The position numbers and the translations under genes are program-made. A DNA stretch of 63,400 nt, counting the filler, from Ministeria vibrans ATCC 50519 (taxonomy: Eukaryota > Protista > Filasterea): assembly GCA_943704425.1 (NCBI GenBank). It is 4 parts of 4 records of this genome, joined end to end, with 100 filler letters (N's around TTAATTAATTAA, not from the genome) between each part and the next. Parts side by side here need not be neighbours in the genome. Positions count along the whole stretch, not along the records: positions 15,013 to 43,348 come from CALSCP010001049.1; 3 more parts are not named here. One strand, 5' to 3'. The notes beneath the pieces were generated by a model. It worked only from the letters and a program-made list of their open reading frames with translations. It was not told the DNA's origin and did no database searches. Of this stretch, positions 1 through 63,400 are shown piece after piece; positions within the stretch are counted from its first letter, which is position 1, and the number at the start of each line of letters is the position of its first letter.

Positions 1-415
1 CGTCGTCTCCTGTGCTGAGTGTGCTCTGGCAACGGAGTCGTTGCGCGAGCCACCTGTCGCTACCACCTGCAGCTGCAATGTTGACGCACCCGCCCACTGG
101 CTACTTCAAAGTCACATCGTGTGCTTGCCACTCGACGCACAACACACCCTACTTGAACACGTCACTGCCCTGCTACTCTCCGAGACAGCGATGCGACGCC
201 CTTGAGCGTGTCGATCGCAAGTCATGTTCTACCCGCTTTGTCCGAGGATGAGTGCGTACTGGTGGCCGTGCGAGGTTGTTCCCTCGTCGTCGCTTGATAC
301 TGACATGCAAATCAAGGATTCGCAAAAATATGTTAAAAAGTTTATCTGTTTTCTCTATCAGTTTCACACACACACAGTTTTTTTCTTTTATAGTAGTAAT
401 AATAATAATATTATT

Positions 416-1825
416 ATGTATTTACAATGTTGTGCTGCTTTTTCGTCTGTCTCAGCCGCTTCAAACTCGCACTGATGGCTGCAAAATAAGAACAAAAGCG
501 TAAAAAAAAACCGATTGAACTCTTCTGGCGTACATTGTGAAATCTCAGGATAGAGCGTCAGGCCTCGAGTGACTGTATAACAACCTACACACAAAGATAT
601 TATGAGATAAATATCTTTCTTTGTCTCTCTCCCTCTCAGCAAATATCAATGATTCTTATTCGAGTACCGTTTGAAGAGGAGACGGGCAAGGAGAAGAGAA
701 CACCAGCGGAAACGCCATAGGAGCCATCGGAGGGCACAGCCATGTAGTGGAAAGAGCGTTCAGGTCCCAGCCAGTAGTGCATATGGCGCACGGCAGCACA
801 CGCACACGCCATAACACCACTCCGCTTACGTTTACTTCTACTGTGTAAGTGTTGTGCACACCAATCCGGGCCAATGAGTGTGCGCGCGTCGGACGCACTT
901 GCAATGTGCGTGTCTGAGCCCACTACGCACGCATCACGTCCGTCACCCCACACCCCCACATGTGACACAGTCGACACGTCCACCCCACACACCCGTGCAA
1001 TCTCACTGCGCGCCCACTGGCTTCGCACTGCGCCAATGCTACATGTTACGTTGGTGCGTGCAATCCCTGGCGCACTCAGTGACGTCACCAACGCAAGCGT
1101 GTTGCTGTCCATGCGTGAATCATCTTGTTCATCCGTTGCAACCACACACACCTTGACGTTCTTCTTGGCGCTCTGGCTCAGCGCACGTCCGTAACATCGA
1201 TACTCCTCAATCGCAGACTGAAAAGCCACAATCAATCAATCTCTCTCTCCCTCTTACTTTTTGTGTTACTCGTACCTCTTTGGAATACTCGGCTGTGGGT
1301 TCGTCGAGTAAAAAAGCAACATCGGCATCCCTACAAAAAAGACGTACTATTCAAAAAGAACGTACTAATACCCAATCATAACAATTCCTCTGCTCGTACG
1401 TGAAAGCAAACTCTGCTCTGTCGGTGACCGTTACGGAGAGCAAATTGGGAAAAGCGCAGTCTTCCAATTCCATGCGTACACCATCAAGAGCCTCTTGACG
1501 CGACGGCGCCGCCAAAAGACGCAGATGGACATTGCAAGTGGCGATCAGATCTCCACGAGCAATCAGCCTAAACTATTGTCAAAAATGCGTCTTGTCGCTT
1601 CTCTCTCACGTCGTACGGCAGCATTGAGTACGCAATAGGACTGGTGGCTCCAGTGACTGCCACCACCACGGCGTCACCGGCGCTAAACGCCACTGGGTAT
1701 TGCTACAAAGGGGATCAATCCACACGCAACAAATATCAGAGACAACTCACCTTCGCCGTCAGGAACTTATTCACCAACGGTGGAGCCGTCACATGCTGGT
1801 GTATCCTCTCCACGCGATCAGCCAT
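416..1825 (-). CDS. Cytosolic-type (MDH1 clade) malate dehydrogenase-like protein, multi-exon, catalytically degenerate, PTS2-like N-terminus
   Basis: Spliced exons read VVVAVTGATSPIAYSMLP, LDGVRMELEDCAFP, DADVAFL, YGRALSQSAKKNVKVCVV, VGVWGDG and MAVPSDGSYGVSAGVLFSLPV, collinear with MDH1. 3' end approximate. Confidence 0.8.
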
Positions 1826-1998
1826 GATGCACAAAAAAACGTCAGAAAATGTGTTGAATTTCAAAATTTCAGTGTAAAGAAGAATCCTTTTCGACTTTGA
1901 CTGATCGCCAATAATTGCCAATAGACAAATCACTAACTTTGAAGAATTGCCCAACGCGTCTCTCACCCGCTGCGCACCGCCCCGTGGCCTTGCCTTCC

Positions 1999-4900
1999 AT
2001 GCCCTTCTGTGCGCTCTATCGGGCCAAGTCGATCGCTGAGCTCAATGCGCAGATTCTTCCCGAGTCCGCTCGCCAATTCCTTCGCGAGCGCGCACGCAAG
2101 CCCGCCGCGCAGGTGTCCGTGGCGGCGTCTGCTGAGAAACTCCATGATAGCGGTAAGTGGCTTGAGAGCGGCGCGACGACAAAATGTGTCGAAGTTGTGA
2201 TGTTTTTCAGTCGAACTTACGAGAGAGAGAGAGAGAGAGAGAGAAAAAAAAAAAGAGACGGGAATGTTTTGGGTTGAGAAAGAGTCTCTGATGGATGTGC
2301 TATTTCTGGGGGTTTGTAGGCGCGGCGCTGCGAGCCGAAGACCACGAGATGGCGTACATCTTCTACCGGCGGGCGGTGGAGACGTTTGACGAGCTGAGGC
2401 AGGCTGGGTCGCCTCTGCCCACCAGTGGAGCGTACTTTCGGGTGTTCCAGCAGGCCATTGACAAGTCATGCAAACTCAAGGAAATCCTCAAGACGCGCTA
2501 TGCCGAGGCGGCCGCGCACGAAGAAGGAGAAGCTGCTGCTGCTGCTGCTGCTGCTGTCAAGGCTGGCGCAGAAGAGGAAGAAGCGGCTGCAGCAGCCGAA
2601 ACCGCACCGGACACGGAACACACTCCAACTCCCCTGTCTGCTGACGAGCTTCTCATCGACGCTCTTGACTCCGTCTTTCCCTCCACCACTACTATTACTA
2701 CACCGTCAACGCCCGCGCACTCAAACACGCCCACCTCGATCGACGCACACGCTCTTTTTGAAGCACTCAACCGCACTAGTCACAACAAGGTGCTCATCCT
2801 CGACGTGCGCTCCTCGCCGCTGTACTGTCGCGGGCGCGTCAAGTGCCGTCGCTCCCTTAATATTCCTCCAGCAATGCTCCAGGCGGGCGCAACCACAGCC
2901 GATTGCGAAGCGGCCCTTGTCACGCAAAAGGCCATGGACCTGTTCCACTCACGCGACCAAATGGACCTCATTGTGATTGTGGACGAACCCAGCAGCACCA
3001 GCGACGCGCTGCTGCTCACCCAGCCCTCGTCGCCCGTCACCGTCCTTCACGATGCTCTCTTCAAGTGGTGTGCCTCGTGTCCCCTCGCACAGCCCCCACG
3101 CGTGCTCACCGGTGGCTATCACGAGTGGTCCCGTCTTTACCCGTCCTTTTGTGTCGCGCGCACCACAAAGGAACTGCCCGACGAGACCGAACTGGCCGCG
3201 TCGGCAGCACTCGATACGGCGAGCTATCCCGCAAGCAACACATTGCTCAACGAGGACGACTCCACCCCAGCTCATACGCAACCCGATGAGAGAAAACCGA
3301 CTGAGTCTGCGCCAGCGTCGTCGTCTGCGCTCAAGAGTGGTTTGCGACGCAAAAAGAGTGTCTCGTGGGGTCCCGATCGGGATTTAGTGGAGGAAGTGGA
3401 GCAAAAGAGACGCAAAGAAGAAGAAGAGAGAGCTGAGGCAGAACGACGTCTGTTAATGGAACAGGAGCAACAGCAACACTATGAAGAGGAGGAGATACGC
3501 AAAGAGGTTGATGTACCAGAGTCGCATGGCACAGAGGACAGGGCCAGTTCTATTGATATAGTCGCCGCAGCCTCAGCAGAGCCGCCTGCTCTCCCTTCCG
3601 CTCCCAAACCCCTCATGTCGGCTCACTCGATGCCTTCATCCTCTGCTCAAACTGTGCCCACCTCCCCCGTTCCTTCCATCAATCGCAATGCAAAGCCAAT
3701 CCCATCATCATCAACTGCGCCCGTCTCCTCCCCTCCCCCCACACGTCCGCCTCCCTCACAGCCCCCCACCACCACACTCACTCCCGCATCACCACCCCCA
3801 GTCAATCGCACCGTCAAACCTGCACTTCAACCCTCGCGCCCGCCACCAGCAACGCAACCCTCGCGACCCGCTCACCCTCCTCCACCTCCGCAGCAACCCA
3901 AACCAACTACCATCACAGACCCTACAATAGCAACGACGGCAACCGTTGCCCCCTCTATGCTCGCCCTGGCGCCTAGCTCTATGGGCGACACTCTGCGTGG
4001 CATCACAGGTTTGCGCAATCTGGGCAACAGCTGTTTTATGAGTGCCATTGTACAGTGTCTCTCTGCGACCCTTCCCTTTACCCTTTACTTTGTCAAGGGT
4101 CACTCTGTGCGTGATCTCTCAGAGCACAACCGCGACCGGAAACGCAGCGGTCGTCTTGCAATGGCCTTTGGCGATCTGCTACGTCTCCTGTGGAGCGGCC
4201 AATACGACGTGGTCACGCCCATTGAGCTGAAAAATGTCCTTGCGCGCTACTGGCCTCAATTTGCCGGGTATCAACAGCAAGACTCGCAGGAGTTTATGGG
4301 GTTCCTGCTCGACTCACTCAATGACGAACTCAACATTGCAACTGCCCCACCTCCGACTGTACCCAGTGACAACGACGATGACGTGCACGCGCCCCGTCTG
4401 CCACCAGAAAAGGAAGCCGAGCTCGCCTGGGCGGCACATCGTGCCCGCGAAGAATCCATCATTGTCGACTGCTTTCAAGGACAGTATTGCTCAACGCTGC
4501 AGTGTCTCACGTGCAACCACAAGAGCACCACTTTTTCTCCATACACCTTCCTTACTCTCCCTTTGCCCCCTCACCGCCAGTCCACGACTGTCTCCCTTGA
4601 TGACTGCATCCGTGCCTACACCCAACGCGAGACCATTGACGACTGGCGCTGTCCCCGCTGCAAAGTGCCCCGCTCCGCCACAAAACTTCTTCAAATCTGG
4701 TCTACTCCTCCCGTCCTTCTCATTTCTCTTAAGCGCTTCTTTCACACTGCCACTCACATGGACAAAATCGAAACACTCGTTAATTTTCCCATATCGTACA
4801 CTAAGCATAATCAAAAATTAAGATTGTGAGTTTTCATTCTGACTTTGCATCTCTTCTCTTCTTTGGTGTATGTCTCACAGTGATTTCCATGTGGAAAATC

Positions 4901-5023
4901 ATGCCATTGGCCCGCGACGCAAGACGCCCTATCAGTTGTTTGGGGTTACAAATCACTATGGAACTGCCGAAGGAGGTCACTGTAAGAGAAAAAACACATT
5001 CAATACTAATAATAGTAACAATA

Positions 5024-5055
<32 letters not shown>

Positions 5056-5056
5056 A

Positions 5057-5137
<81 letters not shown>

Positions 5138-5490
5138 TATTATATTATTTTATTATTATTATTATTTTAACACGAATCGGAATTTTGGGCCTATTTTTGT
5201 AGATACCGCTTTCACATTTAATGTATATGCGAATCGGTGGTACCTTTATGACGACCATTGTGTTACTCCAATGAGCGATAGAAAAATTCAAGTCAGTTGC
5301 AACAGAAATTCACTCGCTCTCTCGCTTATTGACTTCTCTCTCTCTAACACTTTGTTCTTTCTCCCTCCCTCCCTCCCTCCTCTCTCTCTTGCTCTGTCTC
5401 TTTCTCTCTTATTATTAGACAAATGCTGCTTATGTGCTGTGCTATCACTGTGTTGACTTTCAAAAATACGGCCGCTTAATGTTCCAATAG
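1999..5490 (+). CDS. USP8: Ubiquitin carboxyl-terminal hydrolase USP8/Doa4-like (N-terminal dimerisation/MIT, rhodanese, Pro-rich linker, USP domain)
   Basis: Rhodanese ILDVRS...VLTGGYHEW; Cys box GLRNLGNSCFMSAIVQCL; QQDSQEF; His box VTNHYGTAEGGHYTA spliced across an intron; last exon TNAAYVLCY. Confidence 0.88.
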
Positions 5491-5553
5491 TCTCATTTCC
5501 ATTGTATTATAAACGAAAAAATCCCTCTCCCTCTCAAAAATAATACAATTTAT

Positions 5554-5586
<33 letters not shown>

Positions 5587-5598
5587 TTGTAACATGAG

Positions 5599-8500
5599 TT
5601 AGACTTCACTCATTCCCTGAGCATTGGTGTAGAACACAGGATTGTCCTCCATGGCACGCGCACCGGCACTGCCATTGTTGTAACCGGCCATAGTCTCGTT
5701 CTGCCAGGCCCCGCCCCACCCGAGCCGCACAGGCGGTGTGCTCAGGGCGGACATGGGCCGTATGGTGCCGCCTGCACCGTTGATGGACGACCCCATGGTG
5801 TCCCACCCGTTAAGGTCGCGTGTCATGCCACCCATGGTGAGCGACGCGTCCGTTGCCGGATCGACACGGTACTTCTTTCGCGTGTACCGCACGTAGTAAA
5901 CGATGCCAACGACAATAATAATGAGCAGCACAATAAAGAAGATGATCAGAGGCCAGATCACGTTGTTTGACGAGGTCTGGCCCGACGAACCGGCCGTCAG
6001 GCTCTGGCAGGTGGGACCCGTAAAGCCAGCAGCACAGGTGCACAGGAAGGACCCTGTGCTCAGACTGGTACACGTGCCGCCATTGCCACAGCTCACCGAC
6101 TGGCAGCGATCTAGGTCTACCTCGCAGTTGATGCCTGTGTACCGTGCAGGACAGGTGCACACATAGCCCGACGACTGAGTGAGGGTGCACGTGGCGCCAT
6201 TGCGACACGGCAAACTCGTACACGCAGTCGATGCAACGGTGCAGTCGGCTCCGCCAAAGCCACTTGCGCATGCACACGTGTAGCCGTTCAGGGCGTCCGT
6301 GCATGTTCCGCCATTGGCACACGGCGACGACGCACATTCGTCAATGGTGCTCTGGCAGCGGGTGCCGGTGAGGCCAACGGGGCAAGTGCAGAAGAAGGAA
6401 CCGGCCGTGTTGGTGCAAGTGCCTCCGTTGACGCAAACGCCCGCTGTGCCACACTCGTCAATGTCCATGGTGCACTGGGGTCCGGTGAAGCCCAACGCGC
6501 AGGTGCACACATATAAATTGGCCAGCGCAGTGCAGGTACCGCCATTGGCACAAGGCGCAGAGGCACACTCGTCGATATCATTCTCGCAGAGGAGACCGTT
6601 GAAGCCGCCTTGGCACACGCAAGTGAATCCGTTGACAGCGTCGACACACGTCGCCCCATTGGTGCATGGCGACGAGGCACACTCAAGCGTGTTCACCGCA
6701 CACGTGTTCCCTTCAAAACCCGCCCCACACGTACATGTGAAAGTGCCGGGCGAAGGAACATTGCACGCGAGAGAATTGGCCGCAACACAGGGACTCGACA
6801 GGCATGGGTTATCGAGAAACTCACAGCGATTACCAACAAACCCTTGCGCACACACACATGCAAATCCATCGACACCATCGACACACGTGCCCATGTTCTC
6901 ACACGGCTGCGACGCACACTCGTCCACATCCACAGCACACGTGGCTCCCGTGTATCCCGCCGCACACGCACATGTGAATGTGCCCGAGCCCGCTTCGGTA
7001 CAGGCGCTTCCCGCCGCGACACACGGCGACGACGCGCACGCCAACACGGTCGACTCACATTGAGTGCCGGTTGCGCCCGCCGCGCACGCACATGTGTAGT
7101 CGCCGAGCACACTTGTACACGAGCTTCCAATACCAACACAGGGTGAACTTGCACACGCGTCCACTTCCGACGAACAAAGTTCCCCTGTGGTGCCCTTGGC
7201 ACACACACAGGCAAAAGAGGCTGTCTGATCGACGCAGGTGGCGCCCGAGGCGCACGGTGACGACGCACACTCGTCCACTGCCTGTGCACAGTTGCTGCCA
7301 GTAAATCCTGCCGCACAAATACAGGTGAAGCCACTCTGTACGTCCACACAGGTCGCGCCCACAGCACACGGATTGGAAGCACACTCGTCGACACATAGCC
7401 TACCCACAACTCCTTGTGCGCAAAGGCACGAGAACGACGCCACACCGTCGACACAAGTGCTCGCATCCGCACAAGGGTTGGACGCGCACTCATCAATGTC
7501 AGTGGAGCATGTCGACCCTGTATACCCTGCGTCGCAGCGACACACAAATCCACCGAGCGTGTCGATGCACTGCGCATGCGCCAGGTCGCATGGGCTGCTC
7601 TCGCACAAGTTGGTTGCTGTCTCGCACTGGTTGCCAAACCATCCGGACGCACAATTGCATCCAAACAGGCCCACATTGTTGACACACGTACCGTTGTTCT
7701 GGCATGGAGACGACTCGCACTCGTCAATGTCCACTGCGCAGGTGACTCCCGTAAAGCCCACTTGACACGCGCACTCAAACGAGCCCACCGCAACACTCAC
7801 ATTGCCGCCGGTCGAGCACACGCCGCCATTGGCACACGGTGATGAGGCACACTCGTCAATGTCCAGGTCGCAGTTGGCGCCGGTGTATCCCACGGCGCAC
7901 GAGCACGCGTACGATCCAGGCACAGGCTGTGCACAGGTGCCGCCATTAGCACAAGGCATGCTCGCACACTCATCGATATCCACATCACAGAGCACACCAG
8001 TGAAACCACTGGCACACACACATGCAAACGCATCCACTGCATCCGAGCACACCGCGCCATTGTGGCATGGCGACGATTCACACTCGTCGACATTGTCCGC
8101 ACACATCACACCGTTGAAGCCAGAGGCACACATGCAGATGAATGCGTTCACTTCGTCCACACAGGTGGCGCCATTCAAGCACGGCACGCTCGCACACTCG
8201 TCCATGTCCACGGCGCAGGTTGTGCCGGTGAAACCTTCAGCGCATGTACAGGCAAACACTCCCGCCTGGACAGTGGAGCACGTTGCACCATTGCCACAGG
8301 GTGACGAGAGACACTCGTTAAGCTCCTGGTCACAGGTTGCACCGGTGAATCCGCCGACGCAGGCACACACAAAGGAATTTGCCTGCGGCTGCGAACAGAC
8401 TGCGCCATTGTGGCATGGACTGCTTGCACACTCGTCGACATCATCGCGACATAACAGACCGGTGTAGCCGGAGTCACAGTTGCATTGGAAGCCACCGTCA

Positions 8501-11500
8501 CCACTGGCTGAGACAGTGCAGGTGCCGTGGGCGCCACAAAGCGGCGTAGACGAAACGAGTGACGAGCACACATCGACAAACTCGGAACGCGTCAGCAGCA
8601 CGTCGGCGAGACGACCCGCAAAGCCAAAGCTGTCGTGAGGACGACGGGCGACAGTGAGCGGCTCGCCTGCCGAGCCCTCGTCCAGTCCAAAGGGCAGCTG
8701 TGCGTCGCCGATGAGAGCACCGTCGTAAAAGACGGTGACACGCTGGAAGGAGTAGCGCACGTGAATAAAGTGCCATCGGCCATCATCGAGTTGAGCATTT
8801 GCTGTCGCATTTACGCTGCTCAGTGCAAAGATGTGACGTGTCACAGTGGTGCCTTGTGGACGCAAGTAGACAAACCACACCGAGTCGGAGGCGGCGTCCA
8901 GGAACACGCCAAAGTACTGACGGAAAGAACCGATGCTGTCGCCCTTGATGAGAAGCCAGCCAATGTTGCTGGTGGACTGCAAAACCCAGCCACTGATAAG
9001 GAAGCCCGCCATGGGTAGCGTGGGCTCTTGTCCGGCGGGCACCGAAAAGATATCTGCGCCGTCCATGCGCACTGCGTTGTCGGTGGTACCGTCGGGGCCC
9101 ACCAGACCAAACTGGGGAGTCGTGCCCAGCGTCTCGTTGACCAGAAGGGGTCGTACACTGTCAATGATGAGTGTCTCGCAGCGTGTGCCGGTGTGTGAGG
9201 TAGGACACAGGCAGGCAAAGGCGTCGGCAAAATCGACGCACGTTGCGCTGTTGGTGCATGGCTGAGAGGCACACTCGTCAACGTTCGTCTCGCACTGTGC
9301 ACCGGTAAAGCCGGCGGGGCACGCACATGCAAACACCCCGATGGTTGGTTCTGTGCACACCCCACTGTTGGCACAGGGCTCGCTGCTACACTCGCCCACA
9401 AGAGACTCGCACTGTGTGCCGGTGTAGCCCGCGACGCAGAGACACTCGTACCCGTTTGCAACGCCCTGCACACAGGTGGCGCCATTGACACAGGGCATTG
9501 ATAAGCACTCGTTGACGTCCACGTCGCACGCGACGCCCATCTTGCCCGCCACACACACGCACACGTACGAATCAATGCCATCCGTGCAGGTGCCGAACAC
9601 CCCGTGGCAAGGTTGCGATGCGCACTCGTCAATATTCGTCTCGCACTGCACACCGGTGTAGCCCAGAGCACAGTTGCACACGTAGCCAGCTAACATGTCG
9701 GTGCATGCACCGTTGGGACCGCACGGTGACGACGTACACTCGTTGATGGCCGTCTCGCACTGCACACCCGTGAAACCTGCGACACACTGACAGGAAAAAG
9801 CATTGAAGTTGTTGGCACACGACGCACTGTTAAGACAGGGCGACGAGGCACACTCGTCAATGTCAAGGTGGCACTGAATGCCCGTGAGACCCGCCGGGCA
9901 GTTGCACACAAACGAGCCCGGCGCCGACTGAGAGCACCCCGCGTTGTTGGCACACGGAGACGACGCACACTCGTCAATGTCCATCTGGCAGTGGACACCA
10001 GTGAATCCCGTGGCGCACGAGCAGGCGTAGCCGTTGACGTGATCAACGCACGTTGCACCGTTGTGGCATGGACTGGAGACACACTCATACACATTACTGG
10101 TGCAAGTGGCACCGGTAAAACCAAGGGAACAGACGCATGTAAAGCCGTTGATGATGTCGACGCAGGTTGCACCATTGTGGCACGGGTTGGAGGCGCACTC
10201 GTTAACATTGGTGGAACACGTCGGACCAGTGTAACCCGATGCACAGGTGCACGCAAAGGCAGCATTCAGATTGACACACGTGGCGCTATTCATGCACGGC
10301 GTCGACGCACACTCGTCAATGTCCATCGAGCAAAAGATGCCGGTGAAACCTGGTGCACACTGGCATGTGTAGCCGTTGGCTGCGTCGTGACAGGTGGCAC
10401 CAGAGGCACATGGGTTTGAGGCGCACTCGTCAATGTTCACTTGGCAATGGGAACCGGTGAAACCCGCAAGGCACGAGCACACATACGAGTCGGGCACCAC
10501 AACGGTGTCCTGCAGCAGCATTGACGGACCAAAGCGGCCAAAAATTGTCTGCGCTGCATCGGTGCAGTTGGGGAACTCCAGAGTGGACGTGTCGGTGCAT
10601 CGCAGGCGTGCAGTGAGCGTCAAATCTGTGGCTGTCTGTCCCGAGGTGGCTGAGGAGACGTACGCATCTAGACTGGACGCCATGTAGTGCGTGAGAATGG
10701 TATATGACTGGCCAGCCGTCAGCACGACAGTGTTGCTCGCGTCAAGGGCCACATAGACAAAGTCGCTAGCGTCGCGCACGGTACCATTGCCTGGAAACAC
10801 TGTGGCACTGGCAAGCAGCAGCTGGTCGCTTTCGCGCCAGATGCCGACTGAGTGTGCCTCGCGCAGACCCATACCACTCGCGTCAAGAACACCCAAGTGA
10901 GACACAAGTGTGTTGCTGTTGACGGTGAAGCGCCAGCCAAGATTCTGCGGGCTGTTGGTGACCGTGTTGATGCCCTCAAGTGAGACAAGGCTGACGGCGG
11001 ATCGATGAGCCAGCTGATTCTCAATGCATGCACCGCCATTCTGACACGGATTCGACTGACACTCGTCAATGTCGGTGGCACAGTGTGCATCGGTATAGCC
11101 AGCGGCGCAGACACACGTAAAGACACCAAGACTGGGAGTGGTGCAAGTGGCGCCATTGCGGCATGGCAACGAGGCACACTCGTCAATGTCCTGCGCGCAG
11201 AGTGCTCCTGTCACACCTGCTGGACACACGCAGTTGAAGCCACCGACGACGTCAACGCAGGTCGATGCACTTGCGCACGGATTGGACGCACACTCGTTCA
11301 CATTGGTTTCGCAGCGAGCGCCAAAGAATCCCGCGACACAGTCGCACGAAAAGGCATCGATGAGGTCGGTGCACGATCCGCCATTGACACACGGCGACGA
11401 GGCACACTCGTTGATTTCCGACTCACACTGGGCACCGGTGTAGCCTGGGGAACAGGTGCACGAGGCGCTGGTGAGCGAATAAAGCACGGTCAAGGTTGCG

Positions 11501-14500
11501 TTGAGAGAGGTGTCAGGGCAGCGGACGTCAACACCCACGGCGAGAGCGTCAAGCACAATCGCAGTGCCATTGTACAGTTGCTGCACCGTACTGGCACTGA
11601 TGGAGACCTGTTCGGAGCGAGATGCACAGAATCCCGCGCTGAGTGCCGTAAAGAAGTAATGGAGAGTGACACCGGTGTGTGTGCTCACTGCTACGTGTTC
11701 GTTAGCGTCGTTGACGTCCGAGGCGGTTGCCATGGTAATCGAAGCAAAGGTGACGGCATGAAAGTCGAGTTGCGGCACTGGAATGACCAGGGAGAATGTA
11801 GAAGTGCTGTAGATGTCGGCAATGGAGACGCTCGTGGATGCCGAGACGGTGTTGGCACAGCTCGCACCGTTTGCACACGGACTTGAGGCGCACGAGTCGA
11901 TGGGAGTGTCGCAGTCGGAGCCAGTGAAGGTGCTAGTACAAATGCAGACGTACGAAGCAAGTTCATTGGAGCAGCTGGCGCCGTTAAGACATGGCTGTGA
12001 GGCGCACTCGTCAATGTCTAACGCGCAAGTGCTACCAGTGAAGCCTGCGGCACAGAGACAGGCAAAGGCGTTCACCTGGTCAATACAAGTGGCGCCGTTC
12101 TGACACGGGCTTGAAGCACACTCGTTGATGTTTGTCTGACAGTGTGTGCCGGAGAAGCCGGCGAGACACACGCAGGTGTAGCCGTCGATGGAGTCGGTGC
12201 ATGAAGCGCCATTGAGACAGGGAGTCGAGGCACACTCGTTGATGTTTGTCTGGCAGAGGGAGTTGGTGAAACCGGCAGGACATGTGCAGGTGAACGCATT
12301 GCTCAAGTCGGTGCAAGTGGCGCCATTGTGGCACGGATTGGAGGCACACTCGTCAATGTTGATGGTACAGTGAGTGCCGGCAAATCCGAGTGCACAAGTG
12401 CATCTGTACGAGTTGATGCCGTCGTCGCAAGCGGCACCATTCTGGCACGGTTGCGAGGCACACTCGTTGATGTTGATGGAGCACAGGGTCCCAGAAAACC
12501 CCACAGCACAGGTGCACGTGAAGCCGTCAATGGCGTCGTTGCAGGTTGCGCCGTTTCGGCACGGCTGTGATGCACACTCGTGAATGTCGGTGGCGCAGTT
12601 GTTACCGGTGTATCCGGCGACACAGACGCATGTGTAGCCGGCAACGGTGTCTTCACATGTGGCACCGTTGAGACAGGGTTGCGAGGCACACTCGTCAACG
12701 TTAAAGACACATTGAGTGCCAACGAAGCCAGTGGAACACACACAGGAGAAGGCGTTAATGTGGTCGGTGCAGGTGGCGCTATTCTGGCACGGCTGTGAGG
12801 CACACTCGTCGATGTTGGTCTGGCACAGCGTACCGGTGTAGCCGGCAAGACACGAGCACACGTAGCTGCGCACACCGTCGAGGCAAGTAGCGCCGTTGTG
12901 ACAGGGTTGTGACGCACACTCGTCAATGTTGTTGTGGCACGACTGACCGGTGAACCCCTCAGCACAGATGCACACCCACGCATTGATACTCTGCAGGCAG
13001 GTGGCTCCTGCGGCGCAGGGCGAACTAGCACACTCGTCAATCTCAGACTCGCACAGCGCACCAGTGAATCCGGCGGAGCACGTACAGGCAAAAGAGATCT
13101 CGTCGGGCGTGGTGCAGGAGCCATGTACACACGGCGAACTCGCACACTGGTCAACGTCCGACTCGCACTGAACGCCAGTCCATCCGGCGGCACACGCACA
13201 CGCAAAACTGCTGACAAAATCTGAACACGAGCCACCATTGGCACAGGGTGCGGAGGCACACTCGTCCACGTTTGTCTGACACTGTGTGCCGGTAAATCCG
13301 GCAATGCACTGGCACGTGTACGAATCGAGACCGTCGAGACAGGTCGCTGCGTTGACACACGGGTTGGAGGCGCACTCATTGATGTTGGTTGCGCAGTGAA
13401 TGCCTGTGAAGCCAGGGTGACAGGAGCACGCGAAGGAACCCATCTGATTGGTGCAGGCGGCTGCATTGGCGCACGGACTCGAGTCGCACTCGTCGATGTC
13501 AGTAGCGCAGAGGGTTCCGGTGAAGCCCTGCGAGCACTGGCAGCTGAAGCCGTTTACCGAGTCGAGGCAGGTTGCACCGTTGTGACAGGGCAGCGAAGCG
13601 CACTCGAAGATGTCACTCTGGCATTGTGGACCGGTGAAGCCATCGGGACACTGGCAGACGTACGCGCCCGAGAGGTCGATGCAGACACCACCGTTGAGAC
13701 AGGGCGCGGAGAGGCACTCGTCGACATTCGTCTGACACATGGTGCCTGTGAATCCGGCAGCACAAGTGCACACCCACAGATTGATAGTGTGCAGACAGGT
13801 GGCTCCATTCTGACAGGGGCTCGAGAGACACTCGTTCACGTCTGATGCGCATTGCGCTCCAGCACGCCCAGCAACGCACTCGCACGTGTATCCGTTGATG
13901 GCGTCAGTACAGGTACCCGCGTGCAAGCACGGACTGGAGGCACACTCGTCAATGTTGGTCTGGCAGTGGGTGTCGGTGAAACCGGCGGCACAGGTGCAGA
14001 TGTAGCCATCGACTTGGTCGTTGCACGTAGCCAACTGTTGGCAAGGGCTCGACGCGCACTCGTTGATGTTGGTCTGACAATGCGAGTCGGTAAATCCGGA
14101 CACACAAGTGCAAGTATAGCCATCAATAAGATCGTTACAGGTCGCCGAGTTGTGGCATGGACTTGAGGCACACTCGTTGATGTTTGTTTGGCAAAGAACG
14201 TTAGTGAATCCGGGAGCACAAATGCAAGTGTACCCGTTGACGCCATCGGTGCAGGTGGCACTGTTTTGACAGGGGTTTGATGCGCATTCGTTGACGTTCG
14301 TTTCGCAATGGGCGCCTGTGAAACCAGGAGAACAAGTGCAAGTGTACGCGTTCTGTGCGTCGTTGCAGGTGGCGCCGTTGCGGCATGGATTGGACGCGCA
14401 TTCGTTGACCTGTCCGTCACAACGGGCGCCCGTCACTCCCGCAGGACAGACGCACTGCCACAAGTTGGTCGTGTGCACGCATGTGGCACCCGATTCACAC

Positions 14501-14912
14501 GGAGACGACGAACACTCGTCAATGTCACCTGCACACAGTGGACCCGTGAACCCGACAGGGCACACGCAAGAGTACCCATTGATCGAATCTGAACAGGTGC
14601 CGCCATTGTGGCACGGGCTCGACACGCACTCGTCGATGTTGGTGGCACAATGAGTGTCGGTAAATCCAGATGCACAGGTACACACGTAGCCGTTGATGAG
14701 ATCGTTGCAGGTCGCGCCGTTTTGGCACGGGTTGGACGCGCACTCATCGATGTTCGTTAGACAGGTTGCGTCAGTAAATCCAGGTGCGCAGGTGCACGTG
14801 TAGCCATTCACAGCATCGGTGCAGGTGCCGCCATTGGCACAGGGAAACGACGAGCATTCGTTGACGTTCGTTTCGCAATGGGCGCCTGTGAAACCAGGAG
14901 AGCAAGTGCAGG
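5599..14912 (-). CDS. Giant single-pass receptor/adhesion protein: more than 60 Ca-binding EGF repeats, two inserted beta-rich domains, LamG-like domain, TM helix, short tail; 5' end lost in the gap
   Basis: 3070-aa uninterrupted ORF of DIDECASxPCxNGATC repeats; LamG-like segment [10 protein letters not shown]...FAGRLADV; [25 protein letters not shown] followed by RYTRKK. Confidence 0.93.
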
Positions 14913-15012
14913 NNNNNNNNNNNNNNNNNNNNNNNNNNNNNNNNNNNNNNNNNNNNTTAATTAATTAANNNNNNNNNNNNNNNNNNNNNNNNNNNNNNNN
15001 NNNNNNNNNNNN
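14913..15012. other. Assembly spacer (N-run, TTAATTAATTAA, N-run)
   Basis: The same 12-mer with stops in all six frames sits inside N-runs at about 14957, 43393 and 49806. Confidence 0.95.
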
Positions 15013-15125
<113 letters not shown>

Positions 15126-15127
15126 AG

Positions 15128-15621
15128 GAGGCAGAGAAGCGCGTGCCAGCCGAGTACTATGCTAACCTTCACGCAATGCTTGAGGAGTGTGACCACGTTG
15201 TGCTGCTGTGCCCCCTCACGCCGGAAACAACCAAGCTCATTGACGCTGAGGCATTCCGCCACATGAAGAAGACGTAAGAGAAAGAGAAGTAATAGATAGG
15301 GCGGCGTCACTAATTTATGATTGTGGCCTGTATATTAGAGCAACGCTGACCAACTGTGCGCGCGGCGCGGTTGTGTGCACGGACGCACTGCTGGCGGCAC
15401 TCAGGGAAGAGCGTATCTTCGGAGCCGGGTGCGACGTGACCGACCCCGAGCCACTGCCGCGCGATCACCCACTGCTGCAGTGTGACAATCTCATTCTGCT
15501 CCCCCACAGGGGCTCGGCGACTGTCGCAACCCGCCGCGAAATGGCACGTCGAGCCTGTGACAATCTCATGTGTGGCCTGCGTGGCGATTCTCTGCTTTCT
15601 GCAGCTCCACACACCCAGTAG
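15128..15621 (+). CDS. D-2-hydroxyacid dehydrogenase (glyoxylate/hydroxypyruvate reductase-like), 3' part
   Basis: CDHVVLLCPLTPETTKLIDAEAFRHMKK / ATLTNCARGAVV / AGCDVTDPEPLPRDHPLLQCDNLILLPHRGSAT. Confidence 0.9.
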
Positions 15622-15784
15622 AGATTGGTGTATTTATAATAGTAAAAAATAATAAAATAATTATACCATAAAGAGAAGTGATAGAGAACAAAAGAATTAA
15701 TAAAGACGTATCACAATAAAAATAATAATTTTATTAATGAAAAAAAATTAAAAAAAAAAGTGATTCGAAAAATAACAAAAAAAA

Positions 15785-15929
15785 TGCCCAGGACCGGGTT
15801 CGAACCGGTGACCTTCGGATAACCCAACAACTTTCGCAAGCTGCTGATTTGTACATTGTGTTTTATGAGACCAACGAGGCACGGACTTTATAAAAATGAG
15901 TCCTTCATGACCAACTAGACCACCCAGGC
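15785..15929 (-). tRNA. Elongator tRNA-Met(CAU) with two introns: 28 nt at 24/25 (15877-15904) and 43 nt at 37/38 (15821-15863)
   Basis: Removing both inserts gives a 74-nt cloverleaf: acceptor GCCTGGG/CCTGGGC-A, D arm GTCT-AGTTGGTCA-TGAC, anticodon arm TTGGT-CTCATAA-TCCGA, T arm ACCGG-TTCGAAC-CCGGT. An oligo-T Pol III terminator follows directly. Confidence 0.9.
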
Positions 15930-16472
15930 TTGAACTAAATCAGCCAAAAAGTGCTATTTAAACATGTTTTGATCTTGCCACCCGCTTTTGCCCTTGTAAT
16001 GTCCACAGTATCAATCAACCTTTCAATTGGCTTAGACGAGAAGAAGGCTCTTACATTTACGTATTTATTTCAAAAATAAAAAAATCAATTTGGTGTTTTT
16101 GAGATATGTGTGGTCTGTCGTGAATGCAGAGGGATTGCAGACAAAAGAGAACACTAAGTGACACCGTGAGTCCGTGACACCGTGACAGTATGGCTGCATG
16201 ACTCTGGTCTAAATTTCATGAGAAAAAATATAGAAGAAGACGAAGAAGAAATAATCACTCAGTAACTCTCAAAATACGTTGATACAAAAAAAGTACAATG
16301 TCCGCCATAAACCAACTCCAAAAGATAGAGCGTTGACTCAGCGTTCATAGAAACATAGATTAAAAGTAAAAATACGATCTCACATCGAGCGAACAGGAAA
16401 TCGGGATGTACACTGATACTACTATTGAGAATATAAAAGAAGAATACACGCCTTATTCATTATTATTCATTT

Positions 16473-19400
16473 TTAATCCATGTCGTCGAGTAAATCATCG
16501 CCTCCAGCAGCGTCTTCGGCTGTCGATGCTAACTGGCCATGGGCCATCTCGCCGGTGGCCACAAAGGCAAGCGCAGTGTCTCGACTGACTGTCGAGTCTT
16601 CCGATTCATCCGTGCTAATCAGTGTAATCCCGTCGCCCACAACCATCTTCCAAAAGTCCTCTCGGTCCTTGAACTCATAGTCGGCCTTGAGCGTCTCCAG
16701 GAAGATGTTGAAAAGCGCACTCATTTCCACCGAAATGCACCCCTTGCGCATCGCACGCACACATTCCAGCGCCTTGTTGTACGCCTGTGCCTGTCCATAC
16801 GAATCCTCCACGATGCCCCGGAGCACTCGCCCGATCCCTACACACAAAGCCGCATCAAAAATAATAAGAGCAAATTCCCCTCCTCGATTGCGACTCGTCT
16901 TCAACTTTGCATCATTCAATACCTTCAATGGCTTTGTGGTGCAAATCCCCGTCCGAGTTCATCATGGCATTGAAATCCTGAATGGGAGTGTTGGCACCGA
17001 CGTCGGTGACCATGGCACCATCGCCACCGCCCATGCTTGCAAGCGCCAGACCGGCACTGCCCGACACACTCGCTCCCATCTTGCTTGCTTCGTCGTTGGC
17101 CAACATGGTTGTGTTCCACGCCGCGCCGCTCGACACGGCACCTGCACTTCCCGTTGCGCCCGCTGCAGCACGCTTCACGCCTTGCTCATTTACTTCGAGT
17201 GGAAATTCATCGCGCACACGCTTCAGCGACTCGCGAGCGCGTTCTTGTATCTCAGGGTTGCGTTCCAGCATCGCTTTGAGCGGTTCAGCCAGGGGTGCCA
17301 GTGGCTGTGCATGACCCCGCACAAAAAAAAATGTTTAAAAATGAACAGAGAGAGAGAGAGAGAGAGAGAGAAAGGAGGGAGATAGAAACAAAGTGATAGA
17401 GAGAGAGAGGAAGGAGGGAGATAGAAACAAAGTGATAAAGAGAGAGAGAGAGAGGAGGGAGATAGAAACAAAGTGATAAAGAGAGAGAGAGAGAGAGAAA
17501 AAAAAGTCATACCTGGTCAGGTTGAAAGACGCGGTGCTCTACGACCTTAAAAAGATGCTGCAGGCCTGGATTGGGAATGTGCTTGGGCTGCACGCCTTCG
17601 CCCCTCTCCCCTCGTCCCAGGTCCACGTCATCTAACTTCATTGATTCCACCAACGACTTGACAGCGTTGCGCTAAACAACAACGTTGTAATAATGAAAAA
17701 CAATTATTATTATTATTATAAAAAGATAAGACAAGTCGCAAATGAGAAAGGTCCTTTGGGTTCCATTTGCGTACTTGAGAGGTAGAAATGTTGCTGCGAT
17801 CATGCGTGAAATCGGGAAAGGAGTAGAAGCGAATGTCGTCGGCAAAGGGAACCTTCACCATCAGCAGCGAGTGGTAGTGTTCTTTGATGTGCGGAATGAG
17901 TATTACGAGTCGAGCGTCGAGTCCTGAGCAACCAAACGTGATTGTGATGTTGTGATTTAAACTCTTTTTTGTTTTGTTCTCATTGTTTTCAGTCATACCT
18001 TGGCGATAGACAAACCGAGCCAGAGCAACCTTCTTATCACGCTTGAGGGCACGCACAAAGGCATCAAAGGCACGCACAGCGTTGGGGTCGTTGCGCGGCA
18101 CCACAGCAGCCACACTGCTCATAAAGTGGAAGCGGGGAATGTCGTTGCGCGGCGTGAACTGCAACACGGAGAGACCGCTCGAGGTGGGGAAACTGTCGGC
18201 GTTCTTCTCGAGGGGCACATAAACCTTGCCAAAGCGATAGCCTTCGATCACCTCCTGCTCCTGCATGTCCTCGTCGTCGTCTCCGTCCGCCTGCCCCTCG
18301 CTCTCCTTGCTCATGGTCGTCTCGCGAATGGCCCGTACTTGGTCGTGCTGATTACCTCTCCCTGCATTGGCGTCGTCCTCGGAGAGCACAGAGTACTACA
18401 CCAGAACAAGAACAAGGTCGAATACGAACGGTTGAAGAAAAACAATAAAGTGTTAAGTGGTACCTTGAAGAAGGAGGGGTATTTTTGGGAGTTGGTGCGC
18501 ATGTAGGCCTCGACGGGGATTTTGACCTTGCCAGCAATGTCGAGGGCGCCGCGGTAATAAACTGTCTGACGTGTGCGCTTCTCGACAAACACCATGGCCT
18601 CAAGCGCATCGTCAATGGCAAACACACTGCCGTCCGCGACGGTGTCGGCCATTTCGTGCAGCGACTTCATCGCCTCCGTTTGCGGTGTTTCGGATGAAAC
18701 AGCTTCCGCGCTCTGCACCCCTGACAGCGACAGGCAGTCAATGACTTGCAAGATAAACCCGTGAGCCTTAAGTCCTTCGCAGATCGATTCAAACGAGCCT
18801 CGGTCATTAAGAATAGGCGAGCGACCGTCTACAACAAAAGCAAAAAGTGAGTGATACAACAACATGTAGAGGCAAGGGTGTATGTGTGTCTTAGTTGTGT
18901 GTCTTTTTGTGTCTTTGTTGTGTCTTTGTTGTGTCTTTGTTGTGTGTCTTTTTGTGTAGCTTTTTGTGTCTCTTTTTGTGTCTTTGTTGTGTCTTTGCTG
19001 TGTGTCTTTGTGTGTGTTTTTGTGGTGTTTGTGCTGTTTTTGGTGTGTGTGTCTTTGTGGTGTGTGTCGCTGTTGCGTATATGGAATGATGGACCTGTGA
19101 TCACAACAATGCGCTTGTCTTGCTTCTTCTTGGCGACCGATCGCACAAGCGAGTCCATTGCGACCACAACCGCATCAATGACTACGGAGACATGCCACGA
19201 AGAGAATAAAGAGAAGAATGTTATAAAAGGACGCGACAATGCGGACGCGGGCGTGCGGTTGGTGCTGCGTACTGTCGCCACTGTCGTTGAGGTTGAGTTT
19301 CAGCTCGTTTCGCAGGAACAACATCACCTCAAAGTCGGGCGGCGTGAGGTCGCGCGCCAACGAGATGTGTGCATACCGCTCGCTGCCCTCCTCGTACACG

Positions 19401-19736
19401 TTGTTGTTGGTGTCTGCAGGGAGTGGCAAAGGAAGGAGAAGAGGGGTTTTCGGAACAGAGACACAAACACGACGGAGAATGGCGGACGGCTGCGGTGCAG
19501 CGTACCTTCGCTTCCCACGAGTATAATGCCCACAGGCTCCTTGGAATTGAGAAGCATCTGCGAAAGGGATGAGAAGGGGGCGGTGTGCGTGCACTGTGCG
19601 GTACTTTGCGATTGACAATGTCGACGGCTGCCTGCCGCGCAAGCTCAAACGCACTGCGCCCCGCAGCACCCGTGACCCCCTCGGCCATTGGCGCCCCAAT
19701 GTCCAGGATGATCATGAGTTGTTCTTTCGAGTGCAT
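16473..19736 (-). CDS. XRCC5: Ku80 (vWA, Ku core, C-terminal DNA-PKcs-binding region)
   Basis: N-terminus KEQLMIILDIGAPM; GYRFGKVYVP; KVPFADDIRFYSF; C-terminus GGDDLLDDMD. Confidence 0.9.
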
Positions 19737-19827
19737 TGCGAAGAATGGAGTATGGATCAACAAAACTAAAACTGGAGTAAATGTTGCAATGTACTACTTG
19801 CAAACTTTTCACTTCATTAATTTTATA

Positions 19828-21343
19828 TTATTGCCATGTGTAGGCGGTCATCAAGCCCGAGCGGGGGCGCATAACAACGCTGTACTGGGTCTCGGAGTTG
19901 AAAGTGCCGCGGGTGTGCGTGTCGCCGCGCGTCTGAAGAACGCCAAAGAGCATCTTCTCGTTGATGTTGTCCTTGCCGACTGCCTCCATGGCGTCCGTGC
20001 CCACTTTGCGACGGTTGTCCGGTGCCGGTGCTAAGTCCGCAATGAGCCAACGCAATGGTGAGAAACGGAGTCGTGGGCTGTGTGTCTTACCGTTGCGCCA
20101 GTGGTCGTAGTTGGTTTCAAGGATGAACCAGGGCTGGGGACCGTTGGGGATGGACCAGACGTCGGAGTTGTTCCAGCCGCGCGTAACGACGGAACCCTCA
20201 CCGGTCTCAACACCCCCAATGATGAGGTAGACCTGCGCGGTGACTTTGGTGTCGGCCAGGGCGGCGCGGGCAGCGTCAAACTTGGCGTGCTGGGCGAGCA
20301 CATCGCGCACAAGAAAGCCCACGGTGGACGCCCCGTCCTTCTTGAGGTGCTCAATGTTCTCGATAATCTGCGCTGGGTTGATCGAGAAGCGCTCGTCGAC
20401 GGTGATGCTGAAGCCGTCCTTGCGCATCCCCGACAGGAGGCCGACGTAGCCCGCCCAGACGACGCCCTCGTACACCGCCTTGCCGCCCTCCTGGAAGCTC
20501 GCCAGGTACGTAATGTTAGAGAAGGAGTTGCCGCCAAAGTTGAAGTCCATGTTTCTAAAACATAAAACAAACGATGGGGCGTTAGGGCACAGGGTGTTGT
20601 GCATGCATGTTTGTCGCTGCTTGAATACCGCGCATGCCACACGCCAGGCTCAGCCGACTCGCTGATGATGGACGTGCACTCTGCGGACAACTCGTACACC
20701 AAATTGAGCGACACAATCGTCGACAGGCTCAGCACGTCGCCGTAGCCGAGTTCCTTGGCAACATCGGCAAAGCCGCGCATCTCCTCGACGTACTCCTACG
20801 GCGAGAGAGACCAACCAAGACGTTAAGCGAGTCGCACTATCATCAACTTGTACCTTGGGCATGTACTCCTCGCACGAGGTTGCAACCTTGCCAATGTAGC
20901 TCTGGAGTGCCGTGGGCAGCTTGTTCCAGTAGTCGACCACAGGCGCATACGATCCGGCAAATCCGTGTTCCGCAAAGATCTTTCGAATCACTGCGAAAAC
21001 ATTGTTCAATAAAACAAACAACCAATGCTAGTTTGGCTGCGCACACCAACGAGCACGTTTTTCATATCATCGTGATACCCCCTCGCCAGTGCGACAAGAG
21101 ACGCACGAGTCGCATTTCCGTTTGGTCATTCCCCAAAAAAAATAAAAACAATAACAACAACAATAATAAAACGGTTCTCTTACGAGGCTTCCAGCGCTCC
21201 CGCGCATCCATGTCAAGGTCAATGGTGGTGTGGTTGACGAGACGGGGAAATCCGGGGGGCGGAAAGTCGTTGGCGACGGGTGCAGTGTAAACGACAGCCA
21301 CAAGGCCAACGAGGACGGCGACAACAGCCGCAGTCGTCTTCAT
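19828..21343 (-). CDS. Acid ceramidase / N-acylethanolamine acid amidase (Ntn hydrolase) with signal peptide
   Basis: TIDLDMDARERW; NLVYELSAE-CTSII (Ntn nucleophile Cys); HARNMDF; WAGYVGLLSGMR; ETNYDHW. Confidence 0.92.
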
Positions 21344-21530
21344 CCTAATTGATAGTTGCTATAATAAACTACGGTTTCGTGAAAGAATACGAATTGAGTA
21401 TTATTAGTTTATTACGTGAAGGGTGAAAGATCAACGATTAAGTCTGAAGTCATCCAGTCATCAGTGGATTTTGCTTTAGCTCGCACTCCTCACACACATT
21501 GGTTCAACTGCTGAAGCATAATACATAAAC

Positions 21531-23504
21531 ATGGCACAGTCGGTGATCACGGGCGACATGGCGTACATTCCCGAGGACGGCATGTCTCTGAAGAACCTGA
21601 TGAACGAAGGCGCTGGCTTCACCTACAACGACTTCCTCATTCTCCCTGGCTTCATTGACTTTGCCGCAGCAGAGGTGGTAAGATGCGAATTGCCCGACAA
21701 AGGCGCCGCTGAATCGCGCCGCTGAGCGTGCCACGCGGAAATCCAACGCTGAAAAAACACATGCGCACACCGCTCACTGCGCTGCTCCTCTCTGCAGGGA
21801 CTCGAGTCCGCCTTGACGCGCAACATCACCCTTCAAACACCGTTTGTGTCGTCGCCCATGGACACGGTCACCGAGTCGAGCATGGCCGTCGCAATGGCGG
21901 TAAGACGGTGAACTGTGTTGAAACACCTTCTCACACTCGCTCTCACCCAGCTGAGCGGTGGCATTGGCATTCTCCATCATAACTGCACAGCCGAGTACCA
22001 GGCACGCGAGGTGCGTCGTGTGAAGAAGTTTGAGCAGGGCTTCATTGTGGATCCGGCAGTGCTCACTCCCGAACACACTGTTGGCGATGTCGTTGCGCTC
22101 AAGAAGCGCTTTGGATTCTCGGGCATTCCCATCACCGAGACGGGTGAGATGAACAGTCAGCTGCTGGGCATTGTTACGGCGCGTGATATTGATTTCATCA
22201 AGGTATTGGGTTTCCTTCACACGCTCAATCTGTCTGACACACTCCACTCGGCTCTTAGGAGGATTCGTTTGACCGCAAATTGGCTGACGTGATGACTCCC
22301 CGGTCCGACTTGGTGGTGGGCAGCGCAGGAATTACTCTTGAGGAGGCCAATCATTTGTTGCAGACGAGCAAGAAGGGTACGATGGGTATTTTGCAGCGCA
22401 CACACAGTCCGGCTGACCTCTTTTGACCATTGTTTAGGAAAACTGCCAATGGTGAATGACAAGGACGAACTTGTCGCACTGATTGCGCGCACAGACATCA
22501 AAAAGACGCGTAGTTACCCGTTGGCGTCCAAGGACAAGCGCAGTCAGCTGCTTGGTAAGAAAAGAAAAAAAAGTGCTACCCTTCACAGACATGGGACTGA
22601 ACATTGTCTCTCTCTCTCTGTCTTTTTGTTTTAGCGGGTGCGGCGATTGGGACGCACGCGGGAGACAAGCAGCGGTTGGAGCTGCTGGCGAACAGTGGCT
22701 TGGATGTGGTTGTGCTGGACAGTTCGCAGGGCAACTCGTCGTTTCAGATTGAGATGATCCAGCACATCAAGCGTACGTATCCCGAAATGGAGGTGATTGG
22801 GGGGAACGTGGTGACGGCAGCGCAGGCCAAAAACCTGATTGATGCGGGTGTGGATGGTCTGCGCGTGGGCATGGGCTCGGGTAGCATTTGCATTACACAG
22901 GAGGTCATGGCAGTGGGTCGTCCCCAGGCCACGGCGGTGTACCGTGTGGCCGAGTATGCCCGTCGGTACGTCACTGCACGGCTTTTCTTGTGCCACTTCC
23001 CTCTAAACCCTTGCTTCTGCACTGCATAGGTTTGGCGTGCCTGTGTGTGCCGACGGCGGCATCTCCAATGTGGGGCACATCACCAAGGCAGTGGCTCTTG
23101 GTGCGTCGACCATCATGATGGGCAGCATGCTTGCCGGCACTACCGAGGCACCCGGCGAGTACTTCTTCCAGGACGGTGTGCGTCTTAAGAAGTACCGTGG
23201 CATGGGCTCGCTCGACGCCATGGAGAACCTCAGCAGCAAGAGCCGCTACTTCAGTGAGCACGACAAGGTGCGTGTTGCCCAAGGGGTCAGCGGCAGTGTC
23301 CAGGATAAGGGCTCTGTCTTCCAGTTTGCTCCCTACCTTGTGGCGGGTGTTCAACACGGCTGTCAGGACATTGGTGCACGCTCTCTCAAGCAACTGCGTG
23401 CCATGATGTACTCGGGTCAGGTCCGCTTTGAGCGACGCACCCCCGCCGCGCAGTTTGAGGGCGGTGTCCATGGCCTTCACAACTACGAAAAGCGTCTCTA
23501 TTAG
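21531..23504 (+). CDS. IMPDH: Inosine-5'-monophosphate dehydrogenase
   Basis: [28 protein letters not shown] pair, [35 protein letters not shown]. Confidence 0.97.
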
Positions 23505-23681
23505 AAAATAAAAAAATAAAAAATATCATCTTTTCTATGAAAGGAAGAACGTCAAGAAAGAGCTATAGTATAATAATAGTTTAATAGTATTTTGAAGCAA
23601 GCATGATTGTAATAATGACATTGCATTGACTTTGATCACTATCGCAGACAGTTCGCAGTTATTATCAATTATTTTCGAGAG

Positions 23682-24585
23682 ATGAGCTTGGAAGTGCCTG
23701 TAAAGCGGCTTGTGAAGCTGCTGAGCCGGCGGCGAGGCACCGCAACAGGTTTTGAATGATTTTGGGGCAGTGAGCGTTGTTTTTTTTTTTATCGCTGACA
23801 TCTCATCCCTCTTCGCCGTTTAGCCTGTGCTGCTGCCGCTGCCGGCGCTCTCTTTCTTTGGTCGAAGACGCGCAAGGTAACGGGGCTGACGATGAATTTC
23901 GAGAGAGAGACGGCCGTTGATTGGGCGACGAGGGGGAAACGATCGCACGGGCTTTTCCACCCGTTGACTTGCGGATACGCTGACGTCCTCGCGCCTCTGC
24001 GGCGCTTCTTGTGTGGTGTAGACGTCGTCGAGGACCGCCATGGCCAGGGGGGGCGATCCATCGAAGGGCAAGCCGGCGCACAGGAAGGTCGCTGTGAATC
24101 GGGAGTTTCTCTTGCGCATTCGTCGTCTGCTGAAGATTGTCTTGCCCGGCTGGCGCAGCAAGGAGGCGCTGCTGCTGTTTGCACACACTGTCACGCTCGC
24201 CCTGCGCTCCTTTCTGTCCCTCTATGTGGCCGGCTTGGACGGCGAAATCACCAGGAGCATTGTGAACCGTGAGCCGTGGGCGTTTGCCGGCAAGCTGAGT
24301 ATCTGGCTCATGATTGCGCTGCCGGCCACCTACATCAACAGCATGATCCGCTTCCTCGAGAGCAAGCTTGCCCTTGCCTTTCGCACGCGTCTCGTCAAGC
24401 ACGCCTATGAAATGTACTTTGTTGATGAGTGCTACTACCGCATTGGCAATCTGGACAACCGCCTCGCCAACGCCGATCAGGTAAATAAATATTAATAATA
24501 ATAATAATATATTATTATTATTATTATTTTATTATTATTATTATTATTGTTGTTATTATTATTATTATTGCTATTATTATTATTA

Positions 24586-24654
<69 letters not shown>

Positions 24655-27447
24655 CATCATCATTATTATTATGTGAGTTGTGGATTCACCATCGAATGTA
24701 ATTTCTTTTTTTTGGGGGGGGGTTATTTGTGGCAGTGCATGACGGAGGATATTTCGCGGTTCAGCAACCATCTGGCGCACATCTACTCGCAGCTGAGCAA
24801 ACCCACGCTCGACGTGGTCCTGATGACGGTGCAGCTGTTCCGTATGGGCGTGAGCTCATCGGGCAGTGCGACGCCAGCCATCAGCGGAGCCATGGCGGCA
24901 CTTGTCATTGGGTCTACGGCACAGATCCTGCGAGCGGCCAGCCCGCCGTTTGGACGGTTGGTCGCTGAGCAGGCTGAAATGGACGGTCACCTGCGCTACG
25001 TGCACTCCCGCATCATCACCAACAGCGAAGAGATTGCCTTCTACGGCGGACAGGATGTCGAGCGCTCTGTCCTCGAAAAGGTGTGTTCACTGTTTTATTG
25101 GTGTTCATTGTTGTGTGGTCACACGTTGTCTATTGCTGTAACCGTTTATTTGGCTTGTTCAGTCTGTCTCGTTGGGTTCGTTGTTGCTCAATGGTGGCAC
25201 TAACGTCGTCGTGGCTCGTTTTTTGGGTGTGATTCTTAGGCGTACGACCGACTGGTGGGCAAAATGAACGACATCTTCAAACGACGCATTCTGTATGTGA
25301 TGCTCGAGCAGTTCCTGATGAAGTACATGTGGAGTGCAACTGGCATGTGCATGATTGCCCTTCCCGCCCTCATGTCCTCCGATGAGTCCCTTCGCCAGGT
25401 TCCCATTTTCATTGTTTCTCCTCTTGTCCCTACTCTATTTCTGTCGTTCTCTTTGTTAGTTTTTCTCTTGTTCAGTTGTCCATTGTTTCATTCTTTTCGT
25501 TGTTCCCTCGTTGTTTGTGTCGTTCTCCTTTTGTCCACATACTCTGTGTCTCGTTTTTTTTCTTTTTCCACTACCTGTCTATGTCTGTCGCTATGCTGTT
25601 TCCACTACCTATTTCTGTCTGTCTCTTTGCTGCTTCCACTGGTTTGTTTTTTTCTGTTTCCACTACCTACCTATGTGTGTTTCTATGCTGTTTCCTCTAC
25701 CTGTCTCTGTTTGTCTCTTTGTTGTTTCCACTACCTATTTTTGTGTGTTTCTCTTTGCTGTTCCCTTTCTTGTTTACTGCCTATCTATCTGTGTTTCTAT
25801 GCTGTTTCCTCTACCTGTCTTTTGTCTGTCTTTTTGCTGTTTTCACTACCTATCTCTGTCTGTCTCTTTGCTGTTTGTTTTTTTTTTCTGTCCTCTGACT
25901 TGTTTACTACTCCTCTCAGTCTGTCTGTTTTTCTTTGTTGTTTCCTCGCTCGTTCGCTCACTCTTATTATTTGATGTTTTGTTCTTTTGTTCACTTACTT
26001 ACTCTCTCGCTCTCCTGTCTCTTTCACAGGCGGCGGGTGGTGGCTCCGATGGTAGTACCGACATGAGTGGCGTCCGCACGCAGATGTTTGTAACGGCGCG
26101 GTCGCTGCTGCACTCCGCTGCGGACGCCATTGAACGCATCATGTCATCGTACAAGGAGATCACAGAGCTGGCCGGGTACACCGCGCGCGTCTCCAACATG
26201 TTTGACGTCTTTGGTGATGTTCGCAAGGGCAATTTTGTGCGGACAGCGCTCGAGGGCTCTGACTCGGCTAACAGCGGTGTGCTCTCACGCCAAGGCAAGG
26301 TGGTGCTGTCGGGCGATGACAAGGTCATTCGTCTTGAGAAAGTGCCTGTCGTCACTCCTGCAGGTAAACCTAATTTTCGTGCCCTAATTTATATATTATA
26401 ATGGCAATCCTCATTCCTCCTTCCCTCTTGCAGGTGACGTTCTGGTGAAGAGTCTCTCGTTTGAGCTGCGTCCAGGAATGCATTTGCTTATCACGGGCCC
26501 GAATGGCTGCGGCAAGAGCTCCTTGTTCCGCATCTTTAGTGCTCTCTGGCCCATCTTTGGCGGTACTCTCCACCGCCCCCATCGCTCGGACCTCTTCTAC
26601 ATCCCTCAAAAACCTTACCTCTCACTCGGAACACTCCGTGACCAGGTACGTGCGTGCTTCTTTTTTTTTTTTTTTTTTTTGTNNNNNNNNNNCGGGACGG
26701 GTCTTCAATTTGTCATGTCGACTGCGATGCCATACGATCTCTATGGCACATCCATGTCTCTTACCTTGCCAACTTACGTGTAGGTCATCTATCCAGACTC
26801 GGTCGTGGACATGCGGCGCCGTGGTTACACTGACGCCGAACTAGAGTCTATTCTGGACATTGTCAGTCTTCGTGCCGTTGTGAGCCGAGAGGGTGGGTGG
26901 GATGCGCTCAATGACTGGGCCGACGTGCTCTCGGGCGGCGAGAAGCAACGCCTTGGTGTCGCTCGCCTCTTTTATCATCGTCCTACGTATGACAGACACA
27001 TCTGAAACGTCACGCATTTTATCTCTTTGTTGTTTCTTGGTTAGGTATGCGCTTTTGGACGAGTGCACAAGCGCCGTGTCGATTGACGTTGAAGGGCAGA
27101 TGTATCAGCGCGCCAAAGACATGGGCATCACACTGATGACCATTACCCATCGCCCATCGCTGTGGAAGTTCCATACGCATTTGCTGCAGTTTGATGGTGA
27201 GGGTGGAGTTGCCTTCTCGACCCTCGACGCCACAGCGCGTCTCTCGCTCAAGGAGGAGAAGACCAAGCTCGAGGCTCAGCTTGCCGGAATGCCGTCGATG
27301 CAACAGCGTCTCGACGAGCTGTGCCGTGTTCTCGGGGAAGATTCGGTAATTGATCTCTCTTCTCTTGTTCGATTGGCTTCTTACATTTGGTTCCTTTGGT
27401 AGATTTTTGTTGAGCATGGCAGCGATGAGGCGGAAGAAGAAGAGTAA
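23682..27447 (+). CDS. Peroxisomal ABC half-transporter, ABCD1/2-like
   Basis: [20 protein letters not shown], Walker [36 protein letters not shown]. Confidence 0.93.
25540..25930. repeat. Degenerate intronic minisatellite in the ABCD gene (TGTTTCCACTACCTATxTxTGT-type units)
   Basis: About ten imperfect copies of gctgtttcc(a/t)ctacct inside the roughly 630-nt intron. Confidence 0.75.
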
Positions 27448-27539
27448 TTTTAGTTTTCATCCCCCTTGACTTTTTCTTGTTTTTTCTCAGTCATACTTAG
27501 AATAAAAATCTTTCACTGATAATATTTTCTGTGACCTTT

Positions 27540-28270
27540 CCACTCTTTTTGATATGGGTTCTGGTACACCCTTCACCGCCTTCTTTAACTGCTTGACTTC
27601 CAGCCCGTGGTCAGTCAGTCCGTCTCACTATTGCCGATTGAGCACTGATTGCCCTCACCAGTCCGCCCCTCCTACCACCCGCTTCAAGCAAGGCTCCTTC
27701 AAAATATTCATCCTCTGAAGCAGCCGCTTCGGATGGCTAGATTGTCGAAGCTTTTGCCCTAGCTAGCTAGGACTTCCAAAAAAAAAACCCCCTTCCAAAA
27801 ATATGCATATATATTCATCTTCGGCTTTGCATGCAAGTCTCTCGGAATGTCCGCTTCGGCCCATGCGGGGGTGAAGCAGCCGCTTCGGATGGCTAGATTG
27901 TCTTGTACAATGAAGCTTTTTTTGCCCTAGAGCTAGGACTTCCAAAAAAATATATTCATCTTCACCGCCAAGTTTGCAGCTGCTGTCGTCTGCATCAGGC
28001 CCTCATTGCATGCATGCATATAAAGTACATTTTGCCAGGGTGAAGCAGCCGCTTGTTGTCTTGTTTTTTGGAAGTTTGTTGCCCGAGGACTTTCAAAAAA
28101 CATACTTGCCGGTGTCATCATCTTTCGTCGTTGTGCTACGCGTAACCCCTACCTGATTGCTACCTGTGACCTCGTGTCTATTGAGTAGTTTCAACACTGA
28201 TCGCGCTGCAAATCCCCTCCTTGCAGTTTAAACACTTCTCGTTTCCGTCTCGTCTTGGCTTCTCTCGTCT
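27540..28270 (-). mobile_element. Decayed non-LTR retrotransposon fragment carrying 3 antisense insertions of a younger element's 3' end
   Basis: Collinear similarity to 47706-48230 (ccgtggtcagtc, ctgattgccctca, ctcctacxacccgcttcaag, ttgccggtgtc). Inserts end in ggactt(c/t)caaaaaa. Confidence 0.7.
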
Positions 28271-28559
28271 TAGTACTAGTGAAGTACTAGTCTTCCTTCC
28301 ACCTGTCCATTTTTTTTCAAGTTCGCTAGCGACTCGTAGACTTTGTTTGAGGGCTACTCCCGCGCGTATTATGAGCCCTCCTCATCGGTGACCTCAATTG
28401 AGCTGGTATCAACCAGCTGATGTTTGACGGTTCGCGCCTAGCTAGCTTGACCTTCCAATCTCGGATCTCGCCCCCCAAAAATCGTAAATCGTGTACTGAA
28501 GATTTCGATGCGTCAGTTTCATGAGATTGTGGTTGCCGCTGAGCAGTACGTATAGATGT

Positions 28560-28900
28560 TGCATTATAATATGATTTTAGTGAGTCGCGATCTTTTAGAC
28601 TTGATCTTCTTAAACGGACACCAGCCGTCAGCCTCCTTCCACCCAAGCGTGGCCGCTCGAAATACACGAGCGAGGAGCGCGTGTTCATTGGGCTCCACCA
28701 CTTTCAAGCCTTTACGTTTCAGTATCTGTCGGCTACCTACGGTGTGAGCGAGAGCTGTGTCAGTCGATACTTTGACTTTACCCTCGGTGGTGCAGTGTCA
28801 CTAAAGTCGAAATATGTCGTTTGGCCCAGCCACGACGGGCGCAAACACATGAATCGGATTCTGTGCGAGCAGATCAAGTCACGACACGACGACTTCGCAA
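28560..28900 (+). pseudogene. PIF/Harbinger (ISL2EU-like) DDE transposase fragment, HTH region
   Basis: TSEERVFIGLHHFQAFTFQYLSATYGVSESCVSRYF...VVWPS matches the HTH preceding DDE_Tnp_4 domains; no catalytic core follows. Confidence 0.7.
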
Positions 28901-29394
28901 GTTTGGCACCTGGGCTCCTTCCTAGGAACTTACGAACTTTAAACCTTAAACCTTGCATGCAAATTCCGCAAACTGGAAGTGCTTTTGTCCACTTTTTCTG
29001 GCACCATTCTTTTAAAAGCAAGCAGTACTGCATTTGCTCGCTCGCGCTGAGAAGATCTCAGCAAAGTTAATGAATCCATGAATGGGTTTAGTCAAATTAA
29101 TAATACTATTCGTCCGATATGTATTATCTAACATAGTCACTTTATTACATGTTTTCGCAGGATAAAATGCTTTTCAAATCACATTAATCTGTAAAATATG
29201 TATCTGGCGAAAAACACATACAATTTACTTTAAGAAACTTATACGGCTTAATCTTGATCAACTTTTTTAAAAAGTCGTCCAAAAACACTAGTGAGTGAAC
29301 TGAAAACGGTGATCGGTGGTCTGTAGGTAAGTATTTACTTGCGTGCCAAAACGACCGATCACAATGTATCACATTATTAATATTATTCTTATTA

Positions 29395-30045
29395 TTTTTG
29401 GAAGTCCTAGGGCAAAAGCTTCAATGTACAAGACAATCGAAAGCCATTCATTCACCCAGGCAAGTAAACCCCCTTAGCGGCTGAAAAGGCCTTATTTTAA
29501 ATTAAGCATCTCGCATGAAAAAGGGAGAAGAAAAGGGAAAGCAGGAAAAAACAAAAAGAAGAAAGGGAGAGAAAGGAAGGAAAGGTAAAATGGGAAAACC
29601 AAACACCAGAAGCAGGCAGCAACCTACTGACGCCGCTGCCACTCCATGTAATGCTCATACACCGCCTCCTGCCTAGCAGCCGCTACTGTGTCTTTTCGAG
29701 CGTAGGCTGGGCCCAATATGCGACGCGTCATGGCCGACGACCAGTAGCCAGACACCAAGTGCTGAGCGGGTTGGCCATCACACCCATTCCCGACCGACCC
29801 TAATGCGACATCGGCCCACGTGGCGCTATCAGGGGAGAAAACGCCTCAGAGACGCCCAAATATCTTCCACACACGGGTTGTCTACTCGAGGCAATCATCT
29901 CGCCAATGGGAAGCATGCCCGGTTCCAGCGGTGGTGCTGCGCGAGCTCGCTTGGCCAGTGCGTCCGCCCTGTTGTTTCACGCCTCTTCCCGTCGAGTTGG
30001 GGGCTGCACGTGCGCCTTCACATGCTCCACTCGAGTCGGGGCGAT
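29395..30045 (-). mobile_element. 5'-truncated RNase H-containing non-LTR retrotransposon remnant with 3' UTR and A-rich tail
   Basis: Minus strand reads RVEHVKAHVQPPTRREEA*NNRADALAKRAR (RNase H C-terminal motif) and an ORF end EHYMEWQRRQ*. A pyrimidine-rich UTR then ends gccctaggacttccaaaaa and is shared with 49484-49760. Confidence 0.75.
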
Positions 30046-30279
30046 TTATTATTGTTTTGTTATTATTTTCCGTCGTTGCGGTGAGAGCGATTGCATTTGA
30101 ACAGAAAAATATGCTGATTGCCAAGGGAGTTCGACAGAAATGTAACATACTCATTGTTCAACTTGCTACCAACATTGACCGGCGAGAGATCAGGAGTCTG
30201 TTCCCCTCAAAAACCACCTCAGTTTACACACAAAAACAGCAATAAGACGCATATTTCGGTTCACATCCTCACCACTCTG

Positions 30280-33200
30280 TTACACTCTCACCACTCCGTT
30301 TCCCTCTTTGAAAAGCTGAATGTCGCCTTCGTTGGTCGCCTGTCCGCTCCAAGCTGTCCAAATGCGCCCTACCACCGTCGCCTGATATGTATTTGCCCGG
30401 TCTAATAACTGCAACTGGCGGCGCAGTTCGACGGCAGTGAGCACATCCGACTCCTTAAATGCTGCTCGCTCTCTGCCCAGCGCCCGGATCAGCATTGACG
30501 TAAACTGGGTTGTCGATTCATCGCGTGTCAAATACGACGGTGTACCGCGCAGTGAGCTCGCAATCATTTGTCGTGCGTAGTTTCTCACAGGTGCAGCTCT
30601 GTCCTCGGGCACAATCAGAGTCTCCTGGACACCTCCATCTTGCATCACTATGTCTCCCTCTCCTCCAGGCACCAGTGCTCCGCTGTTGCAAAAGTCGCCC
30701 AGGACAAGGACGTTACAGCCAGTCCATCCTATCTCATCAAGAAGAATTGACGCCAGCCAGCGCAAAGTGAGAGGCAAGACACGTCCTGTCGGCGAGAGGC
30801 GGGCATCACTCAAGAGCAGTCCACCATCACCATCCATCGGTCCGTGGCCAATCAAATGCACGATCAGCAGCGAGTCCCTCCCAGCAGTCCTTCCTGCCTC
30901 CTGCGCCAGCACGCGGCCCTCCTTGATGATCTGCGCCCGTGTCACGCGATCGCCCTCCTCTCGGTCCACCACACACCTCACCCCAAATCCCCGCTCCACC
31001 CACAGTTCTTGCAGCTGGCGCACACTCTCTCGGACCCCAACAAGGTCGTCGTAGTTCTGTAAGATTTTATTCTTCGTTGAGCTGTACCGGCTGACACCAA
31101 TGATTAGCGCCGAGGCGTGCGAGTAGATGCCTTGCGCTGCAAAGAGGGGTAAGAATGACTCGAACATGCATGCATGTTTGTTACGTACGCTGTTGCTTGA
31201 CCCACCAGGACTCGAGATTCACATTGTACTGCACCTTTTGACCTGAGTGGCGTGCCAATTCGCTCCTCACTGTTGCAGCGTGGCGGCAGTACTCAAGCTG
31301 CTTAGCAACCAGATCGGGATCAAAGAGAGGGCATTGAGTGCCGTTTGATGCAGGGAATGGATGTACAGGTACGACGACTGCTCGTCCGCGCCAGCCCCAT
31401 TTCAAAGTGCGTGTCTGGTGGCACACACTCTCGCATAGCTTCGTCCAAGTCGCCTCCACCTCCTTAGCTGGCGCACCAGCGGTCAGTTCGACTCTCACAA
31501 ACGACTCATTGCTGTTGAGTCGCAATCTCAGAGGCACACACCCGTCCATTGTCAGCGCATTGGTACACCGTTGCGTCGCCTCGATCACACTCCCAGCAAT
31601 GCTTGCGCGCCACAGCGACACCATCACTAGATGGAAGGTCGCCAGAGACACAGGCAGTATCGTCCAATCATTCTTGTCGGTTTCGATCATCTGATAGAGA
31701 AACAGCTCGGCGGGCGCGGGCGCGGCGAGCGGAACAAAAGGAGCGTCGTCGGGGAGCAGCATGGGCAGCAACAGCAAGTCACCGTGACGCATCGCCAGGC
31801 TCAGGTGCTCCAGGCACTCGATGAACGTGTCAACATTACTCACGTTACCGCCACAGAGTAGAGGGTCCGCGCTGTCTTTGGCCGCCGTCCACACGAGCCA
31901 CTCAGCCACTTCGCGTGGGAATCCTTCTGAGGACCGGATGAACGATTCGTCAAGAGTTTTCAGCACTCTCTCTGCACGAGACCGATCAAGGAGACGACCC
32001 GCCTCAATGACCTTCCTGAGCATCCCCTGTGCTCTTTCGCTTGAAGCCCGTCCCCATCGCGCCATCACCACAGAGCAGAGCAGTTCCAGCGCCGCAATCA
32101 AACGCGGAATGTCAAACACGACTGTGTCCGTCTCGCGCACATTTTGAGACGTCGCGTCCTCTCGACACACCACGATGTCCGCGGCTGACTCCAGATAGGG
32201 CACTAGTCCAGTGCGGACCATTGCATCGTCAGAAATCAACGCAGAGAGAGTGATGGGTGGGTCGTTGTTGAGGACAAGCAAGCCGAGATCTGCCACACGT
32301 GACATAAGTGTGATATTCTTCTCTCGAGCCCATCGCCCAATCAGATCCTGCGTGCACACGTACTCCATCGGAAGAGTACGCAGGCGCACGGCATCATGCA
32401 GTGCCTTTGAGAGCGCCTCCAGTCCAATCCTTTTCTCGCTGCCGACCGCAAAAAATGAAAGTGGAGGATCGTGTGGACAAATCAGATGATCGCCCAAGAG
32501 CTCAGCGACAAGACTGAAGATCGCGTCTGAAACTGACTGGAGAAGAGTGAGTGGAGCTGTGTCGTCGGGAAAGGTGTCAAGGTGAGTGCCGACGATGATG
32601 ACTTTGAAGTAGGAATGAATGGTGGTGGGCACTTGGTGCATGACCATGTGAGCCCACTTGGAAATGTGTTCATACTGGCGCTGGGCAGTCGTTGTGACGG
32701 ACATGGCGGAGAGGTCAAAAACGATGAGGTAGAGGGACTCGGAGCCCATAAACAGAGATGGGAGGGAGTCAAACTTGGGCTCGCCTAAGAGGGCGAGAAA
32801 GTAAACGTGGCGAAAAAGAACAAGGGTGAAGAAGCGAGTTCCAAAAAAGGAAAGAGCGAAAAAGAGAAGGGGATTGTGGAATTGTGTACCGGCAAAGTCT
32901 AAGGTCTCAAGGTCAATGTGGCCCTTGCGCAAGTCCGACTGGAGCAGAGCGTGGACGGCTTGCATAGTAGCGCTGATGATGGGGCGTGGTGCCGCATTGC
33001 TGGAGAAGACTAGCTTCAGTTTTTCCATAAAAGAGGGGGCTGGGACTCGTATGTGCGGAGAGGCGGGTGTTGTAGGCCGAGTTGATGGTGGTACACGAAA
33101 CAAGGATGCTGATCTGGTAGGTGTCGCTGCTGGTGAAGCGTCACGCACACTTAATGTTGTCGGAAGAGAATCAACGTCCTCTACTTCACCAGCAATTACG

Positions 33201-35111
33201 GCATCGCTCTCCTCCCGTACTGAGATGAGACTTGCCAAGTGAAACTCATCCTCAGGGACTGCTCTGAAAAGACCCGTACGGCCGTCAAAAATCATTCGCA
33301 GTCGCTTCATGCGGGTCGCCACTGAGCGGTCCCTTGGGTCGGGCAGCGGGTTCCCCTGCAAAGCTGCAACCAGAGCCGTTTTGCCGGCGAAGACAGCACC
33401 CAAACAGAGCAATTTGATTGAGCGGGAGTGCACAGAGCCACGCTGGAGGGCAGCGTTGAAAGCTTGATCGTATCGACCTATGATGGAAGATTTGGTCAAA
33501 ACGCTTGGCGACTGATACACACGATAAGACCTTTCACAACAAATAACTCCTTTAAGAATGCTGTTGTGTCTTGCTTCCACTGCGCTCGGTCTGCAATGAC
33601 AAAGTAACAACTAAAATAATGGTTCTAACAAAAACGACTCACCAACTAGAAAGACGGTTACTTACTCATTCTCACTATTCTCAAACCTTACCAACTAAGA
33701 CAATGCAAAGAAGAACACACCAGTCCAAAACACATGTCCAAATCAGTCACTCACTCATTCTCACTATTCTCAAATCTTACTCCCTAAGACAATGCAAAGA
33801 AGAACACACCAGTCCAAAACACATGTCCAAATCAGTCACTCACTCATTCTCACTATTCTCAAATCTTACTCCCTAAGACAATGCAAAGAAGAACACACCA
33901 GTCCAAAACACATGTCCAAATCAGTCACTCACTCATTCTCACTATTCTCAAATCTTACCGTCTAAAACAATGCAAAGAAGAACGCACCAGTCCAAAACAC
34001 ATGTCCAAATCAGTCACTCACTCATTCTCACTATTCTCAAATCTTACTCCCTAAGACAATGCAAAGAAGAACACACCAGTCCAAAACACATGTCCAAATC
34101 AGTCACTCACTCATTCTCACTATTCTCAAATCTTACCAACTAAGACAATGCAAAGAAGAACGCACCAGTCCAAAACACATGTCCAAATCAGTCACTCACT
34201 CATTCTCACTATTCTCAAATCTTACAGTCTAAGACAATGCAAAGAAGAACACACCAGTCCAAAACACATGTCCAAATCAGTCACTCACTCATTCTCACTA
34301 TTCTCAAATCTTACTCCCTAAGACAATGCAAAGAAGAACACACCAGTCCAAAACACATGTCCAAATCAGTCACTCACTCATTCTCACTATTCTCAAATCT
34401 TACCCCCTAAGACCATGACCAACAGCAGAGAATCAAGACAAAAAATTGTGTCAGGTATACACTCAAACAGCGGATATTTCAGAATAGAAACCGTACAGTC
34501 TACAGAGACGTCAGCGTTAGCGAGCCTGTCAAACGAACATATGCTCTCTTACAAACTGCAAAACACAAAGTGCCACCAATCGAGGAGCAAGTTAGAACCG
34601 ATCAGTATCCATTGTCAAGCAAGTCACAAACCTTCTAAAAGAGACAATAATAATAATAATAATAATAATTATTATTATAGTTATTGTTTTAGTTTGCGTC
34701 GACCAAATCCGACTTTTTGGTCTCACTTGCACAGAGATTGTCCAGCCATGGCGTGAACCCTTCGTTGCCTTTGTACGTAATCTCCTGCAGGTGTCCTCGC
34801 ATGTCTACAATGGCTGTTGGGAGCGTCTTGAGCTGGCACTTCCCGACGTCAAGCAACTTCGTCCAGAAACAACAGTCGACCGTGAGAAATCGTCTCCGTC
34901 CTCCCTCGTCCCATACCTTGAGCTTCTTGAACCGGCTAATCCAGTCGGGAATCACCTCAAGCGGGTTGCCTGTCAGCAGCAGTTCCTGTAGAGTGTCAGC
35001 AAGAACAAGAATTTCTTCTGGTAGAGAAGTGAGCCCCATCCCCCTCAGGTTCAAGGAATGGGACGCGCGAGCCTCGTCAATGCGTTCTTGTAGCGAGAAC
35101 AATAGGGACAT
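30280..35111 (-). CDS. Roco protein: LRR, micro-exon-encoded loop, Roc GTPase, COR, caspase-like (peptidase C14) domain
   Basis: LRR LNLRGMGLTSLPEEI...LLLTGNPLEVIPDWI; Roc G1 GAVFAGKT, G3 DFAG, G4 VGTHLD; caspase ALIIGVSRY, HLIGHG, LGDFCNSG. A 52-nt GT-AG intron (31137-31188) joins the COR and caspase ORFs in frame. Confidence 0.85.
33692..34406 (-). repeat. 89-bp tandem array: 8 near-identical 86-nt introns (gtaagatttgag...cattgtcttag) separating 9 variable 3-nt micro-exons
   Basis: Exact 89-bp period. Triplets at 34404, 34315, 34226, 34137, 34048, 33959, 33870, 33781 and 33692 read GGG, GGA, ACT, TTG, GGA, ACG, GGA, GGA, TTG on the minus strand, each as tag|NNN|gtaag. Confidence 0.92.
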
Positions 35112-35567
35112 GCTTTTGCCACAAGGAGAGAGATAATAATATTGGTGACAGACTGTTGATTCACTGTTCATTTAGTTCAAGTCTCTGTTTATCTCTGCTT
35201 TTTTTTCTTATCCCTTCACCTTTGACTCGCCACCCCCACGCCCCACGCCAGTCGTCACACGCGCCCTGTAAGTATATTAAGGAGGGCAAAGCTCTTTCTT
35301 TGCCATCCGTGCCTGACCCAATGACCTCACTCCAGCCAATCAAACTATGGAATGGGATAGACCAATCAGTGCCCAATTGGCGATGCGACTGGCCACGGAA
35401 CTCACTGGGCGCAAGTAGAAGTAAGTTTTAAGTGAAGGATGCTAAAGAAGGCGACTCCCGAAGCGGTGAAAGGTGTTCAACAAAGAAAGAGGAACTGTAC
35501 ACCGTCAAAGTTACTTCACTTTTTAGTCTTTAATTTTATTCCGTCTTCAACTCCTGAAAGCCAAGAA

Positions 35568-36565
35568 ATGGATGAAATCAAGCTTTCTGTTGGCTCATCC
35601 AGCGTCACTGTCCGACTTCACGGCGCCACCGTTGTGTCGTGGGTATGTGACGGCGTTGAAAGACTCTTTGTCAGGTGCGCCACCATGTTGTGTAAACAAA
35701 GGCCCTCTCACACACGGACCTCTCCAGCTCACGGTCGGTCAATGACGGCGTCAAAGCCATTCGAGGCGGCATTCCCGTGGTGTTTCCGCAGTTTGGGCCT
35801 TGGGCGCTGGGCCCAAACCATGGGTTTGCGCGCATTTCGCGATGGCGCAGCGACTCAGTGACTGACACGAAAGCGGTGCTGGTCCTCGAAGACAGCGCCA
35901 CGACGCGCGCCATGTGGCCCCATCGGTTTAGACTAGAGTATACCGTTGAGCTGTGTGCGACGTCCTTCGAGCAGCGTCTCGCCGTGCACAATGTTGGCGA
36001 CGACCCCTTCTCCTTCACGACCCTCCTCCACACGTACTTCCGATGCGACGCGGTTGCCGACTGTTCCGTGTCAGGCTTCAAAGACTGTGTCTTTGTTGAC
36101 AAAACACAGGACATGAAGGAGTCAACAGAGTCCAGGTAGGCAAGGAAGCGTTGCCTTCCCTTCCTCACTGTCATTCTTCCTCTGTTTTATAGGGATACCA
36201 TTGATGTCAAGTCGTATACCGACCGCATCTATCGCAGCACTCCGAATACTCACGTGCTCAGCGGATTAGCAGGAAAGACAACGATTACATTGGAAAAGCA
36301 AAATTTTGCTGACACGGGTACACACACACACAAACTCAAAACAATGAAAATCTTTTCATCTTTTCATCTTTTCACACGCTCTCTCTTTTATTTTGGGACA
36401 GTTGTGTGGAACCCGTACGAGGCAGTAGCTGCGACCATGGGCGACTTAGGGGCCGACCAGTGCCCCTACTTTGTGTGCGTCGAGGCCGGTACCGTTGCGG
36501 ATCCCATCACCCTCACAGCCGGCCAATCATTTTGTGCGACTCAGAAATTTATTGCGCATTTGTGA
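35568..36565 (+). CDS. Glucose-6-phosphate 1-epimerase (aldose 1-epimerase family)
   Basis: HGATVVSW, KAIRGGIPVVFPQFG, HGFAR, LLHTYF, VVWNP, FVCVEAG. Confidence 0.93.
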
Positions 36566-37045
36566 AATGAAAACACCAGAGAGACGGAGAGACAAAACCC
36601 CATTTGGCAAACGACGATCCATTCACTCTTCAATCGAAACCAGTGTTGAATACTGTATGAAAAAAAGATTGAATTAAGAAAAAATAAATAAGAAGAGCTG
36701 TCAAAACAAGACAATATACAAAATAAAGAGCAGCACAATACTTCCGCCGTAGACTTCAAGACGAAAATGCCCCGAAAGAAGCCCATAGACTCACTGATAC
36801 ACCCACCCATGAAAAGAATGTACGGAGGCACAAATGATTGAAATAGTTAGTGTGAACTCACTATACATAGAGTCTCAGACCAAACTCACCAAACAAAAAA
36901 CTTAAACACTTTACACTTAATATTTTTCAGCTGTTTCATCCAGCCTCGGTATCCCCCTCTGGCCGCGTGGACCGAGCGAACGCCGAGAACGTAGCTCTGA
37001 AGTGAACGCGCGAGGTCTTCGTCAGAACGCATTGGATCCGGTGCA

Positions 37046-37623
37046 ATGTCTCTCCCCGGCATTGACACAGTCTGTCACCCAGTCGGCGCGGCGTACGGCG
37101 TCATTGCCGACCACACCGTGCGAACACAGCGCGCCATCAAGACCTTTGTCAAGGACCATGAAGTACGCAGAACGAATTGAGTCTCTCATTCTCACCTGTG
37201 GGGTTTTCGCTGTCAGCGTCGCGATGAAATTGAGCAGCAGCTCAACCGAAGCGTCGAGGCCGTGTCGATTCTCAACGAGGCAAGGAGGCTACACGCGAGC
37301 GCACGCTGACTGACACGGCTCCCTTTGTTTTGCAGCGCACCATTCCGACGACGCAGGAGCATCTGTCCAAACACCTACCGCGCGCCAGCCAGCTGCTGCA
37401 GGAGTCCTCGCAGCTGCTCCAGAGCATCCTTGAGCGCGAAGGGACACACCGACAGCGCCGAAGCGAGCGTGCAGCACAGCGACAAGCCCGTCTTGCGCCC
37501 GAGAGGGAGGCGCTCGAAGCGCAGTGGAAGCTCGAGCGGGAGCGCGTCGACGAGGCCTTCGCACGCGACGCCGCAGCGATGAAGGCCGACTACGAGGCAA
37601 TGGGAGTTGTGTTTGAGTCGTGA
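37046..37623 (+). CDS. BLOC1S5: BLOC-1 subunit 5 (Muted)-like, 3 exons, second intron GC-AG
   Basis: Spliced product IADHTVRTQRAIKTFVKDHE...LNERTIPTTQEHL...RERVDEAFARDAAAMKADY parallels Muted (LLDHRPVIQGETRYFVKEFE...TNEHTLP...RAEVDEEH), compared from memory. Confidence 0.7.
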
Positions 37624-37938
37624 TGGACACGGCGGCGCAAAGGAGAGATTTTGTATTCTGTACCATATGTTTTTGTTTTGACAGTTGAGTTTAGTGTCTG
37701 TTTGTTTCTTCTTCTTGCTATTGATCCATTCGGCACAATCTACGTACCCGATCAGCTTACAAGTGTACACACCACCCAGTCCCCCATACAGTTACAAAGT
37801 AAAAGCTGACAAGGTCTCAGGAACCTCAGATCCTCTCACGATCATCCTCACTTCACTTTGAACTTTCCCCAATCGTCATAAAATATAAATAAATAATTAT
37901 CAATAATAATTTTTTTTCTTACTAGTTGTTCATTTAAC

Positions 37939-40900
37939 ATGACCAAAACACGATTCTCTTTGTTGGACGTCAACGCTGCACTGCCGCACATTCGCAAGTA
38001 GGAGACAAAAGAAGAAGACTCGACCGACGCTGAACATCCTCTCTGCACGCCACCCACGCACTGCAGGCACCTCGGCCTTCGCGTTGTCAATGTGTATGAC
38101 GTCGACAGCAAAACGTACCTCATCAAGCTGGCGCAAGCGGGCGTCAAGGCTGTGCTCTTGGTCGAAAGTGGCATCCGCATCCACACGACCACCTTTGAAT
38201 GGCCAAAGTCCCAAATGCCCAGCTCCTTCTCCATGAAGGTGCGCCATTCTCACATCTCGGTTGACCCTGCTTGGTCTCTTGAGAGCAAGCCTGTGCATAC
38301 GGCACACGAGCGAGTTTTTTCGTCATTGCATAACGTTTCCATTATATTTGTCTCTTCCGACTGTGTGTGTAGCTTCGCAAGCACCTCCGCACGCGGCGTC
38401 TGCATGCCGTGCGACAAATCAACAACGATCGGATCATCGATCTCGAGTTTGGCTCGGGCGAGGCTGCGTATCATGTGATTATCGAGCTATACGACAAGGT
38501 ACCCGAAGTGGCTCGTCGCAATATGCGCCCTTACGATGTACTATTCACTTCAGGGCAACATTGTGCTCACCGACTGGGAGTACACGATTTTGAACATTCT
38601 TCGGTCGCGCACCACCGACCAGGATGTGCGGTTCTCCGTGCGCGAGAAGTATCCCTTGTTGTTAGACGGAGACAGTGGTCGTGCGCGCCAAGACGTGACG
38701 CTTGAAACCCTCACTGCAACCCTGCAAGAAGACACCCTGAAAGGTGCCTTGGAACAACACTTTTTTTCTCTTCTCTTTCATTGTTTATGCCTGACTCGCT
38801 TCTTTATTGATGTATTTCCAAGGCGAGCTGGTGAAAAAGGTCCTTGCGAGTCGTTATTCATTCAGCGGTGCGCTCGCCGAACACACAGTGCTGCGAGCGG
38901 GACTGCGCGCCGGGGCCAAGGTGGACGCGGTAACGGGGGACGCGAACGGACTTGAGCGCCTGCTGGGTTCACTGCAAGAGGCGCAGGCAATGCTGACGGC
39001 CATGGCAGTGACGCCCGCCAAAGGGTACATTATTCAGCGCAAGCAGATGCGCGCAACCGGCCAGCAGCCCAAGAAGAAGAAGGACGAGCAAGGTGCAGCG
39101 GCGTCGAGTAGCGAAGACGCAACAGCTGCCGCAGCAGCCACTGAAGGTGACTTTTTGCTGCTTTCAGACAGCTTTGAGCCGTGTTTGTATGCGCAAGACG
39201 CGGACAAACCGCACGTTGAGTTTGAGACGTTTGACTTGGCCGTCGACGACTTTTTCTCCAAGATGGAAGGCCAAAAGCTTGACGTCAAGCAGGCGAGCCA
39301 GGTAAAAGGGATTCTTTTTACTTGCTATGGTGCAAGGAGTACTTAAATACGTTGGTGTTTGGGTAGGAACGGTCGGCGCTGAAGAAGTTGGATAAGGTGA
39401 AGAAGGACCACGCGCGACGACTGGAAGCACTGCGCACGAACCAGTTGGAGAACGAGCGAATGGGCCAGCTCATTGAGTTTAATGTGGAACTCGTAAGGAA
39501 ATGCATCAGAAGAAGAGGAAGAGCGTGAATTAGTGACACAGAAAGAAAGAAAGAAAGGGAGAGAAAGAAAGAGAGAAAGAAAGAAAGAAATATTTGAGGG
39601 TGTGTGTAAAAGATGAGAGTAAATCATTGACTTGCTTTTGTTTAATAGGTCGATCAGGCGATTTTGGTGATTCGGAGTGCGATTGCGAATCAAATGCAGT
39701 GGGATGCGATTGACGCCATGATTGAAGAGGCCAAAGCGAACCAGGATCCTGTGGCGACGTACATTGACGATGTCTCATATCCGACCAACTCCATGACATT
39801 GATGCTCAGGTAAGGGAGAGAAACAAAGTCAAACAAAGTGAAGCAGACGAGAGAGCAACAAAGAGAAAGAAAAAGAAAGAAAAAGAGAGAGAGAGAGAAA
39901 GTGAAAAGTGATAGAGCAACAAAGGGATAAAGAGAGGGAGGGAGAAAAAACAAAAGAAACGAAGTGATAGAAAAAGAACAAGAGAAACAAATTGATAGAG
40001 GCGACTCTGGATTGGTGTGAATTTGTTTCGCAAATTGTAACATATGAGATGTTTTTCCCTTCTCTCAGGGATCCTTATGAGGTGACGGAAGAGGACTTTG
40101 AAGAGGACCAGGCGCGGGAAGGAGGCGGCGAGAGTGGCTTTTACCGTGTGCCTGTTGACCTGGGGCTCTCGGCGTATGCCAACGCGACGACGCTGTACGA
40201 AAAGCGACGGGGGGCGGCGCGCAAGGAGCAGCGCACGCTGGATGCCAGTGAAATCGCGCTCAAATCGGCAGAGAAGCGTACGAAAAAGGCACTGAAGCAG
40301 GTCAACACAAAGATGGTGGTGCGTAAGTTGCGCAAAACATACTGGTTCGAGAAGTTTGTGTGGTTCATCTCGTCCGAGGGCTATCTGGTGGTGTCGGGGC
40401 GCGACATGGGCCAGAACGAGTTGCTGGTGAAGCGCTACCTGCGCAAGGACGACCTGTATGTGCACGCAGATGTGCACGGCGCGTCGAGCTGTGTGATCAA
40501 GAACCCTGGGGGCGGCGACGTCCCACCGCGCACCATTGGCGAGGCCGGTAATCTGGCCGTGTGCTTCAGCAGTGCCTGGGACGCCAAGGTGCTCTCGGGC
40601 GCTTGGTGGGTGCACGCTGACCAAGTAAGCAAGACTGCACCGTCGGGCGAGTACCTCACCACTGGTAGCTTCATGGTGCGCGGCCGCAAGAATATGATTG
40701 CTGCTCAGCCGCTCGTGCTCGGCTATGGATTTCTCTTCAAGATGGACGAAGACACGGCGGCACGTCACGCAGCGGCACAGCGCAGCATCAAGGACGAAGA
40801 CGACGAATCGACCAAGGGCAAGGGCAAGGGCCAGGAAGAAGAAGAGCTAGAAGAAGAAGAGCAGGAGCAAGAAGAAGAGGCAGAAGAAGAAGAAGAAGAT

Positions 40901-42098
40901 GCGGACATGGAATTTCCAGACACGGAGATTGGTACAGAACATTTGGCAACACCCACGCCAGGTGTTGATGTGCGCACGTCTGCTCCCGAATGGCCAGTGC
41001 CCAAAACTACCGAGACAGCCGCCGCCACGACGACAGCGAAGACCGCACAAGGCGAGGACGGTGGGAGCGACGAAGAAGACGACGACGAAGAAGGAGGAGG
41101 AGAGGATGCGATTGAAGACGGCAGCAGCAAGGAAGGCGCCGGAAGTGGTGGTTCTAAGGGACCATACCTGACGGCAAAGCAGCGACGCGACATGAAGAAG
41201 AAGAAGCAGGAAGGCGTTGCGGAGTCAGCGCCGACTGCTGGCGAGTCGAAGAGCAGGAAGAAGAAGCTGCCCGAGGAGTTGACGGAAGAGCAAAAACGAC
41301 AGCAGCAGGCGGCAATGGTGCCTCGCAAAGCCAAGAGCAAGAAGGCCAAGGCGAAGCAGAAGAAAATGGAGGAGCGGTACGACGAGGAGGAACTGGCGCT
41401 GATGCGCAAGATGCTTGGTCAACGCGCACCGCGCACGGCTGCTCCCGTCGACGAAGAGGCGGCAGCACGGGCAGCGGCTCTGGACGAGGCAGTCACAGCG
41501 ATCAGTGAGGCCGCCAAGGGCCCTAAGGGCAACAAGGGCAAGGGCAAGGCCAAGTATATTCAGCCGCGCGCTCCGCCAACGTATGGCTAACAAAAAAAAA
41601 GAGCGAGAATTTCACACTTGACACACACACACACACACACATGAATTTTTTTTTTTTTGTATCTGCACCCGTAGTGACTCTGATGCGGTTGTGGTGACAC
41701 CTTTGGAAGTGTTGACGGACGAGCAAAAGGCACAAGAGGAGCGAGAGCGAGAAGAGGTTCGAGCGCTGCGACAGGAGGAAAACATGGCCGAAGACGAAGA
41801 GGAGACGGCCACGTCGACGCTCGAGACGCTGACGGGTACGCCCGAGGCAGGCGACATGCTGCTCTACGCCGTGCCCATGTGTGCACCGCTCTCGGCCATG
41901 ATCAACTTCAAGTACCGTGTCAAGCTCATGCCGGGTCCGTCCAAGCGCGGCCAGGCAGTGCGTGCCATCATGCAGCAAATGAACCGCACGCCGGGCGCCG
42001 TGCCCCACGAGCTTGATCTCTTGCGTGCCTGTAAAGACACCGAATTGTTGCTTGCCGCTCGAGGCGACGTCAAGGTGATGCCAAGGAGCTCCAAATGA
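37939..42098 (+). CDS. NEMF: Ribosome quality control factor NEMF/Rqc2
   Basis: [83 protein letters not shown]...KYRVKLMPG. Confidence 0.95.
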
Positions 42099-42207
42099 AA
42101 ATGACGAAGAAAATCCATACGACGAAGAGCATTTTACTTCTCGTTTCTCATTTATTTTTAAAATTAATTTTAATTATTATTATATTTTATTCTTGAGTCT
42201 TGACCTG

Positions 42208-43210
42208 ATGAAACAAACACTATCATCTCTATTATGCTCTCTTCAGTCGACACTTCCGAACGAGGTTTGAAAAGAAAACAAGAAAAAAAAGAAAACGAAA
42301 AAAACAATATTATTTGACAGGTCGATTACGCGTTTGATGCGCTCTGCCGAACGAGTGCGCGCGAGTCGCTGCTCCTCGAACAGGCACATGCGGCGGAGCG
42401 TGCGGCCATTGTTGATCTGCTGTTTGCCTACACGCCGCTGCAGAGTCTCGATTCGTTCGACGATTCCGTTTCGGCCGTGTGGGCACCTTCCTCGCCAGCC
42501 CCCGACAGCATCCCCGTCGCCCTGACCCGGATTACGCAGGTTCTCGACATTATGCGCAACTGGAGCTTTGACGTGGCCAGCATCCCGGCGCTCGTCGAGA
42601 GCCGCTGTGCACTGCCCTTCCTCAGGCGCTGTCTGCAGGCCGACGTGCACCCACTGCGCCATGGTGCCGCCGACACCGTGGTGAACATCTGCAAGGTTGC
42701 ACCGCTGCGGGCCATTAGCGAGAGCACCGGCTGGATCGTGGACGGCTTTCTCATGGACTGGCTTCATGAGTCGACGGATCGCATTGAGGTGCTTGCTGCT
42801 TTGGCGCTTGTTGCTGCCATTGCCAGCAACAGTGGCAACAAGTCGTTTGTCGAAGACGAACTCGCCTCTGGTGCTCTCGAACGCATCGCCGAGTTACTGG
42901 TTGCGTCCGACACTGCCATTGTCATTGGGGCTCTCGAGGCACTCTACCAAGTGTCTCTGGTGGGCGACGCAGCGCACCGCTTCGGCTGGAAAACCTTAAG
43001 GTTCGAGCACCACTTTGAAGCCGAATTTCCCGCCCTTTAACCTGCTTTGATACTCTACACTCTCTTTTCTCTTTCCTTTGCGTCTGCAGAACACTGGAGA
43101 TTCTTTGTGACTTTGACTACACTCTGTACGAGTCGCACGTTCCGTCGACGCCTTTGAGTAACGCTTCCAATTCTGCCGAGCACGACTCTGACACCTTCAC
43201 CACAAGTGCA
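42208..43210 (+). CDS. Uncharacterised helical (ARM-like) protein, 3' end lost in the gap; boundaries approximate
   Basis: Long GC-rich open frame 42321-43000 with amphipathic helices (LVESRCALPFLRRCL, ELASGALERIAELL) between GT-AG introns. Confidence 0.5.
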
Positions 43211-43239
43211 CAATGGTAAACACAAATGCAATGACCAAG

Positions 43240-43348
<109 letters not shown>

Positions 43349-43448
43349 NNNNNNNNNNNNNNNNNNNNNNNNNNNNNNNNNNNNNNNNNNNNTTAATTAA
43401 TTAANNNNNNNNNNNNNNNNNNNNNNNNNNNNNNNNNNNNNNNNNNNN
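43349..43448. other. Assembly spacer flanked by (GA)n/(TC)n microsatellites
   Basis: N-run with TTAATTAATTAA. Confidence 0.95.
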
Positions 43449-43547
<99 letters not shown>

Positions 43548-43571
43548 TTCTTTCTTTCTTTTCTCTTTTAC

Positions 43572-44065
43572 TTGGTAGATTGCCCCCACATGTCCCCGCA
43601 GCACCGCCATAAACCTACCCACAACAAAGACCAAAAATAAGTTAGATGCACACATACACATATACGTTCTTTTTTGTGTTTTTAGCTATTACTTTCCCGT
43701 TCGTCCGTCCCACAAGCGCACGCTCTTATCAAAACTTCCACTGGCCACAATGCGACCGTCGGGCGAGTAGCAAATATGTGCCACAAGCTGTTGATGGCCC
43801 GTCATGCGCGTCACGGGCTTTTTGTCCTCGCTGGGACGCCAAAGAAACATGGTAAAGTCGTCTGAGCCACTCACGAGCCGCTCTCCGTCGCCCCGTGCGG
43901 CCTCGTAGCGAGTCCGCGCAAGGGCCACCACTGCACACATACACACAGGAGAGAGAGAGCCGTCAGCCGACACACATTTTCTTTCTTGCAATGTCCATCA
44001 CACGTACATACACACACACACAAAATGCAATGATATGTCCCACGCACAGACGCACACAATACAAA

Positions 44066-44109
<44 letters not shown>

Positions 44110-45730
44110 TAATAATAATAATAATAATAATAACAATAATAGTAATTATTATTATATCGCAAGCACAATAGTCACTCCCGTTAGTCATATTTAATCAGAC
44201 TAATTGAGTAGTTCACTTCCGCTCTTAAACTCCTCTTAAACTCGTACCGTCACCCTGTGCGGTCCCAGTGTGGTCAAAAGGACCCGTGCGCAGTGCATAG
44301 TCAGTGCTCAGTGCGAGGGTGTTGACCCAGTGAGCATGTCCGTCCAGCGATCGGCACAGAGCCCCGTCCGACGCCCGCCACACCTTCACAGTGCGGTCGT
44401 GCGACCCAGAGTAGATCAGACCCTCTCCGCCCCACCGCAGTGCCGCCACAGACGACGTGTGTCCGCCCAATGTCATCTGCAATGCACGTCCCACATTTCA
44501 CTCTTCGCTGTTTATCTCTTCCGCTCTTACCACACAGATTTTTCGTCGAATATCCCAAATCTTGATAGTGTTATCTTTGCTCGCAGATGCAAACCGTTGA
44601 CTTGTTCCTTCCGTCCTAAAAGAGTAAAAGATGTATGTATGTGTGTATGAGTGTATGAGTGAGTGAGTGTGAGAGAGAGTGTGCGTGTGCGACAGAGGGT
44701 GTGTGTGTATGTGAGTGAGAAACAAAGCGATAGAAAGCGATAGAAAGAGAGAGAGAGAATCGACTGTGAATGGTGTCAATCGTTTTGTCGTACAAGTGCA
44801 ATGGTTCCCATGAAATACAGTTGATCCAACTGCGGTGTCCCGTCAGCGGTCCACACACTGGCGTAGTGCTCTCTGGGTTCCACACAAAAATCTGGGAAAA
44901 CAGATGGTGTCAGAGAGAAAGGAAAGAAAGAAGAGAGATGGGAGTGAGATGTCTGACTTGGCAGTTCTTGTCGCCGGATGCGAGAAGTTTCCCGTCGGGA
45001 GACCATGCAATAAAAAGCACCCATGACTTGTGTGCTGTGAATCGGTGATATATATATATATATGTATAATGAAAAAAGAGTTGTGAGCAAGTGAGTGAGT
45101 GAGATCAGGCAGACGAAGTCGCACCTTTACACACGGTTCGCGGTGTTTGGGTCGTCATGTCCCAGAAGCGCACTGTGGTGTCGCCACTGCCGCTCGCCAG
45201 GTCGCTTCCTGACGGACTAAACTGTGCGCTGAGTACGGCTTCGGCGTGGCCGGGGAGAGAGGCCGTGCAGCGCGTCACAGACCGAACACGGAACACTGCT
45301 TGCACCTACGAGTCAGAGAAAAAAAAGCGTTTGACACGTTTTGACTGGGCAACGGGGTTCCTGCGGCGCCTACTTGGTAGACAATGTCGATCGTCGCCTC
45401 GGTCGAGAGGCTGTGCTTGGCAATGGCGTCCTCCAGGCTCCCGTCGACCTCCACCTCGTTGACAAAGAAGGCGAATTTCTCGTCGTCATCATGGTCGTCG
45501 TCGTCGCCCGTTTCAGCGGCCGCCGCACGCCGCAACTCGTTCAGCAGCGCCTGCAGCTGGGTTGGTGTGACGTCCACCGGAAGGTGCAGGGGGCTTCCCA
45601 GGGACTCGCCGCTCTCGTTGCGGAACTGCGTCATGACATTGGTTGTCTCGTGTCGCGTGCTGACCGGCGCATATCCCGCGAGAAGCCGAAGCCGCTTTCG
45701 GATCTCATCGGGCTCTTCGCTTGCGCTCAT
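43572..45730 (-). CDS. NLE1: Notchless/Rsa4 WD40 ribosome biogenesis factor, 3' end truncated by the gap
   Basis: NLE domain LPVDVTPTQLQALLNEL; QAVFRVRSVTRCTASLPGHAEAVL; GHAHWVNTLALSTDYALRTGPF; ERLVSGSDDFTMFLW; RMTGHQQLV. Confidence 0.95.
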
Positions 45731-45810
45731 GGTTCGATGAATTACACAGACGCGACCAGAAGAATATGAAAAATGTATTCTTTTAATTTTTATTCGCCCT
45801 TTCTTTCAGG

Positions 45811-47192
45811 TTATCTTGTGCTTTTGTTGAATTGACCAAAGAATGTTTCGTCGGGGACGTTTGTAGTGAACAATCGACGTTCGTAGCGGCGTCGTTGCGA
45901 CTGTTCGGCGGCCATTCCGTGGTTTGCATAGGCATCCTGCTCGCGACGCGCTCTACGGTCGCGCTCTTCGTTTCGCGCCAAATTCACCGCAAGTGCGTCT
46001 TGTTCGAGGCACAACCGGTCCCTCTGCTGCTTTTCAGCCTCCTCTTCCGCTGCACGACGCTCAAGGTCGCGTTGCTGTGCCTGTTGTGTACGACGCACCT
46101 GTAAAACTTCGGCGGGCGACATACCTTTGTAGTGTGTGCGCACCAGCTGGCCGGTGATGGGATTGCGTGCCTGTGCGGGATCCTCGCTGAGCAACGCACT
46201 CGTGTACGCGCTCACCACCTCGTCGCGGTTCATTTCTTGCTCTGTCTTGTGCTGCTCGGCGCACGCCAGTACCCTTTCGTCTGCAAGCAGCGCGTTGGTG
46301 CGTGCCTGTTCCACTCGCTCCCGCCGCCGCAATGCCTCCGCTTCGGCCGCAAGACGGTTCTGAAGTTCGTACTGCGCCAGCTCGCGTGCCTCCCATTGAC
46401 GGTTCCAGTCGGCTTCTTCGCGCCGCTTTCGCTCTTGTTCCTCAGCCTGTCGTGCGTTCCAGTCATTGAACTGAAGCCGCTGCAACTCCCTTCGACGCGC
46501 CACCTCCAAATCTTCCCCGGTAAACACTTGCGCTGAAGACACTCCCAGTCGCGGATCGTGGTCTGCAAGGCGAATGGGACGCTCCTGGTGGGACGAAAAT
46601 TGAAGTGCTCTCGATAGAGCGAAGGAGAATGAATCGTATTTATATAAGACTATTGTTTACCTTTTGTTTTCGTCTTGGGTCATTCAGATCGAACTCTCGT
46701 CGAGACTCAAAGGATTGAGCAACACGACGAAAGCGCTCCATTTCCTGGTGATTGGCTCGCCGTCGCTGTTCTTCTTGGCGCTGGAGGAAGACGGCAAGCT
46801 GATCTTGCTCGAGACGACGCGCGTCATACGCTCGTTCTCGCATCGCCTCGGTCTCTTGCATAGCGCGCTTCTCTTCTTGTTGTCGATGGATCCCTTGGAC
46901 ATCGATCTAAAAGAGAAGCGAGGGCGGATTATAGGTCGCGGTGGAGAATGGCGTCGCCATAGAGAATATTCACCATGGCAACGGCAAAAAAAAAAAAAAA
47001 TGTGGTGAGAACACACCCTATCGTCGAGCATACGCCATAGAGAACTAGAGGGAAAGTGGTATAGACTGTAGAATGACGTACACCAATAATGCGTTTCTTT
47101 GCATCAAAAATTCGACGTTTTCGTTCTTCTTCGAGCCTTTCGCGTCGATCTCGGTCCCGCTGAAGCGTCGGGTCGACAGGGAGGTGAAACAT
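45811..47192 (-). CDS. RIB43A flagellar protofilament ribbon protein (RIBC1/2-like)
   Basis: EEERKRRIFDAKKRIIG, RREFDLNDP, SSAQVFTGEDL, LLSEDP, YKGMS, C-terminus FFGQFNKSTR. Confidence 0.9.
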
Positions 47193-47484
47193 GGCAGCAA
47201 GCAAGGAGCAAATTAAAGCGTGCGTTACGGAAAAAAAAAAATATATGTGTGTAAGTCAATCAAAATGAACTGATACCATACCCCTTGATACCTAATAATA
47301 TACTTATCTGTGAAACAGACTAAGGGAGGGTTGCAATTAAGAGTAAAACATCTGGGCGACCAATTCCGATTGTTGCTCCTCCTGAACATGTTTCATCTTT
47401 AGTCCTGACTTTCCATCTCTATCATGACTCACACCCTCGGTGTGTGCCTCTCGCCGGTCCGCATGCGACATGCTCTGCCTTTTA

Positions 47485-48720
47485 AAATTAAATTTTCAGG
47501 TGACTTTCAGTGACACAAGCCAACATAAGACGAAATAAGACTCTCAGTCTTGGATCACAACACTGCCTATCACTAGCAGCCTTGCTGACTGAGAAGACCC
47601 AAGGCACCCGTCTCTCTCACTCCACAATCCGCACTCAGATTGTTCAGCAAGACTTCTACCAAGTTATTTTGTTCTCTCTGAAAACACTCTTTGGAAAAGA
47701 AAAACCACTCTTGAGCGTCCTTCGCCGCCTCTTTCGTCGTCTTCTTTAGCCTTTTTTGAAGACCTCTTGGGCACAGCTGTTTAACTTCCGTCGCCCAGTA
47801 GGCCGTGGTCAGTCGCACTGCTGATTGCCCTCATCAGTTCGTCTCTGTCCATGGATCTCGTCCATGCGCCAACTTTCAATTTCTCCTACTACCGTCCGTT
47901 TTGGCCCATGCGGGGGTGAAGCAGCCGCTTCGGATGGTTAGATTGTATTGTACAATGAAGCTTTTGCCCTAGGACTTCCAAAAAAATAAATCTCCTACTA
48001 CCCGCTTCAAGGCTCTTTTAGCACAGGATTCATCCTCACCGTCCAGTCCCTTGCAGCTGAGCAGGTGCTCCGTTGTCTCCACCAGGTCCTCATCGCATCT
48101 CGAGCACAAATTGCCGGTGTCGTCCTCTGCCGTCGTCGTGCCGTAGCCTCTCCTCATGTCCACTTCCTTGCACTTGAGTAGTCCCAACACTGCTCGCACT
48201 GTAAACCGCCTCCTTGCAAACAGGATGCCCTTGCACAGCTGCGCGAACCACTCCTCATCTCCATCCCTCACTGTCTCACCTTGGCGTCTCAGTGTCTTCG
48301 CGACATGCTCTGCCGCTTTTTCTTTTCGCGCCGGGTTTGCAAACCGGCTGTCCGCTTTCCCGAGGCTTTAAAGCCCCCGTCTTTTTCTTTTCAACGTAAC
48401 TTCTATCAGCAACAGACTTGTTTTGTTTTCGTTTTTAATTCAACTTTCAGGTGACTTTGTTTTGTTGCCCCTCTTTTTCACGTTTCCCCTCTCCGTGAAA
48501 CCACCTCAGAAAATTTCTCAAAAAAAAATTCTCACGCTTTCTCCAAACCAAAGTCGCGACGAACTACCCTTACGTTTCCGTGACAAGTGGCACTCTGTCC
48601 AACGACGCCTTTCTGGCCGTCATTCACCAATGCTTGAGACAACGCCGGTTTTCCTTTACCCGAGACCTCTTCGTGCCGCACGCCGGCAGAAGTTTCTTTA
48701 GGGCCACTTACAGACCCCAA
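47485..48720 (-). mobile_element. Decayed non-LTR retrotransposon 3' portion (CCHC zinc finger)
   Basis: CSRCDEDLVETTEHLLSC motif typical of LINE ORF2 C-termini; broken frame; homologous to 27540-28270 and, inverted, to 49050-49445. Confidence 0.75.
47894..47990 (+). mobile_element. 97-bp 5'-truncated retroposed copy with A-tail and 12-bp target-site duplication
   Basis: TCTCCTACTACC at 47882-47893 and 47991-48002 flanks ...gaagcagccgcttcggatgg...ggacttccaaaaaaataaa. Confidence 0.88.
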
Positions 48721-49049
48721 TAGTCACCAAAGACTTTATTAATTAAACTTTCAGATAACTTTCATTGATACAAACTCTCAGCAGTCTCAGTCGCGAAACT
48801 CGAATGAATAAAAACAATTTAGCCGTTTGAAACCCAAAGGTATGATAATTACTTATACATTTTGCGCGTTGTTACGTTCCTGTAATAATATTATAGACGT
48901 ATTTCGCCATACACATATTATTACGAACAGCATCAATTTCGAAATTAAATATGTCACGCGAAAATTGTTTATATATAAATGGTGACGTAAATTAAGACGT
49001 GTGAAAAGCGTTTCGACAACATCCGACAATCAGCGAAATGGGGCGTGTG

Positions 49050-49445
49050 TGACCACAGTTCTTTTATTTATTCAAGGTGTTCCGTGGCACCCGCCGGCGT
49101 GCGGTACGATGAGGTCGAGGGGTGCCATAAGGAACCGACTCTCTAGAGTCTTTCAGAAAAACAACGACGTCGTCTCAAGCGTCGCGGGTTGGTGAGGTGA
49201 GTCTCTGCCAGAATGCCTACAGAAGGATTAGACTACGTGTCATTTGTCACGCACGGGCAGTCCGTCGCGATATTTGTGGTGCGTTGTTTGAAGATAACGA
49301 GATTTTTCTGAGGTGGTTTCACAAAGAGAGGAAGCGTGAAAAAGAGGGGCAACAAGTGTGTCGCTGATGGCAGTGCTGATATGCACATTGAAAAGAAAAA
49401 GACGGGAATTTGAAGTCTTGGGAAAGCGGACAGCTGGTTTGAAGT
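49050..49445 (+). mobile_element. Inverted diverged copy of the old retrotransposon fragment
   Basis: Reverse complement matches 48335-48690 (ctgtccgctttccc, ccgtctttttcttttcaa, ttgcccctctttttcacg, gtgaaaccacctcagaaaa). Confidence 0.75.
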
Positions 49446-49483
49446 ATGCAAGTCTCTCGGATTTTTTTTTTGGAAGTCCTTTG

Positions 49484-49760
49484 TTTTTTTTGGAAGTCCT
49501 AGCTAGGGCGAAAGCTTCATTGTACAAGACAATCTAGCCATCCGAAGCGGCTGCTTCACCCCCGCATGGGCCGAAGCGGACATTCCGAGAGACTTGCATG
49601 CAAAGCCATTCACCCAAGCAAGTAAACCGCTCAGCAGCTGAAAACGCCTCCTGATTTTAAACTAAGCATCTCGCATGAAAAAAGGAGAAGAAAAAGGGAA
49701 GAAGGAAAATGCAAAAAGGGGAAAAGGAGAGAAAGAAAGAAAAGAAAGAAAAAGGTAACA
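49484..49760 (-). mobile_element. 3' UTR copy of the young RNase H-LINE family
   Basis: Near-identical to 27823-27950 (inverted) and similar to 29395-29590. Confidence 0.85.
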
Positions 49761-49761
49761 T

Positions 49762-49861
49762 NNNNNNNNNNNNNNNNNNNNNNNNNNNNNNNNNNNNNNN
49801 NNNNNTTAATTAATTAANNNNNNNNNNNNNNNNNNNNNNNNNNNNNNNNNNNNNNNNNNNN
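49762..49861. other. Assembly spacer
   Basis: N-run with TTAATTAATTAA. Confidence 0.95.
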
Positions 49862-49980
49862 GGGGGGGGACGAGGGTTCGGAAGGATGAATCACTGGGTG
49901 GCGTTAGCGGCGACGATGGAGCATCTGTACAGTATAATAAATATTATACAATCGCTTTTAATCTGACATTACCAAGAACA

Positions 49981-50904
49981 CTACTTGGACATGAGTTTTT
50001 GGGAGCAGGTGAGAAAGGGTAAGAGGAGGAGACCCAGCAAGGGCATGAGCGCGGCCGTCATGCCACCGCCGGCCGCAATCAGCCCCACCAGGGTCGTGCC
50101 GCGCTTTGTGGCAATCTGGAAGACGACTGGCTGAAATTGAAGTTCCGCGTACAGGTTTGGGGTGCCGGCTGAGCCTGGTGGGAGCAAGGTCCAGACGGAG
50201 ACGCCCGTCACAGCGTTGTTTTCGTACACTAACGTGCTGAACACCCCGTCGTCGACTATCAGACCCACAATGGAGGTGTTTAGAATGTCGTCGCCTCTCG
50301 TCGTCTTTAGAACACCGACATCGGCAAATGATATCTTGGCTGTCGTTGGGTCCTGAGCGATGGATCAGCGGTGCGATTTCTGTCGTGTTCTTGCTCACCT
50401 CTAATGTGATAGTCTCCTCTACTCCATTGGCGACCTCAATCGTTAGTGACGGTTCTATCCCGGTGACGAGGATCTAAAGATAGGGAGTGGGGATGAAAGA
50501 CGAATTGCGGCAAGAGCTGGATTTATACCGTGCACTTGGGTGCCGTTGAGCAAAGATAGCCAAACTGCGGGGTCGGGGACAGCGGGCGTGGCATCACTGT
50601 AGTGTCGACACTTTGAACGACAACGTCGACGTACTCGGAGACGATGATACCCCAGTAGGCGGCAGCCTGGAAGGAAAGAAAGTAGATGAGCTATTGTTAG
50701 TTCAAAACTGTACGAATCTGAGGAGGGTTTCGGGGGTGACGATACTCATGTACAACAGATGCAGATCATAGAGACTACTCTGGCGAGACTTCTTACCAAA
50801 GCAAGCCAGAGAAGGGCGAGAAAGACGCCTGTTTTGGTTGGACGCAACTGGACAACTCGCTTGTAGCTATCCAAAATGGACAAGCTTTTCCATAAGCAGC
50901 TCAT
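49981..50904 (-). CDS. Uncharacterised 2-TM membrane protein (one module), multi-exon
   Basis: LDSYKRVVQLRPTKTGVFLALLWLAL|AAAYWGIIVSEY ... KRGTTLVGLIAAGGGMTAALMPLLGLLLL. Confidence 0.65.
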
Positions 50905-51102
50905 ATCCTTAATTCCCTATGAGGTTGAGTGAAGAAAGAGTCTGGAATTTGGGAAGGGCAGGGGCTGGGAACTTATGATCAGAGAAATAGTTAGTGACAG
51001 TCACACAAATTCAAAACTCCTACCTCACCTCTCACTCGCCACCCCTCAGTCCCTCACCCCCACTCCAGCACCACTGATCACTCGCTCACCCATTGAACAC
51101 AC

Positions 51103-52874
51103 ATGCCAATAATCAGCGGCACAAAAAGCGCGTTTGATGTGTACCGTCGCAAAATCCCCCTCTCCTACACCACCGTCGGCGTCCTCCTCACTCTCCTCTG
51201 GCTCGCCCTCGCCCTTGGCTATTGGACTATTCTCGTTTTGGAGTACAATGCTGGCGCAAAGGGAGGCACCAGTCTCGAGGTAAAAATAACATCAACCCAT
51301 ACTTGAAATCTAAACTGTCCGTCCTCTCCTCTCAGACAACACACGAAGGGACCGGCACCCTGATGTTTCATTGCGAATGCAATCTGTACTGTCCAATCAT
51401 TGTGCAGACAAGCCAAACGCCGAGCGTCGTCTACAACGTCTCCACAGGAACAACGGCAACACTCTCTGTTCCTGTCGGTGCCTCCAGCATCACCTACACA
51501 TCCGCACCCTGCTCAGTACCAATACATCAACTGTCCTCCCCCATTTTTAATACTCTCCCCTCCTTTAGCAACTGGGCTATCTGTTGGACTCGCGCGGTGA
51601 TTTGCGACTGATCAATCTGATTGAACAGGCACAAAACTTCAACGAGTCCACCGCAACTCTTGTGCACGCCGTCAACGAAGTCACCAGCGAGGATTACTGG
51701 ACGCTCTCCGCGGAAGGAATCGGGGCGACCGCTTCACCAGTCAGCACTCACGATGTCCTCCTTACGGCAACAGCATTTGTCGAGCGTCGCACGCGCGGCG
51801 TTACCATCTTCCAACTCATCAGCAGTGGTGGTGGTATTACCATGGCTCTGCGTGGTCTCACAGGACTCCTTCTGGGTCCCTTCTTGGCACTCGTGTCGTA
51901 CTGCCGCCCGAGCAATCAGCGTGCCGTCGACGACAACGACAACGCGGAAACCAGCGAGGAGACAACCGCAGTACATTGGTGGCACAAGTTTGACCTGTAC
52001 CGCGGTGCTGTTGAGCTTTTCCCCACCTGGTCGGGCGTGGTGTTGTGTCTGGTCTGGCTGGGACTCAGTGGCGCCAACTGGTACCTGCTTGTCAATGGTC
52101 GTGTCTCGGGTACGGACATTGCAGTTGCATCGAGTTTCGACAGTGCTCGTGCGACCTTTTACACAATGGAGTGCCACTGTGTCGCCAACTGCACCTTCAC
52201 CATCGGCGGCAACCCCATCAACCCCAGCACGTTCATCACCCTTGACCATAGTGCCCCCCAGCTCAACTCAGTGACGACCGGCGACTCAATCATATCCCTC
52301 ACTTTGGGCCCTCTTGTCGATGGCACTTGTACCGACCAATCCCCTCGCGTCACCTTCACCTCACTCGTCTCCAACCGTCTCCAACTCGCCTACCAAGACC
52401 CCAACCTCATCTCACCGGGAAATATCACCTCCAAAACACTCTCAGTCGAACATATCACCTACGTCAACACTTCCAGCGAATTCCTCATCGACATTGCCCC
52501 TTCCCTCCGCTCCTTCCCCTTCACCACCACCCTCTTTCGCTCAACCCTCCTCGTCTCTGTCCAACGTTATTCTCTCACTGTCTTTCAGCTTCTTGGTGCT
52601 GGTGCTGGAATGACTGTTGCCCTCGTAAAAAAAACAATCAATATTCATCTCGTTTTTTTCCCCTCTCTTACACTTTTTTTTTGATTTTTTATAGATGGGC
52701 TTGGTAGGATTCTTGTTCCCACTTGTGCATTGGATGGAGGGTCGTGTGTGTGCGGGGGAGCACAACGGAAAGGACAAGGAATTTGATGGTGTTTCCATGG
52801 CAACGGATATTGCTCTGCAAGACGTCAAGACGTCGCATGATGTGTTGCAAACGGAGGACGAGGAGAACTCATAA
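51103..52874 (+). CDS. Uncharacterised membrane protein with two tandem 2-TM modules, paralogous to 49981-50904
   Basis: Module 1 FDVYRRKIPLSYTTVGVLLTLLWLAL...TIFQLISSGGGITMALRGL; module 2 FDLYRGAVELFPTWSGVVLCLVWLGL...TVFQLLGAGAGMTVALMGL. Splicing or frame near 51530-51600 unresolved. Confidence 0.65.
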
Positions 52875-53319
52875 ACTTATTTAAGACTGTACATTATAAA
52901 TTATTATCATGACAAACCCGTCATCGCAATTCATTAATGAAAAGCTCTGCAAAACAAATTTTAGTCTCGTCGGGAAAAACACTTTGGACTCATAACAAGA
53001 AAGTTGTCCCACTGCCTTGGCTTTGACAAGATTAACTCAATGCAGTCAACAAAGTGAAAGGTTCATATAATTTTTTACTGGTTCGAGACTTGCCTAAACA
53101 ATATAACATTCAATGACACGCTCAAATGCGGAGGCTGTATATGAAATGCACTGTCGTTCACGATCACTTTTACGAGAACCAACAGGTGCTCAAACTCAAT
53201 TAACAATTGTATTGTCTGACATATCCACCAACATTCAACAACAGACATCTACTGAAACAAACATTCAATTCTTAGTTATGCGCACAACTGTATTGTCTTA
53301 TCAACCAACAATCAAGAAC

Positions 53320-53580
53320 AGAACAGATCCGCGACATTCCCGTCAACGTCGACTGCGACCCACACACCTCCTGCCAGCTGTCCGTCAATCAAGACCGCTG
53401 CCTCTCCGCGCTCCCCCACACCTCCATGGCGCCCGTCGACTGCTCCACCGCCGTCCTCCCCAAACCCTTCCCCCGCCACCTGCGACGACCTTATCCAGGA
53501 ACCCAAGGCGAAACCGACGTCGACTGTGCCGGTCCCGTCTGCGCCGCCTGCGCCACCGGTGGTGCTGAACCTGTCGGTAG
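53320..53580 (+). pseudogene. Frameshifted fragment with a Cys-rich C.D...qGETDVDC.G..C..C repeat
   Basis: TCDDLIQ / QGETDVDCAGPVCAACATG split by a frameshift; no start codon or signal peptide seen. Confidence 0.45.
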
Positions 53581-53760
53581 GAGACAGTTTCCAAAAGAAG
53601 ACGACGATGTGAACACAACTATTTTAGACTCAAGCGGTCGCTTGGCAACGACAGTGTAACAAAATACAAAAACTGAATTTTTCAAACCAATTAATATCAA
53701 TCGAATAACTTTCTCTCTTCAGCCTTCCCCCTTCCCTCTTCTCTCTTTCAACGCCACACC

Positions 53761-56372
53761 ATGACTGACACTCTTTCCTGTGCCGTCACCATTGAGGTTC
53801 GGCCCAACGGCGCCCCCGTTTCACAGCGCATTCGCGGAGATGCCAAATCCACTTGCCGGTACGATAGATTCACAAGACGCCCTCTGCTGTCCACGTCCGG
53901 GGCTGCACCCGGTAGCACACCGCGACTGTAGTAATGCTTTGCGAAGCAGCATGGGTTTAAAGCTGAAGAATCTGAGTTTGCAACAACCGGCGTTTTGAAA
54001 ATATTGCACTGGTTTGAAGTTTTTTCCTGCCAAATCCATCAACAGAGAGCCATGTGCTGCAGTCCAACCGCGCCATGGCACACACGCATGCTGTTTAAAC
54101 GTTATCCCATTGAAAGCGGGCGGCGTCGGCGGCGCGTTAGAGCTGATTTGGGGGTTGTTTGACTGGTGTAGTGTGGGTCGACAGAATGGACTTCTTTCGC
54201 TTCGCTTTGTTGTCTGTGGCCGCGAACACGTCGTGCCGCTGCACTCGGGTGCTGTCACGGTCCACAAGCGCCTCTTGGCTGCAGAAGGAAGAGCCTCCGT
54301 CTGCGCATCGACTGAGCGCAAATCGTTTCAGGTGAGAAATGCGATTTTCTGTTGATAGTAGTGTTGTTATTATTACGAATACATCGTAAAATCTACATTT
54401 GAACGGCTTTGCTTAAGCACTTACACTCTCTTGTTTTTAGGTTATGTTCCACGCTCCAAATGATCGACTTGACTTGGAAAAATTTATTCAATTGATCGTG
54501 TGCAAATCAGTGAGCGACCAACACAAGGAGAAGAAACGACGCGCCGAGGAGCAAGAGGAGGAGCGAAAGAAAGGCGAGAATGGAGGAGGAGGAGGAGGAG
54601 GAGGAGGCAAGCGGTTCAAGAAGGAACAGCGACGCGAGACACTAATGGGCGGACCGAGCGCCTTCGATGAAATCAGTCCGTTCTCCGCTCAAGAGCGACG
54701 CGCCATGAGTGCCATGGGGTCGGCAGTACGTGCGTTTGAGAAGGAGAATGTGCAAGGACGCGCTCTTTTTGCAGTCGGCACTAAAGGTCTCTTGCGGGCA
54801 CGCCATCCATCGAGTGCCTCCTCGTCGGCCGCCAAGAACGGGGTGTGGCAAGCACAGCAGCAACAACAGCAGCAACGACAACTTAAACCACAGGTAGAAG
54901 CGGAACACACGCTGACACCAGAGCAACAGTTGGTCATAGACACTGTGCGAAGCGGTGCCTCCGTGCTCGTGACCGGGAGTGCGGGCACAGGAAAGTCATG
55001 GCTCCTTCATCGTGTCATGCACACTCTCGCCCGCCAAAAGGGCACTGCTGTCATGGCTCCCACTGGAATCGCTGCTTGCAACATTGGGTACACATCAATA
55101 GCACTCAATGATAGCAACACGCTTGAAGAAATCGAAATAATGCTAATAATAATTATACATAGGGGCACTACTGTACACCAGTTTTGCGGCTTTTTCGATC
55201 CATTGAGTGAGCTCGAAGAGTGTCTGCGTAAAGTGCGATGCAACACGGCCGCTCTGCAGCGCTGGAGGTCCTCACGTACTCTAATTGTCGACGAAGTCTC
55301 AATGCTCAGTGCCACAATGCTTCAGGTTCGCACTCTCCCCCCACCGCCAAAAAAAAAAAAAAAAAGAAAAGAAAGCAGACTATGCATTACTCTATGTTGT
55401 AGTTTGAGTCAGATTAAAAATATAACTTTTCTTGATGTTTAGCGAATGGATGAGGTTGCGCGTGCGCTGCGCAACACCGAAGCGCCCTTTGGTGGGCTTC
55501 AGATGGTCTTCTTTGGTGATTTCTTCCAGCTTCCACCGGTGATTACGCGCGCAGAGCGACAACACACCCGACTCGTGTTTGCGTTTGAGAGTGTCGCGTG
55601 GGCTGCGCTTGCTCCGCGCGTGTTCCAACTGACGGCTGTGTTTCGACAGCAGGGCGATGCGGAGTTTATTGAGTTGTTGCAGGCGGTGCGGAAGGGACGC
55701 GTGGAGGAGCGCCATGTGCAGCTGCTGCGTCGCAGTGGTGCCGGGGCTGACAACAACAGTCGTTGCAAGAGCACCACGCGACTGTGCACGCATGTGAGTC
55801 AGGTGCAGACAATCAATGAGGCAGCGCTGAAGGAGCAGCTTGAAATGCTTGATGACGACCCTGCGGCGCGCACCTTCGATGCCCACGACTCGCAGACGAG
55901 CGCCTCGGCCACAGCGAGCCTCGACCGTGCCACGCCTGTCCCTGCGCGTCTCCAGCTGTGCCGTGGTGCTCAAGTGATGCTTGTGCGCAACGCAAACACA
56001 CGTCTGGGTCTCGTCAACGGTGCGCGCGGCGTTGTTGTTGGGTTCACTCGCTCACTAGGACTCCCCATTGTGCGCTTTTCGCTTCCCTCTGGTCCATATG
56101 AGGCGACGGTAGGCCCCGAGACATTCACAGTGGGCTCTCTATCGCGACGCCAGCTTCCCCTTGCACTCGCATGGGCCGTGTCAATCCACAAGTCGCAAGG
56201 AATGGCCTTGAACAGTCTTGAAGTCGATCTCAAGCACGTCTTTGAGGCTGGACAGGCGTACGTGGCCCTCTCACGCGCCACCTCCCTCAGCGCACTCACC
56301 GTCACTGACTTTGAACCGGATGCTGTTCGTGCACACCCCAAGGTCATTGCGTTTTATCAGGATGTATTGTAG
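53761..56372 (+). CDS. PIF1: PIF1 5'-3' DNA helicase
   Basis: TGSAGTGKS, APTGIAACNIGGTTVH, IVDEVSM, PFGGLQMVFFGDFFQLPPV, QLPLALAWAVSIHKSQGMAL, GQAYVALSRA. Confidence 0.95.
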
Positions 56373-56514
56373 ACAAAAGAGAAAAAGAAAAATATAATTG
56401 TATAAGGGTTCACACCGCAAAAAAGGATCAAGAGCGACACAGAAGAGAAAGAGAGAGATCGAGGGAGAGAGAGAGAGAGAGAGAGGCATAAAGGAAACGC
56501 TAAAGAAGAGGCGT

Positions 56515-56665
56515 CTACTCCGTTGGGGCCTGCACTGCCTCCTTGCCCTTCTTCTTCTTCTTCTTGTACAGCTCAGCATACGCTCCCTTAGCACACAGAC
56601 AAAAGACACAAATAAGAGTCAAAAAAAAGGAAGAGAGAGAAAGAGAGAGAGAGTGTGCGTGTGCG

Positions 56666-56708
<43 letters not shown>

Positions 56709-58904
56709 TGATTACCTGGAGAATCGGGTACGGAATGGCGAGTTCAAAAGTGCCAGCGGTAAGGAAGGCACTCTCCTCGACAAACTTGTGGAGAATGGTG
56801 AAAAGCGACTCGAGTTCTTCTGGACGGTCCTTAGCCTTCTCATGCGTAGCTGCATTGAGCAATCCGGCAGACGCAACCTGTGACAAGGAGTCGTGAGCAA
56901 TCGATGTTGCTGTTTTTATTTGAAAGTGAGTGAACTTACTCGAAGGAACTCGGTTTGACCCTCAGCGATGCGCGTGTCGTTGCCCGAAGTGATGACAAGA
57001 AGTGTTGACGAGAGCTTGTTGATAGCAGTAGCCACGCAATGTGCGTTGTTGTCAAGTGCTATAAGGAAATTAAAATTATTATATTTTTCAGTTTCATGCG
57101 TGGTGTAGGAGTGTTACCTTCAAGAGAGGGTTTGTAGGAGGTTTCCTTGGTCATCAAAGAGGGCAGAGAGACAGCGTAGAAGTATAGAAGTGCCATCCAC
57201 ACCTTCTCGTCTTGTTGTGGGTTCTCTACAAAAATACACACACGGCAGTCAGTCACCCAAAATGTGATGGGTACGAAAATGTTACGGCAAAGGGGCGCAA
57301 GGGCCTCTCTGAGCAGCGGATCAACTTCACACTCGAGGCCAGCAGCGGTGGCAAGACGGTCAAGTGCTTGAGGATCACTGCCCATCACATACTGTCGCAT
57401 GTCACTACAGCCAAGAAGACGATGTAATGAGAAGGAGAAGAACAATACGACGTTGTGTGTGCTTTGTAACATACTTGACACAGCGTGAGACAAATGGGAC
57501 GTGATTGTGTGTGACAGCGCGTTGGGCGCGCATGAGCAGCTGGCGAAAGCACAAAGTGTAGCCAACAAATACAGTGCGCTGCATCAGCTCGTCCGTCTGC
57601 TTCAGTCGCTTCACGTTCTCTTGGCACTTTTGTGTTTCTTGCCACTCCTGACACACAAAGTAAATCACATAGAGAAAGGATAGAGAAAGAAACAAAGAAG
57701 AAAGAGAAAAAATAATAAACAAAGAGATAGAGGGAGAAAGAGACACAAAAAGAATAGTGAGTTGAATGTACTGCAGTGTAGTAAACAAGAGGTATTAGTA
57801 AATTTATACCTGGATGAGAGCTGAGAGAGCATCTGAGTTGGTGATGACCAGTCCTTTGATTTGTTGCACTTCGTTGGCAATCAGACGCAGAAGACGTTCG
57901 TCAATGCTGCGCACTCCATAGGGCCCAATGAGTTCACACAACGCGCGCAGTTCTACAAACCAAGCGATTTTAAAAATCGAGCGCGCACAAACCAATTTTT
58001 TTAATATAAAATTAATATAATTCATACCGTTCTGGTCAAGGTAGTCTTCGGCACGGACAGTGGCGGCAGGGTCACTGACAAAGGACATGCGCAGGGGAGA
58101 GTAAGTGTAGTTGCCGGATGACATGAGGCGGTTGAAGAAGTCCAGGTACCACGATCTATGGGAAGAGAGGTGTTGTGAGTGTGTGAGGGTGCGTCCATGT
58201 TTCTGTGAGGCGCGCGAGAAGCACATGCACTGGTCGGTTTTCATACCCATAAGCAGTGGTAAGGGTCACTTTGCCGTTTTTGTCTTTGGTCTGAGACTGC
58301 GATAGGAGCGTGTCGACAAAGATGTCAGGCAATTGCACATCAACTGCAGAAATAGAAAAGGTGTTTGAGAGAGCTGGGAAGGCGAGCGGGAGAGATGAGA
58401 GACAGCAAGCACGTACTGTATTTGCTGACGGTGGCGAGACCGGTCATGTAGGCACGGACACTCTGAAGAAACTGCGAAGGACGCGTGATCTTCTGCTCGG
58501 AAGGGTTGTACTGAAGCAACTTTTCAAGAGCCTATTGAAATAATAAAAACAAAAATGTAAATGAAAAGTAAACGCAACAAACAAAACGTACCGCCTTGAA
58601 AGTGGTCTCAATGGTGTCAATGAGATACTCGCGTGGACACAGCTCAGTGTTGTACACTGTGATCACTTGGTGGAATTCCATGCCCCACATGAGCTCAACA
58701 AGACGACCTTTAATCATAGTCATCCTAAAGAGAGAGGGATAGAGAGGTGGGGAATTGGTATTAATTTTGTGTCTGGGTACACCGTTGCAACAAGGCAAGT
58801 TCCTTACTGGTCCATCTTTCCTTCTGTGACTTGTCGATTACGATCCGCCGTCACAGTCGGTTGACCTTTGCGCTGAGATTGCACGCTGAAAATAGGTAAA
58901 GTCT

Positions 58905-58946
<42 letters not shown>

Positions 58947-60412
58947 GTAAGGGGGACACGTCACGATTTTGTTCTTCTATTTGTTACTTCGTAGGAAAAC
59001 TTGACATGTTCCATGCAGAAACGGTCGATGATCTTGCCACAGACCTGAGAGACGTGTTCCAGGAAGTGTACAGCCATGCGCACGCAGTGCTTTCCAATGT
59101 GTGGTTTCTACACACAATGAAGAAGAAAGATTAGAATAACAACAAAACGTGATGAAAGGTGTACCTCTTCTGGGAGAAAATCGTGCGTGGCTTCGGTGAA
59201 GGATGAAGTGGCCGCGGCAAACGAGATAGCATAGCGAGCCTTGATGGGAAATGGCGAATAAAAAAAGTGAGAAAACTCTTTGCTGTTGGTACTATTTACC
59301 TGGTTGCCTTGGCTGACTGCTCTGTCAAAGTGCGCACTAAGGACACCACGATGAAAACCCAGCTGCGACACATCGCTGGTGTAGCGCAGCAGACCAAATA
59401 GACCATCGACGGCGAGTGCATGGAAAACAATCGTGTTCATGCGCTTTGCAAGAGCGACATTTTCATTGAGAGGCAAAGGCGATTCACGCACGCTGTGATA
59501 CAGTGGCAAGAGGAAAATTGAGTTAGCAAAATGGCGACAGAGAGGCAAAATTCTGTTACCTCATCATGGCCTGAAGACGCGTCCAGTCCATACGGAGACC
59601 CAGAAGGTCGCTCTGGTCCAGCGTCATCGGGTCACTGATAAGATCAAGATTGCGCATAAACGATGTGAGCAGCTGCGACTCCTACAAAAAAAGAAGAAGA
59701 AGAAATCAAAACAAAACTTACCAAGACACGTTCTCTCTCTCATCATGTTCATACGAGTTCTGGTGCAGGCATTGTCTGGATAATGGCCTGAAGAGCAACG
59801 CGATCGTAACCACCGAGGTATTCGAGGTAGTAGGCGCGCACTGTGGAAGTGTGATCGAGGCAAAACTGGCGCAACGACACGACCAAGTGGAGCAGCTCGG
59901 GCAGTTGCGGATCAAGGAACATGTCGTCCTTTGCCTTGGCCTATCGTACAAAATCGATTTAGAGGAGTCATAAAGAACAATCTCATCAATTATTATTATT
60001 ATACTACCTTGTACTTTGCCGGGACCTTTTCGCGGTCCTGGTGACGGCAGTACCAGTAAATCTCATCGCGAGCAAAACAGAGGGCTTGAAGAAGAGTGAC
60101 GAGTTTGGGGCCGAGCAGAGCGGGTTTCTCACGGAAGACAAGGTCGAGTTCGCGCAGAGTGTGACGCGCAAACTCACGACGCTCGCGATGAAAGTTGGCC
60201 GACAGACCCAGCACATTGCCCATGAGCTCTTGCACCACACTGTGCTGCTTTTTCAGTTTCACTCCGCCGCGATTGTACGAGCCAAACGACTTTTCAAATT
60301 CCTCAAAAATCGGCAGAGTCTCCTCACGAAACAGCGGCAAAAAGTATCCGTCCATCAAAGCCGCTTTCAAAAGCTACCAAAACAAAAAACGGTAAAGTGA
60401 GTCAAACAAGAA

Positions 60413-60450
<38 letters not shown>

Positions 60451-62049
60451 GGTGTATATATGTCTGACTAACCTGCATGGGACGACCATCGTTGACTTCG
60501 TGGGGCACACAGAGATATCCAAGACAAATATATTGGGTCATGGCCTCCATGCTGAGCATCGTCATGCGTTCACTTGCGCACTGCGTCGGCTCGCACAGAT
60601 GACTACTGTCCGAAATGAGCGACAAGACCTGAACAAGCGGAAGACGCAATATTAGCGCTGAGAGGGTAACAAAAGAGTACAGCATACCTTCTCTTTGCGG
60701 AGGGCATCGGCGGTGACGTGCGAACGGACGTAGTGTTCGGCAAGACAACCGACAGAGCCTGCAACAATCTTGGAGATGGGGTACATGCGCGACTGAATCC
60801 ACGGGATGACAGGGTCCATCTCAATGAGCCATTGCGACACTCGACCGTACATCACTTCCATCTGTCCGCCATTCATCATGACGTGCGTGGTGCCATACAG
60901 GGCACAGACCATGCGACGGTCTTCGAATCGACTCAACAGGTCAAAGCACTGGAAAAAAGTCACGACCAGATCGAGGAAGTACTTTACCATGTCAAAGTTG
61001 GCAAAGATGCTATAAAGAGGACAAGAAAAAAGAGAAGAGTGAGCAAGAAGAGGGTGAATATTGCATGCAGGAGTCTTGTGCAAGGCTCTGTTGCAGGCAG
61101 GCCACGGTGCATGGAAAGGCGCTTACTCGACAACGGCAATGTTGCCTGCCATGGAGCCCATCAATTCGGTGGCGGCGTCGTGGAAATCCAGCAGATCCAG
61201 GAACAGCTCGTAGTGAGGACGGAGGTTGTTGAAGATCTCTGTCTTGCGAGAAAAGATCTGGCCGGCTGCCGCCTACGCAAAGCGCCAAAATGGAAAGAGC
61301 AATGACACAACACACAAACAAAAAAAAACGGTTTAGCATTTTGCGTCTTTGTCCTATGTTTCGCACCCTTTGGGCATCAATTTGAGGGAATTTCTTGACG
61401 ACATCCTTGATTGGCCCGTGCAAGCTCTTGTCCGCCAGGAATTCCGGCCTCAGTTGCTCAACACTATAAGTCTGCAATTTTTTTTTGGTTGTTAGCAGAA
61501 AACCCCAAAGTCGACAAACTCAGCAAAAAAAGGCAGAAGGGAAGGGGAAAAGGCAGGGCGGGGGTGCAGCATTGGCACGTGGCTACAGCAAGCGCCACTG
61601 ACGGGCCTGCGACGAGAGCGGCGCGGGATGGGAAGAGAGAGAGACGAGAAATCGACGAGAGATGTGTTTTGAACTCAAAAAAGAGAGACACAGGAGAGCA
61701 GTGGAGAGACACTTGGGGCAGAGGGGGCAGCAGAGTGGACGAAGGGTGCGCGGGGCAAGCGATTCCTGACGAGAGGACAGTGGAACGACCGAAACAGAGA
61801 CAAAAAAAAGAACCGTCGACGTTTTTTTTTTTTTTTTTTTCCTTTAGTCTTTTTTTTTTTTTTCTTCTTCTCTCTCAAAGATGGCAGTTCTGCGGCATTG
61901 CGTCGGTGCATGCGTGCAAGGACACAGGCAGACGCGGTCCGTGCGGGCCGGCATACCTGCTTCACATTGTACAGGCGCGTTAAGACTCCCGCTCCGTGAT
62001 TGTTCACAATGCGCAGCTTCTCCGCGTATTTGTGCGTAGCGTGCGCCAT
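56515..62049 (-). CDS. NCKAP1: Nck-associated protein 1 (Nap1/HEM), WAVE regulatory complex subunit, many exons
   Basis: KYAEKLRIVNNHGAGVLTRLYNVK, VKKFPQID, FHRERREFARHTLREL...PALLGPK, ELRALCELIGPYGVR, LHKFVEESAFLT...IPYPIL. Confidence 0.93.
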
Positions 62050-62316
62050 TGCTCCCACCTAGGTTGACACTAGCGCGAGGGAATAGACGGGCAAATAAAA
62101 ATTGTGATGATCACTGATCACAAATGAAGAGTAAAGACCAAAGTTATTATTATGAGGAGTTGCATCGAGTTTGTTTCAAGTTATGACTACAACGTACAAA
62201 GAGGACAGTTAGAACTTTAGAAGGAAGAAAAGAGTGTACAATTAACAATAATAATAATAATAATTATAATAAAATTTAATAATAATAATAATATAAGAAA
62301 TTATTACATTACATAT

Positions 62317-63235
62317 TTACATGGAAGTCTCAATGGCTTGCAGGCGCTCGACAATAGCAGCAAATGAAGGGCGTTGAGAAAGTCGCTCGCTCCAACACTG
62401 CGTTGTCAACTCGATGTATTCGTGTGGACAATTCTATAGCAAGCGTGAGAAAAGAGTCCATAACAATGGTCGTTCTTTGTCTTACGTTCATTGCGGTGAT
62501 TGGCGGCCTCATTCCTGAGATCACTTGAGGCTCAATCTGAAATAGGTCGACACTTTCGTACGGAAGTTTGCGAGTCCAAACTATAGAAGAGAGGGAAAGA
62601 AAGAAAACAAGAGACAAAGTGATAGAGAGAGAGAGAGAAAGCGAAAGCGAGATAAAGCGAGAACAAAGTGATAAAGAAAACAAATGATACAACATTAAAG
62701 CATTTCTTTCTTCTTGTTTGGGTTGTAGATTACTCTCCCAGAGCACAATTCCATAGGAATAGACATCGGAATGAGTTGAAAATGGCTCTCCCTTGAGCGT
62801 TTCGGGGCTCTTCCACAGTAATGTGCCAATGCCCTCGGTGCGCACAGAGCCCTGAAGTCTCTCGTCAATGCTCCGCTTATCAGTCTGCACCTGCTGCTGT
62901 TGCTGTTGTTGGACTCGCACTGTTTGCAGGTTGAGGTGTTGCAGATCCATCAGCTTGCTCGTCCCAAAATCACCCACCGTGACAACCCAACGTTCGCTCA
63001 CAAGGAGATTAGGTGTCTGAAAAACATAGAAGAAGAGAGAGGAATCAACAGAGGTATTTTGAATGAATGTGATATGTGTATTACTTTGAGATCGCGATGG
63101 ACTCGAGGCGGATCCAATTGGTGAAGAAATCGCATCCCTTTGGCTGCATCAAGTGCAAAGCGGATGGCCATTGCACTGTCAATGTCGTTGGATGGATCAT
63201 CCAGTAGCTTTCGCAGTGATCCGCGACTCATGTAC
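62317..63235 (-). CDS. Tyrosine kinase-like (TKL) protein kinase, 3' part; continues beyond the window
   Basis: YMSRGSL, DAAKGMRFLHQLDPPRVHRDLK, VGDFGTS, IGTLLWKSPE, SDVYSYGIVLWE, CWSERLSQRPSF. Confidence 0.9.
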
Positions 63236-63274
63236 TCACTACATTGAGTGAGTATAATAATAAGAAGTCAAAGT

Positions 63275-63400
63275 TTGAGAGAGAGAGAAAAAGAAAGAAA
63301 CAAAGTGATAGAGAGAGAGGAGAAAGAAACAAAGTGATAGAGAGAGAGGAGAAAGAAACAAAGTGATAGAGAGAGAGGAGAAAGAAACAAAGTGATAGAG
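63275..63400. repeat. Intronic minisatellite AGAAACAAAGTGATAGAGAGAGAGGAGAA
   Basis: Four tandem copies; the same core occurs at 17380-17500, near 44720 and near 62610. Confidence 0.8.

What the first reader, a model, noticed from the sequence alone, without database searches (positions are those of the whole stretch)
15785..15929. tRNA-Met with two introns, one at a non-canonical D-stem site with a BHB-like motif
Seen: besides a canonical 37/38 intron (43 nt, C32 able to pair with the antepenultimate G, internal GCGA-capped hairpin), a 28-nt insert AGGACTCATTTTTATAAAGTCCGTGCCT interrupts the D stem between 24 and 25. It folds as helix GGACT/AGTCC, bulge GA^A, central helix TCAT/GTGC (3 of 4 pairs) and bulge CT^C. 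Cutting after the second base of each 3-nt bulge, as tRNA splicing endonucleases do, restores the cloverleaf exactly. Known: multiple and non-canonical BHB introns occur in archaea and in some red and green algae and nucleomorphs. Inference: this lineage has a relaxed-specificity TSEN and may hide more disrupted or permuted tRNAs that standard scans miss.
Basis: partly seen in the sequence, partly recalled or inferred. Interest (0 to 1): 0.8.

Follow-up and report, generated by a model that had tools for sequence, protein, structure and literature searches.

The report
Two-intron tRNA-Met among scrambled tRNA genes
The window holds a real methionine tRNA gene interrupted twice, once inside the D stem, and it is one of at least 18 ectopically split or circularly permuted tRNA genes in what looks like a non-photosynthetic protist, a gene style so far reported only from a few algae and from archaea.

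Summary
On the minus strand, 15929-15785 encodes an elongator tRNA-Met(CAT). It is interrupted by a 28-nt insert between positions 24 and 25 and by a 43-nt intron at 37/38. Removing both gives a 74-nt cloverleaf. The D-stem insert has a relaxed bulge-helix-bulge (HBh') geometry, which occurs at about 0.0012 per position by chance.

ARAGORN in default mode and Rfam both miss the gene. It has a conserved upstream promoter (AAAATA-N7-ATAGCAC-T-run, one mismatch here) and a T8 terminator.

Using that promoter as a probe, I found many more such genes in the same 29.7-Mb genome:
- The same 28-nt D-stem intron design in tRNA-His and tRNA-Pro(CGG).
- D-loop introns in Gln, Pro(AGG) and two Leu genes.
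- Ten circularly permuted genes for Lys, Thr, two Arg, Ala, Ser, Ile and Gly. Three of these also carry T-loop introns.

Sen2, Sen34, Sen54 and RtcB are present. LHC and PsbO were not found, and the proteins I searched resemble slow-evolving animal proteins most.

This is the Cyanidioschyzon-type disrupted-tRNA system in a new and apparently heterotrophic lineage. No RNA data exist, and the organism is not placed.

The parts
15944..15970 (-). Upstream Pol III promoter: distal box AAAACA (consensus AAAATA), 7-nt spacer ending in a TATA-like TAA, core ATAGCAC, then TTTTTGG. It ends 14 nt before tRNA position 1.
   Evidence: Pattern searches of the whole genome: 14 hits versus 1 in the control for the 17-mer, and 19 exact hits for AAAATA-N7-ATAGCAC. 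The motif sits upstream of intact, intron-containing and permuted tRNA genes and of 5S rRNA. This copy has 1 mismatch.
15905..15929 (-). Exon 1: tRNA positions 1-24 (acceptor 5' strand, D stem 5' strand, D loop, first three bases of the D stem 3' strand).
15877..15904 (-). Intron 1: 28 nt at non-canonical position 24/25 in the D stem. Layout: one bulge base, a 5-bp hairpin with an 11-nt loop, a 4-nt strand pairing with exon bases 20-22, then two bulge bases.
   Evidence: BHB scoring: H 3/4, h' 5 bp, h 0. It is the best of the 4 admissible boundaries. The hairpin is present in the MFE and centroid folds. The null rate is 0.0012.
15864..15876 (-). Exon 2: positions 25-37 (C25, G26, anticodon stem 5' strand, C32 U33 C34 A35 U36 A37).
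15821..15863 (-). Intron 2: 43 nt at the canonical 37/38 position. Its last six bases give a 4-bp helix with positions 32-35 plus a UU|A bulge. It also holds an internal 9-bp hairpin with a GCGA loop.
   Evidence: H 4/4. The hairpin is in the MFE fold. ARAGORN reports an intron at (39,43) once intron 1 is removed.
15785..15820 (-). Exon 3: positions 38-73 (anticodon stem 3' strand, variable loop AGGUC, T arm with loop UUCGAAC, acceptor 3' strand, discriminator A).
   Evidence: The partial RF00005 alignment covers this part.
15777..15784 (-). Run of 8 T directly after the discriminator base: a Pol III terminator.
   Evidence: Sequence. The same arrangement follows all the other native tRNA genes examined.

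Best explanation
This is a functional nuclear gene for elongator tRNA-Met(CAU), made from three exons.

Proposed pathway:
1. RNA polymerase III starts from an upstream TATA-like promoter shared by the genome's tRNA and 5S genes, and stops at the T8 run.
2. The roughly 145-nt precursor carries two intervening sequences.
3. The tRNA splicing endonuclease (Sen2 and Sen34 catalytic subunits, with Sen54) cuts after the second base of each 3-nt bulge of two bulge-helix-bulge-like motifs. One is a relaxed HBh' motif built by the 28-nt insert in the D stem (24/25). The other is the usual anticodon-loop motif (37/38).
4. An RtcB-type ligase joins the exons.
5. RNase P, tRNase Z and CCA addition finish the 74-nt tRNA.

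Shown here: the gene anatomy, the motif geometry, the promoter and terminator, the presence of the enzymes, and many sister genes with the same design. Inferred: that the cuts happen at these bonds, their order (by analogy with C. merolae tRNA-Phe, the stable D-stem motif first), and independence from TFIIIC.
For: - Removing the two inserts restores a 74-nt cloverleaf.
- Only 4 boundary choices pass a strict filter, and the proposed one has the best BHB score. The chance rate is 0.0012.
- The same 28-nt architecture (1 bulge base, hairpin, 4-nt H strand, 2 bulge bases) recurs without sequence similarity in tRNA-His(GTG) at 23/24 (H 4/4, h' 7 bp) and tRNA-Pro(CGG) at 25/26 (H 3/4, h' 8 bp).
- Ten permuted genes reassemble into 72-82 nt cloverleaves, with BHB-like leader/trailer pairing at the junction.
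- A shared upstream promoter and a downstream T run are present.
- BLAST of the precursor finds no second copy.
- Sen2, Sen34, Sen54 and RtcB are encoded.
- In paralogue pairs all differences fall in introns, leaders or linkers and none in exons. The single change in the His intron keeps its pair.
- There is an experimentally verified precedent for D-stem plus 37/38 introns in C. merolae tRNA-Phe(GAA) (PMC3728597).
Against: - No RNA evidence of any kind.
- The central helix has only 3 of 4 pairs, and the 3' bulge has no closing outer helix.
- A register shifted by one base (26-nt intron) gives 4/4 central pairs, but it leaves a 76-nt tRNA with a 2-nt bulge in the D stem.
- The whole precursor does not fold better than shuffles (z = -0.61).
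- With two free deletions, thousands of spurious cloverleaf parses exist, so cloverleaf restoration alone proves little.
- An uninterrupted tRNA-Met(CAT) of a different, odd class lies on the 3.4-kb contig C2062:713-783, so this gene may not be the only source of elongator tRNA-Met.
- The tRNA census is incomplete: only 63 of 508 candidates were scored.
Confidence: 0.85

Rival explanations
1. It is a decaying tRNA pseudogene. A former tRNA-Met gene with a canonical intron took a 28-nt insertion in the D stem and is no longer used.
For: An uninterrupted odd-class tRNA-Met(CAT) exists elsewhere. The BHB is imperfect. There is no expression evidence.
Against: - All stems of the spliced product are intact, and the promoter and T8 terminator are preserved.
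- The insert has the exact length and layout of the introns in tRNA-His and tRNA-Pro(CGG).
- No uninterrupted nuclear copy of tRNA-His, tRNA-Gln or tRNA-Ile(AAU) was seen among the genes examined. So the interrupted design is the working design in this genome.
Confidence: 0.05
2. The gene is functional, but the D-stem insert is handled differently from what is proposed. Possibilities are other cleavage bonds (for example the 26-nt register), another nuclease, or retention as an enlarged D arm.
For: The register shifted by one base gives a 4/4 central helix. The 3' splice site is not held in a closed bulge. tRNA-Ala(AGC) genes here carry 9 extra D-loop bases without a convincing BHB, so oversized D loops may be tolerated.
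Against: Only the 28-nt excision gives a standard D stem with G10-C25 and a 9-nt D loop. The 28-nt length and layout recur in three genes. Retaining the insert would break the D stem.
Confidence: 0.08
3. It is a chance resemblance: a tRNA-like 3' half next to unrelated sequence.
For: Rfam scores the raw locus at only 14.9 bits. The unconstrained deletion search yields many parses.
Against: The acceptor stem pairs 7/7 between the two ends 130 nt apart. The anticodon arm, T arm, promoter and terminator are all in register. The joint probability is far below the number of places tested.
Confidence: 0.01

Closest known systems
[quoted passage not shown] 2007, 2013; PMC3728597, PMC3978253)
   Same: - Genes with a D-stem intron plus a 37/38 intron (C. 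merolae tRNA-Phe GAA).
- T-loop and D-loop introns.
- Circularly permuted genes with junctions in the anticodon, D and T loops, some also carrying introns.
- Strict and relaxed BHB types (hBHBh', HBh', hBH).
- An upstream TATA-like element and a downstream T stretch at permuted and ordinary genes alike.
- No TFIIIC box-binding subunit identified.
- A Sen54 homologue present.
   Different: - The host here is a 29.7-Mb genome with no detectable LHC or PsbO, and its proteins look most like animal ones.
- The promoter is a sharply defined bipartite motif of about 20 nt that also precedes 5S rRNA.
- Several ectopic introns have the same length (28 nt).
- Nothing has been verified at the RNA level.
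Archaeal non-canonical BHB introns and permuted or split tRNAs (Thermoproteales, Thermofilum pendens, Nanoarchaeum)
   Same: Introns at many cloverleaf positions, up to three per gene. Recognition is by a BHB motif independent of the mature domain. An upstream AT-rich promoter is used.
   Different: The archaeal enzymes are EndA homo- or hetero-oligomers. Here the eukaryotic Sen2/Sen34/Sen54 set is present. The genes are nuclear, with Pol III T-run terminators.
Permuted tRNA genes of prasinophyte green algae and the Bigelowiella nucleomorph, and ectopic introns of the Guillardia nucleomorph and Chondrus crispus (Maruyama 2010; PMC13578239)
   Same: Eukaryotic nuclear or nucleomorph tRNA genes with permuted order or atypical intron sites.
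   Different: All of those lineages are photosynthetic or derived from algal endosymbionts. This genome shows no sign of photosynthesis.
Ordinary eukaryotic tRNA introns at 37/38, cut by TSEN with a ruler mechanism and the anticodon-intron pair
   Same: Intron 2 of this gene fits: position 37/38, C32 paired to the antepenultimate intron base, and 3-nt bulges.
   Different: Intron 1 lies in the D stem. That is where Sen54 is thought to contact the mature domain, so the ruler mode cannot apply to it.

Membership tests
Endonuclease-spliced (BHB-type) tRNA intron at a non-canonical position | Excision restores a standard cloverleaf with all conserved elements | tested here: met
   A 74-nt tRNA-Met(CAT) by ARAGORN and by my own strict parser. 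The joined sequence was tested only inside scripts.
Endonuclease-spliced (BHB-type) tRNA intron at a non-canonical position | Two 3-nt bulges on opposite strands separated by a 4-bp helix, each flanked by a helix (hBHBh'), or an accepted relaxed form (HBh', hBH) | tested here: met
   Met only in the relaxed HBh' form: H 3/4, h' 5 bp, bulges GA|A and CU|C, no outer helix. The strict form is not met.
Endonuclease-spliced (BHB-type) tRNA intron at a non-canonical position | Splicing endonuclease and ligase encoded by the genome | tested here: met
   PF01974 twice (Sen2-like at C1078, Sen34-like at C1244). The Sen2 region is 45-49% identical to animal Sen2. Sen54 domain PF12928 scores 38.9 bits. 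RtcB is present.
Endonuclease-spliced (BHB-type) tRNA intron at a non-canonical position | Spliced mature RNA and excised intron observed | not testable with these tools
   No RNA data are available.
C. merolae-type disrupted nuclear tRNA gene system | Ectopic and multiple introns in several tRNA genes | tested here: met
   Met, His x2, Pro(CGG), Pro(AGG), Gln, Leu(CAA) and Leu(TAA), plus T-loop introns in Thr, Arg(TCT) and Ala(TGC). Boundaries for Leu(CAA), Leu(TAA) and Pro(AGG) remain uncertain.
C. merolae-type disrupted nuclear tRNA gene system | Circularly permuted genes (3' half, linker, 5' half) whose ends can form a BHB | tested here: met
   Ten genes for 8 isoacceptors reassemble into 72-82 nt cloverleaves. 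For Lys(CTT) the junction at 59/60 has H 3/4, h' 9 bp and h 6 bp.
C. merolae-type disrupted nuclear tRNA gene system | Upstream TATA-like promoter and downstream T stretch at disrupted and intact genes | tested here: met
C. merolae-type disrupted nuclear tRNA gene system | No TFIIIC A/B-box binding subunits | tested here: inconclusive
   PF04182 gave no match. The domain is poorly conserved, the search works exon by exon, and Tau95 was not searched.
C. merolae-type disrupted nuclear tRNA gene system | Circular RNA intermediates of permuted precursors | not testable with these tools
   This needs RT-PCR or RNA sequencing.
Eukaryotic elongator tRNA-Met | Anticodon CAU, G1-C72, U54, and none of the initiator marks (A1-U72, three G-C pairs at the bottom of the anticodon stem, A54/A60) | tested here: met
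   Spliced sequence. A separate gene with the initiator marks is at C1760:25620-25691.

The most novel reading that the evidence does not exclude
This would be the first eukaryote outside the photosynthetic lineages (red and green algae and their nucleomorph descendants) with a Cyanidioschyzon-style tRNA gene repertoire. Nearly half of the native tRNA genes found are ectopically interrupted or circularly permuted. All are driven by one sharply defined upstream promoter shared with 5S rRNA, perhaps without TFIIIC. If the host is an amorphean or holozoan-like heterotroph, as its protein affinities hint, the trait is either much older in eukaryotes than thought or has arisen repeatedly wherever an external Pol III promoter frees tRNA genes from the internal A and B boxes.
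Probability: 0.55. Interest if true: 0.88.

Novelty: new member of a known kind. Interest (0 to 1): 0.8.

Why it matters
Reviews up to 2026 treat permuted and multi-intron nuclear tRNA genes as a peculiarity of a few algae and of archaea. They discuss whether the trait is an archaeal relic or an algal invention.

A second, independent and apparently heterotrophic lineage with the full syndrome makes that question testable. The syndrome comprises D-stem, D-loop and T-loop introns, permuted genes, an upstream promoter and T-run terminators.

The finding links the syndrome to an external Pol III promoter, which removes the need for intact A and B boxes. It also offers a TSEN that has a Sen54 homologue yet must cut motifs in the D arm.

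In practice, standard tRNA finders would report this genome as lacking tRNA-His, Gln, Ile, elongator Met and others.

Tried and rejected
- ARAGORN with introns allowed miscalls the locus as tRNA-Lys(UUU) with a 63-nt intron. I rejected this because that fold ignores the CAU arm.
- An unconstrained search over two deletions gave 21,095 'cloverleaves' for this locus. Cloverleaf restoration by itself is therefore not evidence, and I replaced it with a strict filter plus BHB scoring and a null.
- The whole-precursor fold energy is not informative.
- Two exact-pattern scans of the metagenome contigs with exon 1 and with the T arm plus acceptor found no relatives, so no cross-species covariation test was possible.
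- Attempts to name the organism all failed:
  - NEMF, HSP70 and Sen2 searches gave only 44-73% hits, mostly animals.
  - Exact look-ups led only to unnamed ENA metagenome contigs (SCHR19-1 series) and to a sequence filed under Alexandrium margalefii MMETSP0661, 636/637 identical. I take that for a contaminant of that transcriptome.
  - Literature searches on accession numbers and assembly statistics found nothing.
  - Mitochondrial proteins could not be used because UGA codes for Trp and the pieces are too short for the word search.
- Boundaries of the inserts in Leu(CAA), Leu(TAA), Pro(AGG) and Ala(AGC) could not be fixed with a good BHB.
- The spliced tRNA sequences were built and tested only inside scripts. 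The joined sequences were not sent to Rfam or any database tool. Those tools saw the raw loci by reference only.

Full report
**The locus.** The gene lies on the minus strand from 15929 to 15785. ARAGORN in default mode and Rfam at gathering scores find nothing in the whole piece. A permissive Rfam scan of the locus gives RF00005 only 14.9 bits, against a threshold of 29, and only over the 3' part.

Inside a script I removed precursor bases 26-53 (window 15904-15877) and 67-109 (15863-15821). The remaining 74 nt are called tRNA-Met(CAT) by ARAGORN, with seven acceptor pairs, D stem GTCT/TGAC, a 9-nt D loop with GG, anticodon loop CUCAUAA and T loop UUCGAAC. Removing the first insert alone yields tRNA-Met with a canonical 43-nt intron. 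The product has G1-C72 and U54 and lacks the initiator marks. A separate initiator gene exists at C1760.

The joined sequences were made and tested only in scripts. They were not sent to any database or covariance-model tool, which saw the raw loci by reference.

**Is the D-stem insert more than chance?** I coded the bulge-helix-bulge rule: cleavage after the second base of each 3-nt bulge, a 4-bp central helix H made by the four exon bases before the 5' bulge and the four intron bases before the 3' bulge, an inner helix h' and an outer helix h.
- For the 28-nt insert, H has 3 of 4 pairs (one U.C), h' has 5 pairs, and h is absent. This is the relaxed HBh' class of the literature (PMC3728597).
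- A free search over two deletions gave 21,095 cloverleaf parses, so restoring a cloverleaf is weak evidence on its own.
- With a strict filter (anticodon CAT, U33, purine 37, GG in the D loop, 4-5 nt variable loop) only four boundary pairs survive.
- Over every position of this 28-kb piece on both strands, H of at least 3 with h' of at least 5 at length 28 occurs at 0.0012.
- A register one base further (26-nt intron) gives H 4/4 but leaves two extra bases that bulge the D stem. It stays as a minor rival.
- The canonical intron has H 4/4, including C32 with the antepenultimate G, and an internal 9-bp hairpin with a GCGA loop.

**Context of the gene.** Eight T follow the discriminator base directly. 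Upstream lies the motif TAAATAGCACTTTTTGG, ending 14 nt before position 1.
- The same 17-mer occurs 14 times in the genome, against once for the reversed control.
- The extended form AAAATA-N7-ATAGCAC has 19 exact copies.
- It precedes intact tRNA genes (Trp, Ser, Gly), genes with canonical introns (Leu, Ser, Tyr) and a 5S rRNA gene confirmed by Rfam at 81 bits.
- Other native genes carry the variant TATATCAC plus a T run.

This is a general upstream Pol III promoter, of the kind described as a loose 'TATA-like sequence' in C. merolae (PMC3978253).

**The rest of the genome.** The assembly has 29.7 Mb in 2860 contigs and is eukaryotic. The window carries NEMF, Ku and metacaspase genes. Following the promoter and the weak Rfam hits, I found the following.

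*Introns in the 3' strand of the D stem.* They have the same 28-nt layout as in tRNA-Met but no sequence similarity to it:
- tRNA-His(GTG), two tandem copies, position 23/24, H 4/4, h' 7 bp.
- tRNA-Pro(CGG), position 25/26, H 3/4, h' 8 bp.
- Both also carry canonical introns.

*D-loop inserts*:
- tRNA-Gln(TTG), 44 nt, H 3/4, h' 5 bp.
- Pro(AGG), Leu(CAA) and Leu(TAA). For these three the exact boundaries are not settled.

*Ten circularly permuted genes* (3' half, short linker, 5' half, T run) reassemble into 72-82 nt cloverleaves:
- Lys(CTT), two copies, junction at 59/60, with H 3/4, h' 9 bp and h 6 bp.
- Arg(TCG), junction in the D loop, plus a canonical intron.
- Thr(CGT), Arg(TCT) and Ala(TGC), junction at 37/38, plus a 28-32 nt T-loop intron.
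- Gly(TCC), Ser(TGA) and Ile(AAT, two copies), junction at 37/38.

Rfam at E of 0.01 sees none of the permuted genes or the His gene I scanned, apart from a partial hit on Lys.

Of about 40 native-type tRNA genes catalogued, 18 are ectopically interrupted or permuted. The census is incomplete, because the genome-wide RF00005 search scored only 63 of 508 candidates. Within paralogue pairs, every difference lies in an intron, leader or linker and none in an exon.

**Enzymes.** Two PF01974 catalytic homologues are present. The Sen2-like one has the N-terminal and catalytic domains and is 45-49% identical to hemichordate, mollusc and shark Sen2. A Sen54-type domain is found at 38.9 bits, and so is an RtcB ligase gene. 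The TFIIIC B-block domain gave no match. That parallels C. merolae but is inconclusive.

**What organism?**
- No LHC and no PsbO were found, and no plastid-type rRNA showed up in the SSU search.
- The mitochondrial contig C1523 is AT-rich, uses UGA for Trp and is gene-rich.
- NEMF, HSP70 and Sen2 find animals first, at 44-73% identity.
- The only near-identical sequences are in unnamed marine-looking ENA metagenome contigs and in the Alexandrium margalefii MMETSP0661 transcriptome (636/637). I read the latter as contamination of that data set.

I conclude that the host is a non-photosynthetic protist, perhaps amorphean. This is not established.

**Comparison with what is known.** The anatomy matches the C. 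merolae system point for point, including a verified two-intron gene with a D-stem and a 37/38 intron. It also matches archaeal multi-intron tRNAs in logic. Reviews up to 2026 list only red and green algae and nucleomorphs among eukaryotes. I therefore file it as a new member of a known kind. Its interest lies in the host lineage and in the sharply defined promoter.

**Verdict.** I put the probability that the gene is functional and spliced as described at about 0.85. The missing pieces are RNA evidence and the placement of the organism.

Noticed in passing
L001-L003, L005 (G000:C2093:~9000-9400, C585:~35700-37100, C2083:~6900-8100 and ~38150-38540): A second class of tRNA genes is packed in clusters with 25-60 nt spacers. 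They have very high Rfam scores but odd features: G34 anticodons in four-codon boxes, 74-nt 'Leu' tRNAs without a long variable arm, some with encoded CCA, and no upstream promoter motif. They may belong to mobile or viral DNA.
   Followed up: partly
L118 (G000:C2083:28300-38100): A low-GC island (37.6% against about 50%) holds tightly packed same-strand ORFs. These include a 1376-aa SF1 helicase fused to a GIY-YIG nuclease and an rve integrase, directly upstream of one odd tRNA cluster. It looks like an integrated virus-like or Polinton-like element.
   Followed up: partly
L054 (G000:C2062:713-783, minus) and L052 (C425:28813-28986): An uninterrupted tRNA-Met(CAT) of the odd class, with a C4.A69 mismatch, sits on a 3.4-kb contig. 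A neighbouring pair Phe(GAA, with encoded CCA) and Ile(GAT) sits on a 107-kb contig. All are followed by T runs but lack the native promoter.
   Followed up: partly
L069 (G000:C2371:~117400-117582, minus) and L097 (C1674:~162100-162391, minus): L069 has an exact copy of the Pol III promoter motif followed by about 130 nt of structured-looking sequence and a T run. It matches no Rfam family and no tRNA parse, and could be an unknown small RNA or a more deeply scrambled tRNA. L097 has only a one-mismatch motif and no T run, so it may be a chance hit.
   Followed up: partly
L095 (G000:C1646:1-186, minus): A 5S rRNA gene (Rfam 81 bits) is preceded by the same upstream motif as the tRNA genes, so one external promoter type seems to serve all Pol III genes seen.
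   Followed up: yes
L074 (C1993), L070 (C2431), L071 (C2497): Runs of 5-7 T lie inside a T-loop intron, a permuted-gene linker and a D-loop insert. Real terminators here have 7-11 T. How Pol III reads through the internal runs is unexplained.
   Followed up: no
L049-L051, L061, L063 (C123, C434 x2): Three identical tRNA-Ala(AGC) genes have a 17-nt D loop (9 extra bases) with no convincing BHB. This is either a very short intron or a tolerated oversized loop.
   Followed up: partly
G000:C1523 (at least 56 kb; L004, L006, L010, L022, L023, L026, L030, L038): A mitochondrial contig at 22-28% GC, with UGA read as Trp, tRNA-Trp(UCA), about 30 tRNA hits and ribosomal protein genes (rps12, rps4-like) next to cob, cox1-3 and nad genes.
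   Followed up: partly
L032 (G000:C2175:25904-27817) versus P0242: An intronless HSP70 ending in EEMD is 636/637 identical to a protein filed under Alexandrium margalefii (MMETSP0661) in EukProt. This suggests that the transcriptome contains this organism as a contaminant or associate.
   Followed up: partly
window 31181-33610 (minus), 30280-31167 (minus), 17628-18389 (minus), 39992-41590 (plus): Neighbouring genes in the window: an 809-aa ORF with no Pfam hit that the protein atlas places next to Roc-COR GTPase families, a metacaspase-like ORF, a Ku70/80 exon and an NEMF (Rqc2) exon.
   Followed up: partly

Follow-up and report, generated by a model that had tools for sequence, protein, structure and literature searches.

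The window, a stretch of 63,400 nt from Ministeria vibrans ATCC 50519, carries on its minus strand a gene for an LRR/Roc-COR/Peptidase_C14 protein that contains a run of consecutive micro-exons of one codon each. These 3 nt micro-exons are genuine, and mature RNA carries their triplets in genomic order. With good confidence they can be regarded as probably mostly constitutive exons that were amplified as intron-plus-codon units and that specify a rapidly evolving, Trp/Gly-rich linker from the LRR to the Roc-COR module.

The region from 34726 to 33591 parses on the minus strand into 14 GT..AG introns of 46-92 nt split by 13 triplets. The introns are, in order, 92, 76, 53, 90, 86 (eight times), 46 and 52 nt long. 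The triplets read AAG TTT ACT GGG GGA ACT TTG GGA ACG GGA GGA TTG TTG. The upstream exon ends at 34727 (..TGTGCAA/GTGAGA, the slash marking the exon edge) and the downstream exon begins at 33590 (..TTGCAG/ACCGAG). All coordinates and triplets of the original prediction were correct on re-parsing. The assembled array is built from near-identical repeats, and its count of 13 and inner triplet order are uncertain because RNA contigs whose flanking exons are identical have longer or reordered chains; the assembly may have collapsed here. The 89 nt repeat had 95% matches. The window held 12 occurrences of the pattern YAGNNNGTRAG, of which 11 lay inside the array, against an expectation of 2.7, and none of 100 shuffles reached 12. 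Among the eight full units 2/86 intron columns were variable compared to 3/3 exon columns (chance approximately 9e-5, hypergeometric, our own arithmetic). The array translates in phase 1 as K-VYWGNFGNGRIV-D with no stop. The features of the gene are listed in Table 1.

Table 1. Features of the micro-exon array and its host gene, in the direction of transcription.
Feature	Position	Strand	Evidence
First coding exon, start of LRR region	34917..35171	-	ORF, LRR_1/LRR_14 matches; RNA-like contigs over 34917-35125
Ordinary GT..AG intron, 60 nt	34857..34916	-	Skipped in X1, X5 and X7 contigs, not in DNA-like X19
Last LRR exon, phase 1 end (..TGT GCA A/)	34727..34856	-	Contigs align exactly to 34727, then triplet chain
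Micro-exon 1, AAG	34632..34634	-	Parse; first triplet past 34727 in X1, X5, X7; kept in paralogs
Micro-exon 2, TTT	34553..34555	-	Parse; RNA contigs; kept in paralogs
Micro-exon 3, ACT	34497..34499	-	Parse; RNA contigs; kept in paralogs
Micro-exon 4, GGG	34404..34406	-	Parse; RNA contigs; kept in paralogs
Tandem array, 89 nt unit (86 nt intron + 3 nt exon), 8.5 copies	33660..34417	-	Tandem Repeats Finder
Micro-exon 5, GGA	34315..34317	-	Parse; GGA in X5, GGG in X1 and X7
Micro-exon 6, ACT	34226..34228	-	Parse; triplet no. 6 in X1 and X7
Micro-exon 7, TTG	34137..34139	-	Parse; triplet no. 7 in X1; TTG-GGA joint in X7
Micro-exon 8, GGA	34048..34050	-	Parse; X7 TTG-GGA junction
Micro-exon 9, ACG	33959..33961	-	Parse only; ACG in X1 and X5 chains, other order
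Micro-exon 10, GGA	33870..33872	-	Parse only
Micro-exon 11, GGA	33781..33783	-	Parse only
Micro-exon 12, TTG	33692..33694	-	Parse; X1 and X7 joints; X5 also ends ..TTG TTG
Micro-exon 13, TTG	33643..33645	-	X1 and X7 contigs joining 33692-33694, TT, G(33591), next exon
60 nt exon, phase 1 start	33531..33590	-	RNA contigs
Ordinary GT..AG intron, 53 nt	33478..33530	-	Skipped in X1, X5, X7, not in X19
Large exon, P-loop GTPase (Roc) and COR	31189..33477	-	Weak Pfam Roc match; predicted fold resembles Roc-COR of Roco, LRRK1, LRRK2
Putative 52 nt intron (GTACGT..GCAG) joining two frames	31137..31188	-	Sequence alone, outside read coverage
Last exon, caspase-like Peptidase_C14, stop codon	30280..31136	-	Pfam PF00656; HLIGHG, DFCNSG motifs

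The LRR-Roco-caspase host that had been proposed was recovered by domain searches, run exon by exon. The start codon of the first coding exon is at 35171 or 35111. LRR_1 was matched at 21.1 bits (Pfam cut-off 20.6), placing LRRs at the N-terminus as in Roco proteins, and about four LxxLxLxxN-type repeats were readable after removal of the 60 nt intron. A GAVFAGKT P-loop was present in the translation of the large exon; the Pfam Roc match was weak at 19 bits compared to a cut-off of 27. The AlphaFold model of this exon had pLDDT values of 70-90 at residues 247-760, with low confidence for the N-terminal 246 residues. The top Foldseek matches were all Roco proteins and included C. tepidum LRR-Roc-COR 6hlu (E 7e-7), LRRK1 8e04, LRRK2 8fo9 and the COR domain 3dpt; TM-scores were low (approximately 0.2), and the likeness is therefore one of domains and not of the whole arrangement. 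PF00656 was matched at 24.3 bits (cut-off 21.4, E 2.9e-5). The HLIGHG and DFCNSG motifs lie within ORF 30280-31167 and we take them to be the His-Cys catalytic dyad of the predicted Peptidase C14. The spliced protein has approximately 1200 residues, and across the family the array forms a spacer of 13-45 codons in it. The protein is NLR-like and is a candidate immune or cell-death receptor. A homolog search with the Roc-COR exon matched only seven metagenome proteins. These were WD40-Roc-COR proteins with ordinary introns, and no arrays were present at their loci. An NFACT gene neighbours the array gene; an atlas search with it gave matches labelled only Eukaryota.

The micro-exons encode a low-complexity segment that lies after the last LRR and before the Roc P-loop, with a composition close to that predicted from triplet composition. 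By this composition the spacer is Trp/Gly/aromatic-rich and probably disordered. The segment had been proposed as a ligand-binding loop. This is unsupported, as nothing places the inter-domain spacer on a ligand-binding surface.

Splicing was followed in RNA-like contigs with three organism labels (X1, X5 and X7) and in a DNA-like run (X19). The RNA nature of X1, X5 and X7 was judged from precise GT-AG skips, and the run labels ('RNA?') were guessed. Skipping of the 53 nt intron was scored with the cut moved +3. From 34727 the reverse complement of the loose ends read AAG TTT ACT GGG GGG ACT TTG GGG ACT GGA in X1, AAG TTT ACT GGG GGA GGA TTG ACT GGA GCT in X5 and AAG TTT ACT GGG GGG ACT in X7. 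On the 3' side the next exon was entered through ..GCT TTG TTG/ACCGAG in X1 and ..TTC GGA TTG TTG/ACCGAG in X5. Chains extended for 18-74 nt before the contigs broke. Despite identical flanking exons the three chains differed mutually and from the window, which could reflect strain variation, collapsed assembly or alternative splicing. Partly spliced contigs held 2, 3 or at least 11 joined triplets between retained unit introns, and in an X7 contig at place 34135 TTG was joined to GGA with both outer introns retained. Neither triplet-chain nor ordinary-intron joints were found in X19. A processed copy as the source of the chains was rejected, as no DNA exon-chain junction was present in the assembly at up to two mismatches. 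The proposal that the 3 nt exons are real and spliced into RNA was upheld by the X1, X5 and X7 contigs.

The genome of approximately 30 Mb contains about 12 paralogs, and 12 copies of the LRR exon of the 34727..34856 type. In most assembled members an array sits at the equivalent site, after the last LRR exon and before the exon leading into the Roc P-loop. The genome scan gave arrays of 15 to 45 triplets with the same architecture and the same flanking exons. Arrays had from 13 to at least 45 micro-exons, and the family unit intron was near-identical and 77-86 nt long. At least 151 unit matches were found in the genome, all of them within this gene family's arrays or in truncated pieces of such arrays. 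The adjacent-unit pattern gave 158 matches compared to 0 in the control, and exactly 3 nt separated the introns at 166/166 in-gene junctions. Apparent chains at 25.5 kb of the window, in L035 (5286-5952) and in L039 were rejected as coding or low-complexity repeats lacking splice-site context. The first four micro-exons lie among unique introns and their positions are conserved in six paralogs, in agreement with the claim that the pattern is not a by-product of the repeat. The head K-V-[YF]-W-G is conserved and tail micro-exons are also conserved across paralogs. One paralog contained a receptor-tyrosine-kinase-like motif, which may point to a holozoan. No psbA was present in the assembly.

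Nucleotide diversity (pi) was 0.54-0.75 in triplets compared to 0.008-0.042 in introns, and in 7/7 arrays the diversity of exon bases exceeded that of the introns in their own units by a factor of 15-89. Units were 96-99% identical within an array and 75-92% identical between arrays; the neighbouring LRR exon was 76-83% alike between paralogs. Identical triplets were in excess at lags 1, 5 and 6, and blocks of intron haplotype plus triplet recurred within arrays. The arrays may be a neutral by-product, a minisatellite in a tolerant spacer where triplet diversity reflects lack of constraint and has no adaptive role. We regard this as possible but somewhat unlikely. The near-predicted low-complexity composition and the large length differences between paralogs agree with it, and the truncated array fragments and assembly gaps seen in the genome point to an unstable repeat. 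Turnover of whole units should homogenise triplets as well, however, and the excess of exon diversity, the avoidance of stops by the genomic order and the conserved head and tail micro-exons all speak against neutrality.

Stops were absent from the true phase 1 frame of 189 triplets, compared to 13 in the offset-1 frame, and only 1.2% of within-array order shuffles reached zero stops. In the window none of the 66 triplet pairs makes a stop, hence no ordered subset of the array gives one. The original prediction that no subset creates a stop therefore stands for the window array. It does not extend to the family, where single skips would give stops in the C2647 and C1260 arrays and stops arose from 53/2822 non-adjacent triplet pairs (1.9%, the chance rate), compared to 0/182 adjacent pairs. 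Selection therefore seems to see the full-inclusion product, and this stop avoidance suggests that inclusion is probably mostly constitutive.

Stochastic or regulated skipping of micro-exons, giving many linker variants per gene, is unlikely on this evidence. All units are symmetric at 3 nt and any skip keeps the frame, without a stop in the window array, and mixtures of isoforms would produce the chain breaks and the run-to-run chain differences. Against this, none of the contigs left out a micro-exon where the genomic order is established, and the joints listed for the RNA contigs included none that runs directly from 34727 to 33590; such assembled contigs do not reveal isoform ratios or rule out rare isoforms. 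The single-skip stops and the chance rate of stops in non-adjacent pairs also argue for full inclusion.

Units would evolve in concert within an array while their three exon bases stay diverse. Concerted introns and diverse triplets would therefore imply that selection favours diversity at the triplets or that their mutation rate is raised. A more tentative and rather improbable interpretation sees in the arrays a dedicated device for diversification by codon cassettes, in which the three exon bases would be the focus of mutation or selection. The same doubtful proposal includes the near-identical introns acting jointly as recombination homology tracts and interchangeable splice partners. If this were true, shuffling, gain, loss or skipping of triplets would proceed codon by codon, and each strain, possibly each cell, would have a different receptor-family spacer.

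Repeated insertion of a 77-86 nt mobile, introner-like intron into an older exon, leaving the triplets as remnants, is very unlikely. Identical intron haplotypes adjoin many different triplets, as insertion would give. However, genome scans found no intact solitary copy in another gene, a generic short-intron-pair scan gave 70 matches compared to 67 in the control, and there was no target-site duplication, adjacent triplets being mostly unlike. The constant 3 nt period is predicted by unit duplication and not by independent insertions, and higher-order repeats copy triplets along with introns. That each intron hosts a small RNA, with the triplets as mere spacers, is barely credible; the introns are strongly conserved within arrays and laid out in tandem as in SNORD115/116, but no Rfam family was matched at E up to 1, folding energies were no better than those of shuffles (z -0.14 to +1.2) and the triplets are in frame and stop-free between coding exons of one protein.

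Amplification of intron-plus-codon units would begin in an ancestral gene that already had a few single-codon exons, those of the conserved head. One 80-89 bp unit would have become a minisatellite and expanded by single- and multi-unit duplication. Each GT would pair with the nearest downstream AG by intron definition, removing each unit alone and leaving one triplet. Such pairing is probable because the introns of this organism are short, approximately 50-90 nt. Adjacent introns lie too close for simultaneous splicing, and removal would therefore be stepwise with no fixed order; the contigs included several types of partly spliced intermediate. The product would be a spacer, variable in length, that separates the LRR module from Roc-COR. 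Unit gain and loss, which had been suggested, fits the arrays, which vary in length and content from one paralog, and from one RNA data set, to another.

In full-text literature searches no account of 13-45 consecutive 3 nt exons came up. To our knowledge this would be the most extreme micro-exon architecture, with about a dozen genes accurately splicing tens of single-codon exons in a row. It would mean that intron definition alone handles exons far below any exon-definition limit. The arrays offer a natural substrate for the study of splicing order and fidelity when neighbouring spliceosomes must exclude one another. Exons of 3 nt escape standard gene finders and RNA aligners, and such genes are therefore probably mis-annotated. 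A minisatellite that gains or loses exactly one codon per unit, coupled to the excess diversity of exon bases, makes the origin of repeat-driven receptor diversity directly testable.

Recursive splicing uses dual-specific AGGT sites, first as acceptor and then as donor, for stepwise removal of a gap, and such sites delimit the tandem repeats of the polyubiquitin gene UBC (PMC6224609, PMC10809524). Recursive sites leave nothing in the mRNA or a cryptic exon that is later removed, whereas in the arrays each step keeps 3 nt, and these are translated. Retention of 3 nt at every in-gene junction and the triplets in RNA contigs set the arrays apart from recursive splice sites. SNORD115/116 have tandem near-identical introns with short exons between them and evolve in concert (PMC3413130). 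Their introns host snoRNAs and their exons are non-coding, whereas the exons here are coding and searches of the introns gave neither an RNA family nor a structure.

Isolated 3 nt micro-exons in animals and plants show that the spliceosome can include a 3 nt exon (PMC8632122, PMC8831610, PMC7821500). They occur singly or in small clusters between long introns, in contrast to the consecutive runs of 13-45 here. Animal micro-exons often need tissue-specific factors. Brown-algal LRR-ROCO genes share the LRR plus Roc-COR type of host with the arrays; duplication and shuffling of exon modules between conserved intron flanks make them fast-evolving candidate immune receptors (PMC3341825, PMC11378527). 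In the brown-algal genes each modular exon carries one whole LRR motif of the repeat domain, whereas here the module is a single-codon exon in the post-LRR spacer. We know of no intron homology between the two.

Schistosome micro-exon genes (MEGs) have very short symmetric exons of 3-81 bp, which are linked to protein variation, encode disordered products and, as in the arrays, can each be dropped in frame (PMC10526429). MEG exons vary in length and lie between long introns that are unrelated and reach 5 kb, whereas the array exons are uniformly 3 nt between near-identical tandem introns of 77-86 nt (PMC10526429). The hosts also differ, being a trematode for MEGs and a small-genome protist-like eukaryote here. 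Micro-exons make up most of the coding sequence of MEGs, whose products are secreted and whose alternative splicing is documented, whereas the arrays are confined to the spacer between two domains of a large intracellular protein with several domains; the array exons are symmetric but account for only 13-45 of approximately 1200 codons, which separates this family from micro-exon genes in the schistosome sense.

The 1136 bases between the last LRR exon and the next ordinary exon of the minus-strand gene were resolved into 14 GT..AG introns (92, 76, 53, 90, eight of 86, 46 and 52 nt) and 13 triplets with no remainder. All 13 triplets and coordinates of the original prediction were exact when the minus strand was re-parsed. 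The window holds 12 matches to the strict motif YAGNNNGTRAG, 11 of them inside the array, compared to 2.7 expected from shuffles; 12 was reached in 0 of 100 shuffles. The eight full units vary at 2 of 86 intron columns and at 3 of 3 exon columns, a contrast with a chance of about 9e-5 by our own hypergeometric arithmetic. The first array intron contains an (ATT)n-type run, where reads appear to be cut owing to the repeat. Microsatellites are also present elsewhere in the window, as is an AG-rich satellite which yields spurious AG-NNN-GT chains.

Features of the micro-exon arrays and other repeats (a slash marks a splice junction; C numbers are contigs of the Ministeria vibrans assembly, L numbers are loci on contigs or scaffolds)
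Feature	Location	Detail
LRR exon end	window 34727, minus strand	..TGT GCA A/GTGAGA
Next ordinary exon start	window 33590, minus strand	..TTGCAG/AC CGA GCG
Tandem unit	window 33660-34417	89 nt, 8.5 copies (Tandem Repeats Finder)
Ordinary intron	window 34857-34916	60 nt
Ordinary intron	window 33478-33530	53 nt
(ATT)n-type run	window 34637-34700	
AG-rich satellite	window 17347-17511, many other contigs	~39-41 nt (..GAAACAAAGTGATAGAGAG..)
(TAT)55	window 24510-24672	beside exons of ABC-transporter-like gene
(GT)54	window 15013-15121	piece end
(AG)53	window 43243-43348	piece end
X1 chain	after 34727	AAG TTT ACT GGG GGG ACT TTG GGG ACT GGA; loose end 74 letters
X5 chain	after 34727	AAG TTT ACT GGG GGA GGA TTG ACT GGA GCT; loose end 54 letters
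X7 chain	after 34727	AAG TTT ACT GGG GGG ACT
X1 chain	downstream end	..ACG GGA ACG ACT GGA GCT TTG TTG/ACCGAG
X5 chain	downstream end	..GGA GGG GGA TTG ACG GGA TTC GGA TTG TTG/ACCGAG
Paralogous array	C1600	at least 15 micro-exons
Paralogous array	C1260	at least 17 micro-exons
Paralogous array	C73	at least 34 micro-exons
Paralogous array	C2647	at least 22 micro-exons
Paralogous array	C915	at least 43 micro-exons
Paralogous array	C43	at least 45 micro-exons
Abrupt array end	L031 ~4990-5060 (C1600)	
Abrupt array end	L035 ~5330 (C2647)	
Abrupt array end	L032 upstream flank (C312)	
Abrupt array end	L039 6680 (C2854)	
Abrupt array end	L041 1-110 (C2414)	
Abrupt array end	L040 (C1251)	
CATGG spacer	L039 ~6790 (C2854)	5 nt
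Tandem family members	L034 (G000:C73)	two members on a contig of 7252 bp
Paralog with different downstream part	L047 ~1380-2500 (G000:C2596), plus strand	micro-exons AAG TCT TTT GGC
WD40-Roc-COR relatives	ENA ERZ23497376 scaffolds	L042, L049, L050

In exon-by-exon Pfam searches of the host gene, LRR_1 was found, Roc matched weakly and Peptidase_C14 exceeded its cut-off. The large exon was folded from an alignment with seven metagenome relatives (usable model: residues 247-760), and its best Foldseek matches were all Roco: the C. tepidum LRR-Roc-COR, LRRK1, LRRK2 and an isolated COR domain. A P-loop (GAVFAGKT) lies shortly downstream of the array. Two motifs of the last exon, HLIGHG and DFCNSG, are taken here to fit a caspase-type His-Cys dyad. 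The LRR-Roco-caspase architecture originally proposed is thus supported, and the array encodes a spacer that separates the Roc domain from the last LRR.

Splicing was examined in assembled contigs from three sequencing runs (X1, X5 and X7), which carry three organism labels and come from three studies. About 70% of the window gene's words were found in each, compared to 93% in a fourth run, X19. Two ordinary introns (table) were precisely skipped by X1, X5 and X7 contigs and kept in X19, indicating that the first three hold spliced RNA while X19 behaves as DNA. In all three the LRR-exon contig aligns up to 34727 and continues in letters without a match anywhere in the window. Reverse complements of these loose ends, worked out by hand, are the chains of triplets in the table; at the downstream end, triplets are joined to the next exon in X1 and X5. 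Partly spliced forms were also found. X1 and X7 carry a form lacking the last two introns with the intron upstream of TTG (33692) retained. One X7 contig joins TTG-GGA between two retained outer introns, in the window's order (34137 then 34048), and another has a chain of at least 11 triplets that runs into a retained unit intron. Partly spliced X5 contigs contain GGA-GGG-GGA and TTG-ACG-GGA. These intermediates suggest that intron removal has no fixed direction. No exon-chain joints were found in X19 contigs and no contiguous copy of an exon-chain junction in the assembly, even at two mismatches, so the triplets are joined by splicing and are not encoded contiguously elsewhere.

The window LRR exons showed 0 differences to X1 and X7 contigs and 3 in 339 letters to X5 contigs, while the nearest paralog of the LRR exon in the genome is only 83% alike; the RNA contigs are therefore from the same gene. 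Their chains vary among the three runs and also depart from the window (GGA compared to GGG, ACG compared to ACT, other orders), and the X1 chain has at least 24 triplets compared to 13 in the window. This may reflect fast strain-level change, repeat collapse in the window's assembly, or alternative splicing.

The genome assembly (29.7 Mb, 2860 contigs) contains at least 151 unit copies, with 158 adjacent-unit pattern matches compared to 0 in a reversed control. In paralogs, arrays of 15-45 micro-exons were parsed on six contigs. These counts are lower bounds as several arrays are broken by assembly gaps. Arrays with both ends assembled share one LRR exon end (..CTCTGTGCA/A) on one side and one downstream exon (CAG/ACC.. 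..TGGAAG) on the other, and the genome contains 12 copies of the last LRR exon. Six paralogs could be aligned over the first four micro-exons, including the unique introns, splice sites and CTAAC/CTGAC branch motifs that go with them; there the head micro-exons spell K-V-[YF]-W-G, so single-codon exons are older than the radiation of the family. A generic genome scan for paired 3-nt exons among short introns of other kinds returned 70 hits compared to 67 in the control, and all convincing hits came from the LRR-Roco-caspase family. Public protein data yielded only WD40-Roc-COR genes of one metagenome as relatives of the Roc-COR exon (53-63% identity), in which WD40 repeats replace the LRRs, introns are ordinary (70-100 nt) and micro-exon arrays are absent. 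On C73, a small contig, two members are arranged head to tail, the array end and downstream exons of one preceding the LRR exon and first array part of the other, so at least some paralogs are in tandem. An EQQRL repeat run is present in the post-array exon of the C915 and C43 paralogs (L036, L037) and absent from the window gene. The L047 paralog has an LRR exon, four micro-exons and one repeat-type intron, followed by sequence that differs from the other members and includes a tyrosine-kinase-like motif (VAVKTLKEGATEKE..), as if domains had been swapped at the array.

Spacing between consecutive unit cores was exactly 3 nt at all 166 junctions. Two junctions have variant signals, a GC donor (TTG/GCAAG) and an AAG acceptor in place of YAG, in the arrays L032 (C312) and L033 (C1260). 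The single spacer of another length, CATGG, lies in a truncated, probably non-functional array fragment adjoining unrelated sequence. The 189 triplets contain 0 stops in the true phase-1 frame compared to 13 in the offset-1 frame, and zero stops were obtained in only 1.2% of within-array shuffles of triplet order. Among triplet pairs joinable by skipping, stops are as frequent as expected by chance (53 of 2822), and leaving out a single micro-exon would introduce a stop at two sites of the C2647 array and at one site of the C1260 array. Selection has thus preserved an open frame for full inclusion rather than for every subset. Gly, Val, Ala and Trp (9.9%) are abundant in the spacer peptides, as are Arg, Pro, Asp, Tyr and Phe, close to the expectation from triplet composition except for stop avoidance.

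Pairwise diversity is 0.54-0.75 at the three exon positions compared to 0.008-0.042 across the introns of those units, making the exon bases 15 to 89 times more diverse in seven of seven arrays. The middle triplet base, the codon wobble position, is not more variable than the other two. The same intron haplotype adjoins many different triplets and some haplotype-plus-triplet blocks recur. Triplets recur in identical form more often than expected at lags 1, 5 and 6, indicating single-unit and multi-unit duplications. Unit identity is 75-92% between arrays, compared to 76-83% for the adjacent LRR exon between paralogs, so the arrays are old, with units homogenised or re-expanded within each. Whole-unit turnover predicts homogenised triplets too, but the triplets remain diverse. 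Candidate explanations are selection favouring diversity in the spacer, a higher local mutation rate, and short conversion tracts confined to introns. Array fragments stop abruptly inside a unit and adjoin unrelated sequence at six places (table). The C1600 junction is also present in X1 and X19 contigs, so at least that one is no fault of the present assembly, and the arrays may be rearrangement hot spots.

Beyond the demonstrated anatomy, RNA chain, strict spacing and frame, the spliceosome would pair each donor with the nearest acceptor across introns of 50-90 nt, cutting out each unit separately and leaving one triplet behind. Perfect GTAAG[AT] donors are combined in the units with a branch-like CTGAT motif and a pyrimidine-rich tail, with no AG from the CTGAT motif to the acceptor. 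As neighbouring introns are 3 nt apart, both could presumably not be committed at once. The product would be a spacer whose length and sequence vary; speculatively, it may tune the seating of the LRR module on Roc-COR.

No published description of such 3-nt-exon arrays was found in a limited full-text literature search. The closest known systems are schistosome micro-exon genes (PMC10526429), exon shuffling in brown-algal LRR-ROCO genes (PMC3341825, PMC11378527), isolated 3-nt exons (PMC8632122, PMC8831610), recursive or dual-specific splice sites (PMC6224609, PMC10809524), and the tandemly repeated snoRNA-host introns of SNORD115/116 (PMC3413130). The arrays were classed as micro-exons amplified by tandem exon-intron duplication, and differ from all five systems in that exons fixed at 3 nt alternate with short, nearly identical tandem introns over tens of units.
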